From Escherichia phage FV3, in sequence record NC_019517.1: a stretch of 64,000 nucleotides of DNA; one strand, written 5' to 3'. Below the pieces are notes generated by a model, which worked only from the letters and a program-made list of their open reading frames with translations, searched no databases and had not been told where the DNA came from. A program made the translations under genes and the position numbers. Shown piece by piece: positions 1 through 64,000 of the stretch (position 1 is the first letter of the stretch; each line of letters opens with the position of its first letter).

Positions 1-1083
1 GCCTGATAAGGACTGGTAACAAAGCGATAATCTATATCAATTATCTTTCTTTCTCCGTCCTTCTCCACCCACTCAGGCACGAACACTGATGGGAAGTCTG
101 TTTCAGAATACCCTTTGGTTGGACTAGTGAATCTACCAGTTATTGTGTTCGATCTTTTGTCGAAGGAGGCTTCCGGATAGATCTTAACCTCACCGCAAAC
201 ACAGTCCTCACTCAGTGTCATTGTTGCTGGGCCATAGTATGCACCTACCAGCAGACCATACTTACCAGCTACATAGCTAAGATCTGCACCACAAGCTTTC
301 AGCATTTCTGCCATAATACTTGCTGGTGCTTCATCCGTGTCGAACTCACCATTAATGGTGTAACGACTCTCACTGGTTCCGTCTGCGTTTCTTACAGCCT
401 CGTCGCATATGTTGGCAGCCTCCTTGAAGGACTCCCAGTTGATGGTTTCGTCAGGACATTTAAGGTATGTTCTTAAATAGTCCAGAATCACCAAGGCAGC
501 GTTATTGGTATACACCTCTTTACTGGTGCGAGGATCATAGCATTTTTTACCAACCTTGATGAGTGTAACGTTTGGCAACCCAAAAGGGAACTTGTTAGGG
601 TCAAACCTGAAGCTAACACGCAGCCAGCTGATCCCTCTACCTATCATGTCCGGTGACCACGATGGGCAGTGTGTACCCATGAAAGGATCAGAGGTTTTTC
701 TGTCGTTATGTAGCTCCCACGATACCAAATCCCCATACGAGGAAATAGGATTACCGTCGATAAGTATATCTTCTATACCTTCCAGAGAGTGATTGGCAAG
801 AACAATAGCACAATGAAGGGTTCTGTCTCTATCCTGCTCCAAAAACGCAAGCAATCCAGATGTGCGTGTCTTACCATACACTACAGAACAAGGTGCAGCA
901 GAAGATCTAAGAAGCTTTTGCCTATCTTGCTGACTTCTGTAAGATTTGTTACCCTCGAAAATCTTATCCAGAGTTCTGGTGGTAACAGTGTTCAGGCTGT
1001 CAGCCAGAGCTGCCTTGGATGCGTTCCAGTCATAGCTTGAAGATCTTGCAGAAGCAACGATGTTATCAATCATTGCAATTGGC
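1..1083 (-). CDS. Distal tail / host-specificity-like protein, partial (N-terminal about 361 aa; 3' end beyond window start)
   Basis: Hand translation of the minus strand from ATG at 1083-1081 (GGAGG SD upstream, TAATG overlap with upstream gene stop) stays open to position 1; contains a KKCYDPRT-type segment reminiscent of lambda J-like central tail proteins. Absent from ORF track because no stop lies in the window. Confidence 0.45.
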
Positions 1084-1084
1084 A

Positions 1085-1522
1085 TTAATACCTCCAGACA
1101 TCAACAACGATAGAATCTTTCATATCGAACGTAAAGATCCCTTTATCACCTTTCGCCCAAATCTGGTTGTTCCAGAACACACCAGCGGTGAGGCCGTTCA
1201 GACCTTCGAAAATAACAATATCACCACGCTGAACCTGTTTAGGAGTATCCAGTCGAGTCAAAAAGAGATCAAAAACAGTAGGCAGGTGTGTGGTTTTGAA
1301 ACGGAGCATGCACCATCTCTTGCTTTCCAACTCTGTTTTATACGTTCCTTCAAAGTTAGAAAGAAAATCTGTCCCGTATTGGGCATCAACACACTTAGCC
1401 GCAAAAGTGCAACAATCGTGGAATCCCCATTCAAACGGGACGGTGGCTTCTTCGTCAAATACTTTCCACAATTTTTCTTGCCAGTCTACTAAACGAGGGT
1501 GTGTGCTCATTAAACCTCCCAA
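1085..1522 (-). CDS. Hypothetical tail-associated protein (145 aa)
   Basis: ORF in tail gene block, tightly packed with neighbours; contains HDCC motif; function not assignable by eye. Confidence 0.3.
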   Translation of the reverse strand: MGGLMSTHPRLVDWQEKLWKVFDEEATVPFEWGFHDCCTFAAKCVDAQYGTDFLSNFEGTYKTELESKRWCMLRFKTTHLPTVFDLFLTRLDTPKQVQRGDIVIFEGLNGLTAGVFWNNQIWAKGDKGIFTFDMKDSIVVDVWRY

Positions 1523-2076
1523 ATGATCGGGCGGCTCGCCACCTGATCCACATATTTAAAAAATCTGTCATTATCGTTTCTTGAGCTATGGCTTTCCTCT
1601 GTGTATCGGTAAGGAAAACCTCTTAACCAGCTGTTGAAGATGGAAGAGATGGATATGGACAAAGCACTATTCTCCCCTGTCTGAATAGCCATGTCCGTTA
1701 TAAGGCCGTCAAACAAGCCATTAGTTGTAACAGGCAAACCATTCTCCATAGCGGTGATATACAACGTGGCACGGCAACCAGAATACTCAGTCTTCAGAAG
1801 ATCACCTACATACTTGGGATCAAACCCGTTCAATGTTGCTACCACAGATCCGAAGTTGGTGGCATCTTTCTCAGACACAGCAGTCAATGTTGCTGATCCA
1901 CCTATCCCTATGAAATGTTGACCCTCAATCACTACAACACCAGTTCCTGAGCACACCCTGACAGTACCTGTTGGCAGCTCTAGCTTTGCAGCAATTAAGA
2001 TCTCAACACCATCAAGCTCTAGCTTTTCAAGAAATAAATTATCTAATGGCGCTCTTATCATCTTAGAAATCCTCAA
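1510..2076 (-). CDS. Hypothetical tail-associated protein (188 aa)
   Basis: ORF in the tail block, overlapping neighbours by a few codons (operon packing). Confidence 0.3.
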   Translation of the reverse strand: MRISKMIRAPLDNLFLEKLELDGVEILIAAKLELPTGTVRVCSGTGVVVIEGQHFIGIGGSATLTAVSEKDATNFGSVVATLNGFDPKYVGDLLKTEYSGCRATLYITAMENGLPVTTNGLFDGLITDMAIQTGENSALSISISSIFNSWLRGFPYRYTEESHSSRNDNDRFFKYVDQVASRPIIWEV

Positions 2077-2653
2077 AGAAGTTGATAACTATATTGTCAC
2101 CTTTCTGCATAGCATCAACCTTTTGCTTAATTTTATAAAGATCTCTGATATGAAATCTACCCTTCGGAGATTGAGTTATTATCTTCATGGTATCCCCTGC
2201 GGCAATAGGTTTCCTAAGTCTTGGAGATATGTTTATAACAGCAGCCCCAACACCATCGCTTCGTACTGAGGCTGTCACCACTTTCAACTCATCATTGACA
2301 GATATTTTATCCCCAGCTCTGGCTATATCCCTGTTAGGCTCCCAACCAACCGTCTTCAAAAAATCGTCGTTACCAGTCGGTCCGAGAGCGATTGGCTCGT
2401 TGGAGGTAACTGAATGCCCATAAGCCTTGATAAGAAAAATGTTCCCATCTTTGTAAACCTGATCAACAAAGCTTTTGAGCTCCAACAACTGAGACTCGCT
2501 GATATTGGAAACCGTCAAAGTGCCTTTCCAGTTAGGAGTGGCATAGGTGACTTTTTGCGTCTTACCTGTAAACGGGCTTTTAAATGTAACGATGTCTGCC
2601 AGTAACTCCAATCTAATATCTGGGAGGTATCTAGGCCTTTCCCATAAAAACAT
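2063..2653 (-). CDS. Hypothetical tail-associated protein (196 aa)
   Basis: ORF immediately downstream of the long fibre gene on the minus strand. Confidence 0.3.
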   Translation of the reverse strand: MFLWERPRYLPDIRLELLADIVTFKSPFTGKTQKVTYATPNWKGTLTVSNISESQLLELKSFVDQVYKDGNIFLIKAYGHSVTSNEPIALGPTGNDDFLKTVGWEPNRDIARAGDKISVNDELKVVTASVRSDGVGAAVINISPRLRKPIAAGDTMKIITQSPKGRFHIRDLYKIKQKVDAMQKGDNIVINFFEDF

Positions 2654-2705
2654 TGTGCCTCCAGGTTAAACAAATATGATAGTTATTTTACCAGATTTTA
2701 AGTTA

Positions 2706-2735
2706 ATACGCAATACAAACAAAAAGCCCCCGCCG
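2706..2735 (-). terminator. Intrinsic terminator downstream of long tail fibre gene
   Basis: Minus-strand RNA forms GC stem with UUCG tetraloop (plus 2716-2735 gcccccgccgaagcgagggc) followed by U-tract (plus A-run 2709-2715). Confidence 0.6.
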
Positions 2736-2752
2736 AAGCGAGGGCAAAACAG

Positions 2753-5700
2753 TTACTTCAATTTTCCTTGTAACTCGGTAACAACCTCTGTTAGTTTTTT
2801 AACCTGTTCCTCAAGGGAGGTTATTCTATCATCTTGTTCTCTGCAAACCTGAACAAGCAATCCTGTTACAGCCGCATAGTCAACATTATAGAATCTTTCC
2901 TCGGTCATCAGAGGAATACCATCTTGAGTAGGACCAGGAACCTCTTTCCTTTTCACGAAAGAACCAACAGCTTCAGGTAATGCTTCCATGACCTCTTGAG
3001 CAATTACCCCCGCGTGAGGCATACCATTCTCTTTTAGAGTGTAGGTATAGCCCTTCATCTTACGGATAGCTTCCAGCGCGTTAGGAATAACCTCTATGTT
3101 ATCCTTCAGGTCACGGTCAGAGCTCTGGCTGACAGCGGTGCACTCTACTACGCCGTTGACAGCAAGGTACCTTGACTTGGCCTCATCTGTCTTAGCACCA
3201 CAATGCCATACCCAACTGGCAGATGTAGCGTTGTCGTTTATCTGGAACTCAAGCACGTTCTTCCTGTCTGCGCCATTACCCCAGTAGTACATTCTGCCTG
3301 TATTAGAAGGCATGTTGGAAGTGTTGGTAACATCAGTCCCGCCACCTGTATGTATCATGAACTCCGGGTCAAGATTGGAGCCTGCGGTTTTAAGAGTAAT
3401 TCCCTTACCACCAAGCTGCTGCCAAGGTCCCCATGTGAAAACACTACCTATTGTTGTTCCATAACGCAGGAATTTTTCCCCAAGATATGATATATACTCC
3501 TGTACGCAACTCTCTGGAACATTGGCGTAGTTCCTATACACTATAAGCGTACCTGCTCGGGAGCATGGGTAGTTTCTATCAGGTGTGGCTTGAGCATTGG
3601 CCTCCTGATGATAAAAACCTTCCCTATCCCCTTTGTAGTCGTTAAGGTCATTAATCCCTAGACCTTGCCCTCTGTGTTGTATGACCTTGTTCCACGCTCT
3701 ATGGTTACCACCCTCGATAGATCTGGTGTATAACTGATCAAGGCGGCCAGCCATTTGGAAAGCATAGTTTCCAGAGAACGCCACAGACAGTCCACCAACA
3801 ACCATCGAGCCCTCTGGTCCGTTAACATTACCCGCCATTATTTTTGACGGGTTATTAGACCCAAACTGGTTGTTCCAGTCTCCACCAGTATGACATACAA
3901 AACCACCAGGGGCCGAGAAAGTACCGTCTTTGTTGAAATTGTAGAATCTGTGAGCTGTGCCCACAACATCGCGAACAATAACTTGACCAGCTTCTGGGGT
4001 AGATCTGAACTCTGCCTGACCTTTGAGGCCAGCACCATTACCGCATTTAGAGGTAAACGTACCGTTAGTTAGATCCTCTGTTCCATCTGATGCACACTGG
4101 AATCCTGCATTAGAGAATAACGCCTTTCTAGGGCTGCCATAGCACAAATAGTCAATACCGTCAGCCCATAGTTCGACTTTAGGCATGTTCATTTTGCTCA
4201 TCACCGCATAGCGTTCAGCAGTGCCTATATAGTGCCACTGTGTGCCGCCGCCAGTGTAGAACCCAGAGGTACCTTTGAAGTCAACAACAGGTCTGGTGTT
4301 GGTATTGTCATCTCCAAGAACAGCAAGATTCAAATCTGCTGACTGGAGAGGCGCAACAAACTTAACACCGTCCTGATTGTCTGTTACAGCTCCGACCTGG
4401 TAATCTTGCTCTCTGGTAAACACTTCTACAACATTTCTACTTGCGTATACGCTGATAGGGAAAGCACGAGCCTCTGCATAGAAAGCAACATACTCTTGTT
4501 TACCCCTTGTTGGAGCAACCATTCCAAGAAGTGCTTTTTCATTTTGATAGAAATTTACTACCCCGTAGAAAGAATCTCCTCTATCTGTCCAACCACCAGT
4601 TCTATAGTGACACTGCAAGGTGGCGCAGTTCATAGGGTCACCGCCGGATGACGATCTGGTAACTAGGGTAATATCAGTGCCAGTTGTTGGAGCATAGTAC
4701 GGATCTGTTCTAACGATGATTGGGTAGTATTTCCCATCTTCCATCCCTGCAGTTCTTGGCAGTGTTAAGAAATCTTTGACACCCGCAGCTATAGGAACTT
4801 TGAACAGATTCTGAGCATCTGCCAGGGTTGTAGCCCCAGTGCCACCTGCGGCTTGAGGTAAAGGTTCCCACTTGGCCTTCCGGTTGTTATAAACACCCCA
4901 TTCTAGAGTACCATTACCGGATTCATCCATACCGCCATCCCAGACGACCATCTTAGCGGCTTTCTTGGAACCCCAGAACCCTCTTTCTGCCCCTGAACTA
5001 CGAATCCATTCCCCAAGTCCCCAGTTTGTCAGCTGACCCGTGAGATCCCCGACCTGCATGTACTTAGGACAATCTAATACACCATCTTCACGGAATCCTA
5101 AATACCGATGAGTTTCAGATCCTTTTGCGCCTTTGTGCAGGTGGACTGTTAACCAAGTCTTATTGTCGTTTCTTACCTCGGAGTAGATCCTATACCCATG
5201 CTCAAGGACACCGTCAGCACTGTATTTGTCCCCGTTAACAATACCTGATGCCGACTTAACATCAGCAGAGCTTTGAGACAGGTAAAGGTGCCCGAAGGTA
5301 GGGGAATTTCTAGACCCAAGACCGATGTGCGATCTAAAAGTATCATCGTTACGAGGTCTGACCATTGGCTGCCATGCAGTCCACTGGTTTGTGTTGGCCT
5401 GATAGGTTCTTAAATACCAAACATCTACGTTAGAGAATGGATAGTATTCCTGACGACAGCCAGTGCCACCGTTAGCATTGTTCTGCCAAACAATCAAGTG
5501 ACCAGCACCAGAACCTGCAGGATAACCATTTGCCTCAGTTGCATTAGCTGTCATCGGCTGGTAGTATATGCCGTCCTGATTACCAGTCAAGTTATTGATA
5601 TTGAAATTTGCCTCAAGGGCTGCACGTTGCTTATAGAAAGCACCGATATTGATACGGACTCCAGCGGCATCTCTGGCTCCTGTACCGCCTTGCTCTATAG

Positions 5701-6553
5701 CAAGAGGTTGCCACGAGGCTGTTTGCTGGTTCCACATACCCCAACGGCCTGTTGCATCAAGCTGCAAGTACCCTGCCGTGTTTAAATCATCTCCAGCACG
5801 GATAACTGTTCTTGTTGGGTTGTTTGCCTCCAGGCGTTTAAATTCATCACGAAGTGCTATTCTTTTTGTTGTTGCTACACCGTTGGTTACTGCAATGGTA
5901 TACATGGCTCCAGAGGTAGCGCCACGGAAAATACCATCAACAGTCGTAGTATCACGACGAGATACCACACCGTTCAAAAATTTTTCACCAGCTGCTTCAG
6001 AAGGGTAGTTAGTAGTTCTTCCCTCTTCAATAACTGCAGGACCAACAAAGTTGACAAGGTGAATAACATCGCCTACAGTATGCACTGTACCAAAATCTAC
6101 CCGCTGTGCAAGTGCTTTAGCATCGTTGGCTGTCTGAACCGTAACATCCATTACATCCTGGACAGACTGCCCTTCGGCTGTCATGATCATAGATGCGCCA
6201 ATGGTAGACTCCAACTCCTCCCTTAAGGACGGGTCTGTATATACCATCCATGCAGCATCAGTAATCCCACCATCAGAGTACGGTGAAGACAGTGCAGGCA
6301 CAGTGTGTGGAAATTCGCCTTTCCAACGCAGGTAGAGGTCTTCCTCTTCGAAGTAGGCAAAATCCATTGGGCCGTTTAACTTACCACCTTCCTTAAAGGA
6401 GATTACATGAGAAACAGTCCCATCCACATGGACAACATCGCCAATTTTTACACGACGGGTCAGGTCTGGTTGTTGAACAACCAGGTAATCATCCTCTGTC
6501 ACTGCGGTAGTGGCAGGAAGAGATTCAATTCTGACAACTTTAATATCAGCCAT
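2753..6553 (-). CDS. Long tail fibre protein with C-terminal intramolecular chaperone (peptidase S74-like) domain
   Basis: 1266-aa ORF; C-terminal about 130 aa carry the auto-processing chaperone signature (DRDLKDNIEV...GYTYTLKENG...AQEV...) followed by a coiled coil, as in T5 pb1 and endosialidase tailspikes; N-terminal about 85 aa homologous to N-terminus of ORF 9188..9856. Confidence 0.75.
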   Translation of the reverse strand: MADIKVVRIESLPATTAVTEDDYLVVQQPDLTRRVKIGDVVHVDGTVSHVISFKEGGKLNGPMDFAYFEEEDLYLRWKGEFPHTVPALSSPYSDGGITDAAWMVYTDPSLREELESTIGASMIMTAEGQSVQDVMDVTVQTANDAKALAQRVDFGTVHTVGDVIHLVNFVGPAVIEEGRTTNYPSEAAGEKFLNGVVSRRDTTTVDGIFRGATSGAMYTIAVTNGVATTKRIALRDEFKRLEANNPTRTVIRAGDDLNTAGYLQLDATGRWGMWNQQTASWQPLAIEQGGTGARDAAGVRINIGAFYKQRAALEANFNINNLTGNQDGIYYQPMTANATEANGYPAGSGAGHLIVWQNNANGGTGCRQEYYPFSNVDVWYLRTYQANTNQWTAWQPMVRPRNDDTFRSHIGLGSRNSPTFGHLYLSQSSADVKSASGIVNGDKYSADGVLEHGYRIYSEVRNDNKTWLTVHLHKGAKGSETHRYLGFREDGVLDCPKYMQVGDLTGQLTNWGLGEWIRSSGAERGFWGSKKAAKMVVWDGGMDESGNGTLEWGVYNNRKAKWEPLPQAAGGTGATTLADAQNLFKVPIAAGVKDFLTLPRTAGMEDGKYYPIIVRTDPYYAPTTGTDITLVTRSSSGGDPMNCATLQCHYRTGGWTDRGDSFYGVVNFYQNEKALLGMVAPTRGKQEYVAFYAEARAFPISVYASRNVVEVFTREQDYQVGAVTDNQDGVKFVAPLQSADLNLAVLGDDNTNTRPVVDFKGTSGFYTGGGTQWHYIGTAERYAVMSKMNMPKVELWADGIDYLCYGSPRKALFSNAGFQCASDGTEDLTNGTFTSKCGNGAGLKGQAEFRSTPEAGQVIVRDVVGTAHRFYNFNKDGTFSAPGGFVCHTGGDWNNQFGSNNPSKIMAGNVNGPEGSMVVGGLSVAFSGNYAFQMAGRLDQLYTRSIEGGNHRAWNKVIQHRGQGLGINDLNDYKGDREGFYHQEANAQATPDRNYPCSRAGTLIVYRNYANVPESCVQEYISYLGEKFLRYGTTIGSVFTWGPWQQLGGKGITLKTAGSNLDPEFMIHTGGGTDVTNTSNMPSNTGRMYYWGNGADRKNVLEFQINDNATSASWVWHCGAKTDEAKSRYLAVNGVVECTAVSQSSDRDLKDNIEVIPNALEAIRKMKGYTYTLKENGMPHAGVIAQEVMEALPEAVGSFVKRKEVPGPTQDGIPLMTEERFYNVDYAAVTGLLVQVCREQDDRITSLEEQVKKLTEVVTELQGKLK

Positions 6554-6588
6554 TCTTTCTCCTGAAAGGGGGCAAACAGCCCCCTATG

Positions 6589-9186
6589 TTAAAGGTACAA
6601 TCCACGGTATTGAGCATAAAGTCCCAGACCGCGAAGGATTTCGCCAGAGTGATAGCCTACCGGATCAGAAACTGCCCAGCAGCCGTTTAAAACATTATCC
6701 CCGTTAATGAAGTGGTGCTTTTGCAGTAACTTCACACAGGCTTCTACAACAATATCTATTTGAGGTATTGTCTCTGAATACCCGCAAAGACCTAGCCAGC
6801 AGCAACCTGCAAGCCATTCACCTACCACCCACATCCTGTCACCTCTGTCTTGATAAGAATATCCTCCTGAGGTGTTAAAGTCTGTAGGGAGATTTCCGGA
6901 ATGAGATGACTGGAATCTGTTGAGGAACCATGCCCATTTCTGGCAGAACAGGAACAGTCTTTCGTCAACAGGTTCTTTATGTTTCTTAAGCTCATATAGT
7001 GTGCGGCACGCAGCAACAAAGGCTCTTGATTGGAGTTTAGAGTTATCTACCATCTCCCACCAACCAGTCAACCCTTCATTACCCCTCTGCCATACGTAGC
7101 GGGATGCAACTGGTCCTTCTGTTTTAAATGTGTTATTATACCAAACTTGGGAGTCGTACATAAATCCAATTGTATTTGCCAATCTTTGACGATCTATGTT
7201 TTCCGCACCCATACAGTAGACTACCGGATATTGCATTCCGGGATAGGGCCAATTTGGCCTTTCCTCTAGAAGATAATTTTCCTTATCTATCACCTTTCCG
7301 GCAGGGAACACACCTGGAGTGTGTCTGTATGCGCCTTGCTTGTAGTTTCTGACATAGCAATCACCAACCTTGGCGGTTGATTCTGTCTTGCTTGCCATCC
7401 ATACACTAAACCAGATCAGATAAGCATCTCTATCTGCAACATAAAATTGCGGCAGCGTGTTGACGCAATACAGATCGAACAAGCCATTGCCTATCTGCCT
7501 GTCGCTCAGACTGAAATCTACAGAGGTAATTCCTTTAGGGTTGGCAAAGAAAGGTTTAATCTCATCTTCTGTGTGATGAGGTTGTGTTGGATCTAGTTTA
7601 AAATCCCCTAGGGTAAGAGTTTCTGTTATCCATTGTCCGTTAGTGGCATATAGATCAGCATACCATAACCAACGGTCTTTGTCAAGAAATTTGACCCTTA
7701 CCATCTCATCATCTGATCGATAAGTTACTGAGTTTAAAGAAATCTCTCTTCCAAAATTGAAAGTTACTTTGCCTCTTACTATGTTGCAACGGGTGAAGTT
7801 GTCGGAGTGGTTGTAAATGTCGGTATCATACTGCATACTAACACTAGCGCCACCGCTTACGGCAATGTTTTCCTCTTTTGGCAAGAGATACGGGTTACCG
7901 TCTTTACCAACCACCTCTACGAAATCAGTAACTTTGGCAACTGTCTCTGTTACTTCTGACCCTCCAAAAGGGACCCCTATCCTATACTGTTTTTTGTTAT
8001 TGTTGCCATCATTAAGGATGAAATGTGGCTGGAACAGAACCCCCTCTCCTCCGAAATTCATAACAATTTCAGCATCTCTGCCTATCTTGTATGTAGTCCC
8101 TTTTTGGATTATTTCGCAAGGCTGGCGTGCGTTCATTCTAAAATTGATATACCCGTCGCTGTCCCTACTCATGACAGGAACTGTTCCTGCAACGAGACAA
8201 GTACCATCTGTGAACGGTGCCTTAATCAACGTGGTCTTTCTAAACAACTTGTCGTAGGCATTTATATCACTGAAATTAAGCAACTTGTTGTAAGACTGTT
8301 TAAACGCTGTGTAATACTTTTCCTCGCCTGTCAAAGTGTAGAGTTGATAACAAGCGTCACACCACATTTCTTCCCCGTCCAACTCTGGGGCTTGATTGTC
8401 TGCAACCACATTTATAGGGTTTACAATTACAGGGGATCCAGCAGGTATCACCGATCCACCCTGCTCTTGTGGCAATCTCACACAGTAGGTTACTTTGTGG
8501 CTGCCTGTAACACCCTTATCCTGCAGTTGGATTGTGCCGAACTCTGCAGACGTATGACCACTGTCGGCTATGCTACCGTTGGCCCAATAGCGGTTACCAT
8601 CCCATGCTATATACCACTCAACCCACCAACTCAATCCAGATGTTGTCCAATTTGGGTTAGCATCTGTGCCGCCGTAAACATCAGAGTCTACAGTGTTTCT
8701 TCCTAGCACACCGTTATACGCTTGGAATGCCTTGTCTAGGTATTCACCCCATGTCGGAGATCCAGCTGGGATTTTTCCTCTACCGTTGGTAAAAGACACC
8801 ACTACATCTTTAAACCCACCATGTGATGGAACCCCGTCTGTGGATAATGGGTAGTGGGACAATCTTTGCATTTTACTTTCTACTGCATATGCACCCAGAA
8901 GGTGACTGTTGTAGGCTTCCCAAGCTTCTTTGGCCCTATCTAGATAAAAATCGCTTTTCGATGCCCTGTATGCTTCAATGTATCCCAGAATCAACACAGC
9001 TTGAGCTTCATGCATTGCCCAATCATTATTTATCTTACTCCCTGACCAACCTGACGCTATAAGTCCATCCTGGTTTACCAGTTTGTTCTGCGTGGGGAGA
9101 TTGGTAATGCCTGTGTTATTATCGAGGCACTTCCTGTGCCCCTCAATCATCTGAAATACGTTATCAATATTGTGTTGAATACGCAT
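6589..9186 (-). CDS. Large tail fibre / tailspike-like protein (865 aa)
   Basis: Large ORF directly upstream of the long fibre gene in the tail block; Trp/Tyr/Gly-rich, consistent with a beta-rich receptor-binding or glycan-active protein; no motif confidently assigned. Confidence 0.45.
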   Translation of the reverse strand: MRIQHNIDNVFQMIEGHRKCLDNNTGITNLPTQNKLVNQDGLIASGWSGSKINNDWAMHEAQAVLILGYIEAYRASKSDFYLDRAKEAWEAYNSHLLGAYAVESKMQRLSHYPLSTDGVPSHGGFKDVVVSFTNGRGKIPAGSPTWGEYLDKAFQAYNGVLGRNTVDSDVYGGTDANPNWTTSGLSWWVEWYIAWDGNRYWANGSIADSGHTSAEFGTIQLQDKGVTGSHKVTYCVRLPQEQGGSVIPAGSPVIVNPINVVADNQAPELDGEEMWCDACYQLYTLTGEEKYYTAFKQSYNKLLNFSDINAYDKLFRKTTLIKAPFTDGTCLVAGTVPVMSRDSDGYINFRMNARQPCEIIQKGTTYKIGRDAEIVMNFGGEGVLFQPHFILNDGNNNKKQYRIGVPFGGSEVTETVAKVTDFVEVVGKDGNPYLLPKEENIAVSGGASVSMQYDTDIYNHSDNFTRCNIVRGKVTFNFGREISLNSVTYRSDDEMVRVKFLDKDRWLWYADLYATNGQWITETLTLGDFKLDPTQPHHTEDEIKPFFANPKGITSVDFSLSDRQIGNGLFDLYCVNTLPQFYVADRDAYLIWFSVWMASKTESTAKVGDCYVRNYKQGAYRHTPGVFPAGKVIDKENYLLEERPNWPYPGMQYPVVYCMGAENIDRQRLANTIGFMYDSQVWYNNTFKTEGPVASRYVWQRGNEGLTGWWEMVDNSKLQSRAFVAACRTLYELKKHKEPVDERLFLFCQKWAWFLNRFQSSHSGNLPTDFNTSGGYSYQDRGDRMWVVGEWLAGCCWLGLCGYSETIPQIDIVVEACVKLLQKHHFINGDNVLNGCWAVSDPVGYHSGEILRGLGLYAQYRGLYL

Positions 9187-9187
9187 C

Positions 9188-9856
9188 TTAGATAGCTCCT
9201 GCGATAATCAGTGCCCCGTACCAAGTTAACCCGTTGTCGTAGGTTTCTAACTTGAAAATATCTGTTGCACCAGCTGTAAATGTTAGGATAGGATCTCTTC
9301 CGTATGCCCATTTAACATTATCAGGCCAATAGACTTTGTTGCCGCCAGATGTCTGAGTAATGCATACGGTTATAGTTCTCGCCACCCCTTCAAGACCTTC
9401 TGTTTGATTCTCAAAAGAGATCGTGGTATTTGAAGTTAGTCGAACTTTAAAAGTGTCAGCAACTTCAAGATCCATATCAAGCTGACCACCAATAGACCCG
9501 TAATCAACTATTCTACCAGAAGAAGTTGCAGCAAGCTCTCCAAAAACAGACCAGGCTTTTGCAGACACACCCCCAGCACCCTCTACAGTAGAGTCTGGGA
9601 GGATTATTTTAGGATAATCCCCGTTCCACGTGTAGTAGCGCTTGGTCTCTGGGTCATAAGCAAAGTCCTTCTTGCTCTTAAGATAACCACCCTCTGTGAA
9701 ATAGACTATTTTAGTAATGCTGAGATCGTTGACAACATCGTCAATCTTAGCCTTTCTTGTCCCATCAGTCTGATTGACAACCAAGAAGTCATCACTCAGG
9801 ACTGTTTCTGCATCTTCAAGATCTGGAATTGGTATTGTAGGATAAGCTACAGCCAT
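9188..9856 (-). CDS. Short fibre-like protein sharing N-terminal anchor domain with the 1266-aa fibre
   Basis: 222-aa ORF; first about 85 aa align with N-terminus of ORF 2753..6553 (DDFLVVNQTDGTRKAKIDDVV / DDYLVVQQPDLTRRVKIGDVV; FTEGGYL..DFAY / FKEGGKL..DFAY). Confidence 0.45.
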   Translation of the reverse strand: MAVAYPTIPIPDLEDAETVLSDDFLVVNQTDGTRKAKIDDVVNDLSITKIVYFTEGGYLKSKKDFAYDPETKRYYTWNGDYPKIILPDSTVEGAGGVSAKAWSVFGELAATSSGRIVDYGSIGGQLDMDLEVADTFKVRLTSNTTISFENQTEGLEGVARTITVCITQTSGGNKVYWPDNVKWAYGRDPILTFTAGATDIFKLETYDNGLTWYGALIIAGAI

Positions 9857-9865
9857 GATTTCTCC

Positions 9866-10582
9866 TTAGTTAACATCAATAGCACGACCAGACTGGTTGG
9901 CAATAGCCTCATCATTAGAGGTGGCAATAACACCAGAGTATTCGCGCTCATCTGGAGCAAGCGTCCAGGTATTGCGGTTAATGGTTTGTTCTGCCTCGGT
10001 CATCAGCAGATCTTTATCCTGAGTCAACAGAGAGCCTACAGGGATCGGGTTTTCCATCTCAGGACCAGCATACTGGTTCCACCATGTGGCATCCCCGGTT
10101 CTAGGTAATCTAAAGTTGATCAGGTAGTACAGTTTATTAGCCCACTTAATCCAACCTTCATCATCACAGAGAGAGGTTGTCCCGGCATCAGGCTGTGGAT
10201 AGGTAAACTGATCAAGACCTACGAAAGCAAGTCTTACAATCTCGTTCTCCTTGGTAACAACCTCAAAGAACGCTTGATATGTTCTCGATCTTCGATCCAT
10301 AGTAGATTGGAAGTTTATGATGTTTAGCACATCCGGCTCTTGTCTTGCCACTTCCATAATCTTGTTATCAAGAACAGTCTTCATGACCTTCTTGCTAAGA
10401 AAGTCCATATAAGGGAAGCCAAACAACTCATCAAAGTACCAGCTCCCTTTCCAGGTATTAAACCTCATCCACAGGCGCTGGCGCAGACTTACTTGGTTTG
10501 AGTCTATCAACTTAAGACCTTTGTCTATCGCCAAATCACCTGTCTGTGGGTCCATCAATATATCACTATAAAGCGTAGCCAT
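9866..10582 (-). CDS. Putative baseplate protein (238 aa)
   Basis: Position between spike-like gene and fibre genes; no motif assigned. Confidence 0.3.
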   Translation of the reverse strand: MATLYSDILMDPQTGDLAIDKGLKLIDSNQVSLRQRLWMRFNTWKGSWYFDELFGFPYMDFLSKKVMKTVLDNKIMEVARQEPDVLNIINFQSTMDRRSRTYQAFFEVVTKENEIVRLAFVGLDQFTYPQPDAGTTSLCDDEGWIKWANKLYYLINFRLPRTGDATWWNQYAGPEMENPIPVGSLLTQDKDLLMTEAEQTINRNTWTLAPDEREYSGVIATSNDEAIANQSGRAIDVN

Positions 10583-10594
10583 GCAAGCCCTCTA

Positions 10595-11272
10595 TTAGTG
10601 CGGTCCACTTGTCTCACCATCAGGGCAAGAGTGGGTATGACCTTTATATTCTGCATAGAATGAGTCCAAATCCACACCAGCAGCAGTTATGATTCTACCC
10701 GATGGGTCTATTGTGGCACCATTCATTCTAATATTTCCGTCCACAGCAGCTCGTAAATTGGCAGCTCCGTTGGTGAAAGAAAACTCCCCGCTACTGTCGC
10801 ACCGTAATGTCCCACCAGGTGTTTGAAGCTCAAAATCACCAGAAGGTGTCAGCTTAAAATAAACCTTATCATTCCATAGCTCTACATTGTCAGGATCGAT
10901 CTGCAAAGCGTTAGAGTCTGAATGAACAGAGGTTATTGCCCACCCCGGAAACAGGCCGTGAGTTTGTTGATCATCATTATTGTTTTCATTTCTCTCTGAA
11001 AACTGCAATCCTACAACATCACCAGCCTTAATAGGAAGTGTTAACCTTGCCTTCCCACTGTTTGCAGACATCACCTGTATTGGCACATCATAGATAAGAG
11101 GGTATCTCTCAACATCCCCGTCATCAAACGTTGTTTCAGCTATTGGCTGCACTGCTGCGGAGGGGATACTGTAATCTACACTGACAACTCTGGCCCTGAT
11201 ACTGGTGTGGTAGTCCCTCATTATTTTTTCTATAAAGGATCTTACGGCAGCATCTTTCCTATTTATTGCCAT
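10595..11272 (-). CDS. Putative baseplate central spike (gpV-like)
   Basis: 225-aa ORF downstream of tape measure block; C-terminal His/Cys cluster (HTHSCPDGETSGPH) resembles metal-binding spike tips; assignment is by position and size. Confidence 0.35.
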   Translation of the reverse strand: MAINRKDAAVRSFIEKIMRDYHTSIRARVVSVDYSIPSAAVQPIAETTFDDGDVERYPLIYDVPIQVMSANSGKARLTLPIKAGDVVGLQFSERNENNNDDQQTHGLFPGWAITSVHSDSNALQIDPDNVELWNDKVYFKLTPSGDFELQTPGGTLRCDSSGEFSFTNGAANLRAAVDGNIRMNGATIDPSGRIITAAGVDLDSFYAEYKGHTHSCPDGETSGPH

Positions 11273-12270
11273 TATACCTCCTCAGTTTTGTCAACAACTC
11301 CACCTATTGTTTCCCCAAGGCCAAGCTCTGTAATGTAATCACCGCCTTCTATGGTGCCCTTATGGTGCACTGTGATCACCTTATAGAAGCCTGTGTATTG
11401 CCTGCTTTTAAGATAAATGGTGGACTCTGGGAGGATAGCTCCGTTAAGACATGTGGTTACAGTAAGACCAACATCCTCTCTCGGGTTTTTCTTTTTCTTA
11501 CTTGTGCCACCTTTCGCAGCAGCTTTAGCTTTTCGTTTTTTAGCGGGTTCTGGGTTTTTAGGGGTAGGTGATCCGTGCATCCCAGACTCTGCACTTATTT
11601 CAAACACAGAATCCTTGAACCTTTTTCCAACCTTGGTCCAATACAAAGCCCCATCCTGAACGCTAAACGTCGAGTTGGTCAGCCTTGCAAACCTGCGGAG
11701 GTTCTCTGCAGTGTTTCCAGAGAAAGCCATAGAGTATTGCAAAGTCTGGTTTCCAAAACCAACAACCCTGCCTTTTGGCAAGTTCATATCCTTCAGTAGG
11801 TCATTAAGCACAGAGTTCAGAGGTGTACCTTTCTGATAAGATCTTGTGCTTTGGCACTTAATGATGTTCTCAGTGCCATCCCCAAAGATGAACTTAGTTT
11901 TTCTGGTCGGGCCTTCCCATCTGTCCTCAACAAACTCTACAGTTCCAGAGAATATCAACTGGTTTTCATTATCATAGCCAGCCTCAAACATAACTGCAAG
12001 AGCATCAGCTTGATGCATATCTAGATAGTTAACTGTATCGTCAGACAGGTTGTAAACTGTCACATAGCCTTTGTTTGGCTCTTTGGTGTTGTCCTTTTGT
12101 ATGTCAAACTCTATATTGGCAGCACCAGTGTCCGAGCTAATCTCATAAACTCCGGAATCACTCTCTCCTTTCTTTTCAACAGATTTTGGGATATTGGTTT
12201 TTGATTTACCGCCATGCTCTACAGGACGACCAAACAACAGTCGCCATGTTCTACGTCTGTACTCTGCCAT
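11272..12270 (-). CDS. Putative baseplate hub / tail protein (332 aa)
   Basis: ORF in baseplate block; Lys-rich internal linker (KKRKAKAAAKGGTSKKKK). Confidence 0.3.
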   Translation of the reverse strand: MAEYRRRTWRLLFGRPVEHGGKSKTNIPKSVEKKGESDSGVYEISSDTGAANIEFDIQKDNTKEPNKGYVTVYNLSDDTVNYLDMHQADALAVMFEAGYDNENQLIFSGTVEFVEDRWEGPTRKTKFIFGDGTENIIKCQSTRSYQKGTPLNSVLNDLLKDMNLPKGRVVGFGNQTLQYSMAFSGNTAENLRRFARLTNSTFSVQDGALYWTKVGKRFKDSVFEISAESGMHGSPTPKNPEPAKKRKAKAAAKGGTSKKKKNPREDVGLTVTTCLNGAILPESTIYLKSRQYTGFYKVITVHHKGTIEGGDYITELGLGETIGGVVDKTEEV

Positions 12271-12650
12271 TATTCTAACCCTTGCTGTTCCTTGTAAAGA
12301 TCAACTGGGGTACCGTATACAAGTTGCAGCTCAGATCTTGCTCCAAGGTTGTATCTTCCAACCCGTCCCCAATATTGATCGTCTTTAAACGACAGCACCA
12401 TCAATCTACCTTTCGGTAAATCGTCTCTGTAATGCAGTCCGTCTAAAATATCTTGACAAGCTGTTACTTTTCTGGTTACTAAAGGACTGTCACCTACCGG
12501 ACCAAGAGATAACCACCAGGACTCATCCCTCTCATTCCATTGCATACGCATTTCATACGTCTCATTGTCTAAAACAACACGCATGGTTTGATCAGGAAAG
12601 CCGTCAATGTCCCACACAAAGGTGATTATGCACCAATCTTTAAGCTCCAT
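12270..12650 (-). CDS. Hypothetical tail protein (126 aa)
   Basis: ORF with ATGA-type overlap to the downstream gene in the tail block. Confidence 0.3.
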   Translation of the reverse strand: MELKDWCIITFVWDIDGFPDQTMRVVLDNETYEMRMQWNERDESWWLSLGPVGDSPLVTRKVTACQDILDGLHYRDDLPKGRLMVLSFKDDQYWGRVGRYNLGARSELQLVYGTPVDLYKEQQGLE

Positions 12651-12662
12651 TACACGCTCCCC

Positions 12663-13574
12663 TTATTTTCCGTTAACTTTGTTGTAGTTTCCCTGCTCAG
12701 ATGGGACTATGGTAGAAGGTCTTCCATATTCCTGATAATACCAATCCGCAGCAGATTGGGTAACACCGTTTTCATCCGTCCACATCATAGATTTGTATGG
12801 CTGCCACTCTTCTGCAGCATTTGTGGATGCAGTGTCTGCAAATGCCCCTGTGTCCCTCTTGTTACCTACGTTACTGCCATTCTTACAATCGTTGACAGCA
12901 CCTTTTTGCTGGGTCTTGCCTACTTTCTTAGGGTTGCTGTATACAGTTGCATTAACAACCTTGTTCAAGTAGAATGTGCGGAACTCTGTAAGTTCTACAT
13001 CAAACACCATCGCAGCGCCTTCACCAACAGACTTGTTGGCAGAAAGACTGGTTATGATGTAGTTCTCAAGGAGTCTCTCCTCGGTAACCAAAGAAACCAA
13101 TTGGCGCTTATTAATGATCTCAGTCAAAGCCTCCAGTGCAGCGCCCGGTCGCATAGATGCTGCAGGGTTTTTAGAGTCAGTATTCCTGTCAATGTAGTTT
13201 TGCTCATAGATTATATGTGGTGATGTATTTACCCTACCAGTAAAAGAAAATACACCATCTTTAATTACAGCGTGGTCTGACAGGGTAGATTTATCTTCCA
13301 CCGCAAAATCAGTCTTATCAACAGAATGTTTGAAAGAGTAATTCTCAACCTGATCGAAGATAATGGCAAGATCGTTAGTAAAGTTTTTACCCTTCATCTC
13401 CGTATTGCGACCACCATAGTTAAGACCGCTGACAAACATAGTGTATTTTACATCGCTTTCAGTTTGCTGCTCTGCCTTTTCAGCCTTTGGAGATTTAACC
13501 TCTTGAGGCTTGTACAGGTCTTTTTCATCAACTATATTGCTTGGCATAACCTCTCCAGGACACTCCGATACCAT
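12663..13574 (-). CDS. Hypothetical tail / distal tail protein (303 aa)
   Basis: First ORF after tape measure gene and its terminator. Confidence 0.3.
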   Translation of the reverse strand: MVSECPGEVMPSNIVDEKDLYKPQEVKSPKAEKAEQQTESDVKYTMFVSGLNYGGRNTEMKGKNFTNDLAIIFDQVENYSFKHSVDKTDFAVEDKSTLSDHAVIKDGVFSFTGRVNTSPHIIYEQNYIDRNTDSKNPAASMRPGAALEALTEIINKRQLVSLVTEERLLENYIITSLSANKSVGEGAAMVFDVELTEFRTFYLNKVVNATVYSNPKKVGKTQQKGAVNDCKNGSNVGNKRDTGAFADTASTNAAEEWQPYKSMMWTDENGVTQSAADWYYQEYGRPSTIVPSEQGNYNKVNGK

Positions 13575-13611
13575 CTAAATATTGTATCATAAAATAGCCG
13601 TTTTTACAACA

Positions 13612-13640
13612 CCGATAAAATAAAGGGGGCCAGAGCCCCC
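13612..13640 (-). terminator. Intrinsic terminator downstream of tape measure gene
   Basis: GC hairpin (plus 13625-13640 gggggccagagccccc) followed on the minus strand by a U-rich tract (plus A-rich 13613-13624). Confidence 0.5.
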
Positions 13641-13653
13641 TGTGTGCTGTTTA

Positions 13654-15993
13654 TTACCAAAGATCTGTTGACATAAAGTTAATATCTTTGTTATTCTCCC
13701 ACTCAAGTTTTGCATCGAGTATTTTGCTAAACTCACCCTCATCTATTGAAATCGTGATTTTGCCATCACTGATCTCTAAAGGTAGCATTTCCATAGTTCT
13801 TAATTGAGAAGCAAAACCAGGGCCACCTGGCAACGGAAGAGTACCGCCCGGTAAGGTATCCAAAGGATCAACAAACCCGTTACCTCCCGATATGATATCT
13901 TTGCGAATCATATCGCTGATAGTATCCAGTTGCTGATTTCTCTCACTCAGTGGGTTGAAACGGTCATTAAATAACTCCCCGGCACTTAATATTGTACCGA
14001 TAATACCAAGCTTACCAAGCAGGCCAACTTTACCACCAGGTGTCTTGAGGCCACCTCCCCCTTTTCCTGCTGCACCCCCACCAGATCCTTCTGTGGTAGC
14101 TGCACCCGCTGCTGCTGCTCCAGCTGCACCTCTTAGAGAGCTAAGGAATTTGAAGGTTTTTACAAGCATAGATGCCATGACAAAACCTTTTGTCAGGGCG
14201 TTCACTACCAGCATGATGGCAGCAGCAAACCCTGCCCATTTAGCATAGCTAAAGGTGTCATGAAGCTCTTCAGAATATTCCTTCGTCTTAGCTGTTATGA
14301 ATCCCCATTTAATCCCCCATTCAAGGAAAAACATGCGGATCTTGACTATGGTATTGTTTAGTTCACCAATTACCCAGTTGAGACCTCTCACAAACCCACT
14401 AACAAAATCACCAGAGGCATCCCACACAAATTGCAAAGTCTCACCAGTGCGAATCAGTGTATAATAGAACTCTGTTAGTTCATCAGCCCAACGGGTGAAT
14501 AGTTTCTGACGAGACAGTTCGATGAAGGTTTTCAGTCGGTTTTCTGCCAGTACGTTAGACTTCTGCATTCTTTCATAACCAGCTGCAGATGCCTCGTTCA
14601 TGTACTTAGCCACATACTTCATGATCTTGGCTGTCTTAACCTCACCTTTCTTCATCATGTCCATGAACTGATCCATGGATAGTTCAGAAAGACCAAAAGC
14701 CTCTTTGGTGGCCTTGATAAAAGGTTCGTATGCACCGGGCAATGCTTCAGCAAGTTGTTGCTTCAGTTCTTCGGACATTACCTGTCCTTTACCGAGCATT
14801 TGCTGGATTGCCATAATGCCGCGCTGGTATTTTACCTCATCGGCACCATAAGCAGCAGCATACTGTGAGTATGCAGAGAATAGCTCATGCACCTCTTGAT
14901 TTGTCATCTGGTTTTTGGCGTTTACCGCCATCTGGGCGTAACCTTGAAGACCAGATTTGAGATCAAAACCAAGACGCATAGCCTCTTGCTGGACAAACGC
15001 AACCTCACTGTTGGCCTTGTTTGGATCTCCAGTAACAGCAGTAAGAGCAGCACTTGCCCCCTCCATCATGTGACCAGATCTGTTCACAGCAGTAAATCCA
15101 GAGAAAGCCGTATACGCAGCTGTTGCATTAATAACAGATCTACGTAAGTCTCTCATGGCATCGCCTAGTGTAAGCGTTTGGCTTGTAGCGCTTTTAAATC
15201 CAGACTGCAGAGCTGACAGGTGGGCGTTAAAGGTTGACTTTTTCATCTCCCCGCGAGCAAACCTGGACTCTAACTCTGAGTATCCTGGCAAGCTTCCACG
15301 GAATCCGGCCCCATACTTGGCAGAAAGTCTTATCGCAGAGTTGTATAGGTGGGTTCTCCTTGCCTCACGATCAGACATAAGCTTATTATCCATACCAGCT
15401 TTACTGTCTCTTCTTAGCTGTCTATGATAACGATTCATAGCAGCTGTCTGAGCTTTCACAAGGTTAGGGTCGGAAGCCACACCACCCATATTAGAGTTAC
15501 CAGGGATATACTTGAAAGATTTGGCATTAGCCAAAACTCTTGCCTTAGGTGCCTTATAACCGCCGTAAGACACTGGTGCAGATTTGGTAGCCTTTTTGGC
15601 CTCTTTAGCTTGCTGCTGGTAGAACTTACGCATCCTAGCCATTTCTGGATTTTTAGCGGTAAGATTACCCACAGCTTGTTTACGTCTCGCGTTCTCCCTA
15701 CGTTCTATTGCAGCCCTTACTGCAGCCTCTTTCTTGGCCTGTGCTACGCTCTCCCTGTGCAGTTTAGCATTTGCCTGAGATTGCTGTCTGGCAACCCGCT
15801 GCATTGTTTGCTGGGTTTTAACAGCCACTGCCTGCCATCTACTCATTGGGTTGGCTGAGTTAAAATCCTCGCCCAGTTTCCTGAACTCCCTCCCAATACT
15901 GCGAATTTTCTCTACAGCTTTTTTGTAGGAGGAGTTCTCTATCTCAAAGCCAATCTTGTTGACTGTTGTGGCAACTATTTTGTTTGTAGCCAT
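13654..15993 (-). CDS. Tail tape measure protein
   Basis: 779-aa ORF immediately downstream of the chaperone frameshift pair; long alpha-helical/coiled-coil composition with a Gly/Ala-rich segment (GAAGAAAAGAATTEGSGGGAAGKGGGG). Confidence 0.75.
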   Translation of the reverse strand: MATNKIVATTVNKIGFEIENSSYKKAVEKIRSIGREFRKLGEDFNSANPMSRWQAVAVKTQQTMQRVARQQSQANAKLHRESVAQAKKEAAVRAAIERRENARRKQAVGNLTAKNPEMARMRKFYQQQAKEAKKATKSAPVSYGGYKAPKARVLANAKSFKYIPGNSNMGGVASDPNLVKAQTAAMNRYHRQLRRDSKAGMDNKLMSDREARRTHLYNSAIRLSAKYGAGFRGSLPGYSELESRFARGEMKKSTFNAHLSALQSGFKSATSQTLTLGDAMRDLRRSVINATAAYTAFSGFTAVNRSGHMMEGASAALTAVTGDPNKANSEVAFVQQEAMRLGFDLKSGLQGYAQMAVNAKNQMTNQEVHELFSAYSQYAAAYGADEVKYQRGIMAIQQMLGKGQVMSEELKQQLAEALPGAYEPFIKATKEAFGLSELSMDQFMDMMKKGEVKTAKIMKYVAKYMNEASAAGYERMQKSNVLAENRLKTFIELSRQKLFTRWADELTEFYYTLIRTGETLQFVWDASGDFVSGFVRGLNWVIGELNNTIVKIRMFFLEWGIKWGFITAKTKEYSEELHDTFSYAKWAGFAAAIMLVVNALTKGFVMASMLVKTFKFLSSLRGAAGAAAAGAATTEGSGGGAAGKGGGGLKTPGGKVGLLGKLGIIGTILSAGELFNDRFNPLSERNQQLDTISDMIRKDIISGGNGFVDPLDTLPGGTLPLPGGPGFASQLRTMEMLPLEISDGKITISIDEGEFSKILDAKLEWENNKDINFMSTDLW

Positions 15994-16047
15994 GCTTTCC
16001 TCATAATAAAAAGGGCCAGATCCCAGAAAAGGAATCCGGCCCTTAGA

Positions 16048-16412
16048 TTATCCTCTCCTGCGCTTAGCTTTCGCAGCAGCTGCGGCAGCCTTCTGCTCCC
16101 GCTCCATTTCCCTGTTTTGGACGGTATCTAGGAATTCTTCGATATCAAGATACTCACAGAGCTTCAGGAAATACGCCATATCTGCAAGATTTAGCGATTC
16201 AAAATTTTCCCCTTTGAAATTCTTGAGCACCCTGCACCAAAGAAAGTCGAACCAGTTGAGTGAACTGTTCTTGGCTGCCCACTCACTGGCCCTCACAACA
16301 ACCTTGCTTATTCCTGCTCTTCCGGAGTCTGATCCAGATTGTTCACCTGCTGAATCATACCCATCTGCTGTAACATCTCCAGAAGGCTTCCTAAACCGTC
16401 TTGTGTGAAAAA
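16048..16412 (-). CDS. Tail assembly chaperone -1 frameshift extension (T-like part of G-T fusion)
   Basis: The -1 frame is open from 16419 to the stop at 16048 and overlaps the 3' end of ORF 16308..16781; slippery heptamer T_TTT_TTC in the upstream frame. The ORF-track start at 16296 is a GTG, so an independent start is unlikely. Confidence 0.5.
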
Positions 16413-16781
16413 ACAGCCGTAGTTAACCTCCAGAACCTTACCTGCCAGCTTAATCATCTCCAGCAGATGCCCTGCAAACACAACATCAGGGTTAAGCTTA
16501 TCCACACCATCCACGGTAATATCTTCGAACAAGATTTTAAATAACTCTTCGATAGAGTTATCATCAAGTTCTTGGAACAGGTAAGCCAGGGCTGTAGGAA
16601 GGACCTCTGCCATATTCTGACCGCCTGAGAGAATAGATCCACCGATAGCACCTAGCGGGACAGCTACAATCTTACCGATTTTAGGCATGTTTTTCATTGC
16701 TTTCATCGGTCCCCAGTGGGTGATCACAAAGTTGTGCCCTGCTAAATCAATCTCTGTTGTAGGTCTAAAGTTTATAGCCAT
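16308..16781 (-). CDS. Tail assembly chaperone (gpG-like)
   Basis: 157-aa ORF between tube-like gene and tape measure gene; contains a -1 slippery site near its 3' end. Confidence 0.55.
   Translation of the reverse strand: MAINFRPTTEIDLAGHNFVITHWGPMKAMKNMPKIGKIVAVPLGAIGGSILSGGQNMAEVLPTALAYLFQELDDNSIEELFKILFEDITVDGVDKLNPDVVFAGHLLEMIKLAGKVLEVNYGCFFTQDGLGSLLEMLQQMGMIQQVNNLDQTPEEQE
16406..16413 (-). other. Programmed -1 ribosomal frameshift slippery site (T TTT TTC)
   Basis: Minus-strand sequence TGT TTT TTC ACA in the chaperone frame (plus gaaaaaa at 16407-16413); shifting -1 reads FFHTRRF... into the 16048 ORF. Confidence 0.55.
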
Positions 16782-16824
16782 TTTATAGCATCCTTATTAG
16801 TCATGTTGTGCACCATATTTGTGT

Positions 16825-16853
16825 ATTTTACCATGATTATGGTGCATTGTCAA
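16825..16853 (-). promoter_or_regulatory. Sigma70-type promoter for tail chaperone / tape measure operon, with inverted repeat overlapping it
   Basis: Minus strand TTGACA (16853-16848), 17-nt spacer, TAAAAT (16830-16825); 9-bp inverted repeat TGCACCATA (16809-16817) / TATGGTGCA (16838-16846) straddles the -10 region. Confidence 0.55.
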
Positions 16854-16892
16854 TTTAACCTTTCAAGCAATTCAAGAACGTGTGTCAAAACC

Positions 16893-16925
16893 ATAAAAGC
16901 AAAAAGCCCCACCCGAAGGTGAGGC
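16893..16925 (-). terminator. Intrinsic terminator downstream of tube-like gene
   Basis: Stem gccccacc-cgaa-ggtgaggc (plus 16906-16925) followed on the minus strand by a U-tract (plus A-run 16897-16905). Confidence 0.55.
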
Positions 16926-16943
16926 CTATGCTAAAGTGTGCCC

Positions 16944-17417
16944 TTAGATAATACCTGCAAGACCTGCGAGGCCAGTGAGAGCACCAGTGATGTTGTCACG
17001 GTTGAGCCATGCATCCAGAATACCAATATCCCAGTCCAGTTGACCTACTTCGGTTCCGTAAGTCAGGTCAGGCTGCTTCTGAATCCAACCGATTGTGGAA
17101 ATACCAGGACCCTGGCTGCCCTCCAGCAGAACTGGGAAGAATACCAGACCAGTAATCGATGCCTGTTTCTGCCAGTCAGAGAGGTAAGCGTTCCATACAG
17201 AAGTGTTCTGCAAAGACACAGTCATAACACCTGATTGGTTACGAGACAGTGCCGCAGACATTTCGCCATCCACACCAACATGAGGGTAGATGTTGTCTTC
17301 GTTTCTTGAAACAACGATCTTGGTGTCAGCAGCGAAGCCAGTGACACGCTGCTGCATCAGATACAGTTTGACCTTTTTAGGGTCATACGCATAAGGAGTT
17401 AAAATTTGAGTTTCCAT
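16944..17417 (-). CDS. Putative tail tube protein
   Basis: 157-aa ORF directly downstream of the sheath-like gene and upstream of chaperone and tape measure genes; followed by a terminator. Confidence 0.45.
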   Translation of the reverse strand: METQILTPYAYDPKKVKLYLMQQRVTGFAADTKIVVSRNEDNIYPHVGVDGEMSAALSRNQSGVMTVSLQNTSVWNAYLSDWQKQASITGLVFFPVLLEGSQGPGISTIGWIQKQPDLTYGTEVGQLDWDIGILDAWLNRDNITGALTGLAGLAGII

Positions 17418-17427
17418 CTAGTCTTCC

Positions 17428-18804
17428 TTATTCAGTCATTGCAACAGCATTGGTGGATTTAGAACCAACTTTGTCCAGAAGGACGTTGATCCGGATACGA
17501 ACGAAGTGCAGGGCGTTGTTATACACCAGTTCCACTTTCACACCTTCCAGAACACGAGCAGCCAACTGATTGGTTGGGATCTCTGCACGTTTAGGAACTG
17601 TGATGATCGGGTCGTAGAACACATTGTTGTCTTCGTCAAAACCTGTCAGGATCGCGCCATTCTTAATGCCAGTATTGATCGGGTTGTTCATCAGAACAGA
17701 CTTGATAACCGGAAGATCATCATCAGACATCTTCATGCTTAAACCCATATTGGAGCGGCGATGCATGTACCCGAACATGGATTCTTCAGATCTGAACTTG
17801 ATCCAGTGTGCAAAACGAATAGCGTCTGCATACTGACCTGAAGCACACTTACCTTCCCAGAAAGCGCCAACACCGTTAATCATTCTGTAGAAGTTAACGT
17901 GGTTTTCCCAAATCGCCATACGCTGAGTCAAAGTCAGAGATGGTGCAATCACACCAGGCATCTGTTTTAAGTGCAAACTGTCACCGTAAGACGGGTCGTT
18001 GGATGCCATAGCACCTATGATACCACCCTCCGGAAAATCTTTATCCGCACGAGGATCGTACATGCCGACGCTATCATATTGTGCAGCCATCAGTTTGGTG
18101 GCGATGTTACTATCTTTGCCAGTCACATCTTCTGCCGTAGAGTAGACGTGCAGCTTGTAGTTGGCCTGAGCCCACTTAGCACATGCTTCAATGTCGGTGT
18201 GGTCTTCATGGCACAGGAAGTACCAATTGTCACGCTCAGCATTGATCTTATCAACTACTGTAGAAGGTTTTTCAGCATTGGCGATATTTTTGATTGTATA
18301 GTTACCAGTATGATAACCAACAGTACAGTCACCCGTGATGGTGAGAACACCGTCTTCAGCCGCTACAGTGATATCGTTCAAGCTATCATCTGCTTCAATT
18401 TTAGTCTTCATTGACTCTGCAATCTGAGTTGCACCTGTTCCACCAGAGATAGGCACTATCAGAGAAGTATTGTAGCTACCTTTTGCAATAGTCATTACGA
18501 CATCAGTATCAGCTGCGGCAGCAATACCTTTAAAATCTACAGTGGTTTTTTCTTTTGCCTGTCTGCCGATCATAACATACTGCGGAGGGAATACACCGCC
18601 GAAAGCTTTTGCTGCAAACTCATAAGCTGCAGAGCCTTGTGCGAAACCGTCTTCCACCATCTGATCCAGCTCCGCATATACGCGAGCTCGCTCAGTGAAG
18701 TTGTTGTGGATAGCGATGAACAGCGGAGTTTCGAAACCTACAGTGTCAATAGGCTGGGTTCCGAGGTTAACTGTAACATCTACCACTTTATCTAAATATG
18801 GCAT
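17428..18804 (-). CDS. Putative tail sheath protein
   Basis: 458-aa ORF preceding a small tube-like ORF; sheath-tube-chaperone-tape measure order typical of contractile tails. A major tail protein of another type cannot be excluded. Confidence 0.45.
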   Translation of the reverse strand: MPYLDKVVDVTVNLGTQPIDTVGFETPLFIAIHNNFTERARVYAELDQMVEDGFAQGSAAYEFAAKAFGGVFPPQYVMIGRQAKEKTTVDFKGIAAAADTDVVMTIAKGSYNTSLIVPISGGTGATQIAESMKTKIEADDSLNDITVAAEDGVLTITGDCTVGYHTGNYTIKNIANAEKPSTVVDKINAERDNWYFLCHEDHTDIEACAKWAQANYKLHVYSTAEDVTGKDSNIATKLMAAQYDSVGMYDPRADKDFPEGGIIGAMASNDPSYGDSLHLKQMPGVIAPSLTLTQRMAIWENHVNFYRMINGVGAFWEGKCASGQYADAIRFAHWIKFRSEESMFGYMHRRSNMGLSMKMSDDDLPVIKSVLMNNPINTGIKNGAILTGFDEDNNVFYDPIITVPKRAEIPTNQLAARVLEGVKVELVYNNALHFVRIRINVLLDKVGSKSTNAVAMTE

Positions 18805-18876
18805 TTGTTTCCTCTTAATATCTGTGCACGGATATCAAACACGCAGTGTAATCATTACACTACACAATTATAACGA

Positions 18877-19428
18877 TTACTGACCACTGTCTGTAACCGA
18901 TTTATCAGAATTGGGTGAAGGGAAGTGTGTGGTTATTTCAGCCTTAATTCCCTGAAGATCCTCAAAAGCCCCAATGTCTGTCTCAACAAACCTTACGTTA
19001 AATGTCAGCATTACCGTGGCCCTATTTTCATACGTCTGCTTATTCAACGGCACTCTTTGAGGTGAGATTGTTGAATTGTTAGAGTAAGCAAAGCACGATC
19101 CCAGAGGGAAATACTTGTCATAAAACATTGGAAGATTTATTGCTTGCAATACTCTGCTAAGTGCAGCATGTGCCCTGCCACGATAAGCTGTTAACAGATA
19201 GGTAACAGTGTAACTGTGTGTTACGTAAGCATTACCCTCCGCATCTTGAAACTCATTATCTTCCCAAGTGGTGGGATTGATCGCCAAGGTTTGTAAAAGT
19301 ACAAACTCACCTTCCGGCTTCGGTATGGTAGAGCTTTCTGCCAGAACTACAGTTCTTCCTGTGGCAACCTTGACAAGCTTAGCAATGGTTGTTTCAAGAT
19401 CAGAAAAAACTTTTTCGAAAGCTTCCAT
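18877..19428 (-). CDS. Hypothetical neck / tail completion protein (183 aa)
   Basis: Position between capsid and sheath genes. Confidence 0.3.
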   Translation of the reverse strand: MEAFEKVFSDLETTIAKLVKVATGRTVVLAESSTIPKPEGEFVLLQTLAINPTTWEDNEFQDAEGNAYVTHSYTVTYLLTAYRGRAHAALSRVLQAINLPMFYDKYFPLGSCFAYSNNSTISPQRVPLNKQTYENRATVMLTFNVRFVETDIGAFEDLQGIKAEITTHFPSPNSDKSVTDSGQ

Positions 19429-19853
19429 TAGTTTTCTCCTTCAGGCTCTTCCACCACAAAAAATCTATATCTTCCACCGCCAGATGTGACATATGCATCG
19501 CATTTTAAAACGGTAAACCATTTCAAGTCACCACGGATGTCAGGCAGCTGAATTTGATCAGCCATTGCATATGTTCCTTCATCTGGACTGTACAACTTGG
19601 TTGAGGAGTAAACTGTAAAAGCCTCGTACTGTCTGTCACCTTCAGGATTTATTTGAGAGGAGTAATCTTTAGCTGCCCTTCCTGTCAACGGTTGCACAAC
19701 ACACTCTAAGACATCAAACTCTTCATACTCAAGTTCTAACCCCTCGTTAGCAAAAGGACCACCAACTGTTTTGTTATACACTCTGTGGCGACCTTTGAAT
19801 GTTTTACGAGGTATTAGCCTGTTCTTTCCTATCAGCCTATAACCTGCTGCCAC
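19428..19853 (-). CDS. Hypothetical head-tail joining protein (141 aa)
   Basis: Position; ATGA-type overlap with neighbour. Confidence 0.3.
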   Translation of the reverse strand: MAAGYRLIGKNRLIPRKTFKGRHRVYNKTVGGPFANEGLELEYEEFDVLECVVQPLTGRAAKDYSSQINPEGDRQYEAFTVYSSTKLYSPDEGTYAMADQIQLPDIRGDLKWFTVLKCDAYVTSGGGRYRFFVVEEPEGEN

Positions 19854-19862
19854 TCAACCCCC

Positions 19863-20339
19863 TTATTTTTGCTGTCCAATTTTAAAGGTTGCAGATTCCA
19901 GCAGCACATCGTAATGCCGCATAGCCTCGTTGAAGCCCTTCTCTTGTGCCCACTGCTCACTAACAGTAGGGTTACTAAACTGACCAGCCTCAATAACAAA
20001 CTGGATGGCTTTGGCCCCTGTGTCCCCCATCTGCCTAAGAACAGCCTCTGCACTTGATCCTCTAGCCATAGCTCTCAACAATTTTTCTGTCAAGGTTTGC
20101 AGTTGCGTGCTGTGAAATGCAAAGGCCGTCTCCATGAAATTGCGAACAGGCAGCCCGTTCCAACCGAAGTTGTGAATAGCTGCCAATGTTGCCATATTTA
20201 AGCCTGACGGGTGAGGTTCATCATAAAAGCCGTAGGTTATTGTTTTGCTTTCAAGTTTCACAAGGTCTTTATAAAGGCGATCTAAACGCTTTAAGTTGAA
20301 CCTTGTTTGACATTTAACCTTTAGCATTATATTCCTCAC
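19863..20339 (-). CDS. Hypothetical head-tail adaptor protein (158 aa)
   Basis: Position in neck module. Confidence 0.3.
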   Translation of the reverse strand: MRNIMLKVKCQTRFNLKRLDRLYKDLVKLESKTITYGFYDEPHPSGLNMATLAAIHNFGWNGLPVRNFMETAFAFHSTQLQTLTEKLLRAMARGSSAEAVLRQMGDTGAKAIQFVIEAGQFSNPTVSEQWAQEKGFNEAMRHYDVLLESATFKIGQQK

Positions 20340-20380
20340 TAATGTATTTTACCACAAAGATACATCAAAAGCAACAATTT

Positions 20381-21058
20381 TTAAAAACTGAGTTTGCGTC
20401 TTGGGTGGCGAGGAGGTTGATTATTTAGACCACTGATAGGTGTAATCCCCTGAACATCGAACGGGCCGTTACTGTTTTCATTAAATTTAACCCGAATTCC
20501 TTCGTCTACACGAACACCACCAATGATAATCATTCTGCTGTAAGCATCTAGCTCAGAGTCTACATAGTCTGGGTGTGCCAGCAGCCAATCAAGGAAATCT
20601 TTCCACTGGGCGTAGGAAGATCCACCACGAATCTCTATGGTCTCATCACCTATCTTTTCCAGACGAGAAGTTATACTTGCGTTACCACTGGACACTTCCT
20701 GCATCATCAGCCACCGCACAAGTTGCACAAGCACATTGTACTTAAGCAGAGGTAGCTTATCAGGATCTGCCGGATAATTTAGTTTCAGCTTCTCCATGTC
20801 AAGGAATGTTTTAATTACTCCGTCAGGGAGCGTTTCCTCATCAATATTGCCAAGCAATAACCTCATAATATCAATAAGAGGTTGGTCTGGATCAGGTTCC
20901 GGAGGTACAGGATCTTCTTTTGGTGGTTCTTCTGGGGTATCGACTACACCATCATGGTTAGGCGGGGACGGGATAACCTCTTCATCTTCATACCATGCCA
21001 TTTGAAAATACCTCGTAAAAATAAAGCCCCATTCCTGATTTGGAAGGGGCCTTAACAA
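20381..21058 (-). CDS. Hypothetical head completion protein (225 aa)
   Basis: Position in neck module; Pro/Glu-rich N-terminal region. Confidence 0.3.
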   Translation of the reverse strand: MLRPLPNQEWGFIFTRYFQMAWYEDEEVIPSPPNHDGVVDTPEEPPKEDPVPPEPDPDQPLIDIMRLLLGNIDEETLPDGVIKTFLDMEKLKLNYPADPDKLPLLKYNVLVQLVRWLMMQEVSSGNASITSRLEKIGDETIEIRGGSSYAQWKDFLDWLLAHPDYVDSELDAYSRMIIIGGVRVDEGIRVKFNENSNGPFDVQGITPISGLNNQPPRHPRRKLSF

Positions 21059-21060
21059 AA

Positions 21061-21876
21061 TTATGCCAGTGCAGCCTCAAAATCTTTCATCATATTTTGG
21101 AAAGTTTTTGCCTTACTTAAGGTAACACCGTACTCTTTAGCAAAGGTTTGGAGTGCATCTTTTGAACCACTTTTGTCATCTTCGTTGTTAAGAGCTGCGG
21201 CCTGTTTAAGGATTTCATCCTTATTCTCAACAGCTGCAGATGCGAAAGAGGCTACAGCCACATCTTGTGGATCTGCTACAGGACCTTCACTGTCACCCTC
21301 AAGAGGTGGTTCCGGAACTTCAGGTTCAGGCTCTGGGGCCACTGTAGAGGTCAGCCCAAGATTTACAACCTGAGAGCGTTTCTTAGGCCATTCAATGGTG
21401 AAAGTTTGGGTATCTTCTTCATAAACAATGCTGCATTGCTCATCGTTTATGGTCACTTTTTTAGGCATCCCTACAGGGTCCCACAGATGTCCCTCTGCCA
21501 CGGAAACTTTGAAAGCAGCATCTACCTCTTTAAACACTGACGGAGTGAGTGTGATATTGACATCCCCGCTTTGCAGTGTTAAAGTGCTTTCATCAAGGTT
21601 CTCTGTGAAGAACAGAAGAATAACACCCATACGGATAGTTGAAATACCAGTATCAATTGGCAGGCCTGTATGTTTTGCAATCTTCTCGAAGAAGTCTACA
21701 ATAGTTCTGCATGGATAGTGAACACTGCCAATAACGAATTCTGTTGGTGGCAGCAAGGCTGATAAACCAACATTGATTTCTGGGTTATATTGTGCTAAAA
21801 ATTGATAGAAACTTAACTGATTGTTGAAAACTCTTAATAGAGGATCATACTCAACTGGATATACGGCTCTCTTCAC
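21061..21876 (-). CDS. Hypothetical structural protein (271 aa)
   Basis: ORF downstream of capsid terminator; contains a Pro/Glu-rich linker (APEPEPEVPEPPLEG). Confidence 0.3.
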   Translation of the reverse strand: MKRAVYPVEYDPLLRVFNNQLSFYQFLAQYNPEINVGLSALLPPTEFVIGSVHYPCRTIVDFFEKIAKHTGLPIDTGISTIRMGVILLFFTENLDESTLTLQSGDVNITLTPSVFKEVDAAFKVSVAEGHLWDPVGMPKKVTINDEQCSIVYEEDTQTFTIEWPKKRSQVVNLGLTSTVAPEPEPEVPEPPLEGDSEGPVADPQDVAVASFASAAVENKDEILKQAAALNNEDDKSGSKDALQTFAKEYGVTLSKAKTFQNMMKDFEAALA

Positions 21877-21896
21877 GGGACACTCCTGTTAAACCC

Positions 21897-21933
21897 TAAT
21901 AAATAAAAAAGGGGAGGGGAGAACCCCCTCCCC
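21897..21933 (-). terminator. Strong intrinsic terminator downstream of capsid gene
   Basis: G/C-rich hairpin (plus 21911-21933 ggggaggggagaaccccctcccc) followed on the minus strand by a long U-tract (plus A-run 21901-21910). Confidence 0.65.
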
Positions 21934-21957
21934 ATATGGGATGAATCACCTTAGTGA

Positions 21958-22968
21958 TTAGCCACCGTTTTTCAGAGTTACTTTAACAACCAACTCTGGA
22001 CGGGTGTTAACTGCCAACATGGAAGTTTCAGATTCAATCTTCTCTTCACGCAGGTATGCAGAGTGTTTGTACCACATGTACAGTTCCTGTGCTGGAGTGT
22101 TTGCTTCGTTAACATCATCTGCCGGAGCAAAGTGCAGCTGGAACATCTGATCAATACCCATCGGCAGAATGCGAGCTTCTTTCTTAGGAATATTGCCAGA
22201 GATATCTTCGATAAAGGTGATACCTTTATGTTCAAACACACGGTATACGCTGTCTTGACCGCCAGCACCCAGACGGCGACGCAGAGGTTCCTGAGCAGAG
22301 CCGTAGTAGGTGTATGCCAGTTCTACCAGCGGGTGATGAGTAACAGCGCTGAAGAACTCCGGTGAGCACAGAGCTACAATGCGATAGCCAGCTGCGTTGT
22401 CACCAGCTTGCAGTGCGATGTGCAGACGAGCTTCTTCCAGAACCTCCATAGGATCCTGATCTGCTTTTGCAGGGTCAATCTCAACAGACTTCTGAGACAC
22501 ACCCCACAGAGTGTAGTAATCATACTGGCAGGTAGCGTCACCCGGTGCATAGGATTTACCCAGAATAGCCTGGAACAGCGCTTTCTCACGCAGTGCTTCA
22601 TGGGAAACACGGATACGGCGAACAACGCGGGTTACTACGTCCTGAACAGTTTTCGGAGCATCAGGAGTGAAGTAACGACGGAAGTTCTGGACATCTGCAG
22701 CAGTGATGCCTTTATCCAGAGGGAAGAACGGGATGTTCAGGTTTTTAACCTGAGCACGTTCATTACCAACGTAGTTACGCTCACCACCACGACGGCGTGC
22801 CGGAATGTCGGTTACAACTTCATCAACACGCTCAATCTGAGCAATTGTTGAGGTGCCAAGACGAGTTTCGAACAGATCCATGCCGGTAATCAGGCGAAAT
22901 TGACGCGGAACAAGGTCCAGAGTAGCACCTAAATCGACAATGCCAAATTCATCTTTACGAGTAATCAT
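21958..22968 (-). CDS. Putative major capsid protein
   Basis: 336-aa ORF downstream of scaffold-like and small decoration-like ORFs and immediately followed by the strongest terminator of the module; size consistent with E-type or HK97-fold capsid proteins. Assignment by context. Confidence 0.55.
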   Translation of the reverse strand: MITRKDEFGIVDLGATLDLVPRQFRLITGMDLFETRLGTSTIAQIERVDEVVTDIPARRRGGERNYVGNERAQVKNLNIPFFPLDKGITAADVQNFRRYFTPDAPKTVQDVVTRVVRRIRVSHEALREKALFQAILGKSYAPGDATCQYDYYTLWGVSQKSVEIDPAKADQDPMEVLEEARLHIALQAGDNAAGYRIVALCSPEFFSAVTHHPLVELAYTYYGSAQEPLRRRLGAGGQDSVYRVFEHKGITFIEDISGNIPKKEARILPMGIDQMFQLHFAPADDVNEANTPAQELYMWYKHSAYLREEKIESETSMLAVNTRPELVVKVTLKNGG

Positions 22969-23019
22969 TTATTTCTCCAAAGTAAAACTTAAATATTTTC
23001 CCGAACAATTTAGGGCTTA

Positions 23020-23406
23020 TTATTCACCAAGAGTCTGGACGTGAACTTTGTTACCTAAAGCTTCCAACTTATCCAGAATTCTTTGGTCTGCTTTAGCTCC
23101 ATCTGCACCTAACAGCATGTCTTTTGCAAAGGTAACACCATGGACGGCAACAACCAGGTTATAGGATTGTCCTACTTCTAACGGTTTTGCAAGATGGACC
23201 GTACCAGCATCTTTGACAAGAGCACGGTCAACAAGAACGCCGTACACATCAGAACCGTCTGCGTTAGCGATGGTACCAGTTTTTGTTACAACAGTGCCAG
23301 CGTGGTGATGCTCTGTCAGTGTTACCTTAATCTCTTTAAAATTGTAGCCAGCATCGCTAGAATCAACTTTGCCGAGCACGATATCAGAATATTGAGCGGT
23401 AATCAT
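23020..23406 (-). CDS. Putative head decoration / accessory capsid protein (128 aa)
   Basis: Small ORF immediately upstream of the capsid candidate; context-based. Confidence 0.3.
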   Translation of the reverse strand: MITAQYSDIVLGKVDSSDAGYNFKEIKVTLTEHHHAGTVVTKTGTIANADGSDVYGVLVDRALVKDAGTVHLAKPLEVGQSYNLVVAVHGVTFAKDMLLGADGAKADQRILDKLEALGNKVHVQTLGE

Positions 23407-23426
23407 TTATTTCCCCCGTTAATGTC

Positions 23427-24404
23427 TTATTTGGTAGATTCTGCACGTGCACGAGCAAGTGCTTTTGCAACGTTTTCAGCAAGAATTTCTTCTGCGGATT
23501 TCGCAATATCATCCACAACAGGTTCGCCATCATTACCATGTTCAGTGGTGGCAAACTCTTCTTTGGTTTTATGCACCTCTGCTTCCAGCTCTTCAATTTT
23601 GGCTTGAGCTTTCTCCAGCATAGCTACGATAGGTTCGTTAGCTTTTTCCAGCATGAAGTCAACCAGGGTTGCGTGATCTTCTTCACCAACAAAGCTTAAA
23701 GCTTGAGCCTTAGTCAGCATTTTAGCTTTTTCAACTTCAACCTGGGCCTTGATGATTTCTTCAGCTTTACTCTGGGTTGCTTTCAGCTCTTCTACTTGCT
23801 TCAGCAGATCCAGATACTCTTTAGTTTTGGTTACGTCCACCGGATTCTCCTCGGTATTTGCGGATTTTGCAACATCATCCACCTCGGTAGTTTTATCCAC
23901 CTCAGCAGGTTCCTGTACCGCCTTGATCAGGTTCCCTTCTTTATCGAAGAGATCAGCGGTTACTTGTTCAAAAATCTGTTGTGTTTTTAACAGGCTGTAC
24001 TGATCTGCCACACTAAGCTGCTTGCCTTCTTTTGCAGCTTTATGAATGGTCACGTTATCACAACGCTCTTCCAGCCATGCAATACAAGACTCTGCGTCAG
24101 CTTGCGCCCATTCCCAATCAGGATGCTCTTTAGCCCAAGCCTCCTCTTCAATCTCAAAACCAAGCATGTGTGCAAGTGCTTTAGCATCATCATACCACAT
24201 ATCGAAGAAACGACGCAGGTATTCTTCAAAACTAAGCTCCACAGTAACTTGGCGAAGTGCCTTAACAATATCGTCTGTTAACTGCTCAGGCTTAAGATCA
24301 CTCTTCATCAAAAGAGATACAGGCCTGTTGTTAGCGCTATAGCCTTGCGCCTTATGGCACAGGGCAATCCCCTTCTCTTTAATAGTAATCGTTTTTTCAG
24401 ACAT
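23427..24404 (-). CDS. Putative scaffolding protein
   Basis: 325-aa highly acidic, helix/coiled-coil-rich ORF (KIEELEAEVHKTKEEF) between portal and capsid genes. Confidence 0.45.
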   Translation of the reverse strand: MSEKTITIKEKGIALCHKAQGYSANNRPVSLLMKSDLKPEQLTDDIVKALRQVTVELSFEEYLRRFFDMWYDDAKALAHMLGFEIEEEAWAKEHPDWEWAQADAESCIAWLEERCDNVTIHKAAKEGKQLSVADQYSLLKTQQIFEQVTADLFDKEGNLIKAVQEPAEVDKTTEVDDVAKSANTEENPVDVTKTKEYLDLLKQVEELKATQSKAEEIIKAQVEVEKAKMLTKAQALSFVGEEDHATLVDFMLEKANEPIVAMLEKAQAKIEELEAEVHKTKEEFATTEHGNDGEPVVDDIAKSAEEILAENVAKALARARAESTK

Positions 24405-24835
24405 TATTCATTGCCCTCTTCTACAACACTGATCCCGAAGTTTACGTTGGTAATTTCACCAGTTTCTTCATCAACATTACCTGTTGCCTGAATGCTTAGG
24501 CCACCAACAATGCCAGCCTTCTTAGCTTCCCATAATTCAGGATTATTGTATTTAACTTTAGCAACCCAAGAGCCAGCCTTGATGACCTGCTCAGTGCCAA
24601 TTACTACAACATCAAACTCTTCTTGAATCCACGTCTTTTCAATAGTGAAAGCATCTGTAGAGGTCAAGTGAAAAAGGTTTTCAGAAACTAGGCCTGCGGC
24701 GTATGCTGCGTCCCAGTTATCTTTAGCCTTTTTGATGGTGTCTTTACTCATCCACTCGCCGTGAGCATCTTTAGTGTCAGGTTCGTAGATGATTTCGTAG
24801 GAAATCATTTCTTCCTGTGGCATCTTATTCCCCAT
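24404..24835 (-). CDS. Hypothetical head morphogenesis protein (possible prohead protease)
   Basis: ORF between portal and scaffold-like genes; ORF-track start at 24979 overlaps the portal 3' end by 88 nt, so an internal Met (24835 or 24823) is more plausible. Confidence 0.3.
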   Translation of the reverse strand: MGNKMPQEEMISYEIIYEPDTKDAHGEWMSKDTIKKAKDNWDAAYAAGLVSENLFHLTSTDAFTIEKTWIQEEFDVVVIGTEQVIKAGSWVAKVKYNNPELWEAKKAGIVGGLSIQATGNVDEETGEITNVNFGISVVEEGNE

Positions 24836-24890
24836 GTGGATTATTTTATCACGCCAAAGGAGGTTTTGCAACCCCCTGTGTTGATAATTT

Positions 24891-26447
24891 TTAATTTTCC
24901 ATGTTGGATATGGAATTATCTCTGGTTGATGACATCTTAGAAGTGCCGTTGCCAGTGGATCCTGCAGCCATTCCATCACCAGCCCTACTAATGTCCTGGC
25001 CCAAGAGCTTCATCAGCTCTTCCTGATCCATGTCCTCGTCAAATCTTTCATCAAACCCGCCTACTTCAAGAATCTTATTAATTACTGCAGGAGTTTTTGG
25101 CAAGTAACCTACAGCACCGATCCTCTGGACAAACTTGGAGAAGCTCTCCATATCCACTTCTTCAATCAGACCAGGTTTCAGTTTAGGCATATCATCATCT
25201 TCAAGGATGATACCATTCAATGCCAGAAGCTGCGGAATAAGATCTTTATTGAAGGCCTCAGTGATAATATCTATATCACGCTGAACAAAATGACCATGGA
25301 TAGACTGTTTTGACTCAGACAGAGAGAAGGATCCAACGTTATCGTTACCGAGGTTAATAAAGCCAGCACCGAAACGGTCAAGAATCGCCTTCTTACGGGC
25401 ATCAATCAAATCTTTAGTGGAATACTGCTTACCAATACCGTCAACCCCCTTCAGGGTCATGGAGTAAAGCTCTTTACCAGACTTATCTCTATCAGACGGA
25501 AGTATAAAGAAACTTTGCTCACCACTATGGGCGTTTGCTGCGTCAAGCATAAGGTCTGCAACCATTCTCCCTTCCATTGAATTAGGGTCAATGCTGGCCT
25601 TGTTTAAAATATTGGAAGGAATTTTCAGCTCAAGCACACCACCAAGGTCTTTAGAACAGCCAACAACCTCAAGGTTTTCAATCAGAACTTTCTCACGGAA
25701 AGATCTGTAGCAACCTATCATCGGTGACACACCTGCAGGGTTAGATTCTGTTCCTGACAGGGTCATGAGCATAAGCTTTTTAGCAGGGATGAAAATTTCA
25801 GGCTCATTAAAGCCTTTTGAAGGCATTGCAGCAAGAGGTCCAGCCCAGCGTGCATTCTGAGTGTTTAGAAATGCATTAGGTGATTGATAAATACCTGTCA
25901 GTGTTCTACTATTCTTGTCAAAGACAAACGGCTCTGATCTGGACAAACTGGCCTGAGGTCGGAATGCAATTTTATCAATAAGAAGCATCCCGGCATATTT
26001 ACCTTCTTTCTCTCTGCGGTATACTTTCTCAAACAGTGAAAAACCATACTCGTTAAAGGTAGCTGCGCTTCTTGCAATATCTCGAAGAGTTTGTTGGTTT
26101 GCCAAATTACGCAAAGAATACTCTATAAGCTCGGCAGCTTTCTTAGAGTCTTCACTTTTAACATTATAGAGGATCTTAAAATCATTGAATGCTTTCGTGA
26201 TGAAAACATATTTTGTATCTAAGGCAGTAGCAACTGTGGAATCACATTTCATAGTCTCCACGGTGGCAATCAGCTGAGGCCAACGCAATTCCTCAACCAT
26301 CATAGATTGCGATTCTGCCATAATTTGGGAAAGTGCGCCAGAACCGATCTCACTCATACGAACATTATGAGTTGGTGCGCCTGCGTTCCCAGATTTATTC
26401 ACAGTTTTGGCTGTGGCGTTGTGTTTCCTGCGGTTCTTTTTGGACAC
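24891..26447 (-). CDS. Putative portal protein
   Basis: 518-aa ORF immediately downstream of the large terminase gene; size and position typical of portal proteins. Confidence 0.55.
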   Translation of the reverse strand: MSKKNRRKHNATAKTVNKSGNAGAPTHNVRMSEIGSGALSQIMAESQSMMVEELRWPQLIATVETMKCDSTVATALDTKYVFITKAFNDFKILYNVKSEDSKKAAELIEYSLRNLANQQTLRDIARSAATFNEYGFSLFEKVYRREKEGKYAGMLLIDKIAFRPQASLSRSEPFVFDKNSRTLTGIYQSPNAFLNTQNARWAGPLAAMPSKGFNEPEIFIPAKKLMLMTLSGTESNPAGVSPMIGCYRSFREKVLIENLEVVGCSKDLGGVLELKIPSNILNKASIDPNSMEGRMVADLMLDAANAHSGEQSFFILPSDRDKSGKELYSMTLKGVDGIGKQYSTKDLIDARKKAILDRFGAGFINLGNDNVGSFSLSESKQSIHGHFVQRDIDIITEAFNKDLIPQLLALNGIILEDDDMPKLKPGLIEEVDMESFSKFVQRIGAVGYLPKTPAVINKILEVGGFDERFDEDMDQEELMKLLGQDISRAGDGMAAGSTGNGTSKMSSTRDNSISNMEN

Positions 26448-26549
26448 AAGCTTTACCCCTCAAAACAGTATAACAAAATAGCCCTCGTGTTAGAGGGCTA
26501 GTATCTCCGATTACTCTATTCTACCACATCTAATTAAGATTGGCAACAC

Positions 26550-28097
26550 TTAGATAAAACGCTTGAACATAGAAGGTGATGAGATTGATGGAATCACACA
26601 AGGAAGTGCTACCTCCTCTTTCTCCAGGAAATTAATCGCAGAAGCTACACAGTCGGCCCAATCGTCTTTTCTGTTAAATGTTGATCTTTCCCCGTTGAAT
26701 TTTTCAAGTTCAGTCAGAAATGCTTCCAGAGTATCAGGATGGAAACTGGATTTTACAATCCTCACCATTCCTTGTTGGGCAAGATTGGCAAAAGGTGAGA
26801 ACCTTGTCAGTTTAGATTTGTTGGAAGGCATTGGGTCTTCTTCAACCCTAAACCCTTCGGCAAGCAAGGATCTGGAGGAGGTTAAGAACTCACTCTTACC
26901 TGCCTGACCGGGGTCCACAGAGAATACGATTATACAATCATCACCATCAAACTGCGCCTGTTTCCTGATGATCACATCTCGTTCACCAGCCTTTTTACAG
27001 AACTTGCCTTCCAGACCTGTGGAATACCTCCCGTCATCCACGTTCTCAGGACAATAATCCCCGGACAGGTAATAAAAGCCGTCGCTATCTTTACTTACCT
27101 TAACACTGGCGGTAAAGTCAGGAAATTTATTACCGGAAGTTCTCTCGGTTCCTGCTTTATCCCATGCCCTGCAAGACACTGATCCAAGGGGCACTCTATC
27201 GGCATCACGAAGGAAAGATCTTTGAAAATAGTTTGCACCCTCAGGCTTTGCAAACCAGTTACCATGGAGAAGCTGAGCTTTTTCAAGCTCGGGCAGACCT
27301 TCAAGGAAAGCAAGGTATTCTGGGTTGTCTCTTAAGCAGACAGGATTATCGAAGATTGTTGCGCCTATAAACGAGAATGACAACGGTCTCGGCTTGATCT
27401 CTACACCCAGTCCGTTAACCGTGGTGTATTTCTCTATCAACTCTTCTTTAGAGTCTCCCCAGATAAATTCACCGTCGCGTCGGATAAAATATCTTTTCTT
27501 ACCGCATTTCTCCGGATCTGGATACCCTTCATCGTCCAACCACCACCTAACCAGTTTGGCAAGCATGTGTTCTGAATCGGGGTTACAGCTGATAACCATT
27601 CTTGATGGATACTTTGACTGAGATCTCAGACGAGACATCAGATAGTCTATCTGCTCCCATTCGAACTGCGTGCCCTCATCGAAGCAAACCATGGTATACT
27701 CAAGCCCTTGATGGTTAAGCTTATCTTGTACATACTCCATGTGGCAGTATTTTACAACAGCTCCCTTTTTGCTTCTATCCCACTTGCCAGTGTTCGGATC
27801 AAACCGTGGAAAAATGAACTTATGATCCTTCTCTCTGAACTTTGGCTTAATGTTTTCAGGCAGATCACTATAAATAGCTACTGCTTTAGGCCATAGTCCA
27901 CCCTCACCTTCCAACTGTGGGGTTGTTCTTCGGAACATAACCACAGAGCTGTGGGGGTCATCAATAATTTTAAGTGGCATCAGCTGCAAGAGGAACGACT
28001 TGCCAGACCCTGCGGCACCGCCGATTACCAAAATATCTGCATCGTTTTCGAGGATCATCTTCTGCTTTTCAGAACACGGTCCGTAAATCTTAGACAT
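26550..28097 (-). CDS. Terminase large subunit
   Basis: 515-aa ORF with N-terminal Walker A (ILVIGGAAGSGKSF) and acidic Walker B-like motifs; C-terminal half has nuclease-like acidic residues; precedes the portal-like gene. Confidence 0.8.
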   Translation of the reverse strand: MSKIYGPCSEKQKMILENDADILVIGGAAGSGKSFLLQLMPLKIIDDPHSSVVMFRRTTPQLEGEGGLWPKAVAIYSDLPENIKPKFREKDHKFIFPRFDPNTGKWDRSKKGAVVKYCHMEYVQDKLNHQGLEYTMVCFDEGTQFEWEQIDYLMSRLRSQSKYPSRMVISCNPDSEHMLAKLVRWWLDDEGYPDPEKCGKKRYFIRRDGEFIWGDSKEELIEKYTTVNGLGVEIKPRPLSFSFIGATIFDNPVCLRDNPEYLAFLEGLPELEKAQLLHGNWFAKPEGANYFQRSFLRDADRVPLGSVSCRAWDKAGTERTSGNKFPDFTASVKVSKDSDGFYYLSGDYCPENVDDGRYSTGLEGKFCKKAGERDVIIRKQAQFDGDDCIIVFSVDPGQAGKSEFLTSSRSLLAEGFRVEEDPMPSNKSKLTRFSPFANLAQQGMVRIVKSSFHPDTLEAFLTELEKFNGERSTFNRKDDWADCVASAINFLEKEEVALPCVIPSISSPSMFKRFI

Positions 28098-28384
28098 TAA
28101 CCTCTCTCCTTTGGAAACAGTGTTCTAATATAGTCTTGCAAAATGATCAATTTAGCTCTATCATTGCTACAAGACAGATTATTATCCCTCATAATGCCAG
28201 AATTCACTGCATCTGGCGCACCTTTCTTCAAAGGCATAGCTTTAGCAGGTGGTTTCATGGCACCTTCTGGGGGTTTAACAATCAACCTTCCTACATCAGG
28301 AGGGTCAATCTTGTATTCTCTCTCAACGCTGGTTGCACACCCACATAATAACAAGCACACAATAAACAGTGTAGCAACTCTCAT
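28097..28384 (-). CDS. Outer-membrane spanin (Rz1-like lipoprotein)
   Basis: 95-aa ORF with lipoprotein signal and lipobox (LLLCGC), Pro-rich mature region; 4-nt overlap with the i-spanin-like gene. Confidence 0.55.
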   Translation of the reverse strand: MRVATLFIVCLLLCGCATSVEREYKIDPPDVGRLIVKPPEGAMKPPAKAMPLKKGAPDAVNSGIMRDNNLSCSNDRAKLIILQDYIRTLFPKERG

Positions 28385-28779
28385 TGATCCTCCTGATTGA
28401 TACTCTCATTATAAATATCTATAAGCTGATCAGGAAGTGTTGACTTCTTGCCTTCAGGTGACTGGAGGTAGATAATCTGCTTTTCTTTACCTGCCTTCTC
28501 AGCCATATTTAATTTATCCTGCAGATCAGAAAGGGATTTTTCAAGGTTTTTAACCTCCTCTGCGTGGCCCATTTTAATTTTGTCGGCCTGCTTTTGTTGC
28601 TGATCAAGGATCCGTTCCCACTTTAACTCTGTTGCTGACACACCTTCTTGGTAGGCATCATTAAGCTTAGAGTTAAACCAATACACGGCCCCAAGATAAG
28701 CTGTACCTAGCGCAGCTGCAAAAACTAAACCTTTTATGATCCCTCTATACCTGCTCAGCCATGTTAAAACTGAAATCAT
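28381..28779 (-). CDS. Inner-membrane spanin (Rz-like)
   Basis: 132-aa ORF with N-terminal transmembrane helix followed by coiled-coil periplasmic domain; immediately followed by a lipoprotein gene. Confidence 0.55.
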   Translation of the reverse strand: MISVLTWLSRYRGIIKGLVFAAALGTAYLGAVYWFNSKLNDAYQEGVSATELKWERILDQQQKQADKIKMGHAEEVKNLEKSLSDLQDKLNMAEKAGKEKQIIYLQSPEGKKSTLPDQLIDIYNESINQEDQ

Positions 28780-28794
28780 TTTAAGGCTCCAGAA

Positions 28795-28830
28795 ACGAAA
28801 AAACCCCGCAGCTATACAGCTAACGGGGCG
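28795..28830 (-). terminator. Intrinsic terminator between early/tRNA region and lysis-structural block
   Basis: Minus-strand GC hairpin (plus 28804-28828) followed by U6 (plus A-run 28798-28803). Confidence 0.55.
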
Positions 28831-28884
28831 GGTTAAAATTGAGTAACCTAAATAGATCGAAACTAACTAAAAGGAGACTAATAC

Positions 28885-29154
28885 TTATCGAGGCACTCGG
28901 TGGATGATTCTAACAGTAACTGCATTTTCATTCATCAAGTATGCATCTACATCTCTGTAAATATAAAACTTCTGCTCACTATCAACAACACAAGCTACCG
29001 CCCCTTCAGAGTTGTCTTCAAAAAAGACCACCACTGCATCGCAGCTGAGTTCATGATATGACTCTCGAAGATTTACAGCCAGAGGATTGAAATCGTCACG
29101 AAAATCTACGGTATGGGTTGGATTTACACGCTCTACAATTTTAAGTGTATACAT
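28885..29154 (-). CDS. Hypothetical protein (89 aa)
   Basis: ORF between tRNA cluster and terminator; no motif. Confidence 0.3.
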   Translation of the reverse strand: MYTLKIVERVNPTHTVDFRDDFNPLAVNLRESYHELSCDAVVVFFEDNSEGAVACVVDSEQKFYIYRDVDAYLMNENAVTVRIIHRVPR

Positions 29155-29200
29155 TTTAAAGGTTCCTTTTGTTTGTATATGTTTAAAGTATAACTAAAGG

Positions 29201-29277
29201 TGGTCTCCACGGAGTGATTCGAACACTCGACCTCCTGATCCCAAATCAGGCGCTCTACCAAGCTGAGCTACGCGGAG
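29201..29277 (-). tRNA. tRNA-Pro: tRNA-Pro (anticodon UGG)
   Basis: Hand-folded cloverleaf: 7-bp acceptor stem, T-arm with TTCGAAT loop, anticodon loop UUUGGGA, encoded CCA. Confidence 0.7.
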
Positions 29278-29288
29278 TATTTATAATT

Positions 29289-29363
29289 TGGTGGCCCTGG
29301 GTGGAATTGAACCACCGTCTGGCGATTATGAGTCGCTTGCTTGAACCTTCCAGCTACAGGGCC
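29289..29363 (-). tRNA. tRNA-Met: tRNA-Met/Ile2-type (anticodon CAU)
   Basis: Cloverleaf with perfect acceptor stem GGCCCTG/CAGGGCC, anticodon loop CUCAUAA, encoded CCA. Met versus lysidine-Ile cannot be distinguished. Confidence 0.65.
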
Positions 29364-29364
29364 A

Positions 29365-29440
29365 TGGTGCTGATAGCAGGACTCGAACCTGCAACCTATT
29401 GATTACAAATCAATTGCACTACCAATTGTGCTACATCAGC
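29365..29440 (-). tRNA. tRNA-Thr: tRNA-Thr (anticodon UGU)
   Basis: Cloverleaf: acceptor GCTGATG/TATCAGC, D-arm GCAC/GTGC, anticodon stem ATTGA/TCAAT with loop UUUGUAA, T-loop TTCGAGT, encoded CCA. Confidence 0.7.
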
Positions 29441-29447
29441 AAAAAGG

Positions 29448-29544
29448 TGCTAGGTGATGGAATCGAACCACCTATGTATTCAACGACTACCTCGTCTATT
29501 TTCAGGATTAAAAATCCTCGCCCTTGCCAAAGGGCTTACCTAGC
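29448..29544 (-). tRNA. Atypical tRNA-like gene (97 nt; possible UUU/Lys anticodon, about 30-nt extra arm, no encoded CCA)
   Basis: Perfect 7-bp acceptor (GCTAGGT/ACCTAGC), canonical D-arm (GCCC-TTTGGCAA-GGGC) and T-arm (GGTGG-TTCGATT-CCATC), but anticodon stem is 4 bp plus a mismatch and an unusually long region lies between anticodon arm and T-arm. Confidence 0.4.
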
Positions 29545-29642
29545 TCAGTATGTTGACCATGTTGCTAGTCGGCGATGACGACTGTAACATTTGATAATCC
29601 GGTTCTGCTTCCGGCTTTCGCTTAATTACAAGGTCAACAATA

Positions 29643-29733
29643 TGGCTGAGGGTAATGGAATCGAACCATCATCGAGTCATCCTCAACGGGACGGTTTTCA
29701 AGACCGCTTGAGCACCATTGCTCCCTACCCTCA
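29643..29733 (-). tRNA. tRNA-Ser: tRNA-Ser (anticodon UGA), class II
   Basis: 91-nt cloverleaf with long variable arm; anticodon stem GCGGT/ACCGT, loop CUUGAAA; encoded CCA. Confidence 0.65.
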
Positions 29734-29847
29734 TTTATAAACAATACTGATAATGACACTGATTTTCGAGCAGTTAGTGACTAGTATAAACGACGATAAA
29801 TATCAATGCCATTATCTGTATGATTTATGCATTTAAAAATATAAATT

Positions 29848-29934
29848 TGGTGGGGAGTGGTGGAGTCGAACCACCCGAGTCGCAATGACAATAGATTTAC
29901 AGTCTACACCGCTACCTCTACGGGATAACTCCCC
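29848..29934 (-). tRNA. tRNA-Tyr: tRNA-Tyr (anticodon GUA), class II
   Basis: 87-nt cloverleaf; acceptor GGGGAGT/ACTCCCC, anticodon loop CUGUAAA, T-loop TTCGACT, encoded CCA. Confidence 0.65.
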
Positions 29935-29938
29935 AATT

Positions 29939-30013
29939 TGGCACCCCGTACTGGACTCGAACCAGTGTCAACGGCTTAGAAGGCCGCTGCTTTATCCACT
30001 AAGCTAACAGGGC
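29939..30013 (-). tRNA. tRNA-Arg: tRNA-Arg (anticodon UCU)
   Basis: 75-nt cloverleaf; anticodon stem GCGGC/GCCGT, loop CUUCUAA; T-loop TTCGAGT; encoded CCA. Confidence 0.65.
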
Positions 30014-30109
30014 ACTGGGTGGCTTTCTTTTACACCTTAGCCGCCAGAAAAGGTGGGAGACCATGTTTACAATATTACACTGTTAAGCAAAGTTTGTCAA
30101 GAAAATATT

Positions 30110-30451
30110 TTAACTATTGCCAACAGGTTGTATTTCTGTGGTAAACGGCATAAAAGGTGCTGGTTTTTCAGCCTCTTCCACTACCACCTCTTCTTCCTCT
30201 TCACCAAACATCTCATCATATTCTTCCTGCATTCGGTCTGCCTTATCAAGAACATACTCTGCAATGCTTTGACGAATATTTTGTTTGGTTTTCGGATCCA
30301 ACATCAGCTCTCTTAAAACTTTGTGAGCTTCTGGAACCATCGCTATAAAAGATTCCTTCATGTCAAGAATGTTCTTCTCTAGCTGAATGGCGTTGGACTC
30401 CTCTTTCAGAGGTCTGCCTCTACGGCGACGCTTTTTGGTTGTATCCGCCAT
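30110..30451 (-). CDS. Small AT-hook-like basic/acidic protein (113 aa)
   Basis: Likely start at ATG 30451 (MADTTKKRRRRGRPLK...) with GGAGG SD; ORF-track start at 30508 is a TTG inside the -35 hexamer. N-terminal RGRP motif with Arg/Lys run, Glu-rich C-terminal tail. Confidence 0.45.
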   Translation of the reverse strand: MADTTKKRRRRGRPLKEESNAIQLEKNILDMKESFIAMVPEAHKVLRELMLDPKTKQNIRQSIAEYVLDKADRMQEEYDEMFGEEEEEVVVEEAEKPAPFMPFTTEIQPVGNS

Positions 30452-30479
30452 GTTTCCTCCATTATCACGTGATAGGTGG

Positions 30480-30508
30480 ATTTTATCACGGCAAATACTG
30501 ATTGTCAA
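30480..30508 (-). promoter_or_regulatory. Sigma70-type promoter for AT-hook protein gene / tRNA transcription unit
   Basis: Minus strand TTGACA (30508-30503), 17 nt, TAAAAT (30485-30480), then SD and ATG at 30451; a GC hairpin (30511-30539) abuts the -35. Confidence 0.55.
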
Positions 30509-30796
30509 GTTCGCCGCAGGGTGGTATTCCCTGCGACTTGCCTAGCGTCCTAGACCAACAAGACCCAACAAGTGGGTTACCAGAGACCCATTACCGCGCT
30601 TTGGCTCGACCTTATTACAGGTTGGCTGGGGTCACATCGTCATGTGCTGGCTGCCCCTACCATTTTAAGTGTGGTGCACTATCAAGCCCTCTAAGGGGAA
30701 CTCAGACTTCTCCGAACCCTGTTTCAAAGCATCCGGAGATAAAGCCATCAAACTCATCTTTAAATTGGATATTCATCATGATACACGAAAACAACC

Positions 30797-31039
30797 TCAT
30801 TGTAAAGCACAAATAAATAAAACATACTTAATTTGTTTGTTATCGGGCTCAGGGTAGAAGTAGAAGATCTTGCTATCACCAATCTGAACACCACCATCCC
30901 AACAACATAAACCATAACCCGTATTCATACAAGCTAAGTCGTTGGCAAAATCTATTGCATCATCTAGTGCACGAAATTCACCTTCATCTTCTAAATAATC
31001 CTCATTCATGGAACGGAAAACGAGCTTAACCTTAAACAT
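30797..31039 (-). CDS. Hypothetical protein (80 aa)
   Basis: Small acidic ORF in early minus-strand region. Confidence 0.3.
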   Translation of the reverse strand: MFKVKLVFRSMNEDYLEDEGEFRALDDAIDFANDLACMNTGYGLCCWDGGVQIGDSKIFYFYPEPDNKQIKYVLFICALQ

Positions 31040-31115
31040 AGCATTACCTGTAGACCTCGTAAGTTAAAATTGTATCACATCATATTGCAGATCTTATCAG
31101 GTAACATTATTTTTG

Positions 31116-31304
31116 TCAACAGATTCCGGCCTTATCCCTCCTGTCTGCGTATTCTTTAATCGCAACCTCACCTGCATTGGTAACCAGATCTTCAAAGTAA
31201 TTCTCAAGCTCCTCGTCAATGTCCGGTGACCAGCTCTTTTTCCTGTCAGTGTGAATTGCAGACTTGTTGAACTTATTACAGTTCTTTGCTACCGGATTGT
31301 TCAT
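31116..31304 (-). CDS. Hypothetical protein (62 aa)
   Basis: Short ORF; no motif. Confidence 0.25.
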   Translation of the reverse strand: MNNPVAKNCNKFNKSAIHTDRKKSWSPDIDEELENYFEDLVTNAGEVAIKEYADRRDKAGIC

Positions 31305-31314
31305 TAAGCTCTCC

Positions 31315-31893
31315 TCAACGTTCGTAGTAAATCTTATTCAACATTACCTCATCGTTTGCAGAAAGGATATCAAGATATGCATCACCAAATCTGCCTGCAA
31401 CAACCTCTGCATGATACATCACTTCGTCAACATCGTCAAGAGTGATAACCGGATGACCATATCTTTCTGAATATTGCCTCAGGGTGCGATGTAACGAGTC
31501 GTCATCATATGCAGACTTTTTAATATCACAAACACGACGAATGGCCTTGATGTCGAAAAAGCCTGTGCGATACCATCCAAGAAAAAAGTTCCGTGTGGTG
31601 TCAACATCTACATCAATACCATCAAGAACCTTATCTACAAGATAGCTGTCATCCTTTGGACCAGCGTCCTTAGTGCGAATGTAGTTGCCATCTTTTCCAG
31701 GCGATAGCTCCTTCTCATCACCAACCTGCATGCCATCATTTGGCGGTGTTAGCCACTTATCCGGATGCTTACGATCACGAGCGTTAGAATGATTACGCTG
31801 GAAACCTGGCTTCCACTTGAAAGTTTTCTCCATCTGTTCTTCATTCTGATAACGTTTTGCAATCTTTTCGCGGTCATCTTTGCGTGAACTCAT
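31315..31893 (-). CDS. Hypothetical protein (192 aa)
   Basis: ORF downstream (minus sense) of the structured noncoding region; charged, no recognisable motif. Confidence 0.35.
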   Translation of the reverse strand: MSSRKDDREKIAKRYQNEEQMEKTFKWKPGFQRNHSNARDRKHPDKWLTPPNDGMQVGDEKELSPGKDGNYIRTKDAGPKDDSYLVDKVLDGIDVDVDTTRNFFLGWYRTGFFDIKAIRRVCDIKKSAYDDDSLHRTLRQYSERYGHPVITLDDVDEVMYHAEVVAGRFGDAYLDILSANDEVMLNKIYYER

Positions 31894-31989
31894 AGCTGCC
31901 TCCTCTTCAAGTTATAGAAAAACTCACTGTATCGCTTTGTAACGAGCTTTTCTATCAAACTGGTGCGATTGCCTTACTTGGTAGAGTTT

Positions 31990-32270
31990 ACACAGCTGTG
32001 GGGAGATTTAGGAGCCTTCTTGTCCGTTTCCACACATAAACTTTAACCAAACTCGCGCGGGAGTCTCTCAACCGACTCCTTACGGCGCTGGCAAGCTTTC
32101 GTCGGTGGTCCACATTAGTGCTCGGCCTTTGGCCTGCGCTATCGCTTCGCTCCCACACATGTTAACAGTCCTGCATGTATGCACTCCTGTTATTGTGTGC
32201 ACTATGGAGGCCCGGCATCTCGCCCCTCGTAGGCGAGTGCCAATGAGGGGCCGACACTACCCATAATAAG
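31990..32270. other. ORF-free GC-rich structured segment (candidate ncRNA or replication-associated structure)
   Basis: About 280 bp richer in GC than surroundings, with multiple nested inverted repeats (ggagtc-N8-gactcc, ctcgcc-N7-ggcgag, gcccctc...gaggggc, ggcctttggcc); no ORF of 60 aa or more on either strand. Confidence 0.3.
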
Positions 32271-32294
32271 TAATAAATTTAAAACATGGTACTT

Positions 32295-32396
32295 AGGATC
32301 TAGTATATTCTACATAAGTTAAGTATATGTACTTTAGTACCATAAGTACTAGATCTTTTATTTTTATTATTTAGTTATTTTAGTTATATTCTTTAT
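32295..32396. repeat. AT-rich tract with inverted repeats (GATCTAGTA / TACTAGATC) and short direct repeats
   Basis: Inverted 9-mers at about 32305-32313 and 32347-32357; then AT-rich run with ttagttat direct repeats (32357-32396); resembles a DNA-unwinding element. Confidence 0.4.
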
Positions 32397-32479
32397 GTGT
32401 CCGTATTGCGGACAGTTAGTGTCCGTATTACGGGCAGATGTGCCCGCGTGACGGACAGTAGTGTCCGTATCACGGACAG
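32397..32479. repeat. Four tandem palindromic 19-bp repeats (iteron / operator-like array)
   Basis: GTGTCCGTATTGCGGACAG (32397), GTGTCCGTATTACGGGCAG (32419), GTGCCCGCGTGACGGACAG (32440), GTGTCCGTATCACGGACAG (32461); each is a dyad GTCCG-N5-CGGAC; spacing 22/21/21 bp. Confidence 0.7.
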
Positions 32480-32553
32480 TTACTATCCTCTGCTCTTGGG
32501 TGGACATAAAACATACGAATCCTTATAGTACAGATATTTAAGTTTTTACTGGT

Positions 32554-32904
32554 CTAACCAGTTGTTGACATTAGAATAACCTCTTCTGGTGGCAAAACTT
32601 TGGAAAATGTGCATCTTTTACCTCTCCCTTGTGTGGATATTTCAACCACTCCTGCACATTCTAAAGTTTTAACGCACGCTGCTGCTTTTGTTTTCTTTAT
32701 CCCAACATCTGCTGCAATTTTCCTTGTGCTTGGTGTGAAGCGTGAATTTCCTCCAAGCTTATACCAGTTGTGCAGGTAGCAGTATACGATCTTGTCATAT
32801 AAGTCAAGAACAACAACCTCCCCGGTTGTGTCATTCAAAACTTTTGACATAGACAGTATTTCAAGGGGGACTTTAAGATATAGCAGCTTATCCCCATCTT
32901 TCAT
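32554..32904 (-). CDS. Putative winged-helix / HTH DNA-binding protein (116 aa)
   Basis: Helix-turn-helix-like segment (STRKIAADVGIKKTKAAACVKTLECAGVVEI); gene ends about 75 bp from the palindromic repeat array. Confidence 0.4.
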   Translation of the reverse strand: MKDGDKLLYLKVPLEILSMSKVLNDTTGEVVVLDLYDKIVYCYLHNWYKLGGNSRFTPSTRKIAADVGIKKTKAAACVKTLECAGVVEISTQGRGKRCTFSKVLPPEEVILMSTTG

Positions 32905-32951
32905 ATCTCCTGATTCTCCTTGTGTGGCAATTTTCTTTAAAATAGCAGGGA

Positions 32952-33506
32952 TTACTCCCCGCTGTCAATAGCAAGACTCATTGCAATACGGTATGCCTCT
33001 TCTAATGGTAAGAGTCTCCCCCACACATCCCAACCGACATCAAACTGCCTGCCAAACAACTGCTGTGTGGTTCCGTGAGCATGACCGAACAGTTGGACTG
33101 ATCCGTGAGGCTTTCTGTTCCACTTTGCAAACTGGTAATGGCTCATACAGATCAAATTCTTGTTGTGGCGAAGCTCGTAATAATCTACAACCTCATGACC
33201 GAACTCTTTCATAATTCTGACAGTCGTCCTTGTGTCATGGTTACCACGAACAAGAATAATATGTCCGTTCAACATATTTAGAACATCTGGGAGCAATTTG
33301 TTGATATTCTTATCCTTAGTGCATGCAATATCGCCCAAGTGAAACACAGTGTCTTCCGGTGACACAACAGAGTTCCACTCGGCGATGATTCCTGCATTCA
33401 TACTGTCAAGATTGCGATCATACTGAGATCTGTGTTTTTGACATGAATCAAACTCCATGACTCGCTGGTGGAGAAAGTGTGTATCGCTTGTTACAAAATA
33501 TTTCAT
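32952..33506 (-). CDS. Calcineurin-like metallophosphoesterase (candidate RNA 2',3'-phosphatase)
   Basis: 184-aa ORF with metallophosphoesterase motifs (SDTHF..., GDIA, GNHD, GHAH); adjacent to P-loop kinase gene. Confidence 0.55.
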   Translation of the reverse strand: MKYFVTSDTHFLHQRVMEFDSCQKHRSQYDRNLDSMNAGIIAEWNSVVSPEDTVFHLGDIACTKDKNINKLLPDVLNMLNGHIILVRGNHDTRTTVRIMKEFGHEVVDYYELRHNKNLICMSHYQFAKWNRKPHGSVQLFGHAHGTTQQLFGRQFDVGWDVWGRLLPLEEAYRIAMSLAIDSGE

Positions 33507-33513
33507 ACATCCC

Positions 33514-33924
33514 TCATTTTAGTTTAATGCAGTTTTTAAGCTCACGCTCCATACGGTCCACAACCCTATTTGGAACATCATGAATGCTCTTATTACCGTG
33601 GCGGTTTTCAACCACGATCACAGTATAACTATACCCATGACTGATTGCCATGTCAACATATTCTTGCACATGTTTTTCTTTTGTAAACGTATTACTTACC
33701 ACGACACGGTCGTATCCCATACGCATCATATCTTCTACGTTATCTTTGCACCATTTTGCTGCAAGTGTTACTTTACTTGCATCCCAGTTGTAATTTCCAT
33801 CGTCGTCGTACCAGAACATGTCGTTCTCAAAATGTGGGTACAGCCCCTCTAAAGATAGTGCATTTGCCAGTGTTGATTTGCCAGAACCTGGTAGACCACG
33901 CACGATATATAGCATTTTAGACAT
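33514..33924 (-). CDS. P-loop polynucleotide kinase-like protein
   Basis: 136-aa ORF with Walker A (GLPGSGKST) at N-terminus, resembling the kinase domain of polynucleotide kinase. Confidence 0.55.
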   Translation of the reverse strand: MSKMLYIVRGLPGSGKSTLANALSLEGLYPHFENDMFWYDDDGNYNWDASKVTLAAKWCKDNVEDMMRMGYDRVVVSNTFTKEKHVQEYVDMAISHGYSYTVIVVENRHGNKSIHDVPNRVVDRMERELKNCIKLK

Positions 33925-33952
33925 AGTATTCCTCCGTTTTAATTTTAATGGT

Positions 33953-33981
33953 AGTATACATAACTCTTTTGTTCATTTCAA
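33953..33981 (-). promoter_or_regulatory. Sigma70-type promoter for kinase / phosphoesterase operon
   Basis: Minus strand TTGAAA (33981-33976), 17 nt, TATACT (33958-33953), followed by GGAGG and ATG 33924; lies in the divergent region opposite the plus-strand early operon. Confidence 0.5.
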
Positions 33982-34024
33982 GTGTTGACACGAGTTTATT
34001 TGTGTGGCAAGATAGAGTGACAAA

Positions 34025-34960
34025 ATGGCAAACGAGGAATGTATGATGAAGTATTTTAATGCAGATGATTTGGTGGATAAAGGTCTTGTAACCAGTCGGT
34101 ATTATCCAGATCTTGGATTAAAGATCTATAAATATGCCAGAAAAGTATTCTACAACAATTTATGGCATTTGTCTCCGCGTTTACTAGAGTGCCGAGGAAT
34201 TGTTGTCGGTAATGAAGGAAATGTTGTGGCATGGCCCTTCACAAAAGTGTTTAACTTGGGAGAAAATTCCACCAACCTGCCTGACAATAAACTTGTGACG
34301 GCGGTAGAGAAAAAGAACGGATTCCTTGGTGTGGTATCATCTCACAAAGGTGAACTGTTGTTCTCAACAACCGGGTCTCTTGATTCTCCATATTGTAACC
34401 TTGCAAAGGAAACAATCCAGGAGCAATGTGGTAATTTAGATCTTATCAAGAAGGTTATGGGCCATGAAAACATGACATTCATGTTTGAAATTTGTCACCC
34501 TTCAGATCCGCATATTGTTCAGGAAGATCATGGCGCATATTTGATAGGTTTCAGATATAATGATTCTGGAATAATGCTACCAGAAGCAGCTTTAGATGGG
34601 ATTGCCAAATACCTTGGTGCAAAACGTCCTCACACTGTGCGTGAAATTCCGTTCAGCTATGCAAAAGAATTAGCTGCAGAAACAAGAGGTGAAGGGTATA
34701 TGATTCGTAAGCCTTACTACCCTTATGATCTGCAGCTGAAGATCAAGTCTCCATACTATTTGGCACGGAAGGCCGTAATGAGGGGTAAAGCTTGGAAGAT
34801 TTGGGATAATGATATCTTTAAACGTGTTGACGAAGAGTTTTACGGCATGGTAAACTTCATTCGTAGAAACTACACAGAAGATGTGTGGAATTGCCTCCTG
34901 GAGCAGGAACGCCGTGAGATACTTGACTGCTATTTCCACAACGAGGACTATATGCAATGA
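34025..34960 (+). CDS. Putative ATP-dependent RNA ligase-like nucleotidyltransferase
   Basis: 311-aa ORF with ligase-type motifs: motif I lysine (EKKNGFLG), motif IV (EGYMIRK), motif V (LKIKSP). True start may be ATG 34043 or 34046 after GAGGA SD. Confidence 0.45.
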   Translation: MANEECMMKYFNADDLVDKGLVTSRYYPDLGLKIYKYARKVFYNNLWHLSPRLLECRGIVVGNEGNVVAWPFTKVFNLGENSTNLPDNKLVTAVEKKNGFLGVVSSHKGELLFSTTGSLDSPYCNLAKETIQEQCGNLDLIKKVMGHENMTFMFEICHPSDPHIVQEDHGAYLIGFRYNDSGIMLPEAALDGIAKYLGAKRPHTVREIPFSYAKELAAETRGEGYMIRKPYYPYDLQLKIKSPYYLARKAVMRGKAWKIWDNDIFKRVDEEFYGMVNFIRRNYTEDVWNCLLEQERREILDCYFHNEDYMQ

Positions 34961-35307
34961 AGAAGTTGATTGTGTGGCTGGATGACTTGAGAGATCCGTC
35001 AAATTATGGGCTCCCAGATGCTCTTTGGCTAAAGAATTCCTCTGAGTTTATGGATTTTATTAACGATAAGGGAAAGCTCTACAGGCGCGTTTCTGAGTGG
35101 CACATGGACAACGACCTTGGAGAGGTATTTGAAGGGTACGATTGCCTATCTATGCTGGAAGAAAAATTTGTATTTGGTAAGCCTCCTGTAGTTGACAACG
35201 TGAAGATTTTCGTGCATACTTCTAACCCATCAGCCGCTCGTAAATTCATGCTTGCTGCTGACTCGTTTAAAAAGTTTGGAATAGAGATTAAACAAAACAT
35301 CTACTGA
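34957..35307 (+). CDS. Hypothetical protein (116 aa)
   Basis: ORF translationally coupled (ATGA overlap) to the ligase-like gene and immediately upstream of the Sir2-like gene. Confidence 0.3.
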   Translation: MKKLIVWLDDLRDPSNYGLPDALWLKNSSEFMDFINDKGKLYRRVSEWHMDNDLGEVFEGYDCLSMLEEKFVFGKPPVVDNVKIFVHTSNPSAARKFMLAADSFKKFGIEIKQNIY

Positions 35308-35315
35308 GGACACTT

Positions 35316-36077
35316 ATGCGACGACTGATCATTATCTCCGGTGCTGGTTTGAGCGCTGAATCTGGTATCCCAACTTTCCGATCTGGTGGCACTGCAATGT
35401 GGGAGAATTTCAGCATCGATGAGGTGTGTAACATCCACACCTTTGCCAAGAACTACTATAAGGTACATGACTTTTACAATGCACGGCGTGTAGCTTTGGG
35501 GAGTGTTGAGCCTAACCTTGCACATCTCCGGATCGCTGAGTGGTATTCCCGCTGGTCTGGTCGTGTGATCAACCTGACCACCAATGTAGATGATTTGCTG
35601 GAGCGTGCTGGTGTAAAACATGAAGATATTTTGCATGTCCACGGGTATTTGCCAGAAATAGTTTATGAGGATGATGAAGGGAATGACGTCATTAAAGACA
35701 TTGGATACTCTGAGGTAGATGCAAGCGAGTATACTTGGGTCAAGCCTAATGTAGTGTTCTTCGGAGAAGTAGCTCCAAAGTATGTAGACATGTATGACCT
35801 GTTGACTTCTCTGACGAGCAATGATATGGTTATCCTTGTAGGGTGCTCCAACACAGTTATCAATTTTAACTGGGAGCTATTCCCTGCCTGTAATAAGGGG
35901 ACTAAACTACTGATCGTTAACAAATACGACTCACAGCATTTAGGGGAGAATGGCATTTCACGTAGTGACATTTACCAGTATGAGGATCGCGGAATCCCAG
36001 TTTGGTTTAACGGGGCGGTTGACGCTTTCTCTGATAAAACATTCATTGACATCGTAGAAAACTTTATGGAACTGTAA
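35316..36077 (+). CDS. Sir2-family (sirtuin-like) NAD-binding protein lacking zinc ribbon
   Basis: 253-aa ORF with sirtuin Rossmann-fold motifs in order: GAGLSAESGIPTFRSGG, TTNVDDL, catalytic-His motif HVHG, VVFFGE, ILVGCS, LLIVN; no CxxC...CxxC zinc-binding pairs. Confidence 0.65.
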   Translation: MRRLIIISGAGLSAESGIPTFRSGGTAMWENFSIDEVCNIHTFAKNYYKVHDFYNARRVALGSVEPNLAHLRIAEWYSRWSGRVINLTTNVDDLLERAGVKHEDILHVHGYLPEIVYEDDEGNDVIKDIGYSEVDASEYTWVKPNVVFFGEVAPKYVDMYDLLTSLTSNDMVILVGCSNTVINFNWELFPACNKGTKLLIVNKYDSQHLGENGISRSDIYQYEDRGIPVWFNGAVDAFSDKTFIDIVENFMEL

Positions 36078-36091
36078 GCGGAGGCCTTTTA

Positions 36092-36805
36092 ATGCTGAAT
36101 ACTAAACTGATCGACAACCTGGAAAAACTGTCTCAGCCTGAAAACTACCTTTGGTCTGCCAACTGGGTGGAAAATTGGAACCGTGTAGCAGCTAAAGTGA
36201 AAAAATCATACACACCATTCGAACTTCAGCTGAGTTTCATTGAGGAAGAGTTCAATGAAGTTTTGGAAGAGTTGGAGAAAGGTGATGGTGGGGATCATCT
36301 CCTAAAAGAGGCCTGCGATCTTCACGTTGTCACAAGTTATGCCGCTTATCTTGTTAACGATAACCATGAAAAGTGGTCAAACCTGTTTGATAATCCGCGA
36401 GGTCTTAAGTTTAAGATCGGTGAATTTTATGATACACTGATCGCTGCGAAAAATACCTCTAAGCAAAGAGCGTCTGCTTACCGCTTAGCAGAGTTGTCAA
36501 CAGCTTTGCTGTTCCAGCTTCGCGGTGATGTGTGCGGGATGATGCGGAAGGTTCTAAAATCTAATGACAGCAAGTTTGCACGCGTCAACCATCTGCGGTA
36601 TTCACACGGTGCCAGTGCAGATATGCCTGCTGAACAACTCATCGAGTTGGAGATTAAAGATCTTGAGCGACGCTTTGATGGTCGCTATGAAGGTTTTGTT
36701 GCTAAAGAAGAATTCTACAACGGAAATAAAGTTATCATATTCCTCGACAGTAAAGGTAAGATTATGAAGCCTTCGAGCTTCAAGGATGTAACAGAATATA
36801 TTTAA
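36092..36805 (+). CDS. MazG-like nucleotide pyrophosphohydrolase domain protein
   Basis: 237-aa ORF; N-terminal region has the all-alpha NTP-PPase acidic motif (IEEEFNEVLEELEKGD...EACDL). Confidence 0.45.
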   Translation: MLNTKLIDNLEKLSQPENYLWSANWVENWNRVAAKVKKSYTPFELQLSFIEEEFNEVLEELEKGDGGDHLLKEACDLHVVTSYAAYLVNDNHEKWSNLFDNPRGLKFKIGEFYDTLIAAKNTSKQRASAYRLAELSTALLFQLRGDVCGMMRKVLKSNDSKFARVNHLRYSHGASADMPAEQLIELEIKDLERRFDGRYEGFVAKEEFYNGNKVIIFLDSKGKIMKPSSFKDVTEYI

Positions 36806-36811
36806 TAACAT

Positions 36812-36840
36812 AGCCGGGGTGATCCCGGCTTTACTTGTTT
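36812..36840 (+). terminator. Intrinsic terminator after MazG-like gene
   Basis: agccggg-gtgat-cccggct stem-loop followed by T-rich tract. Confidence 0.5.
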
Positions 36841-36869
36841 CGGAAAGTATGCAAGTGAGGTAGAAAGTT

Positions 36870-37178
36870 ATGTACAAGCACTCTAGAGATCTTGAAAACG
36901 ATGCTGTGTTTGGTGATCAGATGAAAGAATTGGTTAAACTTATAGGTAGGATAGAGGATAAGTTTGACACTAAGATCTACATCGACAGCAAAGTATTCAA
37001 CCACAAAATATGGACAAATTTGTGTGTTGGACTACATGGGGATAAAGATGTGGTAAATTTAGTTGTAATTAAGTTCATAGTGTGGCAGAATAAGACTATA
37101 AGTTATTACGATCCGCACCTGCTTGTTTACCCGATAAAAGACCTATTAGAGAAGGAGGACTGCAATGCCGTTATTTAA
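36870..37178 (+). CDS. Hypothetical protein (102 aa)
   Basis: ORF with plausible SD; no motif. Confidence 0.3.
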   Translation: MYKHSRDLENDAVFGDQMKELVKLIGRIEDKFDTKIYIDSKVFNHKIWTNLCVGLHGDKDVVNLVVIKFIVWQNKTISYYDPHLLVYPIKDLLEKEDCNAVI

Positions 37179-37434
37179 TCTTGCTAAACCTGTAGAAGCA
37201 CACCAGTTTGACGGAAGCTCTTCATCAGTATCTGATCTGCAACGGTGGATTGATACAGGTGTGTTTACATCGTCACCTGTTCGAACCAGAGATATTCTTC
37301 GCATGTGTGAGCTTGTCGAGCCGTTTGGTAACCTGGTCTTGTACCAAGGGGATTGGTTAGTTGACTTTATGGGAGACTGGTTGGTAATGAGCAAAGAAGA
37401 GATGTTTAAAATTTTTAAGGAAGAGGCTGAGTAA
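37165..37434 (+). CDS. Hypothetical protein (89 aa)
   Basis: ORF coupled (TAATG) to DNA ligase gene. Confidence 0.3.
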   Translation: MPLFNLAKPVEAHQFDGSSSSVSDLQRWIDTGVFTSSPVRTRDILRMCELVEPFGNLVLYQGDWLVDFMGDWLVMSKEEMFKIFKEEAE

Positions 37435-46731: not shown

Positions 46732-47333
46732 TGGATATTATTGTTCTTAATGCTCCACCAAGTTCTGGAAAAGACCATATCGCAGATCTTTTGTTGGAAG
46801 CCATTCCAAACTCGCATCACCGCGAGGTAAAGGAAATGCTATTCAGTGTGGCAATTAAGGCAGCTGGTATTTCACCACAGTTGTGGAATGCACTCTATGA
46901 TCGCCGCTACAAAGAAGAACCGTGCCCGTTCTTAATGATAGACGGCAAGCATGTTTCTCCGCGAGAATGGATGATCCATTGTAGTGAAAATCTGATCAAA
47001 CCTATCTTTGGTGAAGATGCTTTCGGTAAGGCCGCAGTCGCATCCTTGAAGAAAGATTTCCCTGAAGGTAAAGGGGTTGTTGTTTACTCCGATGGTGGCT
47101 TCAAAGAGGAGCTGGCATGCCTTGGCGAGTACGCATCCATCACAGGTGGCGATCTTCTACTGTTCCGTATCCACCGTGAAGGATATGATTGGGGAAATGA
47201 TTCCAGAACTTACCTTAGCCTAGAGAAGAACGGGATAAAAGGTATTGAGTTTGATGTTGTTAACCCAGAGGGAGCTCCTTGGGAGTGCGCATCTGAGATT
47301 GTGTGCAAGTATATTGATGCTAAAGAGGGCTGA
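46731..47333 (+). CDS. Putative deoxynucleoside monophosphate kinase
   Basis: N-terminal P-loop (NAPPSSGKD) resembling T4 gp1-type dNMP kinases; located among nucleotide metabolism genes. Confidence 0.45.
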   Translation: MDIIVLNAPPSSGKDHIADLLLEAIPNSHHREVKEMLFSVAIKAAGISPQLWNALYDRRYKEEPCPFLMIDGKHVSPREWMIHCSENLIKPIFGEDAFGKAAVASLKKDFPEGKGVVVYSDGGFKEELACLGEYASITGGDLLLFRIHREGYDWGNDSRTYLSLEKNGIKGIEFDVVNPEGAPWECASEIVCKYIDAKEG

Positions 47334-47338
47334 GAACA

Positions 47339-47932
47339 ATGCTGATCGGAATTGATGTAGATTTAACACTGGTAGACTCAGGAACAGCATGGTGGGAGTG
47401 GCTAGAGCGTTTATATGGTCCAGCCAGCAAGACAGTCGCTAAACCTTCTAACGGACTGATGTATTACGATCTGTCAAAGTATTGGCCTGATCGCCCCAAA
47501 GAAAACATCATAGGGCCTTTTGATTTCTGGAGTGACCCGTTCCTCTACGACTTTCTTAAGCCTGAAGAGGGGGCTATTGAGGTTATGAAAGATTTGGTGG
47601 CTCGTGGTCACAAGCTTGCATTTATCTCTGTATGCAAGAAAGGTCACCTTGCATCTAAATCAAGGTTCTTAAAGCGTTGGACCAGCGATTTTATGGATCT
47701 TGACGATCACACCCAGGGTCACGGCTTCTACGCCACACATTTCAAAGGTAATGTGGCTGTAGATGTTATAATTGACGACAGGCATGAATACCTGAACCAA
47801 TTCGCTTCACGCCCTGAAGTTATTAAAATCTTAAAAGACACTCCTTATGAGCAATTCGAGGAGTTGAAGGTTAGTGTTGACTATACCGCTAACAGCTGGT
47901 ATAAAATAGGGAAGTTTTTAGAAGGTATTTGA
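47339..47932 (+). CDS. HAD-family 5'(3')-nucleotidase-like protein
   Basis: HAD motif I (IGIDVDLTL, DxDxT) at N-terminus and distal acidic motif (IIDDR). Confidence 0.45.
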   Translation: MLIGIDVDLTLVDSGTAWWEWLERLYGPASKTVAKPSNGLMYYDLSKYWPDRPKENIIGPFDFWSDPFLYDFLKPEEGAIEVMKDLVARGHKLAFISVCKKGHLASKSRFLKRWTSDFMDLDDHTQGHGFYATHFKGNVAVDVIIDDRHEYLNQFASRPEVIKILKDTPYEQFEELKVSVDYTANSWYKIGKFLEGI

Positions 47933-47933
47933 A

Positions 47934-48134
47934 ATGGGCAGATGTTCTAAAGGTGGCGATCCTGTAGTCAGATACGGTGACTGGCTAGAGGTGTATGATC
48001 TGGGTGGTAAGCTGGTGTACGCCTCTAGGATCACCCAAGATATGTGCTCCGATATGTTTAACAGATACCTTGCATTTAAGGCCAACATAAACCCAGACGA
48101 AATTTCCAAAATTAAAACAAGGAGAGCTAAATAA
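47934..48134 (+). CDS. Hypothetical protein (66 aa)
   Basis: Short ORF coupled to thyX (TAATG). Confidence 0.25.
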   Translation: MGRCSKGGDPVVRYGDWLEVYDLGGKLVYASRITQDMCSDMFNRYLAFKANINPDEISKIKTRRAK

Positions 48135-49117
48135 TGCTAAAACTGTGCACTGCAAAGATTATTGCCGACAGCATTTCCGAGAAAGGTAAGCGTATCACTA
48201 CTTTTGAGCTAGAATATCCTCGAATTATTCACTCAGAGCTTATGACACATCGAATGTTCAGCCGAAACGCTATGTCTTCTCGTGCAGTACCTGTCAGCAA
48301 GATGCTGCAGCAAATTGTGGAGAATCCGGCAATGCCAGTTCGCTTCGGTGTAAATAAGCGAGGAATGGAAGATGGAGGGGAACACGATCAAAAGATCCGT
48401 GTAGAATACACTGACATGGAGATGACCCCTGAAGAGTTTTGGAAAGAAGCTGCAAAAAACGCCGCTTGGCATGCAGAGAAGTTCGCCCTTGCTGGTTACC
48501 ATAAGCAAGTATGTAACCGCTTAGTAGAGCCGTTTCAGCGCATGAAAACAGTTGTAACAAGCACCGAGTGGAATAATTTTTTCCACCTGCGTTGCTGGCA
48601 CGATGCGGATCCTACGATTCAGATGTTGGCTAATTGCATGCAGGATGCTATTATGAATAGCACTCCTGAAATCCTTAAACCGGGTCAATGGCACACCCCA
48701 TATGTAGAGCATGTTTATTTGGACGGAGAGTTTAACTACGCTGTACGTGACACAGAAGGAAAGCTCTGCATTCTCGATACTAAAGAAGCTCTGTCTATTA
48801 GTGCTAGTTGCTGTGCACAAGTATCTTATCGAAATATTGACAGCACGTTTGAAAAGGCAGACAGTGTTGCTAAAAAATTGATTGGTGGGGATCGTATTCA
48901 TGCAAGCCCTTACGAGCATCAGGCAACACCTATGGATCACGATAACGCAATGGAACGTTTAAACTACTACCTGTCTTCATGTGAAATCACACAGGACAGC
49001 TGTGTTTGGCAGGAAGGTGTAACCCATCAAGACCGCGACGGTAAATTCTGGTCTGCCAACTTTTGTGGGTGGGTTCAGCACAGACAGCTGCTTAATAACC
49101 ACTTCATGAAAGGTTAA
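48134..49117 (+). CDS. thyX: Flavin-dependent thymidylate synthase (ThyX-like)
   Basis: ThyX-like signature (T)HR-X7-SSR (THRMFSRNAMSSRAV). Confidence 0.6.
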   Translation: MLKLCTAKIIADSISEKGKRITTFELEYPRIIHSELMTHRMFSRNAMSSRAVPVSKMLQQIVENPAMPVRFGVNKRGMEDGGEHDQKIRVEYTDMEMTPEEFWKEAAKNAAWHAEKFALAGYHKQVCNRLVEPFQRMKTVVTSTEWNNFFHLRCWHDADPTIQMLANCMQDAIMNSTPEILKPGQWHTPYVEHVYLDGEFNYAVRDTEGKLCILDTKEALSISASCCAQVSYRNIDSTFEKADSVAKKLIGGDRIHASPYEHQATPMDHDNAMERLNYYLSSCEITQDSCVWQEGVTHQDRDGKFWSANFCGWVQHRQLLNNHFMKG

Positions 49118-49118
49118 T

Positions 49119-49146
49119 CCTATCGCAGCGATAGGTAACTTTTGTG
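49119..49146 (+). terminator. Possible terminator / palindrome after thyX
   Basis: Perfect palindrome cctatcgc-a-gcgatagg followed by T-rich sequence. Confidence 0.35.
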
Positions 49147-49175
49147 TTGACTAATAGTATTAGATAATCTATAAT
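49147..49175 (+). promoter_or_regulatory. Near-consensus sigma70 promoter upstream of nrd operon
   Basis: TTGACT (49147-49152), 17-nt spacer, TATAAT (49170-49175). Confidence 0.65.
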
Positions 49176-49203
49176 AATGGCTCACTTTGTTGGTGAGCCA
49201 GAA

Positions 49204-49677
49204 ATGGAGACAGATATGAGTAATGTTATGATTCCTAAAAAGACATTTATTTCAGTTACTTTAGATTTCCTATCTACTGTTCCCGGGTTTAACGTTCGCA
49301 CACGAAACGGTCTCCGAGCTGCACTCTTTGCTGTAGGGTTTGATTTAAAAAATATTGATGTTCTTCGTGGAAAAAACGTTAGATGCAAAAATAAGCCAAC
49401 CCATTATCGAAAGGCAGATGTATTTGCTGGTGTCATGCGTGCAGACTTTAGATACCCGCAGATGTATAACGGTGTAGATATTTTAGATGTAGATAAAGCA
49501 CCCGGTGAGGCAATGCTTGTTCAAGATCTTCCGTATGATATCCCCGTAGAAGATCGTGTTAATGTGAGAAAGTATACAAAACAATCTGAAAAGGCTGAAG
49601 ATATTCATATTGTTGATGAACCTTTCAATTTTGAAGATCTGCATCGCCTGGAAAAATTATTCGGTATTGAAAGCTAA
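49204..49677 (+). CDS. Hypothetical protein (about 157 aa)
   Basis: ORF-track start 49177 abuts the -10 hexamer; ATG 49204 (METDMSNV...) after GGTGAG SD is more plausible. Confidence 0.3.
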   Translation: METDMSNVMIPKKTFISVTLDFLSTVPGFNVRTRNGLRAALFAVGFDLKNIDVLRGKNVRCKNKPTHYRKADVFAGVMRADFRYPQMYNGVDILDVDKAPGEAMLVQDLPYDIPVEDRVNVRKYTKQSEKAEDIHIVDEPFNFEDLHRLEKLFGIES

Positions 49678-49688
49678 GGTGGTGAAGA

Positions 49689-49918
49689 TGAGTCATAACT
49701 CCAAGTGGAAGGATCTTGGTTTTGCAAGTCGGGCAGAGTATGTTGGTTGGCTTTGGTTCAACGGTCTGACAAACGATATTAAAATGTATGATGATGTTTA
49801 TTATGATGAATATACAGGTAAAATTATAAATATCTCTGTAGAAGAGGATACTTTTATCCAACAAGACACTGATACCTGCCTTGATAAATACGTTGATGAA
49901 GTGGAGGAAGCAAATTGA
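49689..49918 (+). CDS. Hypothetical protein (about 76 aa)
   Basis: ATG 49689 (MSHNSKWK...) after AGGTGG SD; coupled to nrdA (ATTGATC overlap). Confidence 0.3.
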
Positions 49919-52230
49919 TCACCAAGGTAATTAAAAGCAACGGATGTGAAGTGGCATTCGATCCAGAACGTTTAAATAAGGCAGCTATTTTCGGTGACGA
50001 CGGTAACGGCAATTGGTCACATATTGCACTTGATGCATACAAACGGCTGTATGATGGGTGTACAACCAAAGAAGTTAACCAAGCTATCATAGACTCCTGT
50101 GTTAGCCGTAAAGACGAAGCTCATTCTCGTATGGCTGGTCGTGTTCTTATCGGTCAGATTTATAAAGAGGCTTTTGGAGGATTTACAAAGATCCCTTCCT
50201 TACCCTCATTTTACAATACCATGGTTGATAAAGGGTATTGGGAGGATATGGGTTATAGCTTTACCGAGTTAAACACTTTAGACGCTGTTATTGATCACAG
50301 TAAAGATCTCGGTTATGGCTATGCAGTCCTTAAACAGTTTCGCGACAAATATGGGATCAAGGATACTCTTAAAGACACCCTGTTTGAATCTCCCCAGATG
50401 ATGTTTATGGGGATAGCAATGGCTGTCATGAAGAATATGCCGAAAGAACGTCGTATCAACGATGTTGTAAAATTATACACTTATCTGTCGGACTTGAAGA
50501 TTAATGCCCCGACACCGTACTTAAACGGTCTACGCACAGGTAAGACAGGGTATGCATCTTGTTGCGTAATAAAAGCTGACGATACAGCAAAATCTATTGG
50601 TGTGGCACGTGAAGTTGCGTACACAATGACGGTTAACCAAGCAGGTATTGGCTACTATCTATCATCAAGATCTGCAGGTGATGGTGTTCGTGGTAACACT
50701 ATTAAACATATGGGCAAGCTTCCATATTATCGAGGCATTGATGCTGGGGTTAAGGAGAATAGACAACAATCACGCGGAGGTTCGGCAACGGTATCATTCC
50801 TTGCGCTAGATCCCCAGATTGATGAACTGATCCGTTTGAGAAACCCTATGACTGTTGCTTCAAAAAGAATCAACACTATGGACTACTCTATAGGTATTAA
50901 TAGATCATTTATCAACCGTGTGGCTAAGAATTTAGATTGGATGCTTGTTTCTTATAAGCACGCACCTCAACTGCACGAGGGTATCTTCACCATGTCTATG
51001 GATGAGTTTGATGCAGAGGTTGATCGTATCGCTAAAGATGACAGCATTCCTAAAACATGGATCCGTGCTAGAGACCTTGCTGTTGAACTGATCACGCAGC
51101 GTACCGAGGTAGGCAGGCTGTATGTGTACTGGACAGATGAGATGAATAGGCATACACCTTTTAAAGATGTAATCTATTCAAGTAATCTGTGTGCAGAGAT
51201 AGCCCTTCCGACAAAAGGCTATTCAGATATGCGTAATATCTTCAAGTACGATGCTGATGATGGTGAGGTTGCATTGTGCTTCCTATCATCCCTTGTAGCT
51301 GGAAGGGTTACCCCAGAGGAGTATGAGGATGTTGCATACTACACTGTGCTTATGATTGACAATGTTATGGAAATCATGACATATCCGTATGAAAATATGG
51401 AGAGCACTGTTAAAAAACGCAGATCCATCGGGGTTGGCCTTACCAATATTGCACATTTTATTGCCAGCCACAAGGTTGCTTACGGGTCTCCTGAAAGTAA
51501 ACAGCTTGTTCACGATCTTGCAGAGCTTCACAGCTACAGCTTGCATAAGGCAAGTTTACGATTGGCAAAAGAGCGTGGTGTCTGCGAGTGGATGCATAAA
51601 ACAAAATACCCAGAGGGTTGGTTACCAATCGACACTTATAACAAAGAGGTCGATAGTGTGGTGAAAGATCCTTCTCTTAAGCAGGATTGGGAAGGGTTAC
51701 GTAAAGAAATTATTGAAAACGGTGGACTACGTAATAGCGTTCTTGAAGCATATATGCCTAATGAAAGCTCCTCGTTGGCAACAAACACAACTAACGGGGT
51801 TTATCCTGTCCGTGAGCACATTATCTTTAAAAAGTCGCCACAAGGACAGGTGCTGTTTATCGTTCCTGAATATGATGAACTGAAAGAGTATTATACCTCG
51901 GCTTGGGACGTTGATACTAACGACATGATTGATATGTATGCTGTGATTCAAAAATTCACAGGACAGGCAATCAGTGCTGACCTATATATTGATTACACCA
52001 AGTTGAAAGATGGTAAAATTTCAATGAAGGAGCAGCTTGGGTATCTTATCCGTGCTACTAAATTCGGGATGAAGACATGGTATTACTTAAACTCTCGGGT
52101 TGGTGCTGGTGACTCTTTGACAGAGGAGCTTCACGCGAAGAAACAGGCTGAAGATGAAACCAGAAAGAACTATCCTTTGATTGCAGATAGTTCAGTTGAA
52201 GATCCGTATTGCGAAAGTTGTGCACTGTAA
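49915..52230 (+). CDS. nrdA: Ribonucleotide reductase class Ia large subunit
   Basis: 771-aa ORF with N-terminal ATP-cone (VIKSNGCEVAFDPERLNKA) and C-terminal redox Cys pair (PYCESCAL). Confidence 0.85.
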   Translation: MITKVIKSNGCEVAFDPERLNKAAIFGDDGNGNWSHIALDAYKRLYDGCTTKEVNQAIIDSCVSRKDEAHSRMAGRVLIGQIYKEAFGGFTKIPSLPSFYNTMVDKGYWEDMGYSFTELNTLDAVIDHSKDLGYGYAVLKQFRDKYGIKDTLKDTLFESPQMMFMGIAMAVMKNMPKERRINDVVKLYTYLSDLKINAPTPYLNGLRTGKTGYASCCVIKADDTAKSIGVAREVAYTMTVNQAGIGYYLSSRSAGDGVRGNTIKHMGKLPYYRGIDAGVKENRQQSRGGSATVSFLALDPQIDELIRLRNPMTVASKRINTMDYSIGINRSFINRVAKNLDWMLVSYKHAPQLHEGIFTMSMDEFDAEVDRIAKDDSIPKTWIRARDLAVELITQRTEVGRLYVYWTDEMNRHTPFKDVIYSSNLCAEIALPTKGYSDMRNIFKYDADDGEVALCFLSSLVAGRVTPEEYEDVAYYTVLMIDNVMEIMTYPYENMESTVKKRRSIGVGLTNIAHFIASHKVAYGSPESKQLVHDLAELHSYSLHKASLRLAKERGVCEWMHKTKYPEGWLPIDTYNKEVDSVVKDPSLKQDWEGLRKEIIENGGLRNSVLEAYMPNESSSLATNTTNGVYPVREHIIFKKSPQGQVLFIVPEYDELKEYYTSAWDVDTNDMIDMYAVIQKFTGQAISADLYIDYTKLKDGKISMKEQLGYLIRATKFGMKTWYYLNSRVGAGDSLTEELHAKKQAEDETRKNYPLIADSSVEDPYCESCAL

Positions 52231-52233
52231 TTT

Positions 52234-52257
52234 AAAAGGGGCTTCGGCCCCATTTTA
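52234..52257 (+). terminator. Intrinsic terminator / attenuator after nrdA
   Basis: ggggc-ttcg-gcccc tetraloop hairpin followed by ATTTTA. Confidence 0.5.
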
Positions 52258-52268
52258 GAGGTAGAATA

Positions 52269-53357
52269 ATGTCCGTATTTAATACTGAGAACACTGCTCA
52301 TAAAACTGGTGATTATCCGCTGTTTCTAGGACAGCAGATGGGGATGTACGACTCTATTAACAAAAAGTATCCACAGCTGTTTGAACTATACAAAAAACAA
52401 AAAGAACAAGATTGGGCAGAGGACGAAGTAGATTTGTCACAGTCTATTTCTGATTTCGTAACATGCTCAAAGTCAACTTACGATGTGATGGTGCAGACAC
52501 TGATGTGGCAATGGGAGGCAGACAGTGTTGCAGCAAGATCTATCATTTGTCTGTTTTCACCATTTATCACCAACAGTGAGCTTTTCACCTTGTTGATGAA
52601 GCAGTCTGAGATTGAGGTTCTTCATGCACTAACTTACTCAGAGATTGTTAGACAATGCCTTCCTAATGCTCGCGAGATTATAGAAGAGATTCAGGAAAAC
52701 CAGAACGTGCTGAGCAGATCTGGAATTATTGTCAAATATATGCAAGAGCTTGAGGTTATTGGTGCAAAATACCGACTGGATCCTTCCAGTGTTGAAGAAG
52801 ATGTTGTACGGAAATGTATCCTTAGAGCACTTTTTGCACTTTTAGCGCTAGAAAGTATTGAGTTTATTGCAAGTTTTGCATGTACGTTCGCAGTAGCTGA
52901 GCAAGGTATTTTTGTTCAAGTGGCACAACTTGTTCAAAAAATTATGCTTGATGAAATGCTGCATTCGAAAGGTGATTTTGCTATCATCGATATCCTGCTT
53001 GATGATCCTGCATGGGAGCAAAGCTTCCTTGAGATTAAGGGTGAGTTAAAAGAAATTCTTGACGAAGTGCGGACCAAGGAGTACGGTTGGAGTGACTATA
53101 TTTTCAGCGAAGGAAGAGCAATTATAGGTCTTAACTCACCATTACTTAAAGAATGGGTTGACTATAACTGCTCACCGATTTATGATTACTACAACATCGA
53201 CAAAGACTTTGTGCCGCCAACAAAAGACCCGCTACCGTTTATGCAGGTGTGGATGAAACCTTCACTGCAACAGACGGCTAACCAGGAAATGTCTAACACT
53301 GACTACCGCGTCAACACAACTGTTAACGACGCTGAAGAAGAAATTTGGGAGTTTTAA
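52269..53357 (+). CDS. nrdB: Ribonucleotide reductase class Ia small subunit
   Basis: 362-aa ORF following nrdA with ferritin-like helices and E..H iron-ligand spacing. Confidence 0.8.
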   Translation: MSVFNTENTAHKTGDYPLFLGQQMGMYDSINKKYPQLFELYKKQKEQDWAEDEVDLSQSISDFVTCSKSTYDVMVQTLMWQWEADSVAARSIICLFSPFITNSELFTLLMKQSEIEVLHALTYSEIVRQCLPNAREIIEEIQENQNVLSRSGIIVKYMQELEVIGAKYRLDPSSVEEDVVRKCILRALFALLALESIEFIASFACTFAVAEQGIFVQVAQLVQKIMLDEMLHSKGDFAIIDILLDDPAWEQSFLEIKGELKEILDEVRTKEYGWSDYIFSEGRAIIGLNSPLLKEWVDYNCSPIYDYYNIDKDFVPPTKDPLPFMQVWMKPSLQQTANQEMSNTDYRVNTTVNDAEEEIWEF

Positions 53358-53360
53358 TAT

Positions 53361-53639
53361 ATGAGCTGCGAAAAATCTTTTTTCATCATCATTTACGGTA
53401 AGGATAACTGCCCACATTGTGTAAGAGCAAAAGAATTTGCAGTCAGTAAAGGCATACCTTTCGTATACAAGACGCTAGGTGAAGGATACACAAAAGAAGA
53501 GCTTATCGAGAAGTGTAGCCCATTTGTTCCCAGAACGTTGCCTCAGATCTTCTTGGAAAGCAACCTTGACAGTATCCACATAGGTGGTGCTGACGATTTC
53601 ATCTCTTTTGTTAAGAATGGTTTTGGAGAGAAAAAGTGA
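53361..53639 (+). CDS. Glutaredoxin-like protein (NrdH/Grx-type)
   Basis: 92-aa ORF with CPHC active-site motif (GKDNCPHCVRAKEF). Confidence 0.6.
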   Translation: MSCEKSFFIIIYGKDNCPHCVRAKEFAVSKGIPFVYKTLGEGYTKEELIEKCSPFVPRTLPQIFLESNLDSIHIGGADDFISFVKNGFGEKK

Positions 53640-54487
53640 AAGTTGTAAAACGGGACGGTAGAGAAGAGTTTTATAACGGAATTAAGGTGATCAAGGCGGC
53701 AGAGTCCGCCTTACTTGAGTCTGGACATACTGAAGAAGAAGCTTACCGGATTGCCTGTGCGGTTAATGAAGTTGTTGCCAACAATCTGCCAACTGACCAG
53801 TGCACGATCTCTGTAAAAAATATCCATATCCTTGTTGAAGATGCTCTTATGGATATGGGTTTAAAATGTGCAGCCAGAGAATACATCCAGTATAGACAGA
53901 CAAGAGATAATAACAGAGAGGCAGGTGGAAAACTGCTTGCCGATATTAGTGGCTTCTTGGATCGTACTTGTGATGAATTTACAAAAGAAAACGCAAATAA
54001 GCCTACTAATCATGTACACACTCATCGTGACCTGCTTGCAGGAATCCTTAGCAAACATCTTGCATCAACACAGATCCTGCCAGACCGTGTCTCAGAAGAG
54101 CACAACAAAGGCTTCATCCATGTGCATGATCTTGACTACCTGATCAGTCCGTTAACAAACTGTTGTTTGGTGAATTATCCGGATATGCTGGAAAACGGAT
54201 TCAACATTGGCAACGCCCATGTCAGTAAGCCGAAGTCAATAGGGGTTGCAACAACAATCCTTAGCCAAATCTCTAGTGCAGTAGCTAGTGCTCAATATGG
54301 CGGTCAGACCATGAGTCATATTGATCATTATTTGGCACAGTATGCTGAAGCAACTTATGAGAAGAACCTTAAATTTTGTCAGGAACATTGGTTGCCAGAT
54401 GCTGAGACTGTTGCAATGCAAATGACAGATAAAGACGTGTTTGATAGTATGCAAACTTTGCTCTACCAAATCAATACGTTAACTTCT
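53636..54487 (+). CDS. nrdD: Anaerobic ribonucleotide reductase NrdD, exon 1
   Basis: GTG start overlapping the glutaredoxin stop; N-terminal ATP-cone (KVVKRDGREEF); frame closes at VNG* shortly after a conserved ...NTLTS segment, while the remainder of NrdD resumes at 55283. Exon boundary approximate. Confidence 0.65.
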
Positions 54488-55282
54488 GTCAACGGTTAAC
54501 AAACTGGCCGTTGTAAAACTCTCCTAACCTCATAAGAGGGGTCGGTAAATCCGGCTAACGGGGAACGCTAAGGCGAAAGCTATGCCAATCCCGTGACTAG
54601 TTCTTACAGGAGTTGGAACGGTTGTAACGACTAACGAAAGGCAGAGATGCTTGACAAACATTTCTGAACCGAGTAGTGTAGGGGTTAGTTGAAATACTAA
54701 CTTCGAAAGGGAGAGACTCTATGAAAAAGATCATTCTTAATGGTGAAGAATCGAACTACGTGATTGATGAGGTGGGAAACGTATACGGAAAACGTGGAAT
54801 GCTGCACCCCATATTGTGGGGAGGTTATGGAAAAGGTAACAAGCATGTTAAACGCCGCTATATGTATTCTTTCAACCACAAAGGTAAGAAGATTCGAATC
54901 CAAACTTCAAGGGTTGTTGCCTTGTATTGTTTGCCAGATGTCCCAGAAGACCCTGAAAACTGGGAAGTGAATCATAAAGATGGCAATACATTGAATGATC
55001 ATCCGTCTAACCTAGAGTGGGTTTTGCCGGAAGATAATAAGAGACATGCTTTCCGAACAGGGCTTTGTCCAGGCAAGTGCTACAGGAAAGTGCAGGCATA
55101 CCAAGGGAAAACCTTGGTGGGTGAATATCCTTCACTCTATGCCTGTGCAAAAGCCTTAAATTTGAACGTAGGGAACGTCCATAGGGCTATCGAAGGAAAT
55201 GCCGAAGGTAAGCATCTCACAATAAAGGGTTATTATCTTATTGAAGTAGAGTAAGAGATAGTCTGGCCCTGTGGAAACACAG
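54488..55282 (+). mobile_element. Putative group I intron in nrdD carrying an HNH homing endonuclease ORF
   Basis: About 795 nt between two halves of one NrdD reading frame (length divisible by 3, both halves same frame); 5' about 230 nt are structured and noncoding, then HNH ORF 54721..55254. Exon 1 ends in U; intron ends in G. Confidence 0.5.
54721..55254 (+). CDS. Intron-encoded HNH homing endonuclease
   Basis: 177-aa ORF with HNH motif (EVNHKDGNTLNDHPSNLEWVLPEDNKRH) inside the nrdD interruption; own SD (GGGAGAG). Confidence 0.65.
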   Translation: MKKIILNGEESNYVIDEVGNVYGKRGMLHPILWGGYGKGNKHVKRRYMYSFNHKGKKIRIQTSRVVALYCLPDVPEDPENWEVNHKDGNTLNDHPSNLEWVLPEDNKRHAFRTGLCPGKCYRKVQAYQGKTLVGEYPSLYACAKALNLNVGNVHRAIEGNAEGKHLTIKGYYLIEVE

Positions 55283-56554
55283 GGGTGGAGACAGCAGACT
55301 CCATTCATCACATTAAGTTTAGGGCTGGATACTTCGGTCTTTGGTAGAATGATTACCAAAAACTACTTGAAAGTTCACAAAATGGGTCTTGGTGAAGAAC
55401 GGATCACACCTGTGTTCCCTAAAGTGCTGTTCTTCTTAGAGGAGGGTGTCAACATGAACCCTGGGGATCCTAACTACAATTTGAAACGATTGGCCCTAGA
55501 ATGCTCTGCAGAGCGGATTTATCCTGACTTTGTTTCTGTTCCGCTAAATCGTAAAGTGACAGGTTCAACAGACGGCAAAGTAACAAGCATGGGATGTAGG
55601 TCGTTCCTTGGCAAATACGTTACCCCGGAGGGTGATGAAAAATACCTTGGCAGATTCAACTTGGGTGTTGTTAGCCTTAACCTACCAATGATTGCGGCAA
55701 AAGCTAAGACGGAAGGTATTGATTTCTTTGCAGTTCTTGACGAATACTTGGATCTTGCATACGAGGCTCACCTTGTAAGGGTTAACCGTCTAAAAGGAAC
55801 AAAGGCAGGGCAGAACCCTATCATGTGGTGTGAAGGAGCTCTTGCTCGCCTGGATCCTGAAGAGAGTATCGATAAACTCTTCTATGACGGGTACGCTTCC
55901 ATCAGTATTGGGTATATTGGTGTGTATGAAACCTGTCAGATTTTGGGCAGAGAGGGTGACAAGGCTTTAGCTCTTGGAATCCTTCAGCACATGAAAGATG
56001 CTTGTGATCGATATAAGAAGGAAAGTGGACTAGCATTTAGCTTGTACGGCACACCTTCTGAGAGTTTATGCTATAAAGCTGCAACCTGTCTGGATCGTGA
56101 ATACCCAGAAGTGTTGAAGCACGAGCATGAATACCTCACCAACAGTTTCCATCAGCCGGTATGGATCAATAGCTCGCCTTTTGATAAGTGGAAGTATGAG
56201 GAAGGTTTTGCTATGATCTCCTCTGGTGGCAACATTGGGGACATAGAGACACCGAATCTGAAAAACAACTTAGATGCTTTAGAAGCTCTTGTTGATTTCG
56301 GATATAAACATATTATGTATTTTGGTATTAACCAGCCTGTGGATAAATGTCTTAAGTGTGGATTCTCTGGCGAGTTCAGTGCAACAGCTAAAGGCTTTGT
56401 ATGCCCAGAGTGTGGAAACCATGAAGAAGGAACGATCAGTGTGATCAGACGCGTATCCGGGTATCTGTCCAGTCCAAACTCCCGCCCTTACAATAAGGGT
56501 AAGCAAGCTGAGGTTATAGAACGGGTTAAGCACTACGGAAGTTGTGGTTGCTGA
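55283..56554 (+). CDS. nrdD: Anaerobic ribonucleotide reductase NrdD, exon 2
   Basis: Conserved NrdD core (MGCRSFL, FNLGVVSLNLP), C-terminal zinc site (CLKCG...CPECG) and glycyl-radical motif (RVSGYLS). Confidence 0.7.
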   Translation, partial: GWRQQTPFITLSLGLDTSVFGRMITKNYLKVHKMGLGEERITPVFPKVLFFLEEGVNMNPGDPNYNLKRLALECSAERIYPDFVSVPLNRKVTGSTDGKVTSMGCRSFLGKYVTPEGDEKYLGRFNLGVVSLNLPMIAAKAKTEGIDFFAVLDEYLDLAYEAHLVRVNRLKGTKAGQNPIMWCEGALARLDPEESIDKLFYDGYASISIGYIGVYETCQILGREGDKALALGILQHMKDACDRYKKESGLAFSLYGTPSESLCYKAATCLDREYPEVLKHEHEYLTNSFHQPVWINSSPFDKWKYEEGFAMISSGGNIGDIETPNLKNNLDALEALVDFGYKHIMYFGINQPVDKCLKCGFSGEFSATAKGFVCPECGNHEEGTISVIRRVSGYLSSPNSRPYNKGKQAEVIERVKHYGSCGC

Positions 56555-56557
56555 TAC

Positions 56558-56587
56558 TTGACAAAAGCCACAAGGATGTGGCATATT
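56558..56587 (+). promoter_or_regulatory. Promoter with palindromic operator-like element upstream of nrdG unit
   Basis: TTGACA (56558-56563), spacer containing palindrome GCCACA-AGGA-TGTGGC (56566-56581), -10-like CATATT (56582-56587). Confidence 0.5.
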
Positions 56588-56617
56588 GTTGTCACACAGT
56601 AAACTAGGAGGTGCAGT

Positions 56618-56734
56618 ATGTCTACAGGTATTTATAAAATTTGCAAGTGTGGTTGTCATTGCAATCTTCGTTGGTGTAAGGCACTGGACGATTTTATTTG
56701 GCATTGTCCTAAATGCGACGCGGAGTATGTATGA
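56618..56734 (+). CDS. Small Cys-rich protein (38 aa), translationally coupled to nrdG
   Basis: AGGAGG SD then ATG 56618; MSTGIYKICKCGCHCNLRWCKALDDFIWHCPKCDAEYV; stop overlaps the nrdG start (ATGA). Below the ORF-track size cutoff. Confidence 0.4.
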   Translation: MSTGIYKICKCGCHCNLRWCKALDDFIWHCPKCDAEYV

Positions 56735-57204
56735 ATATTGCCGGGTATACAGAGATATCTTACACCGAGGGACCAGGTATTAGGACAGCTTTGTGGGTAT
56801 CTGGGTGCCCACACGCTTGTCCTGGTTGCTTTAATCAAGCATTTTGGTCAAAAGATAAAGGAAGAGTGTTCACCGAAGAAGATTTGCAGAAAATTTTGTC
56901 GGATTTAGACAATGAATCTGTATGCGGTATTTCTTTACTAGGTGGAGAGCCTTTGGCTACTTATAATGAGCCAGGTATTATTGACCTTATGAGGAGAATT
57001 AAGGAAAAGTTTGGTGACAAGAAAACTATTCTTGTGTATACTGGGTTCACATTTGAGCATATCTCTAGTGATGTTCTTAAACTGGCTGATATCGTCATTG
57101 ATGGAAAGTATGTAAAAGATTTACCAACCAAGAAACCATTCCGAGGCAGCGATAACCAAAGAATGTTTAAAAAGGTAGCAGGAGGTTGGGTTCAGGTTGA
57201 CTAA
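56731..57204 (+). CDS. nrdG: Anaerobic ribonucleotide reductase activating protein
   Basis: Radical-SAM-type cluster motif CPHACPGC near N-terminus; N-terminus MNIAGY... fits NrdG-like starts; ORF-track start 56713 probably too early. Confidence 0.7.
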   Translation: MNIAGYTEISYTEGPGIRTALWVSGCPHACPGCFNQAFWSKDKGRVFTEEDLQKILSDLDNESVCGISLLGGEPLATYNEPGIIDLMRRIKEKFGDKKTILVYTGFTFEHISSDVLKLADIVIDGKYVKDLPTKKPFRGSDNQRMFKKVAGGWVQVD

Positions 57205-57207
57205 TTG

Positions 57208-57237
57208 TTGACAAAGTCTTGTTAAGTTGGTTATAAT
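57208..57237 (+). promoter_or_regulatory. Sigma70-type promoter
   Basis: TTGACA (57208-57213), 18 nt, TATAAT (57232-57237); a second -35-like TTGACT at 57196. Confidence 0.6.
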
Positions 57238-57266
57238 TAGCGTAATGAAAGCAGAGGAGGTGCCAA

Positions 57267-57380
57267 ATGGCTAAAAAGGCCTTGAAGAAGGCGTACAAAA
57301 AAGAGATTGCGCTTGAGCTTAAGAAAAAACACAAGCGTGAAAAGAAACATCATGAGGATGAAGAGGGGGTGCAACAGTGA
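57267..57380 (+). CDS. Small lysine-rich basic protein (37 aa)
   Basis: GAGGAGG SD then ATG 57267; MAKKALKKAYKKEIALELKKKHKREKKHHEDEEGVQQ; stop overlaps the GTG start of the next ORF. Below ORF-track cutoff. Confidence 0.35.
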   Translation: MAKKALKKAYKKEIALELKKKHKREKKHHEDEEGVQQ

Positions 57381-57727
57381 CACAAGAACGTATCGATTTG
57401 GCTAATAAGTTTGTAGATCTCATTTTGCCACGGTTAGTTACTCAACATGCGGACGCTATTTCTACTAATCTTGATGGCTTACGCCTGATGCTAAATCGCA
57501 CAGATGACCCTCGTATCCGGGCTGATTTAGAAGCCTCTGCCAACAAACTGGAAAAGTTCTTGCAAGTAGACACGCAAGAAGCCTTACACAAGATTATGGT
57601 GGAAGGTTTCTCTAAAGAATTTACCATTAAAGAGCTTAAGGAGCTGATCCACCAAGAAGAGATGAATATCCGAGTTCAGGCTGTTGCAAGCAGCATGGAA
57701 GCGGCTATTGAAAAACTATTGCAGTAA
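57377..57727 (+). CDS. Hypothetical protein (116 aa)
   Basis: Alpha-helical ORF; no motif. Confidence 0.3.
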   Translation: MTQERIDLANKFVDLILPRLVTQHADAISTNLDGLRLMLNRTDDPRIRADLEASANKLEKFLQVDTQEALHKIMVEGFSKEFTIKELKELIHQEEMNIRVQAVASSMEAAIEKLLQ

Positions 57728-57765
57728 AAGTACTTGGCACATCTCAATCTGAAAGGAGTCCCAAC

Positions 57766-58554
57766 ATGGGTCGAGCTAAAGAAACAAAACGCATGCGTGA
57801 TGAAGCTAGAGAGGCTCGCAAATCTGATCGCCTGCGTAAGGCTGCTGAAAAATTTGCTGACGAACGAGAGCACACCGCTCCAGCTCTCCGACCAATGAAT
57901 AAAAAGCAGCAAAAGTATCTTGATTATCTAGGGTCGCGTAAGATTATCATTGTAAACGGTGTGTTTGGATCCGGTAAGACATTCATGGCATCTGCATATG
58001 CAGGTGATCTTCTGCGCAAGAACGAGATTGATAAGATCATTGTTGCACGTCCTTACGTTCAGACAGGAAAGACTTCAGGATTTAAACCTGGAAATGCAAT
58101 GCAGAAACTGTGGCCCTATCTTCGAAGCATGATGGACACTATTTGTCGTCGTGTTGGCAAAGGTGCTTTTGCAGCAATGCTTGGGGACGGTCAGAACAGC
58201 CGTATCGAGATTTGTGAGGTTGAAAGCATTCGTGGTCGTAGTTTTGATGAACGATGCTTTGTCCTTATTGATGAAGCACAGCAAACTAACCCTGAAGAAA
58301 TGTTGTCAATTATCACAAGGATCTCTGATCAGGCCACCCTTGTAATTATGGGCGATAACAGCCAACGTGACATCCCTGGTAAATCTGGCCTTGCATGGGT
58401 GACAGATTTCTTTACTCGTCATCCAGATCCTGAGGTTGGAATGATTAGCTTTGATAGTCCAGACGATGTCGTTCGTTCCGGGCTGGGTCGTCAGATTGCA
58501 CTCAATCTTATTGAGGATCGTGCAAATCATATTTGGACTCCTGTTTCCGAGTAA
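57766..58554 (+). CDS. phoH: PhoH-like ATPase
   Basis: 262-aa ORF with Walker A (VNGVFGSGKTF) and Walker B-like (CFVLIDEAQ) motifs. Confidence 0.75.
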   Translation: MGRAKETKRMRDEAREARKSDRLRKAAEKFADEREHTAPALRPMNKKQQKYLDYLGSRKIIIVNGVFGSGKTFMASAYAGDLLRKNEIDKIIVARPYVQTGKTSGFKPGNAMQKLWPYLRSMMDTICRRVGKGAFAAMLGDGQNSRIEICEVESIRGRSFDERCFVLIDEAQQTNPEEMLSIITRISDQATLVIMGDNSQRDIPGKSGLAWVTDFFTRHPDPEVGMISFDSPDDVVRSGLGRQIALNLIEDRANHIWTPVSE

Positions 58555-58598
58555 TACAGAAGGGTGGTTATTCCACCCTTAAATATCTAAAACAGTTG

Positions 58599-58627
58599 TT
58601 GACAAACAGGTGAGCTTTAGATATTAT
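58599..58627 (+). promoter_or_regulatory. Sigma70-type promoter
   Basis: TTGACA (58599-58604), 17 nt, TATTAT (58622-58627); preceded by a weak hairpin terminator (58561-58586). Confidence 0.55.
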
Positions 58628-58657
58628 TATTGGACAAAACAAGGAGAAGGACACAGT

Positions 58658-58969
58658 ATGGCTACAATACAAGAGAGACTGAATAAAATATACTGCCTGT
58701 TTGTCTATAACGGTGAGACAATTTTGGCAAATAAGGGATCCAAGAGTGTGTGGACCAAGGACAGTGGTGGTAACATAATCAACTTAGCGTTGCTACGTGA
58801 GCGCAGACACAGATTCTTTATCGAGTCTCGGATTATTGAAAGCAGCACCTGCTACAGAACAGGCGATAAAGTAATTGTTGACAATGATACGTGGTATGTG
58901 GTAGACTGGCAATCATTGAGCTGTGATGCTTCTGACAATCGTAAGTATTCTATAGTGATTGCTAAATAA
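58658..58969 (+). CDS. Hypothetical protein (about 103 aa)
   Basis: ATG 58658 (MATIQERL...) after AAGGAGAAGG SD; ORF-track start 58610 overlaps the promoter. Confidence 0.3.
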   Translation: MATIQERLNKIYCLFVYNGETILANKGSKSVWTKDSGGNIINLALLRERRHRFFIESRIIESSTCYRTGDKVIVDNDTWYVVDWQSLSCDASDNRKYSIVIAK

Positions 58970-59029
58970 AGGTAAATGTGAATCAGGTTTAAATAAATAG
59001 CTTTCAACTTCCAATATTAAGGATTTCTC

Positions 59030-60079
59030 ATGAATTTAACACCTCGCAGCACCATGGTACACGGCATGAAAGAAAAACAGAACGGTTTCGAACCTATGAG
59101 TAACAAAATGTTTGGTATGCCTGGTGGTATTATGGAAACATACAGCTACCCAACACCTGTTGTTGACCACGTTCTTTATATCGACGATTTGGACGACCTA
59201 CAAGATCATATGTCTCGTCTACAGACGATCCGTATGGCTCAGCCAGAAGAAAGTATCCGTGTAATCATTAACAGCCCTGGTGGTTGCGTTCACATTGCTA
59301 TGGCGTATTTGCAGGCATTCCGCGAGTCTCAGGCAAGCGTTGTTGTACACGCTGAAGGGATGTGCTGTTCAGCAGGAACAATCTTATGGCTAGGTTGCAA
59401 AGAACGAACTGTGGCTCCGGACACAGAATTTATGTTCCACTATTATCAAGGTGGCACTTATGGTAACGGCGTGAACATGAATACCCAGGTCAACTACTGG
59501 AAGAAACGTTTTGAACGCCTGATCGAAAAATACTACGGTGGGGTGTTAACAGAAGATGAGATCGCATCCATCACAGCTGGCGGTGAAGTGTGGTTAGATG
59601 GAGAAGAGCTGGCATCTAGAACTGGTGCTATCATTCTGGACGATGAAAACATTCAGCGCATTCAGAATGGACAGAAACCGAAAAAGCTTTTGGCAAAAAG
59701 TGATGAAGAAGGTGTGCTAGGCGAAGCAGGCCTGCCAGAGATTCACCAATGCACATCTTTGGACGAGCTGGTTCATGCTGTTGAGTCTGCAAAAGAAAAT
59801 GGTATGAAAGGTGATGTTCACACTGTGTTCCTGAATCTGCAGATGGAGAGTGGTGAGACCGTTAAGATTGCACTGGGTGAGATTACCTCGGAAGATCTGC
59901 AGCGATTCTCTGTGGTAGAGCTTCAGGACATTTTGTCCCAATTGAAAACTACCCTGAACGGAGGTGAAGAAGTTCAGGTGAAAGATAAGACTCGCAAGCG
60001 TCTGGTGGACAATATTATTAAAACAGCAAAAGAGCTCAATGAAAAAATCCTGGGCGCAGGAATTGTCGAAGAAGCTTAA
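59030..60079 (+). CDS. ClpP-like serine protease domain protein with C-terminal extension
   Basis: ClpP/S14-type motifs (IINSPGG, Ser in GMCCSAGT, His in FMFHYY) within the first about 200 aa, followed by an about 140-aa acidic/helical extension. Confidence 0.5.
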   Translation: MNLTPRSTMVHGMKEKQNGFEPMSNKMFGMPGGIMETYSYPTPVVDHVLYIDDLDDLQDHMSRLQTIRMAQPEESIRVIINSPGGCVHIAMAYLQAFRESQASVVVHAEGMCCSAGTILWLGCKERTVAPDTEFMFHYYQGGTYGNGVNMNTQVNYWKKRFERLIEKYYGGVLTEDEIASITAGGEVWLDGEELASRTGAIILDDENIQRIQNGQKPKKLLAKSDEEGVLGEAGLPEIHQCTSLDELVHAVESAKENGMKGDVHTVFLNLQMESGETVKIALGEITSEDLQRFSVVELQDILSQLKTTLNGGEEVQVKDKTRKRLVDNIIKTAKELNEKILGAGIVEEA

Positions 60080-60091
60080 ACATTAATTCTA

Positions 60092-60114
60092 AAGCCCTCT
60101 TCGGAGGGCTTTTA
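60092..60114 (+). terminator. Intrinsic terminator
   Basis: agccctc-ttcg-gagggct tetraloop hairpin followed by TTTTAT. Confidence 0.55.
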
Positions 60115-60130
60115 TGATCTGGAGATTTGC

Positions 60131-60664
60131 ATGACTTGTGCTAGAAAACCTGATGAACAACGTAACGCTTACGACGAGTATGTGACACCGGAGTGGTGTG
60201 CAGAAGGGCTGTATGACCTTATTCCGTTCCCAGAAGACTGGACCTACTTAGAGCCTTGCAGGAATAGCGCTTCAGGTGTGTTCTACTCCCGTATGCCGTT
60301 AGGATCTGCATGGGGAGAAATTCAAGAAGGTGTTGACTATCTGAATACAGAATACAACCATGTTGACTGTATTATCACCAACCCGCCGTACAGCCTGGCT
60401 CGTGAGTTTGTGGACAAGGCGTTGAAAGATGCCGACGTAGTTATTATGCTTTTGCGTCTTAATTTTCTGGAAAGCAAGACCAGATTTGAATGGTGGCTTG
60501 ATAATGCACCTACCACTGTGATCACAATATCTAAGCGTCCGTCATTCCAATCCAATGGTAGAACGGATGGGCAGGCATATGCCTATTTTGTATGGGACAA
60601 GAAAAACCGTCTAGGCTTGCCGCCATTTATGTGGTTGGCACCACCAGAGGCAGACTTGAAATGA
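60131..60664 (+). CDS. Small N6-adenine DNA methyltransferase
   Basis: 177-aa ORF with catalytic NPPY motif (DCIITNPPYSLA) and N-terminal YVTPEW motif. Confidence 0.5.
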   Translation: MTCARKPDEQRNAYDEYVTPEWCAEGLYDLIPFPEDWTYLEPCRNSASGVFYSRMPLGSAWGEIQEGVDYLNTEYNHVDCIITNPPYSLAREFVDKALKDADVVIMLLRLNFLESKTRFEWWLDNAPTTVITISKRPSFQSNGRTDGQAYAYFVWDKKNRLGLPPFMWLAPPEADLK

Positions 60665-60945
60665 AAATAAGTGCTAAGGACAAGTTGCACCAGTTAGCGC
60701 TAAAACGTCCTGTAACGCTTCCTGACGAGCTTAACTCTATTTATGATGCGATTGTAGGGGAGATACAAAATAAAGCGTTAGCAGGCTTTCTGGGATGCGG
60801 ATTTTCGATAAATCTTCCATCGCACCTCTCAGACTACTTCCCACACATCGTTGGGGATTTGAGGGCAGGAGGTCTGCAGGTGGATGTTGTTGGCATCTCT
60901 CCGGAGAAAAATAACACGGTTGCCTACTTGACAGTAACCTGGTAG
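60661..60945 (+). CDS. Hypothetical protein (about 94 aa)
   Basis: ATG 60661 (MKISAKDK...) overlapping the methyltransferase stop (ATGA); ORF-track start 60592 is internal to the previous gene. Confidence 0.3.
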   Translation: MKISAKDKLHQLALKRPVTLPDELNSIYDAIVGEIQNKALAGFLGCGFSINLPSHLSDYFPHIVGDLRAGGLQVDVVGISPEKNNTVAYLTVTW

Positions 60946-60973
60946 TGGTGTATTTTGTTTTCAACAAGAGGGG

Positions 60974-61222
60974 GTGTCATCTATGTACAAGTCATTTTCA
61001 ATCTACTCAAGACAGGCAAAACACTACACGGAGATTCTGATCACTCAGAAAAAGTCTGTAGAAGGTGAGTGGGAATATCATCATAAAATGTTGCGTCCAG
61101 ACTGGGTTTTTGATAGACTTATTGCTATGATTCCTCTTGGAGAAGTATACCCTCTGACAGGTCATAGGGATGCTTGGGATTTAATTGATTACATAGATTC
61201 ATTTAAGGAGCCTGGTGTATGA
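60974..61222 (+). CDS. Hypothetical protein (82 aa)
   Basis: ORF with SD; coupled to the next ORF. Confidence 0.3.
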   Translation: MSSMYKSFSIYSRQAKHYTEILITQKKSVEGEWEYHHKMLRPDWVFDRLIAMIPLGEVYPLTGHRDAWDLIDYIDSFKEPGV

Positions 61223-61617
61223 AGATTGAGATCACTAAAGAAGGTAAGAAAGTGTCTGGCGATTATGCAACAGTAATTCGGGATGTAATGTTTGAAGTAA
61301 CCCAGATTGGTACGTCTAAGGTTGGTCAAACGGTAAGTGTGCAAGGTAATATTGCCACAGGTGAAAAGATAATCATTGTGATCAAAGGACAAGACCCTGT
61401 GGAAGGAACAGTGGGCCGAGGAGGCTACCTGTGCATTTCTGAAGAACCGCGTATGCTGGTTGCTGATGACTCCACAGGTAAAAAGCGGGTATGTAACACG
61501 GACGAGGTGATGATTATCTATCCAGTCAACCCAGATGATCCGGCAACATGGATTGTGGGAAATGAAATCTTCTCTTTAGAAGAGTTATCCTTCCCAGCTC
61601 CGCGCTCTGTTCAGTAA
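61219..61617 (+). CDS. Hypothetical protein (132 aa)
   Basis: ORF with ATGA overlap to the previous gene. Confidence 0.3.
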   Translation: MKIEITKEGKKVSGDYATVIRDVMFEVTQIGTSKVGQTVSVQGNIATGEKIIIVIKGQDPVEGTVGRGGYLCISEEPRMLVADDSTGKKRVCNTDEVMIIYPVNPDDPATWIVGNEIFSLEELSFPAPRSVQ

Positions 61618-61656
61618 TAATTTATCTTACCAGGGACGGTAGAAGTAGGAGGTAGC

Positions 61657-61890
61657 ATGAAAGTTAAATTTCTTACAGATTTAGGGTACCCTTCCTTGGT
61701 TGACTGCGTTGGTAAAATTGTGGAAGCAAAACGACTATCTGCAAACGATAATGTTGTCATGGTTAAGGGAAAAGATTTACTATCTGCAGGTGCAGAGTCT
61801 GGCAGGATCTCTCCTGACTATACGTATTACCTGTCTTTAAGTAATCTACCAGAACGAGGCGGCAAAGGCCTTGAAGTTGTGGAGGAGTGA
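61657..61890 (+). CDS. Hypothetical protein (77 aa)
   Basis: ORF with GGAGG SD. Confidence 0.3.
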   Translation: MKVKFLTDLGYPSLVDCVGKIVEAKRLSANDNVVMVKGKDLLSAGAESGRISPDYTYYLSLSNLPERGGKGLEVVEE

Positions 61891-62414
61891 CAGGTATGCT
61901 GCTAGTTGATTGGAAAGATTTTTATGGCGATAAAGACCCGAAAGCCTTTATATATAAACCTTGGAGATACTCAGAGAGTCAAATTGCTGCAATAAACCTT
62001 ACAGCAAAGCGCCGAAAAATTATCGAAAGTAAATACAGGTACGCTCAGCTAGTGGCTGGTGTTTCTCCACAGGTAGAGAGTTTTGTGCTTAAACTGTACG
62101 AAAAGTTTATGAGTTACGATCTGTCATTCGTGAAGGTGGGTGAGGATTTATCCCCTGGTAACAACGTAACACGTTGGAAAGTTTCATGCGACAAAAAACT
62201 TCCGGTAAGTATTGAGGTGTGTCGATACTGGGGGTATCATGAGTGTGGCTTTTATGACTACCATGATGTAGAAATAAAGCCACGCAATCATCTAAGCGAC
62301 CCAGAAAAAGATTACTTGAAGCATGTGATTCTTTCCATGTTTGGAGGGTATATCACAGAGAAAAATAGCGAAGACAGAATATCCTTTCTTAACAGTTTGA
62401 ACCGGGAGATGTAG
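61887..62414 (+). CDS. Hypothetical protein (175 aa)
   Basis: ORF coupled to neighbours. Confidence 0.3.
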   Translation: MTGMLLVDWKDFYGDKDPKAFIYKPWRYSESQIAAINLTAKRRKIIESKYRYAQLVAGVSPQVESFVLKLYEKFMSYDLSFVKVGEDLSPGNNVTRWKVSCDKKLPVSIEVCRYWGYHECGFYDYHDVEIKPRNHLSDPEKDYLKHVILSMFGGYITEKNSEDRISFLNSLNREM

Positions 62415-62415
62415 T

Positions 62416-62652
62416 ATGACTATAGACACTGTGCTGGTTTGGTATTGCGCATTGACCTTTCTGACAATGGTTGTTTTAGCAACTCTTTGCATCATATCTT
62501 GTAGAAAAATTAAGTTTGACGACTTTATAACTATAATCACTGCCGCACCTTTTTGGCCTGTTGTTCTCTTCATTGCGGTTATGTGCTTGGTGGATCACTG
62601 TAAAACCGTCAGGAAAATGAAGGAGGCAGATAAGAATGGTAACAGTGACTGA
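62416..62652 (+). CDS. Small membrane protein (78 aa, two predicted transmembrane helices)
   Basis: Two hydrophobic stretches (VLVWYCALTFLTMVVLATLCIIS; ITAAPFWPVVLFIAVMCLV). Confidence 0.35.
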   Translation: MTIDTVLVWYCALTFLTMVVLATLCIISCRKIKFDDFITIITAAPFWPVVLFIAVMCLVDHCKTVRKMKEADKNGNSD

Positions 62653-62854
62653 AACTGTTTATACTGTTCTTAGGGAGATTGCATTCTATACAGACCTTAG
62701 TTCAGTATCTTCATGGGAAAAGAGTGTGTATTTAAAATGGTGCGTGAAATTAGAGGGGACCTTCTAATGTTTCAAGCCATGTTTATTGAAATGCTCTCCG
62801 GAGTATTACTGCTGGTAGCCATTTTGGGTGGTGCGGCGCTAATGTATAATTATC

Positions 62855-63058
62855 TTGAAAAAGGGGACAGTAATGACAAAAAATAAATCCTTAGAACAGG
62901 CTGAAAACCTTCTCCACGAGCTGGTAAAGGAGTGGAAAGTTGAATACTCAGATTTTAATGCAAGAGAGGGGGAAGATTATTGGCCTACGGAGCGCTCAGA
63001 GGGAGAGTGGTATCAAGATTTCATAGAATGGTTATATCAGACGTGCGATGAGGGGTGA
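62855..63058 (+). CDS. Hypothetical protein (67 aa)
   Basis: Short acidic ORF; coupled to the next gene. Confidence 0.25.
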   Translation: MKKGTVMTKNKSLEQAENLLHELVKEWKVEYSDFNAREGEDYWPTERSEGEWYQDFIEWLYQTCDEG

Positions 63059-63516
63059 CGATGTTTGTTAAATATGTAAAAACGTGCCTCAACAACCTTG
63101 GTAGAGAGCATTGGTACACCTTGCTTGAAAAAGGAGAAATTTTAACAAAATCTGGAAAGATAACTCTGATACCTTTGGATGATAAAGACCCGTCACTACT
63201 TGTCATAGATGATTACGTTACAGGTGTGTCGTACGAGGTCTCTGTGGAGAGGTTAATACGCAGATCTGGAGGGCCTTATGACCGAAGAGAGTATGTTTTC
63301 GATTCTGTTACAGAGAAGGAGGATCCGTCTCTAATGTTTAGGATGGTAATCAGGGATATGAAATCATCTATAAATAGGATTGTAAAGGACATTAAGGAGC
63401 CTTTTAGGGTAAAAGTTAAGAAGTTTTTTGATTCTAAGATTAACATACTCGCCGTTGTGCTAGGCGTAATTCAACTTCTGTTAATTTTGCACTATCTTGA
63501 ACTGTTGTTCAAGTAG
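63055..63516 (+). CDS. Hypothetical protein with C-terminal membrane anchor (153 aa)
   Basis: Hydrophobic C-terminus (ILAVVLGVIQLLLILHYL). Confidence 0.3.
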   Translation: MTMFVKYVKTCLNNLGREHWYTLLEKGEILTKSGKITLIPLDDKDPSLLVIDDYVTGVSYEVSVERLIRRSGGPYDRREYVFDSVTEKEDPSLMFRMVIRDMKSSINRIVKDIKEPFRVKVKKFFDSKINILAVVLGVIQLLLILHYLELLFK

Positions 63517-63549
63517 TGTGCAACAAGGCACAAAGGATGTGCCATGATT
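63517..63549 (+). promoter_or_regulatory. Promoter-like element with palindromic operator (third copy of shared motif)
   Basis: TGTGCAACA-AG-GGCACA-AAGGA-TGTGCC-ATGATT, same architecture as 56558-56587 and 38798-38828; upstream of ORF 63577. Confidence 0.45.
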
Positions 63550-63576
63550 AAATAAACTAAGAAAGAGGTAGAGAGA

Positions 63577-63924
63577 ATGCCAAAGATTAAGTCGATATTA
63601 ATGTGGGCAGCTGTTGTGGCTTTTGTAGGATACTGGACTTGGGAAACTGAATTAAAAGATATCGGGTATACCAGTCTTGAGAGCAAGGCATGCATTGGCA
63701 TAACCGATGCATTCAGGCAAAATGCTATGGATCACGAATGTGTCGATGCAGATATAGATGAGAAACTGTCTAAGGACAAGGATTTTTACCATGGTCATGC
63801 CTTGCTTGATAGTGGTGACACTGTAGAATTCTGGTCGTGGTTCCGTGAAGATGGAACAATAAAGACAGCAGTAAAGATTTCCAACAAAGAGTTAATGCTG
63901 TTGCAGCAGAAGGAGGTGCAATGA
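63577..63924 (+). CDS. Hypothetical protein with N-terminal transmembrane/signal segment (115 aa)
   Basis: GAGG SD; N-terminal hydrophobic helix (ILMWAAVVAFVGYWTW). Confidence 0.3.
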   Translation: MPKIKSILMWAAVVAFVGYWTWETELKDIGYTSLESKACIGITDAFRQNAMDHECVDADIDEKLSKDKDFYHGHALLDSGDTVEFWSWFREDGTIKTAVKISNKELMLLQQKEVQ

Positions 63925-64000
63925 TCTGGATATCCTACACTGATGGCACCATGCTGTATACTGCAGGTACTAGGTATGAAGTTCAGGAGGACGATAAAAA

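What the first reader, a model, noticed from the sequence alone, without database searches (positions are those of the whole stretch)
59030..60079. ClpP-like protease with long C-terminal extension located in the early metabolic region
The ORF carries ClpP/S14 signatures (IINSPGG, Ser-containing GMCCSAGT, His in FMFHYY) followed by an about 140-aa acidic helical extension. It lies far from the head module, which already has its own scaffold/protease candidates. So it may be a phage ClpP homologue that remodels host proteolysis or degrades a defence factor rather than a prohead protease, or a protease-scaffold fusion kept in an unusual location.
Basis: partly seen in the sequence, partly recalled or inferred. 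Interest (0 to 1): 0.55.

Follow-up and report, generated by a model that had tools for sequence, protein, structure and literature searches.

The report
Non-structural ClpP-fold protease of rV5-like phage
This gene, from an rV5-like E. coli phage, encodes a real ClpP-fold serine protease already annotated in over 100 related phages; it sits outside the head genes and lacks the surface that normal ClpP uses to dock its ATP-driven partners, so its usual label "ATP-dependent ClpP subunit" is probably wrong and its function is still unknown.

Summary
ORF 59030-60079 (+), 349 aa, carries the IINSPGG, GMCCSAGT and FMFHYY motifs. It models confidently as a ClpP fold and has a ~134-aa C-terminal extension.

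The window is a Vequintavirus and the ORF is the orthologue of rV5 gp122, annotated as ClpP since 2013, so the gene itself is not new.

It is not the head protease. The head module, ~33 kb away on the other strand, has its own XkdF-type protease next to a scaffold gene. The ORF forms a two-gene unit with gp121, bracketed by a sigma-70 promoter and a terminator. No gp122 peptides appear in rV5 virion MS. Homologues in five other virulent phage lineages always lie among non-structural genes, and the ICP1 orthologue is expressed middle-late.

It is not a canonical ClpP either. The triad acid is Glu here and Gln in 35 of 40 relatives. The docking-pocket residues for ClpX/ClpA are replaced by invariant polar residues.

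The extension is not scaffold-like. It is a flexible linker plus an orphan ~85-aa domain found only in this family.

Best reading: a cytoplasmic middle-phase protease that does not use canonical unfoldase docking, with unknown substrate. The result is a modest reclassification of moderate-to-low interest.

The parts
58599..58627 (+). sigma-70-type promoter (TTGACA-17 nt-TATTAT), equivalent to rV5 P121; start of the two-gene unit
   Evidence: 11 of 12 consensus match in the promoter scan. The same site is listed as promoter P121 in rV5 Table S4. It follows a hairpin (58560-58580) just after the phoH stop codon.
58658..58969 (+). gp121 homologue, 103 aa, unknown function, co-transcribed upstream gene
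   Evidence: ORF and sequence. PHROG 5456, unknown function. A homologue in Seunavirus 4MG (4MG_142, 30% identity, E 2e-8) lies two genes upstream of that phage's ClpP-like gene.
59019..59023 (+). ribosome-binding site AAGGA, 6 nt before the ATG
   Evidence: Read directly from the sequence.
59030..60079 (+). ClpP-fold serine protease ORF (349 aa), orthologue of rV5 gp122
59030..59161 (+). N-terminal region, aa 1-44: variable leader followed by a conserved FGxPG...YSYP motif; predicted disordered
   Evidence: pLDDT 33-44. G29, Y40 and P41 are invariant. Mean identity to the query is 26%. The ClpP helix alpha-A position is occupied by a Pro-rich stretch.
59162..59674 (+). ClpP-fold protease domain, aa 45-215; Ser114 codon at 59369-59371, His137 codon at 59438-59440
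   Evidence: pLDDT about 90. Foldseek top hits are all ClpP. hhalign to E. coli ClpP gives 95.7% probability. S114 and H137 are invariant.
59675..59815 (+). flexible, poorly conserved linker, aa 216-262
   Evidence: pLDDT 38-57. Mean identity 16% and variable length across the family.
59816..60064 (+). orphan C-terminal domain, aa 263-345: beta-hairpin plus three helices, with invariant F293, E297 and R322
   Evidence: core pLDDT 80-93. No significant PDB, Pfam or BFVD relatives. In 1.84 billion representative proteins it is found only in family members.
60094..60115 (+). intrinsic terminator GCCCTCTTCGGAGGGCTTTTAT, equivalent to rV5 t122
   Evidence: Sequence read directly. Identical to terminator t122 in rV5 Table S4, delta-G -14.9 kcal/mol.

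Best explanation
The ORF encodes a catalytically competent ClpP-fold serine peptidase with a Ser114-His137 dyad. It belongs to a phage-specific clade (PHROG 5410/1827) that is neither the capsid maturation protease nor a canonical ClpP subunit. It is transcribed with the small gene gp121 from its own sigma-70-type promoter, in the nucleotide-metabolism and replication block, and most likely acts in the cytoplasm of the infected cell during the middle phase. It has lost the hydrophobic pocket that ClpP uses to dock ClpX/ClpA, and it lacks the alpha-A helix and axial-loop region. I therefore infer that it works without canonical unfoldase docking, on peptides or unfolded or specifically recruited proteins. 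I also infer that the orphan C-terminal domain, held on a flexible linker, is the targeting or partner-binding module. Shown here: the fold, the catalytic residues, the loss of the pocket, triad acid and Arg sensor, the transcription-unit signals, the non-structural synteny, and the orphan status of the C-terminal domain. Inferred: the cytoplasmic site of action, independence from an unfoldase, and the targeting role of the C-terminal domain. The substrate is unknown.
For: Fold and active site. Separate transcription unit: promoter TTGACA-17-TATTAT and terminator. The rV5 late motif TGGTAAAATA clusters on the minus strand of the structural region, with no proper copy upstream of this gene. A dedicated head protease exists elsewhere: XkdF/Peptidase_S78_2, 65 bits, between portal and scaffold. 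Its ICP1 counterpart gp125 lies in the late capsid operon and its CB7 counterpart was detected in virions. gp122 is not flagged as MS-detected in the rV5 gene table, and no gp122 peptides occur in the rV5 virion MS table. The CB7 virion proteome paper nowhere mentions Clp, and its only protease is the head-module CB7_5. Non-structural context is conserved in Vequintavirus, Seunavirus, ICP1, vibriophage eugene, a T5-like Klebsiella phage, N4-like VBP47 and PaP1. ICP1 gp211 is classed 'Middle-late' with NrdAB and PhoH. Pocket loss: Y60->R, F82->E, I90->H, M92->E and F112->T in 40 of 40 sequences, L114->S/A, L23->P/H, and L48-A52 fall in a 5-residue deletion; the pocket residue list comes from bioRxiv 10.1101/820209. 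The triad acid is Q in 35 of 40 and E in 5 of 40, and the preceding Arg is an invariant Gly. The gene is a conserved core gene with native composition.
Against: There is no experimental evidence for activity, oligomeric state, substrate or site of action. Absence from mature virions is weak evidence, because prohead proteases often self-digest and leave the capsid. By profile score the nearest annotated relatives are ClpP-related head maturation proteases (NF045542 is the best NCBIfam hit; PHROGs 1684, 94, 2976, 133), and these also lack an unfoldase pocket. Middle-late timing in ICP1 would still allow a role in assembly. Loss of the canonical pocket does not exclude docking to an ATPase through another surface. 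L189 and R192 could not be mapped, and the N-terminus is modelled with low confidence.
Confidence: 0.45

Rival explanations
1. It is an auxiliary morphogenetic protease: a second prohead or assembly protease, targeted into assembling particles by its C-terminal domain, that degrades the scaffold or processes another virion component.
For: The best NCBIfam hit is the ClpP-related head maturation protease model (62.8 bits), and several 'head maturation protease' PHROGs match, one out to aa 259. The Ser-His dyad without Asp and the missing unfoldase pocket are also what a capsid-enclosed protease would show. A C-terminal targeting segment is a known feature of prohead proteases such as HK97 gp4 (established knowledge). 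The ICP1 orthologue is middle-late, in the same class as a neighbouring gp5-like baseplate hub gene.
Against: The head module already has an XkdF-type protease directly upstream of the scaffold. The gene has its own sigma-70 promoter and terminator rather than a late-type promoter. No peptides appear in rV5 virions. The MCP N-terminus is intact in rV5 virions, so no MCP processing is needed. The C-terminal profile does not resemble the scaffold. Homologues also occur in T5-like and N4-like phages at non-structural positions. The NF045542 score is below its cut-off.
Confidence: 0.2
2. It is a true ClpP subunit, as annotated ('ATP-dependent Clp protease proteolytic subunit'), that forms homo- or hetero-tetradecamers and works with host ClpX/ClpA to redirect host proteolysis.
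For: Pfam CLP_protease scores above its gathering threshold. All top structural matches are ClpP. The Ser and His are in ClpP register and the handle helix is present.
Against: The docking-pocket residues are replaced by invariant Arg, Glu, His, Glu and Thr, and alpha-B is shortened over L48-A52. The triad Asp is Gln in most members, and the preceding Arg, which is the inter-ring sensor in ClpP (established knowledge), is an invariant Gly. The clpP equivalog models score 22-41 bits against cut-offs of 228-361. The N-terminal axial-loop and alpha-A region is not conserved.
Confidence: 0.1
3. It is a counter-defence or host-takeover protease that specifically cleaves a host factor (a defence protein, or a nucleoid- or RNA-associated protein), recruited by a nucleic-acid-binding, Rho-N/SAP-like C-terminal domain. 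This is a more specific version of the best explanation.
Against: All similarities of the C-terminal domain are below significance. There are no hits to defence or anti-defence models. The gene is a conserved core gene with 95-99% identity across ~117 genomes, not an accessory arms-race gene. The ICP1 orthologue is not immediate-early.
Confidence: 0.15

Closest known systems
Bacterial ClpP (MEROPS S14; E. coli ClpP, PDB 1TYF/6WR2)
   Same: Same fold (TM 0.65-0.72). Shared INSPGG oxyanion region, catalytic Ser and His in register, and handle helix.
   Different: About 20% identity. Asp171 is replaced by Glu or Gln and Arg170 by Gly. The IGF/IGL docking pocket is replaced by polar or charged residues. 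There is no alpha-A helix or canonical axial loop. A 134-aa C-terminal extension is added. The clpP equivalog HMMs score far below their cut-offs.
ClpP-related phage head maturation proteases (NCBIfam NF045542; PHROGs 1684/94/2976/133; e.g. Gordonia phage Easley gp5)
   Same: These are the best-scoring annotated relatives by profile. The protease domain aligns at 26% identity with Easley gp5. Both are phage-encoded and carry C-terminal extensions.
   Different: The score is below the family cut-off (62.8 against 120). The gene is not in the head module, is not under a late-type promoter and is not detected in virions. The C-terminal extension is not homologous.
Vibrio phage ICP1 gp211 (ORF211) and other PHROG 1827 'ATP-dependent proteases' (PaP1 gp041, VBP47 gp68, T5-like Klebsiella phages)
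   Same: Same clade of protease domain (36% identity with ICP1). ICP1 shares the NrdAB...PhoH-small ORF-protease...ligase neighbourhood. Ser, His and Glu109 are invariant.
   Different: Most members are short (~180-200 aa) with no extension. ICP1 has a long extension with no detectable similarity to this one. None has been characterised functionally; only the expression class of ICP1 gp211 is known.
rV5 gp122 and Vequintavirus orthologues annotated 'ClpP-like protease'
   Same: Orthologues at 95-99.7% protein identity with identical context.
   Different: Nothing substantive. This window's gene is one more copy of an already annotated but unstudied gene.

Membership tests
Canonical ClpP (S14, ATP-dependent Clp protease proteolytic subunit) | ClpP alpha/beta fold with handle helix | tested here: met
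   AlphaFold model pLDDT about 90 over aa 45-215. The top 50 Foldseek PDB hits are all ClpP, with TMt 0.55-0.72.
Canonical ClpP (S14, ATP-dependent Clp protease proteolytic subunit) | Pfam PF00574 above the gathering score | tested here: met
   50 bits against a cut-off of 20.2, covering aa 59-168.
Canonical ClpP (S14, ATP-dependent Clp protease proteolytic subunit) | clpP equivalog or subfamily HMMs (TIGR00493, NF001368, NF009205 and others) above their cut-offs | tested here: not met
   33.5 against 308.6, 38.1 against 249, and 41.1 against 228 bits.
Canonical ClpP (S14, ATP-dependent Clp protease proteolytic subunit) | Ser-His-Asp catalytic triad | tested here: not met
   Ser114 and His137 are invariant, but the Asp171 position is Glu186 here, Gln in 35 of 40 relatives and Asp only in ICP1.
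Canonical ClpP (S14, ATP-dependent Clp protease proteolytic subunit) | Hydrophobic pocket that docks the IGF/IGL loops of ClpX/ClpA (L23, L48, F49, A52, Y60, Y62, F82, I90, M92, F112, L114, L189) | tested here: not met
   Y60->R, F82->E, I90->H, M92->E and F112->T in 40 of 40 sequences; L114->S/A; L23->P/H; L48-A52 lie in a deletion; only Y62->V/I stays hydrophobic; L189 was not mappable. The residue list is from bioRxiv 10.1101/820209.
Canonical ClpP (S14, ATP-dependent Clp protease proteolytic subunit) | N-terminal axial loops and helix alpha-A that gate the pore | tested here: inconclusive
   aa 1-41 are modelled with pLDDT below 50. The alpha-A position aligns with the Pro-rich stretch PTPVVD. 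A conserved FGxPG...YSYP motif of unknown role is present.
Canonical ClpP (S14, ATP-dependent Clp protease proteolytic subunit) | Double-heptamer assembly and ATPase-dependent protein degradation | not testable with these tools
   No multimer modelling or biochemistry was available. The Arg170 inter-ring sensor position is an invariant Gly.
ClpP-related phage head maturation protease (NF045542 and related PHROGs) | Family HMM above its cut-off | tested here: not met
   62.8 bits against a cut-off of 120. PHROG head-protease families match far more weakly than the ORF's own PHROG 5410.
ClpP-related phage head maturation protease (NF045542 and related PHROGs) | Encoded in the head module between the portal and the scaffold or MCP | tested here: not met
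   The ORF lies ~33 kb from the head module, on the opposite strand, between phoH and a methyltransferase. The same non-structural context holds in six other phages.
ClpP-related phage head maturation protease (NF045542 and related PHROGs) | Late expression with the structural genes | tested here: inconclusive
   It has its own sigma-70-type promoter and terminator and no late motif. The ICP1 orthologue is 'Middle-late', whereas the capsid operon is late. No transcriptome is available for a Vequintavirus.
ClpP-related phage head maturation protease (NF045542 and related PHROGs) | Incorporated into procapsids and cleaves scaffold or MCP | not testable with these tools
   The only indirect evidence is that no peptides appear in rV5 virion MS and that the MCP N-terminus is intact.
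Protease-scaffold fusion (lambda C/Nu3-like arrangement) | C-terminal part homologous or similar to a scaffolding protein | tested here: not met
   hhalign of the C-terminal profile against this phage's own scaffold gives probability 0.2%. The fold is a small beta-hairpin plus 3-helix domain, not an extended coiled coil. No scaffold hits occur in BFVD or the PDB.
S49 SppA / SDH-type / NfeD ClpP-class peptidases | Family HMM above its cut-off | tested here: not met
   SDH_protease 18.2 against 31.3; NfeD1b_N 15.4 against 40; SppA_dom 14.3 against 155.

The most novel reading that the evidence does not exclude
PHROG 5410/1827 may be a widespread, uncharacterised class of phage ClpP-fold proteases found in virulent phages (rV5-like, ICP1-like, PAK_P1-like, T5-like and N4-like). 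On this reading they have given up unfoldase docking and act as autonomous cytoplasmic proteases during the middle phase of infection. In Vequintavirinae the protease would be steered by an orphan, possibly nucleic-acid-binding C-terminal domain toward a specific host or phage substrate, for example a DNA- or RNA-bound host factor or a defence protein.
Probability: 0.25. Interest if true: 0.6.

Novelty: new variant of a known kind. Interest (0 to 1): 0.35.

Why it matters
More than a thousand phage records carry a gene of this clade labelled 'ATP-dependent Clp protease subunit' or, occasionally, 'head maturation protease'. The analysis here suggests that both labels are probably wrong for the rV5-type protein. 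It retains a working Ser-His active site but has lost the features that make ClpP ATP-dependent, and it is not part of the head assembly module. If this is confirmed, annotation of the clade should change to something like 'ClpP-fold peptidase, non-structural'. A conserved middle-phase protease of therapeutic-candidate E. coli phages, and of ICP1, would then become a defined target for genetics. The finding does not itself reveal a new mechanism.

Tried and rejected
1. Protease-scaffold fusion. Rejected: the C-terminal profile shows no similarity to the phage's own scaffold, the fold is not scaffold-like, and the long tblastn alignment to Gordonia phage Easley gp5 is real only in the protease domain.
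3. The same C-terminal domain in other architectures. An exhaustive profile search of 1.84 billion proteins found only family members plus three spurious repetitive or LRR proteins.
4. Homology between the rV5-type and ICP1 extensions. None detected.
5. A universally conserved small partner ORF upstream. gp121 has a homologue in Seunavirus 4MG, and ICP1 ORF210 matches eugene_182, but I found no link between the two pairs. My first comparison used a wrong reading frame for gp121. After correction I re-compared it only with 4MG_142.
6. Defence or anti-defence models (PADLOC). No relevant hit.
7. Literature search for functional work on phage ClpP-like proteins, on ICP1 gp211, or on gene essentiality in a Vequintavirus. 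Nothing found beyond annotation and the ICP1 expression class.
8. A late promoter upstream of the gene. Only a 1-mismatch match inside gp121, consistent with chance.
9. Horizontal acquisition. GC and GC3 match the neighbouring genes.

Full report
IDENTITY OF THE WINDOW AND THE ORF

The 3-kb region around the finding is 94-98% identical at the DNA level to about 120 Vequintavirus (rV5-like) E. coli myovirus genomes. The ORF at 59030-60079 (+) is real, 349 aa, and preceded by an AAGGA ribosome-binding site. It is the orthologue of rV5 gp122, annotated 'ClpP (ATP-dependent) protease subunit' in 2013, and of the genes labelled 'ClpP-like protease' in the BASEL phages. About 117 phage records encode a protein at least 95% identical. 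Its GC and GC3 content match the neighbouring genes. The gene is therefore a conserved core gene that is already annotated, but I found no functional study of it.

THE OBSERVATION

- Pfam CLP_protease scores 50 bits against a cut-off of 20.2.
- An AlphaFold model built on a 40-sequence family alignment has pLDDT about 90 for aa 45-215.
- Its top 50 Foldseek matches in the PDB are all ClpP (TM 0.55-0.72 normalised to target, ~20% identity).
- hhalign of the family profile against E. coli ClpP gives 95.7% probability.
- Ser114 and His137 are invariant in all 40 family members and in the distant ICP1 and PaP1 homologues.

The extension (aa 216-349) is real but only mildly acidic, with 25 D/E against 17 K/R, and it is not simply helical. 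It has two parts:
- a poorly conserved linker modelled with low confidence (aa 216-262, 16% mean identity);
- a conserved domain (aa 263-345, invariant F293, E297 and R322) made of a beta-hairpin and three helices, with core pLDDT 80-93 when modelled alone.

IT IS NOT THE HEAD PROTEASE

The head module lies on the minus strand about 33 kb away: portal 24891-26447, a 139-aa XkdF-type protease (Peptidase_S78_2, 65 bits against a cut-off of 24) at 24404-24823, scaffold 23427-24404, decoration protein 23020-23406, and a lambda-E-type MCP 21958-22968. The equivalent ICP1 gene, gp125, is the predicted capsid protease of the late capsid operon. The CB7 equivalent was detected in virions.

The ClpP-like gene instead forms a compact unit with the 103-aa gene gp121.
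- A near-consensus sigma-70 promoter (TTGACA-17-TATTAT, 58599-58627) matches rV5 promoter P121.
- An intrinsic terminator (60094-60115) matches rV5 t122.
- The rV5 late-type motif TGGTAAAATA is enriched in the window (18 matches against 6.2 expected). Most matches lie on the minus strand of the structural region, and there is no convincing copy upstream of this gene.

Virion proteomics points the same way.
- rV5's gene table flags gp133 and gp137 as MS-detected but not gp122.
- Six diagnostic gp122 peptide substrings are absent from the raw rV5 MS table.
- The CB7 virion proteome paper nowhere mentions Clp, and its only protease is the head-module CB7_5.
- MCP peptides start at residue 5, so the MCP is not N-terminally processed.

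COMPARATIVE CONTEXT

Full-length homologues occur only in Vequintavirinae-like phages. The protease domain also occurs in ICP1, vibriophage eugene, PAK_P1/PaP1-like Pseudomonas phages, T5-like Klebsiella phages, N4-like VBP47 and others. In every case I inspected, the gene lies among non-structural genes:
- NrdAB ... PhoH - small ORF - protease ... ligase in ICP1 and eugene;
- NrdB - Grx - lysozyme - PhoH - three ORFs - protease - methyltransferase in Seunavirus 4MG;
- next to dNMP kinase in a T5-like phage;
- at the start of a block of small ORFs in VBP47;
- among ligase and dCMP deaminase genes in PaP1.

The ICP1 RNA-seq study classes gp211 as 'Middle-late', together with NrdAB and PhoH, whereas the capsid operon is late. 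This favours a non-structural role. Middle-late timing does not by itself exclude a role in assembly.

IT IS NOT A CANONICAL ClpP

Using the hhalign and phmmer registers, I mapped the residues that form the IGF/IGL-loop docking pocket of E. coli ClpP. The published list is L48, F49, A52 and F82 from one protomer and L23, Y60, Y62, I90, M92, F112, L114 and L189 from its neighbour (bioRxiv 10.1101/820209). In all 40 family members:
- Y60 is Arg, F82 is Glu, I90 is His, M92 is Glu and F112 is Thr;
- L114 is Ser or Ala, and L23 is Pro or His;
- only Y62 stays hydrophobic (Val or Ile);
- L48-A52 fall in a 5-residue deletion of helix alpha-B.

The triad Asp171 position is Glu here and Gln in 35 of 40 relatives. 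The preceding Arg is an invariant Gly; from established knowledge of ClpP, that Arg is the inter-ring sensor. The N-terminal 41 residues are predicted disordered, and the alpha-A position is Pro-rich. The clpP equivalog HMMs score 22-41 bits against cut-offs of 228-361.

The best NCBIfam hit is the ClpP-related head maturation protease model, but at 62.8 bits it is below its cut-off of 120. The protein therefore belongs to a distinct phage clade (PHROG 5410, then 1827) that fails the membership tests for both ClpP and the head-maturation family.

THE C-TERMINAL DOMAIN

I found no significant relative for it:
- a profile search of PDB sequences gave best E 0.33;
- Pfam gave only sub-threshold SAP and HeH hits for single members;
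- BFVD gave a single hit, apparently a family member;
- an exhaustive profile search of 1.84 billion representative proteins found five family members plus three spurious repetitive or LRR proteins;
- it does not resemble the phage's own scaffold or the ICP1 extension.

It is an orphan, lineage-specific module. The Rho-N/SAP-like resemblance is a lead only.

MOST LIKELY MECHANISM

I commit to the following, with a probability of roughly 0.45. The protein is an active Ser-His ClpP-fold peptidase made in the middle phase from its own promoter. It acts in the cytoplasm without canonical docking to ClpX or ClpA, and the tethered C-terminal domain provides targeting or partner binding. The substrate is unknown.

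Rival explanations:
- an auxiliary morphogenetic protease (about 0.2);
- a specific counter-defence or host-takeover protease, which is a more specific form of the best explanation (about 0.15);
- a true ClpP partner of the host unfoldases, as currently annotated (about 0.1).

The main caveats are the complete lack of biochemical or genetic data, the weak evidential value of absence from virions, and the fact that loss of the canonical pocket does not exclude another ATPase partner. The neighbouring PhoH-like P-loop ATPase is syntenic in four lineages, but it is not an AAA+ unfoldase, so I treat a functional link between the two as speculation.

VERDICT

The gene is already annotated in many genomes. 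What this analysis adds is a reclassification: it is neither the head protease nor a canonical ATP-dependent ClpP, and it carries an orphan C-terminal domain. Interest is moderate to low (0.35). I rate it a new variant of a known kind.

Noticed in passing
window 63055-63516 (+): This 153-aa ORF with a C-terminal hydrophobic segment appears, by position and length, to be the homologue of rV5 gp133. The rV5 paper reports gp133 as one of the predominant proteins in virion MS, although it is encoded in the non-structural block and has one predicted transmembrane domain. The downstream gp137 is flagged in the same way.
   Followed up: no
GenBank records, e.g. MG065661.1 Campylobacter phage C9: About 18-19 records named 'Campylobacter phage', with host given as C. 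jejuni, are 90-96% identical to this E. coli Vequintavirus over the region. One encodes a ClpP-like protein 96% identical to this one. The host assignment looks doubtful; contamination or mislabelling is possible.
   Followed up: no
window 24404-24823 (-); L004 (PaP1) gp048: The XkdF-type head protease matches the C-terminal third (positions 244-373 of 379) of PHROG 1530, which is annotated 'DNA methyltransferase'. In PaP1 the gene just past the structural protein that follows the terminase is annotated 'N6 adenine-specific DNA methyltransferase'. Either a methyltransferase-XkdF fusion exists in those phages or the annotation has been mis-propagated.
   Followed up: partly
window 57766-60079 (+); L003, L006, L007: A PhoH-like ATPase gene lies one to three small ORFs upstream of the ClpP-like gene in Vequintavirus, Seunavirus 4MG, ICP1 and vibriophage eugene, always downstream of nrdAB. 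This synteny is old and spans lineages, and its meaning is unknown.
   Followed up: partly
window 1-28000, minus strand: The rV5 'late promoter' motif TGGTAAAATA (up to 1 mismatch) occurs 18 times in the window against 6.2 expected. Most copies lie on the minus strand of the structural gene block.
   Followed up: partly
window 21958-22968 (-), MCP: In the published rV5 virion MS data the MCP is covered from residue 5 onward (peptide R.KDEFGIVDLGATLDLVPR). The lambda-E-type capsid protein is therefore not N-terminally processed, and any head proteolysis must act on the scaffold or portal.
   Followed up: partly
window 55271-56554 (+): The anaerobic ribonucleotide reductase (NrdD) ORF, which carries the glycyl-radical motif RVSGY, ends at 56554. 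By colinear mapping, the annotated NrdD of phage DrSchubert ends about 390 nt earlier and is followed by three tiny ORFs. This may be an annotation, frameshift or indel difference between relatives. The mapping assumes colinearity and I did not verify it.
   Followed up: no
literature, ICP1: The ICP1 scaffold (gp124, 39 kDa) is cleaved into fragments of about 23 and 17 kDa when expressed in E. coli without any phage protease, and the cleavage is blocked by protease inhibitors. Scaffold processing in this head type may therefore not strictly need a phage protease.
   Followed up: no
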